From contig JAEOSI010000097.1 in assembly GCA_016840425.1 (NCBI GenBank), positions 1 to 7,874 on the forward strand: a DNA stretch of 7,874 nucleotides, written 5' to 3'. Origin of the DNA: Candidatus Wukongarchaeum yapensis (GTDB lineage: Archaea > Asgardarchaeota > Wukongarchaeia > Wukongarchaeales > Wukongarchaeaceae). The translations under genes were made by a program, and so were the position numbers. The notes under the pieces are model-generated. The model saw only the letters and a program-made list of their open reading frames with translations. It was not told the DNA's origin and made no database searches. Each line of letters begins with the position of its first letter. The stretch's first letter is position 1. Positions 1 to 7,874 of the stretch are shown here, one piece after another.

Positions 1-1
1 G

Positions 2-1450
2 CTCTTTGTAAAAAACGATCTTCAAACCCTTTGTTTTACCGTTTCGAGAAAAATGGCTGAACTAATCACTTTATGGTCAAAGACGGAACTAAAAGAGTCT
101 GAACCAGGTCTCACAGATAAGATCACGGCGTATAGAGCAGGCTACCTCCCAGAGGAAAGGAGAGAGATTGAGGACAAACTGAAAAAAGGGTTCTTAAAAG
201 GCGTAACCTCGACCAACGCACTAGAACTGGGAATAGACATAGGCACCTTGGACTCCGTAATAATTTCAGGCTACCCTGGAACGGTTGTATCGACATGGCA
301 ACAGGCTGGAAGAGCTGGAAGAGGAATCGATGAATCTATAGCGGTTCTAGTGGCCTTTCAAAACCCTTTAGACCAATATTTCATGAACCATCCGAAGATG
401 TTTTTCGACAGATCCCACGAACACGCAATAATCGACACAAACAATCCTTACATACTATCAGGTCACCTGTTATGCGCTGCCTCAGAATTACCCGTCAGAT
501 CGAACAGCGATAGGCCCTATTTTGGAGAGGACTTTGATCCTATGTTGAGGGCTTTCAAAGAACAAAACCTACTCCAAAGAACTTCAAGCGGATGGGTATA
601 CATAGGAACAGGAAGAGCTGTAGATGTTGTAAAACTTGACAATATCTCCTCTGAAACCTTTAAAGTGATATGTAACGGAGAACTGTTAGAGACAATGGAC
701 AGGACACAAGCATACAGAGAAGCACACGAAGGAGCGGTTCTACTACATCAAGGAGAAACCTACATTGTGGAAGACCTAGACTTAGAAAACCTGATCGTTC
801 AAACCAAAAAGAGGGAAGTAGATTACTATACTGAAGCTATGAAGATAGTGGATATAGAAATCTTAGAAGAAATTGAAAGAAAGAAGGTTGGCGACCTTAA
901 GATATCGCGTGGAGAAGTAGTAGTAGATGAGCAATACGTAGCTTACAAAATAAAGAGATATGACGAAACATTAAGCACAGAATCCTTAGACTTACCGTCC
1001 TTAATTTTTAAGACAGAAGCGCTATGGTTCACAATACCAGACGCCGTACAAAAGAAAATAGAAGAGGAAAAATCAGATTTTTGCGGAGGATTACACGGTG
1101 CAGAACATGCGATGATCGGAATACTGCCTTTCCACGTCATGTGCGACCGGTGGGACATAGGAGGTGTATCCACGCCAAATCACTCGCAAACAGAAAAACC
1201 CACTATCTTCATCTACGACGGATATGAAGGGGGAATAGGGCTAACTGAAAAAGCTTTCAAACTAATAAAAGAGATAATAAAAATGACCCATGAACTCGTA
1301 AAAGACTGTAAATGCGAAGTAGGATGTCCAGCATGCATATACTCCCCAAAATGTGGAAACGACAACCAACCCCTAGACAAAAAAGCAACCATAACAATAC
1401 TAAAAGAACTACTCAACCTAACAGAAAAAAACAAGGACAAAAGGCCCTAA
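2..1450 (+). CDS. SF2 DEAD/DEAH-box helicase with C-terminal DUF1998 Zn-binding domain (Hrq1/MrfA(YprA)/SftH-like); 5'-truncated by the window edge
   Basis: The frame is open from base 2 (LFVKNDLQTLCFTVSRKMAEL, motif IV-like), so the Met at 53 is internal. It has motif V TSTNALELGIDIG, motif VI QQAGRAGR, the DUF1998-type GGLHGAEHAMI and IFIYDGYEGGIG segments, and the terminal Cys cluster CKCEVGCPACIYSPKC. Confidence 0.92.
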   Translation, partial: LFVKNDLQTLCFTVSRKMAELITLWSKTELKESEPGLTDKITAYRAGYLPEERREIEDKLKKGFLKGVTSTNALELGIDIGTLDSVIISGYPGTVVSTWQQAGRAGRGIDESIAVLVAFQNPLDQYFMNHPKMFFDRSHEHAIIDTNNPYILSGHLLCAASELPVRSNSDRPYFGEDFDPMLRAFKEQNLLQRTSSGWVYIGTGRAVDVVKLDNISSETFKVICNGELLETMDRTQAYREAHEGAVLLHQGETYIVEDLDLENLIVQTKKREVDYYTEAMKIVDIEILEEIERKKVGDLKISRGEVVVDEQYVAYKIKRYDETLSTESLDLPSLIFKTEALWFTIPDAVQKKIEEEKSDFCGGLHGAEHAMIGILPFHVMCDRWDIGGVSTPNHSQTEKPTIFIYDGYEGGIGLTEKAFKLIKEIIKMTHELVKDCKCEVGCPACIYSPKCGNDNQPLDKKATITILKELLNLTEKNKDKRP

Positions 1451-1521
1451 TGCCTTTTAAGACGTGATTTGCCTTTGTAGTAGATTTTTGGGTTTTAATC
1501 TTTATTTTGGGGGGTTGTGTT

Positions 1522-2358
1522 TCACCATTTCATTCTCTTTCTGTATAAGACTCTTATGATATATCCGACCATGTTCAGCACTACTACGATCATAAGCAGA
1601 ACGATTGCCATGGCATAAGCGCGGTCATAGGTTGCTCCTGGACTGGTGACTAATTCTACGAATAGTTGGTATGTGAGAAGAATCACTGGATCGAAAATTG
1701 TATGCGGATTACCTCTTGTTAAAAAAACTGAACACGTGAAAAGTATGGCGGCTGTTTCCCCCGCGACTCTGCTCATTCCGAGGATAGAACTGGTTGCGAG
1801 TCCCGGTGCGGCTGTCGGTAAGACTACCGTTCTTATGGTTTCCCATTTTGTGGCTCCTAAGGCCAAAGCAGCTTCTTTGAATGACGCCGGTACCATTAAT
1901 AAGGCTTCTTGGGATCCTCTAACTATTATAGGGAGGACCATGAATGTTAATGTTAGCCAACCTGTAAGGAGAGATACTCCAAAACCTAAGAATATGGCAA
2001 AAAAGGCGTATCCAAAAAGTCCGAATACTATGGAAGGAACTCCGGCTAAATTGTTTAAAGCTTGAGTAATTATTCGATTAGCCCTGCCTTTTGGGGCGTA
2101 CTCCACAAGATATATGGCTGTAGCTAAACCTATCGGTGTGGCTATTAATATTGTTCCACCCAGAAGGAGAAAAGTACCTACTATTGCTTCATAAATTCCG
2201 CCTTCTAGAACGCTTGTAGTCATCAATTCCCAACTTATTGCACCTGCTCCGTTTGTTACTATGAACAAAAAGACAGCTATGAAAACAAAGATCACTATAA
2301 CCACTGGAATTGCTAGGAGAAAAGGTACTGCTTTTTGCCTTATATTCTTAACATTCAT
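1522..2358 (-). CDS. pstA: Phosphate ABC transporter permease PstA
   Basis: Multi-TM protein with LAGVPSIVFGLFG, the EAA loop (EAALALGATKWET) and RVAGETAAILFT. Its ATG overlaps the pstC stop (ATGA, 2355-2358). Confidence 0.95.
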   Translation of the reverse strand: MNVKNIRQKAVPFLLAIPVVIVIFVFIAVFLFIVTNGAGAISWELMTTSVLEGGIYEAIVGTFLLLGGTILIATPIGLATAIYLVEYAPKGRANRIITQALNNLAGVPSIVFGLFGYAFFAIFLGFGVSLLTGWLTLTFMVLPIIVRGSQEALLMVPASFKEAALALGATKWETIRTVVLPTAAPGLATSSILGMSRVAGETAAILFTCSVFLTRGNPHTIFDPVILLTYQLFVELVTSPGATYDRAYAMAIVLLMIVVVLNMVGYIIRVLYRKRMKW

Positions 2359-3320
2359 ACCATGATCACGCCCCTCTTAGTCCTCCTTACATAAATGTCT
2401 GCAGCAGTGTTTACCACAAATGTAATTATGAACAGCATTATGCCTAAAGCAAACAAAGCATGCCAATGTAGGCTGTATGCAGGAGTTTCTCCCATCTCTG
2501 TGGCTATTGTAGCCGTCGCAGGTAGTACAGGGTCAAGATAATCATAAAACGGGGACGGAAGTAGGGGTACAGAACCAGCAATCATCAAAACAGCTATAGT
2601 TTCTCCTATTGCTCTTCCAAAAGCAAGCATTATAGAAGCCACAATACCTGGCTTTGCTGTTGGAAGAACCACACCCCTGATAGTCTGCCATTTTGTCGCT
2701 CCCAGCGCCATTGAAGCCCTCCGATACTGTTGAGGAACAGCCTCGATAACTTCACTAGAAATGCTTACAATCGTTGGCACTATCATAAACGAAAGGACTA
2801 TTGCAGCAGTTAGCGCCGTTCTGCCAACCGGCAGATCAAAGAAATCTGCAACTCTTGGAGCAACGAAAACTAAACCAAAAAATCCCCAAATTATTGAAGG
2901 AATTCCTGCTAACAACTCAATAAAAGGTTTAATAAAATCCGCTGTCCCGCGAGGAAGATATTCTACAAGAAATATGGCAGCAAAAACCCCGATAGCAACA
3001 GCTAATATCACACTTCCAAAAACGATCATAAATGAGCCAAAAAAAAGCGGAGCAGCCCCATATCTACCATAACCAGGCGACCAACTTTTTCCAAATAAAA
3101 AGTCTAAAACACCTATTTCCTTGAAAGCGGGAAGTGCCGCCTGAAAAACAAAAACGGTTATCAAAAATAGGATTAAAATCGACGAACAGGCTAATATAAA
3201 AAGAGCTATCTCTTCTTTTTCTTTTTCCCGAATTTGTCTCATCTTAGAAATAAAAGAAGAAAAATTATCTTTTAAACCGTTTAAAAATTTTTGAAACTTA
3301 GATTCGTCTCTTTTTAACAT
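2355..3320 (-). CDS. pstC: Phosphate ABC transporter permease PstC (start probably ATG 3320; the ORF extends to TTG 3347)
   Basis: Motifs FLFGKSWSP, ELLAGIPSIIWG, RASMALGATKWQT and RAIGETIAVLM. A GGAG SD (3327-3330, minus strand) lies 6 nt upstream of ATG 3320. Confidence 0.95.
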   Translation of the reverse strand: MLKRDESKFQKFLNGLKDNFSSFISKMRQIREKEKEEIALFILACSSILILFLITVFVFQAALPAFKEIGVLDFLFGKSWSPGYGRYGAAPLFFGSFMIVFGSVILAVAIGVFAAIFLVEYLPRGTADFIKPFIELLAGIPSIIWGFFGLVFVAPRVADFFDLPVGRTALTAAIVLSFMIVPTIVSISSEVIEAVPQQYRRASMALGATKWQTIRGVVLPTAKPGIVASIMLAFGRAIGETIAVLMIAGSVPLLPSPFYDYLDPVLPATATIATEMGETPAYSLHWHALFALGIMLFIITFVVNTAADIYVRRTKRGVIMV

Positions 3321-3394
3321 GTTCAACTCCATCTTTTCAATGTTCAAACTTCTTTTAGGTATTTCGATTATTTTTAAAAAATAAATATTTAGAG

Positions 3395-3411
3395 GAGCAT
3401 TTGCTGGAATT
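3395..3411 (-). repeat. 17-nt motif AATTCCAGCAAATGCTC, copy in the pstS-pstC spacer
   Basis: Exact match to 7592-7608. It is in sense orientation, 26 nt after the pstS stop. Confidence 0.7.
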
Positions 3412-3437
3412 TTTTCAGGTTATAACTTCTTGTAACT

Positions 3438-4367
3438 TTATTCTGTTGGATAAATGGCTATAAAACCTACTTCTTCAACGATTTGTTGTCCTTTTGGGTT
3501 TTTCACGAAGTCGATGAATCTGTCAATTAGAGATCCGCTTTCTGGCACACCGTTTGTTACCATGTATAGAGATCTTGAAATTGGGTAAACACCGTCTGCC
3601 ACATTTTCGTTGGTAGGCTCATAATATGTCACGCCATCGTCACTTACCCAGACAGCGTCAATGGTCTCGTCTATGAAAGCTAAACCAACATATCCTATCG
3701 CATAGTCAGTATCTGCTACATTTTGTCTCATTTGAGGGTTGCTTGAAACTATAGAAGCATCATCTGATATTTGGAGTCCAAAAGGTTCCATTACTATTTC
3801 TTCAAAGCTTCCTCTTGTACCAGAACCTGGCTCACGATTATAGAGAAAGATGTTGTGATTTGGTAAACTCGGATCAACTTGATTCCACGTAGTTTTTTGT
3901 CTTGCGAAAATATTAGCAATTTGTTCTAACGTCAGATTTAATGGACTGCTTAAGCCTTGTGTTACTTTCGGATTTACGATAACTACTAGGCCGTCATAAG
4001 CTATTTCGTGACGGATTAATTCAACTCCTGCTGATGCTGCAGAAGCATATTCAGTTGACTTTGGCAGCCTAGAAGCAGCAGCTATGTCAGCTGTCCCATC
4101 TATTAGGGCCGCAATTCCCGTACCACTACCTCCACCACTAACTGAAACTATTGGTTCATCATAAGTTAACATAAACTTTTTTGCGCATTCACTAACTATT
4201 GGAAGAACGGTGGTTGAACCTGTTACGTAAATAGTCTCATATCTCCATGCACTATCTTCTGAAACGCTTTTACCGCCATCCTCTAACACTGGCGCTACCA
4301 CGAAAGCTCCAACGAGTAGTCCTGCTAACCCTATGAATAATAGCATGGTCCAGCTTGTACCGTTCAT
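3438..4367 (-). CDS. pstS: Phosphate ABC transporter substrate-binding protein PstS with an N-terminal TM anchor
   Basis: Motifs GSTTVLP, GGGSGTGIAALIDG, AAASR, REPGSGTRGSF and YPISRSLY. The N-terminal segment is hydrophobic with no lipobox Cys. SD GAGGTGA at 4373-4379 (minus strand). Confidence 0.95.
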   Translation of the reverse strand: MNGTSWTMLLFIGLAGLLVGAFVVAPVLEDGGKSVSEDSAWRYETIYVTGSTTVLPIVSECAKKFMLTYDEPIVSVSGGGSGTGIAALIDGTADIAAASRLPKSTEYASAASAGVELIRHEIAYDGLVVIVNPKVTQGLSSPLNLTLEQIANIFARQKTTWNQVDPSLPNHNIFLYNREPGSGTRGSFEEIVMEPFGLQISDDASIVSSNPQMRQNVADTDYAIGYVGLAFIDETIDAVWVSDDGVTYYEPTNENVADGVYPISRSLYMVTNGVPESGSLIDRFIDFVKNPKGQQIVEEVGFIAIYPTE

Positions 4368-4482
4368 TTAGTTCACCTCAGGCGTATGTAGTCTGAATTA
4401 ATTATATAGTTTATCTAAGTAAACTAAATAGCATGTAAATACTTTTATAGTTTTTATATAGTTTATTGACAGGGTGATTCCT
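4368..4482. promoter_or_regulatory. Divergent pstS/phoU promoter region with four TTWTATAGTTT-like 11-mers and TATA-like boxes
   Basis: 11-mers at 4402-4412 (TTATATAGTTT), 4443-4453 (TTTTATAGTTT), 4454-4464 (TTATATAGTTT) and an inverted 9/11 copy at 4421-4431. SDs at 4373-4379 (-) and 4473-4477 (+). Confidence 0.75.
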
Positions 4483-5511
4483 ATGAAATCTTCCGCACAG
4501 TTAAGGAAAGTTCAGCTGACTGGGGGTTCAACATATGTGGTTTCACTGCCGAAAAACTGGGCTAGAAGCGTGGGTTTAAAAGCTGGCGACCACGTAAAAA
4601 TAACCCCTCAATCCGGCACGTCACTACTAATATCTCCAAGGGAAGACATAGAGCGAAAAGAAGAGCTTTCAAAAGTTGTCATAGATGACTCAGCCGCAGA
4701 AACGGCTGAAGATGTTGTTAGAGAGCTAATTTCATGTTATTTAGTTGGCTACGATATAATCTCTTTAAAACTTGCGAAAAAAGCAACAGAGTACCGCTCC
4801 TACATTAAAGATGTTATGAGGCGAAAGTTAGTGGGGCTTGAACTCATAGAAGAATCTACGGATTATATGACCGCTCGTTGTATGCTTGGACACACTGAAT
4901 TTCCGGTCAAAGAAGCATTAAATCGCATGCACTCTATGGCTTTAGCTATGCACAATGACGCCATAACAGCTCTAAAAGAAGGTAATATCCCCCTTGCAAA
5001 CGAGGTAGAGCAAAGAGACGATGACGTGGATCGTTTATACTTCTTCGTTGTCCGACAACTGAAAATGGCCATGGAAAACAGGGTTACAATGGAAGAAATA
5101 GGATTAACAAATGCAAGAGACTGCCTAGGTTTCCGAATGATCGTCAAAAGCATTGAAAGAATAGCAGATCACGCTTCAAGAATAGCCGAAACAATACCCA
5201 AAATAGAACTCTCTAACATCGATGAAATCATCGATCCAATTTCAGAGATAAGCGAAATCTCCAACGATATTTGCAGAATCGCTATGAAAGCTCTACACCA
5301 ACTTAACGTCAAAAAAGCCAACCAATCCATAACGAAAATCGTTGAAGTAAATGAAATGGAGAAAAAGATACTAGAACAAATCCTCCAAACTAAATTAAAC
5401 ACTAAAACAATCATCGGTTTAAGACTTATCTTAGAAAGCATCCGAAGAATAGGAGAATACGGTACCGACATAGCAGAAATTGTCATAAACCTTGCAAAGA
5501 AATGGGCATAA
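4483..5511 (+). CDS. phoU: Archaeal phosphate uptake regulator: N-terminal AbrB/SpoVT-type DNA-binding domain plus PhoU domains (start probably ATG 4483)
   Basis: N-terminal RKVQLTGGSTYVVSLPKNWA is the AbrB-like signature. PhoU repeats EQRDDDVDRLY, KSIERIADHA and ESIRRIGEYGTDIAE follow. The track's GTG 4474 lies inside the GGTGA SD (4473-4477), which sits 5 nt before ATG 4483. The gene is divergent from pstS. Confidence 0.92.
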   Translation: MKSSAQLRKVQLTGGSTYVVSLPKNWARSVGLKAGDHVKITPQSGTSLLISPREDIERKEELSKVVIDDSAAETAEDVVRELISCYLVGYDIISLKLAKKATEYRSYIKDVMRRKLVGLELIEESTDYMTARCMLGHTEFPVKEALNRMHSMALAMHNDAITALKEGNIPLANEVEQRDDDVDRLYFFVVRQLKMAMENRVTMEEIGLTNARDCLGFRMIVKSIERIADHASRIAETIPKIELSNIDEIIDPISEISEISNDICRIAMKALHQLNVKKANQSITKIVEVNEMEKKILEQILQTKLNTKTIIGLRLILESIRRIGEYGTDIAEIVINLAKKWA

Positions 5512-5643
5512 CCATCCTAAAACCAATATCATTAAAAAAACAAGCACATAAAGAATGGAAAAAGAGGGAAAAAAACAAAACCCGATAAAAAAGTGTTCGA
5601 GAATACCGATATGAATAGAAGGTTTTAGTTTAAATGTCATTCC

Positions 5644-5770
5644 TAATAAAAAAAGTGGAACCAGTGAACTACTCCCAGCTTTCGCAGGGGGCTTCCTGTT
5701 TCAACGACGGGATCATTATTATTCATCCATCTTCACAGGCGTAAATTCGGACAGTCCCTGTCCTAATCTT
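5644..5770 (-). ncRNA. Putative TnpB omegaRNA/reRNA scaffold plus flank-derived guide; ends approximate
   Basis: Perfect hairpin GGACAG-GGA-CTGTCC (5749-5763); long stem CCTGT/ACAGG plus GATGG/CCGTC; RE hairpin; internal GTGAA (5732-5736) complementary to the terminal TTCAC (possible pseudoknot). A TATA-like TTTATA lies at 5792-5797 upstream. Confidence 0.55.
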
Positions 5771-5862
5771 CTATCTTGTTATTCTTATGATTATAAATAG
5801 TTTATTATTATTGTTCGGCTTTCATCCCCCAGCTTTCGCAAGGGGACTTCTCGCCGAAGAAG
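5664..5862 (-). mobile_element. 199-bp non-autonomous IS200/IS605-family mini-element (PATE/MITE-like) with both ends and no transposase or TnpB
   Basis: Two related imperfect hairpins with a GCGAAAGC core (minus strand): LE 5826-5845 and RE 5672-5691. They share the exact 13-mer CCCAGCTTTCGCA. The RE ends GTAGTTCAC and the LE is preceded by TTTAA. The tetranucleotides at the hairpin feet (AAGT, GAAG) predict the observed cleavage sites TTAA and TCAC under the IS608 guide/cleavage pairing rule. Confidence 0.85.
5719..5778 (-). pseudogene. tnpB: Relic of the tnpB 3' end (QDRRLGQGLSEFTPVKMDE*)
   Basis: LGQGLSEFTPV resembles, from my recall of the family, the C-terminal tail of IS200/IS605 TnpB proteins that overlaps the reRNA. 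It has no start codon and sits immediately inside the RE. Confidence 0.6.
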
Positions 5863-6059
5863 TTAAAAACCACATTTTGAGTGGTTTCATGAAAAAACGT
5901 CGTCCTATAATTTTAAAACCGGTGTTTCAAAGCGTTTTTATACAAACTTTTGATTAGAAAGGGTGATAAACCCATTGTGCAAAGTTAAAGCAAATTTTTA
6001 AACTTTAAAAAATACGAACGGTCTATAAAGTCCAGGCACACGTTTTAAGGGTGATTATT

Positions 6060-6815
6060 TTGAGTGAAAAGGCTTATGAATGGTTTGAAAAGGGCACAGA
6101 TGCCTATAAAAAAGGGAGGCTTGAAGAAGCATTAGAACATTATGAACGCGCCCTAGAAATTAATCCGCAGTTTGCGCGAGCATGGAACAGTAAAGGCACT
6201 ATTTTAGCCGCTATGAACAAAACTAAAGAAGCCCTTCAATGTTTTGATCACGCCGTAAAAAACGATAAGGGGTTCATAGAGGCTTGGATAAACAAAGGCG
6301 CCCTACTATATTCTTTAGGCGATAAAGAGTCCAGCAATGAAGCTTTGGGTTGCTTTGATCATGTCTTACAACTGGATCCAAAAAGCGCGGAAGCCTACTA
6401 CGGTAAAGGTATGACTTTAAACAACTTAGAAAGACACGAAGAAGCACTAGAACACCTAGACAAAGCCCTCGAAATAAGCCCAAATTACTTGGGAGCCTTG
6501 ACTGGTAAAGGAGTGATCGCATACGGCTTAGGAAAACTAGAAGAAGCCCTAGACAGCTTCGACCGCGTCCTCGAAATAAACCCCGACTTATACCTCAGCT
6601 GGCACAACAAAGGACTAGTTCTAGGACGCCTAGGAAAAATGGAAGAAGCCCTAGAATGCTTTAACCGCGCCCTAGAAATCAACAAAAACCACGCCGAATC
6701 ATGGGTAAACAAAGGACGCACCCTAAAAGTCTTAGGACGCGACGAAGAAGCATCAAAATGCTTCCAAGAAGCCCTAAAAATCAACCCAAACCTTGAAGAA
6801 ATCACGCCGAAATAA
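6060..6815 (+). CDS. Tetratricopeptide repeat protein with 7 TPRs and no other domain (start probably TTG 6060)
   Basis: Seven ~34-aa units of the form W/Y-x2-KG-x6-G-x3-EA-x3-F/Y-x2-AL-x3-P; unit 3 has a 3-aa insertion. The track's GTG 6051 lies within the GGTGA SD (6050-6054), 5 nt before TTG 6060. Confidence 0.9.
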   Translation: MSEKAYEWFEKGTDAYKKGRLEEALEHYERALEINPQFARAWNSKGTILAAMNKTKEALQCFDHAVKNDKGFIEAWINKGALLYSLGDKESSNEALGCFDHVLQLDPKSAEAYYGKGMTLNNLERHEEALEHLDKALEISPNYLGALTGKGVIAYGLGKLEEALDSFDRVLEINPDLYLSWHNKGLVLGRLGKMEEALECFNRALEINKNHAESWVNKGRTLKVLGRDEEASKCFQEALKINPNLEEITPK

Positions 6816-6985
6816 AAAACGAAGCAAAAAAAGAATAAAAGAGAACACTAAACCAAGTCAGCTCATCAAAACCCCCCACTTAGCCTGTAAAAACCTATTT
6901 TTTCAACTTCTTCTTAATCCATCTCGATAAGAATATTATAACCTCATAACGAGTCTTAGCAATAAACGAAAAAACCGTTAGTAGG

Positions 6986-7018
6986 CTAAAAAGCAAAAGA
7001 AAACGTTTTTATAAAATC
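6986..7018 (+). promoter_or_regulatory. 33-bp BRE/TATA-like promoter block, copy 1
   Basis: CTAAAAAGCAAAAGAAAACGTTTTTATAAAATC is identical to 7344-7376. It is a purine run followed by TTTTATA and ends 32 nt before ATG 7051. Confidence 0.75.
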
Positions 7019-7050
7019 TTTTTAACCTTGAGGGTTCAAGGTGGTAATTG

Positions 7051-7308
7051 ATGCCTCTATTTGAAAAGAAAAAAGCAGATCTGAAAAATCAAAGAGAAAC
7101 AATATCTGAGGAAACTGACTTTGGACGTTTTTCGATACAAGCCTACCACCGACTAAGCGAACATAAAAAGCACTTGTGCTCAATAGTTGAGGTAGGCGTT
7201 TCAGTAGAAGAATATAAAAAACTTGTCGAAAATGGAAAATTCGTCTGCATGAAATGTGGGAGAGTAGCAGCAAAAGAAGAAAACCTCTGCTATCCAAAAC
7301 CACTTTAA
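7051..7308 (+). CDS. Small Cys/His-rich putative metal-binding protein, paralog 1 (85 aa)
   Basis: Motifs HKKHLC, CMKC and LCYP. SD AGGTGG at 7039-7044. Its last 147 nt are 84% identical to paralog 2. Confidence 0.75.
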   Translation: MPLFEKKKADLKNQRETISEETDFGRFSIQAYHRLSEHKKHLCSIVEVGVSVEEYKKLVENGKFVCMKCGRVAAKEENLCYPKPL

Positions 7309-7343
7309 AAAAAACATTAAATATAATAAGCCGTATTTGTTGA

Positions 7344-7376
7344 CTAAAAAGCAAAAGAAAACGTTTTTATAAAATC
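7344..7376 (+). promoter_or_regulatory. 33-bp BRE/TATA-like promoter block, copy 2
   Basis: Exact copy of 6986-7018 (period 358 bp). It ends 31 nt before ATG 7408. Confidence 0.75.
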
Positions 7377-7407
7377 CGTTCAGTGGGAAGAGGAAGGTGA
7401 TGAAAAA

Positions 7408-7584
7408 ATGCCGCTATTTGAAAAGAAACACGTAGGTCATGAAAAACACTTGTGCTCAATAGTTGAGAAAGGCGTTTCAGTAGAAGAATACAAAAAACTT
7501 GTCGAAAATGGAAAATTCGTCTGCATGATTTGCGGAAGAGCAGCAGCAGACAAAGACAGTCTCTGTATTCCAGTTCCACTCTAA
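7408..7584 (+). CDS. Small Cys/His-rich putative metal-binding protein, paralog 2 (58 aa; not in the ORF track): MPLFEKKHVGHEKHLCSIVEKGVSVEEYKKLVENGKFVCMICGRAAADKDSLCIPVPL
   Basis: GGTGA SD at 7396-7400, ATG 7408, TAA 7582-7584. It is collinear with paralog 1. All four Cys are conserved, two of them through synonymous codon changes. Confidence 0.8.
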   Translation: MPLFEKKHVGHEKHLCSIVEKGVSVEEYKKLVENGKFVCMICGRAAADKDSLCIPVPL

Positions 7585-7591
7585 GAACACC

Positions 7592-7608
7592 AATTCCAGC
7601 AAATGCTC
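7592..7608 (+). repeat. 17-nt motif AATTCCAGCAAATGCTC, copy after paralog 2
   Basis: Exact match to the reverse complement of 3395-3411. It is in sense orientation, 7 nt after the stop codon. Confidence 0.7.
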
Positions 7609-7671
7609 AAAGCCTACCTAAGGGGCTGCGTTATTGATAATGGGCTAAGGTAGGCTTTATTGAAATTTTTT
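7609..7671 (+). terminator. Long stem-loop followed by a T6 tract; terminator-like or stabilising 3' structure
   Basis: Perfect 11-bp inverted repeat AAAGCCTACCT (7609-7619) / AGGTAGGCTTT (7648-7658), followed by T6 at 7666-7671. Confidence 0.5.
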
Positions 7672-7868
7672 AACACTCCTAACAAATAATCTTTACAGGC
7701 ATAATTTCTTCAAAAAAAGGAAAGGTTTTTGGACGGTTGGTGTAACCAATTTTTTTCCTTATGTTTATGGAATAAAGGTTTTAAAACTGGGATTTCAGTT
7801 TTCACAGTATCCCATACCACTTTCAGATTAACACCAAAATATTAGTGTATTTAGCCTTGTTTTGTTCA

Positions 7869-7874
7869 GAGGAG
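7869..7874 (+). promoter_or_regulatory. Probable Shine-Dalgarno of a gene starting just beyond the window
   Basis: GAGGAG at the window edge after about 280 bp of non-coding sequence. Confidence 0.4.

What the first reader, a model, noticed from the sequence alone, without database searches (positions are those of the whole stretch)
5644..5805. Stand-alone TnpB omegaRNA (guide-RNA) cassette with its own archaeal promoter
Seen: the internal deletion removed nearly all of tnpB but spared the usual reRNA footprint. That footprint is the C-terminal relic, the hairpin at 5749-5763, the CCTGT/ACAGG plus GATGG/CCGTC stem, the RE hairpin, and GTGAA able to pair with the terminal TTCAC. Upstream lies ATAAACTATTTATA (5792-5805, minus strand), which shares ATAAACTAT with the candidate pstS TATA region. 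A start about 25 nt downstream would fall near 5765-5770, at the scaffold's 5' edge. Established: TnpB reRNA derives from the right end and uses the adjacent flank as guide, with TAM equal to the LE target motif. Inference: the cassette could load a TnpB or nuclease-dead TnpB derivative in trans, with guide UGGUUCCACUUUUUUUAUUA and TAM TTTAA. That would let it defend its own insertion site or serve as raw material for an RNA-guided regulator. The T7 tract only 9 nt into the guide might truncate it.
Basis: partly seen in the sequence, partly recalled or inferred. Interest (0 to 1): 0.7.

Follow-up and report, generated by a model that had tools for sequence, protein, structure and literature searches.

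The report
Gene-less TnpB mini-transposon keeping guide RNA
This stretch is one of about eleven copies of a 199-base, protein-less offshoot of a TnpB (IS200/IS605) transposon in an archaeal genome. It keeps only the two transposon ends, the transposon's promoter box and a complete minimal guide-RNA scaffold, which makes it a clean example of an already described kind of element and not a new system.

Summary
Window 5664-5862 (minus strand) is a 199-bp gene-less IS200/IS605 derivative (a PATE) inserted 3' of TTTAA. About 11 copies with unrelated flanks lie in this genome.

- **What it keeps:** the left-end hairpin, a conserved TATA box (5797-5790), ten relic codons of the TnpB tail, a ~102-nt omegaRNA scaffold (5765-5664) and the right-end hairpin.
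- **Scaffold test:** a covariance model built only from TnpB-linked scaffolds of this genome hits 5664-5769(-) at 85 bits (E 4e-17). The helices show compensatory changes and strand-specific G·U pairs.
- **Conservation:** the 5' hairpin plus linker is invariant in the 8 close copies (0/26 variable columns against 49/173 elsewhere).
- **Candidate nucleases:** intact 397-aa TnpB genes with a complete D-E-D triad, the same TTTAA target and the same scaffold core exist in the genome.
- **Promoter:** the "own promoter" is the left end's tnpB promoter, brought about 25 nt from the scaffold by the internal deletion.

Transcription, TnpB loading and a cognate TnpA are not shown. The proposed GTGAA/TTCAC pairing has no covariation support.

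PATEs that encode omegaRNAs used in trans are already described (Meers 2023; Gomes-Filho 2015; Dyall-Smith 2011). This scan has already reported sister copies in the same genome. Verdict: new member of a known kind, low-to-moderate interest.

The parts
5863..5867 (-). Target / transposon-adjacent motif TTTAA immediately 5' of the left end
   Evidence: Conserved next to the left end in most copies, with TTTTA or TTAAA in two diverged ones, while sequence further out is unrelated. The same motif flanks full-length tnpB elements.
5825..5862 (-). Left end: 16-nt foot (5862-5847) plus an imperfect hairpin at 5846-5825 (stem with a T·T mismatch, GAAA loop), the expected TnpA recognition structure
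   Evidence: Read directly. It is nearly the same hairpin as at the right end. It is conserved in copies and in left ends across related genomes.
5790..5805 (-). BRE-like A-rich stretch plus TATA box TTTATAAT (5797-5790), the retained left-end tnpB promoter
   Evidence: TTTATA(A/G)T is present in the aligned copies, with one copy reading TTTGTAAT. It occupies the same position after the left-end hairpin as TTTATAAAA in tnpB-bearing elements, where ATG follows about 27-35 nt later. The genome encodes TBP. Promoter activity is inferred, not shown.
5766..5789 (-). Spacer holding the internal-deletion junction and the predicted transcription start (about 5767-5764)
   Evidence: Homology to tnpB-linked sequences starts at TAGG (5765). 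All MITE lineages share this spacer, so they descend from one deletion. The start site is inferred from a TATA centre-to-start distance of about 26 nt.
5749..5763 (-). Scaffold helix 1 (GGACAG-GGA-CTGTCC), equivalent by position to stem 1 of the ISDra2 omegaRNA
   Evidence: Consensus fold and pair counts show C-G to U-A and G·U/A-U/G-C exchanges. It is invariant in the 8 close copies.
5740..5748 (-). Invariant linker GAATTTACG. Its GAA is a candidate pseudoknot partner of UUC at -5 to -3.
   Evidence: The columns are invariant or nearly so in 25 sequences and conserved across archaeal phyla and some bacteria. The pseudoknot assignment is an inference by analogy with ISDra2 (PMC10097598).
5695..5739 (-). 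Long-range stem CCUG/CAGG enclosing the central stem (GAUGG/CCGUC). The apical part is trimmed relative to tnpB-linked scaffolds.
   Evidence: Full-length scaffolds carry an extra CCGAGA-GAAA-UCUCGG arm that this copy lacks. Deleting the equivalent stem 3b keeps ISDra2 active.
5671..5692 (-). Right-end hairpin (GAAA loop, T·T and C·A mismatches). It is the expected TnpA recognition hairpin and corresponds to stem 4 of the scaffold.
   Evidence: with G-C to C-G and C-G to U-A exchanges.
5664..5670 (-). Right-end terminus AGTTCAC. The transposon boundary lies after C5664.
   Evidence: Copies diverge completely right after this point. The same terminus closes tnpB elements, 15 nt after the tnpB stop.
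5644..5663 (-). Flank that would serve as the guide (TGGTTCCAC followed by T7 at 5654-5648, a likely archaeal terminator)
   Evidence: Read directly. No other TTTAA+guide site exists in the genome. Both the guide role and termination in the T tract are inferred.

Best explanation
Window 5664-5862 (minus strand) is a 199-bp non-autonomous IS200/IS605 element (a PATE) of an archaeon. It arose by one internal deletion of a TnpB-only element.

The deletion fused the left end (TnpA hairpin plus the tnpB TATA promoter) to the last ~102 nt of the element. Those ~102 nt in the parent encode both the disordered TnpB tail and the omegaRNA scaffold.

The most likely working, step by step:
1. Transcription starts about 25 nt downstream of the TATA box, at the scaffold's 5' edge.
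2. It runs through the scaffold into the flank and stops in the T7 tract. This would give an RNA of roughly 115-125 nt with a guide of about 12-16 nt.
3. The RNA is loaded in trans by the intact TnpB nucleases of sister elements (for example C137 and C59). These share the scaffold core, the AGTTCAC terminus and the TTTAA target.
4. The complex cuts the empty site (TTTAA followed by TGGTTCCAC...) whenever the element is excised. Recombination with a sister chromosome then restores it, which is selfish retention.

Mobility itself would need a Y1 TnpA supplied in trans.

Shown here: the element's identity, copy number, boundaries, scaffold homology and structure, conservation, and the presence of candidate TnpBs. 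Inferred: transcription, RNA ends, TnpB loading and cleavage.
For: **A repeat family with sharp boundaries**
- About 11 copies: 8 at 85-97 % identity, the others at 73-83 %. Flanks are unrelated and the edges are sharp at TTTAA| and |after AGTTCAC.
- No ORF and no Pfam hit in the element.
- Ten relic codons are identical to the TnpB tail, followed by stops.

**The scaffold is the TnpB-linked one**
- tnpB ORFs of the sister family end 15 nt before the right end, so the scaffold lies in the tnpB 3' coding region.
- Model R1, built from 12 TnpB-linked scaffolds only, hits window 5664-5769(-) over all 120 model positions at 85.4 bits, E 4e-17.

**The structure is supported**
- Own-genome set: 97.9 % of cells paired against 24-46 % when partners are slid.
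- Wider set: 23 of 34 pairs have compensatory changes and 94 % of cells pair (that alignment is fitted to the model).
- Many conserved G·U pairs fit only this strand as RNA.

**Constraint after loss of coding**
- All MITE lineages share one deletion junction, yet helix 1 changed GGACAG/CTGTCC to GGGTAG/CTA(C/T)CC by paired changes.
- Helix 1 plus linker has 0/26 variable columns in the 8 close copies against 49/173 elsewhere (p = 0.0005; p = 0.017 without copy C147).

**Candidate nucleases and promoter**
- 31 PF07282 matches in the genome.
- C137 and C59 encode 397-aa proteins that align to ISDra2 TnpB (8EXA, E 6e-48) with D, E, D and both CxxC motifs kept. Their elements have TTTAA at the left end.
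- The TATA box is conserved in copies and matches by position the tnpB promoter of full-length left ends. TBP is present.

**Agreement with published work**
- The architecture matches the ISDra2 omegaRNA, and the trimmed apical stem mirrors the active Trim2 variant (PMC10097598).
- The trans-use idea is stated in PMC10055086.
- An expressed PATE RNA is known in Halobacterium (PMC4615843).
Against: - No transcript is demonstrated.
- No match to any Rfam family at E <= 10. Papers read cite the haloarchaeal sotRNA families (RF02656/7) and HgcC (RF00062) as Rfam families.
- The scaffold is only about 72 % identical to those next to intact tnpB genes and lacks their apical arm, so compatibility is assumed.
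- The only intact tnpA found (C70) sits in an element with a different left end.
- Copies are young, so part of the conservation is simply recency.
- Two 45-bp terminal-only derivatives without a scaffold exist. The scaffold is therefore not needed for a remnant to persist.
- The T7 tract may shorten the guide in this particular copy.
Confidence: 0.6

Rival explanations
1. Inert relic. The element is a TnpA-mobilised (or no longer mobile) deletion remnant. Its scaffold survives only because the copies are young and because it lies next to the right-end hairpin that transposition needs. No functional RNA is made or used.
For: - The close copies are 94-97 % identical, so there has been little time for decay.
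- No transcript is shown.
- No cognate TnpA was found.
- Scaffold-less 45-bp terminal-only derivatives exist at C104 and C160.
- Without copy C147, the scaffold half as a whole is no more conserved than the left half (13/102 against 16/97 variable columns, p = 0.55).
Against: - Helix 1 plus linker lies more than 50 nt from the TnpA hairpin, yet it is invariant in the close copies. In the diverged copies it changes only by paired substitutions made after coding was lost.
- Several independently trimmed gene-less lineages all keep the same core: C144 and C154 in this genome, plus matches on Bathyarchaeota, Methanofastidiosum and Ruminococcus contigs, where gene content was not checked.
- The deletion left the promoter exactly in front of the scaffold.
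Confidence: 0.3
2. Host-domesticated or regulatory RNA. The cassette supplies a guide to a nuclease-dead TnpB-like repressor, or it acts as an antisense or decoy RNA, for example against the convergent phoU-like gene or by titrating TnpA.
For: - Overexpressing a PATE-derived RNA improved growth in Halobacterium, and a TnpA-decoy role was speculated there (PMC4615843).
- If the T7 tract did not terminate transcription, it would run antisense into the 3' end of the phoU-like gene.
Against: - No second TTTAA+guide site exists. The only other 12-nt seed match (C178) lacks the TAM.
- The element is a multi-copy repeat with unrelated flanks, so its guides are set by chance insertion sites.
- The TnpBs sharing this scaffold keep the full catalytic triad.
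- The element was not found at this locus in the only congener. That genome matched the flanking DNA nowhere, so conservation of the site could not be assessed.
Confidence: 0.05

Closest known systems
PATEs (palindrome-associated transposable elements) of Haloquadratum walsbyi and other haloarchaea (Dyall-Smith 2011, PMC3119063)
   Same: - Gene-less IS200/IS605 derivatives made by core deletion.
- Similar near-terminal palindromes at both ends, with no inverted terminal repeats and no target duplication.
- Homogeneous multi-copy families.
- Even the side phenomena recur here: terminal-only ~50-bp versions, and other small repeats inserted into the terminal palindrome.
   Different: The host lineage differs (a low-GC, non-halophilic archaeon) and so does the sequence family. 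The 2011 description predates the omegaRNA concept and does not address a retained guide-RNA scaffold or promoter.
PATE-like elements of Geobacillus stearothermophilus that encode omegaRNAs (Meers et al. 2023, PMC10055086)
   Same: Protein-less IS200/IS605 elements with conserved ends. [quoted passage not shown] That is exactly the mechanism proposed here.
   Different: Those elements are bacterial, with sigma-type promoters. Here the host is archaeal, and a TATA box from the left end sits about 25 nt before a naturally trimmed scaffold. Neither case has direct proof that the PATE RNA is used.
VNG_R0052, a PATE-derived intergenic ncRNA of Halobacterium salinarum (Gomes-Filho 2015, PMC4615843)
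   Same: Fused left and right ends of an IS1341-type (tnpB) element in an archaeon, shown there to be expressed as RNA.
   Different: Expression is shown there and not here. No classical BRE-TATA was found upstream of the haloarchaeal sotRNAs, whereas this element carries one. The papers read cite the related Rfam families (RF02656/7, RF00062), and the Rfam scan of this window returned none of them.
ISDra2 TnpB omegaRNA, including the engineered Trim2 version (Nakagawa 2023, PMC10097598)
   Same: - A ~100-116-nt scaffold ending at the right end, overlapping the dispensable TnpB C-terminal tail.
- A 5' stem, a long-range stem 2 enclosing stem 3, and a right-end hairpin as stem 4.
- UUC at -5 to -3, available for a pseudoknot.
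- A dispensable apical stem 3b. The element here is in effect a natural Trim2-like form.
   Different: No detectable sequence similarity of the RNA. The TAM is TTTAA, not TTGAT. The pseudoknot partner is unassigned here. The TnpB proteins share homology (E 6e-48), but binding was not tested.

Membership tests
IS200/IS605-derived PATE (non-autonomous element) | Similar imperfect subterminal hairpins at both ends, with no terminal inverted repeats | tested here: met
   The left-end hairpin (5846-5825) and the right-end hairpin (5692-5671) share the ...CCYTGC-GAAA-GCTGGG... core with a T·T mismatch.
IS200/IS605-derived PATE (non-autonomous element) | Insertion 3' of a short conserved target motif, with no target-site duplication | tested here: met
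   TTTAA, or a one-base variant, precedes the left end in the copies. The 3' flanks are unrelated and do not repeat the 5' flank.
IS200/IS605-derived PATE (non-autonomous element) | Too short to code, with no transposase or nuclease gene | tested here: met
   The element is 199 bp. The only overlapping ORFs (69 and 56 aa) have no Pfam match. The tnpB relic frame is closed by stops.
IS200/IS605-derived PATE (non-autonomous element) | Multiple copies at unrelated sites, with sequence derived from a full-length IS605-type element | tested here: met
   About 11 copies. The right ~102 nt are homologous to tnpB 3' ends. The left end matches left ends of decayed tnpB elements.
IS200/IS605-derived PATE (non-autonomous element) | A Y1 TnpA able to mobilise it in trans | tested here: inconclusive
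   One intact Y1_Tnp gene (C70:7637-8003) and one fragment were found. The intact one lies in an element with a different left-end hairpin. The assembly is 92 % complete and fragmented.
IS200/IS605-derived PATE (non-autonomous element) | An empty site in a related genome that proves the boundaries | tested here: inconclusive
   The flanking DNA found no counterpart in 40 relatives, including the single congener. The boundaries rest on comparison of the copies only.
TnpB omegaRNA (reRNA) | Scaffold at the right end, overlapping or following the tnpB 3' end, with the guide supplied by the flank | tested here: met
   The homologous scaffolds lie in the last 34 codons of intact tnpB genes and end at the transposon boundary. 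The same segment ends at 5664 here.
TnpB omegaRNA (reRNA) | Conserved secondary structure supported by covariation | tested here: met
   In the wider set, 23 of 34 pairs have changes on both sides and 94-98 % of cells pair, against about 24-46 % for slid controls.
TnpB omegaRNA (reRNA) | Pseudoknot between the guide-proximal nucleotides and an upstream segment | tested here: inconclusive
The alternative partners (GAA of the linker, GGA) are invariant, so they cannot be tested by covariation.
TnpB omegaRNA (reRNA) | Transcribed as a discrete RNA | tested here: inconclusive
   One metatranscriptome holds a 201-nt contig of a diverged copy that spans the whole element. Contigs cannot show strand or ends, and DNA carry-over is possible.
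TnpB omegaRNA (reRNA) | Binds a TnpB and directs TAM-dependent DNA cleavage | not testable with these tools
   This needs biochemistry or an interference assay. Candidate TnpBs with an intact D-E-D triad are present.
Rfam families of archaeal tnpB-associated RNAs (sotRNA RF02656/RF02657, HgcC RF00062) | Match to the family covariance model | tested here: not met
   No Rfam 15 family matched this region at E <= 10, apart from a meaningless CrcZ fragment at 19 bits. The family numbers are taken from PMC12558985 and PMC4615843.

The most novel reading that the evidence does not exclude
The roughly eleven promoter-fused, trimmed scaffolds may work together as a dispersed set of stand-alone guide genes served by a few TnpB nucleases. 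Selection would then act on the guide cassette itself: an invariant 5' hairpin, a natural 'Trim2-like' minimal scaffold, and a dedicated TATA promoter. That would be a living intermediate between transposon-embedded omegaRNAs and separately encoded guide RNAs of CRISPR-Cas12 systems, found in an archaeon.
Probability: 0.3. Interest if true: 0.5.

Novelty: new member of a known kind. Interest (0 to 1): 0.25.

Why it matters
If the RNA is made and used, this family gives a compact natural example of two things. One is an archaeal promoter driving a minimal (~102-nt) omegaRNA. The other is one nuclease serving many unlinked guides. That is useful for understanding how non-autonomous IS200/IS605 elements persist, and as a natural guide to which scaffold parts are dispensable.

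It does not open a new question. The concept is published, and sister copies in this genome have already been reported by this scan with the same verdict.

Tried and rejected
- **Rfam scan.** The whole window was scanned at E <= 10. Nothing relevant came back.
- **RNA evidence.** Only one public run held any of the stretch (share 0.05, a leaf-litter metatranscriptome kept as contigs). Laying it gave three short contigs: the phoU 3' part, a diverged 201-nt whole-element copy, and 5891-6147. Contigs show neither strand, ends nor expression, so this counts neither for nor against transcription.
- **Empty-site search.** The locus DNA was searched in 40 relatives. No flank matched, so there is no empty site.
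- **15-mer scan of genome contigs.** The scaffold core was used as the pattern. Most of the 116 stretches with a match (about 80 listed) are probably chance matches to a 15-mer, and most were not examined. Of those passed to the model, only the ones confirmed by R1 were used.
Not supported by covariation.
- **Methanogen idea.** No McrA in the 92 %-complete assembly. The host is archaeal, since TBP is present. The lineage was not determined here.
- **Off-target guide sites.** None found.
- **The tnpA at C70 as mobiliser.** Its left end differs, so the question stays open.
- **Regex search for the MITE-type left end next to intact tnpB genes.** It found nothing. Left ends had to be read by eye. 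No intact tnpB element with exactly this left-end subtype is in the assembly.

Full report
**1. What is there**

On the minus strand the window reads as follows:
- TTTAA (5867-5863);
- a 16-nt foot and an imperfect hairpin with a GAAA loop (5846-5825);
- an A/T-rich spacer with TTTATAAT (5797-5790);
- a hairpin GGACAG-GGA-CTGTCC (5763-5749) and an invariant linker GAATTTACG;
- a long-range stem CCTG.../...CAGG (5739-5695) enclosing GATGG/CCGTC;
- a second hairpin almost identical to the first (5692-5671);
- AGTTCAC, ending at 5664.

The 9-mer ATAAACTAT is indeed shared with two TATA-like sites upstream of pstS. The neighbours are pstSCA (minus strand), a PhoU-domain gene (plus) and a TPR gene (plus). 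The small ORFs that overlap the element have no family match.

**2. It is a repeat: a gene-less IS200/IS605 derivative**

The 199-bp unit 5664-5862 recurs in the same genome. Eight copies are 85-97 % identical, one is 83 % and two are 73 %. Similarity begins at TTTAA and ends exactly after AGTTCAC, and the flanks are unrelated.

The element has the hallmarks of IS200/IS605 elements and of their protein-less PATE derivatives: two similar subterminal hairpins, no inverted terminal repeats, no target duplication, and insertion 3' of a fixed pentanucleotide.

The genome is archaeal. TBP is present and no McrA was found. Its GC content is 38 %. It is crowded with this transposon family, with 31 matches to the TnpB zinc-ribbon domain and 21 to OrfB_IS605.

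**3. The right half is the TnpB guide-RNA scaffold**

In the sister elements that still carry tnpB, the ORF stops 15 nt before the right end. The last 34 codons therefore overlap the segment that is homologous to the mini-element.

The mini-element keeps ten of these codons (LGQGLSEFTP) and then loses the frame. This confirms the 'C-terminal relic'.

I built a covariance model from 12 tnpB-linked scaffolds only. It finds window 5664-5769(-) end to end at 85.4 bits, E 4e-17. It also finds all other mini-copies, and scaffolds in other organisms:
- Aenigmatarchaeota, Bathyarchaeota, Methanofastidiosum and Methanomassiliicoccus MAGs;
- more weakly, rumen Ruminococcus MAGs and Microcoleus.

No Rfam family matches.

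**4. Structure and constraint**

The consensus fold has four parts: a 5' hairpin, a long-range stem, an inner stem and the right-end hairpin.
- On the unfitted own-genome alignment, 97.9 % of cells pair, against 24-46 % when partners are slid. Compensatory changes occur in the 5' hairpin and the right-end hairpin.
- On the wider alignment, which is fitted to the model, 23 of 34 pairs show changes on both sides.
- Several pairs are conserved G·U. These would be C·A on the other strand, so the structure belongs to an RNA (or single strand) of the element's sense strand.

All mini-element lineages share the same deletion junction, so their divergence happened after coding was lost. Even so, the 5' hairpin changed only by paired substitutions.

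The 5' hairpin plus linker shows 0 variable columns of 26 among the eight close copies, against 49 of 173 in the rest of the element (p = 0.0005; p = 0.017 without copy C147). This argues against neutral decay of that part. For the scaffold as a whole the signal is weak once C147 is removed. The copies are also young, so this evidence is moderate and not decisive.

**5. Comparison with the solved omegaRNA**

The ISDra2 scaffold is 116 nt long. It has stem 1, a pseudoknot formed by -5U to -3C, stem 2 enclosing stems 3a and 3b, and stem 4 next to the guide. Stem 3b and the TnpB C-terminal tail are dispensable (PMC10097598).

The scaffold here has the same order of helices and UUC at -5 to -3. 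In the major mini-element type, the apical arm of the central stem is missing. Full-length scaffolds carry that arm as CCGAGA-GAAA-UCUCGG.

Other gene-less lineages (C144 and C154), and matches in other phyla whose gene content was not checked, are trimmed at the same place in different ways. The mini-element is thus a natural counterpart of the engineered Trim2 RNA.

However, its second pair is broken in 12 of 25 relatives and nothing covaries. GAA of the invariant linker is an equally good candidate partner that cannot be tested by covariation (inference).

**6. Promoter**

TTTATA(A/G)T is kept in the copies, with one reading TTTGTAAT.

In tnpB-bearing elements, a TTTATAAAA box lies just after the left-end hairpin, and the tnpB ATG follows 27-35 nt later. 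Another gene-less type (C154) shares the very same AATAATAAA(G/C)TATTTATA stretch.

The box is therefore the left end's tnpB promoter and not a new acquisition. The deletion brought it 24 nt from the first scaffold base. With the usual archaeal spacing, the start would fall at about 5767-5764. Activity is inferred.

**7. Candidate partners**

- C137 and C59 encode 397-aa TnpBs that align with ISDra2 TnpB (E 6e-48). They keep the RuvC D, E, D residues and both CxxC pairs.
- Their scaffolds share the conserved core and terminus with the mini-element, and their left ends abut TTTAA.
- A single intact Y1 tnpA exists (C70), but in an element with another left end. The assembly is a 92 %-complete, 277-contig MAG, so absence means little.

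**8. Guide**

The flank TGGTTCCAC followed by T7 would be the guide. TTTAA plus this flank reconstitutes the empty site.

No other such site exists in the genome. The only other 12-nt seed match lacks the TAM. A role beyond self-retention therefore has no support.

The T7 tract begins 9 nt into the guide. Termination inside it could still leave about 12-16 nt (inference).

**9. Expression**

One leaf-litter metatranscriptome holds a 201-nt contig of a diverged copy that spans the whole element. It also holds contigs over neighbouring parts from a related strain. These are contigs, so they show neither strand, ends nor true transcription.

**10. Prior knowledge and verdict**

- PATEs were defined in Haloquadratum as core-deleted IS605-type elements (PMC3119063).
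- A PATE-derived RNA is expressed in Halobacterium (PMC4615843).
- Meers et al. state that PATEs often encode omegaRNAs that must be used in trans by TnpBs of other elements (PMC10055086).
- This scan has already reported several sister copies in this genome with the same conclusion. I reached mine from my own tests before reading those notes.

The finding is real and well built, but it is a new member of a known kind. Its function as a trans-acting guide is likely but unproven.

Noticed in passing
G000:C104:5105-5154 (-) and G000:C160:797-847 (+) (loci L021, L026): Two 'terminal-only' mini-elements of about 45 bp plus TTTAA. The left-end foot is fused through a single hairpin to the right-end terminus AGTTCAC. 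This looks like recombination between the two near-identical hairpins, the same repeat-mediated core deletion described for 52-bp PATEs in Haloquadratum.
   Followed up: partly
G000:C253:10001-10274 (locus L007); also C175:3567-3852 and the left end at C121:~906-940: A 274-bp element with imperfect terminal inverted repeats sits inside the GAAA loop of the mini-element's left-end hairpin. It is flanked by GAAA on both sides, which may be a target duplication. It recalls the small mobile repeats that target PATE palindromes in Haloquadratum. Copy number is low (BLAST).
   Followed up: partly
loci L149, L167, L150, L152, L127, L099/L100/L103/L165, L106/L124: The same scaffold core (CCGAAUUUACGCCUGUGGAG ... 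CAGGAAGC ... GUAGUUCAC) is found by model R1 in Aenigmatarchaeota, Bathyarchaeota, Methanofastidiosum and Methanomassiliicoccus MAGs. It is found more weakly in rumen Ruminococcus MAGs and Microcoleus. One omegaRNA type therefore appears to span archaeal phyla and some bacteria.
   Followed up: partly
window 4406-4466 (minus strand): ATAAACTATATAA occurs twice, 52 nt apart, in the divergent pstS / phoU-like intergenic region. These look like duplicated BRE/TATA-like boxes upstream of pstS.
   Followed up: no
G000:C70:7637-8568 (locus L071): The only intact Y1 tnpA of the assembly is followed 3 nt later by a tnpB start. This is an autonomous IS605-type element cut by the contig end. Its left-end hairpin differs from that of the mini-element family.
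   Followed up: partly
window 5300-5362, 5664-5837, 5891-6147: A leaf-litter metatranscriptome (run X1) contains short contigs 91-95 % identical to these parts of the window. A related strain or species appears to live in that habitat.
   Followed up: no
G000 contigs C61, C70, C115, C144, C177, C212 and C98, C110, C172, C216, C228, C258, C265: At least two further right-end/scaffold subfamilies share the ...GGTAGTTCAC terminus but have different upstream scaffolds. Several TnpB lineages thus coexist with the same cleavage-site terminus.
   Followed up: no
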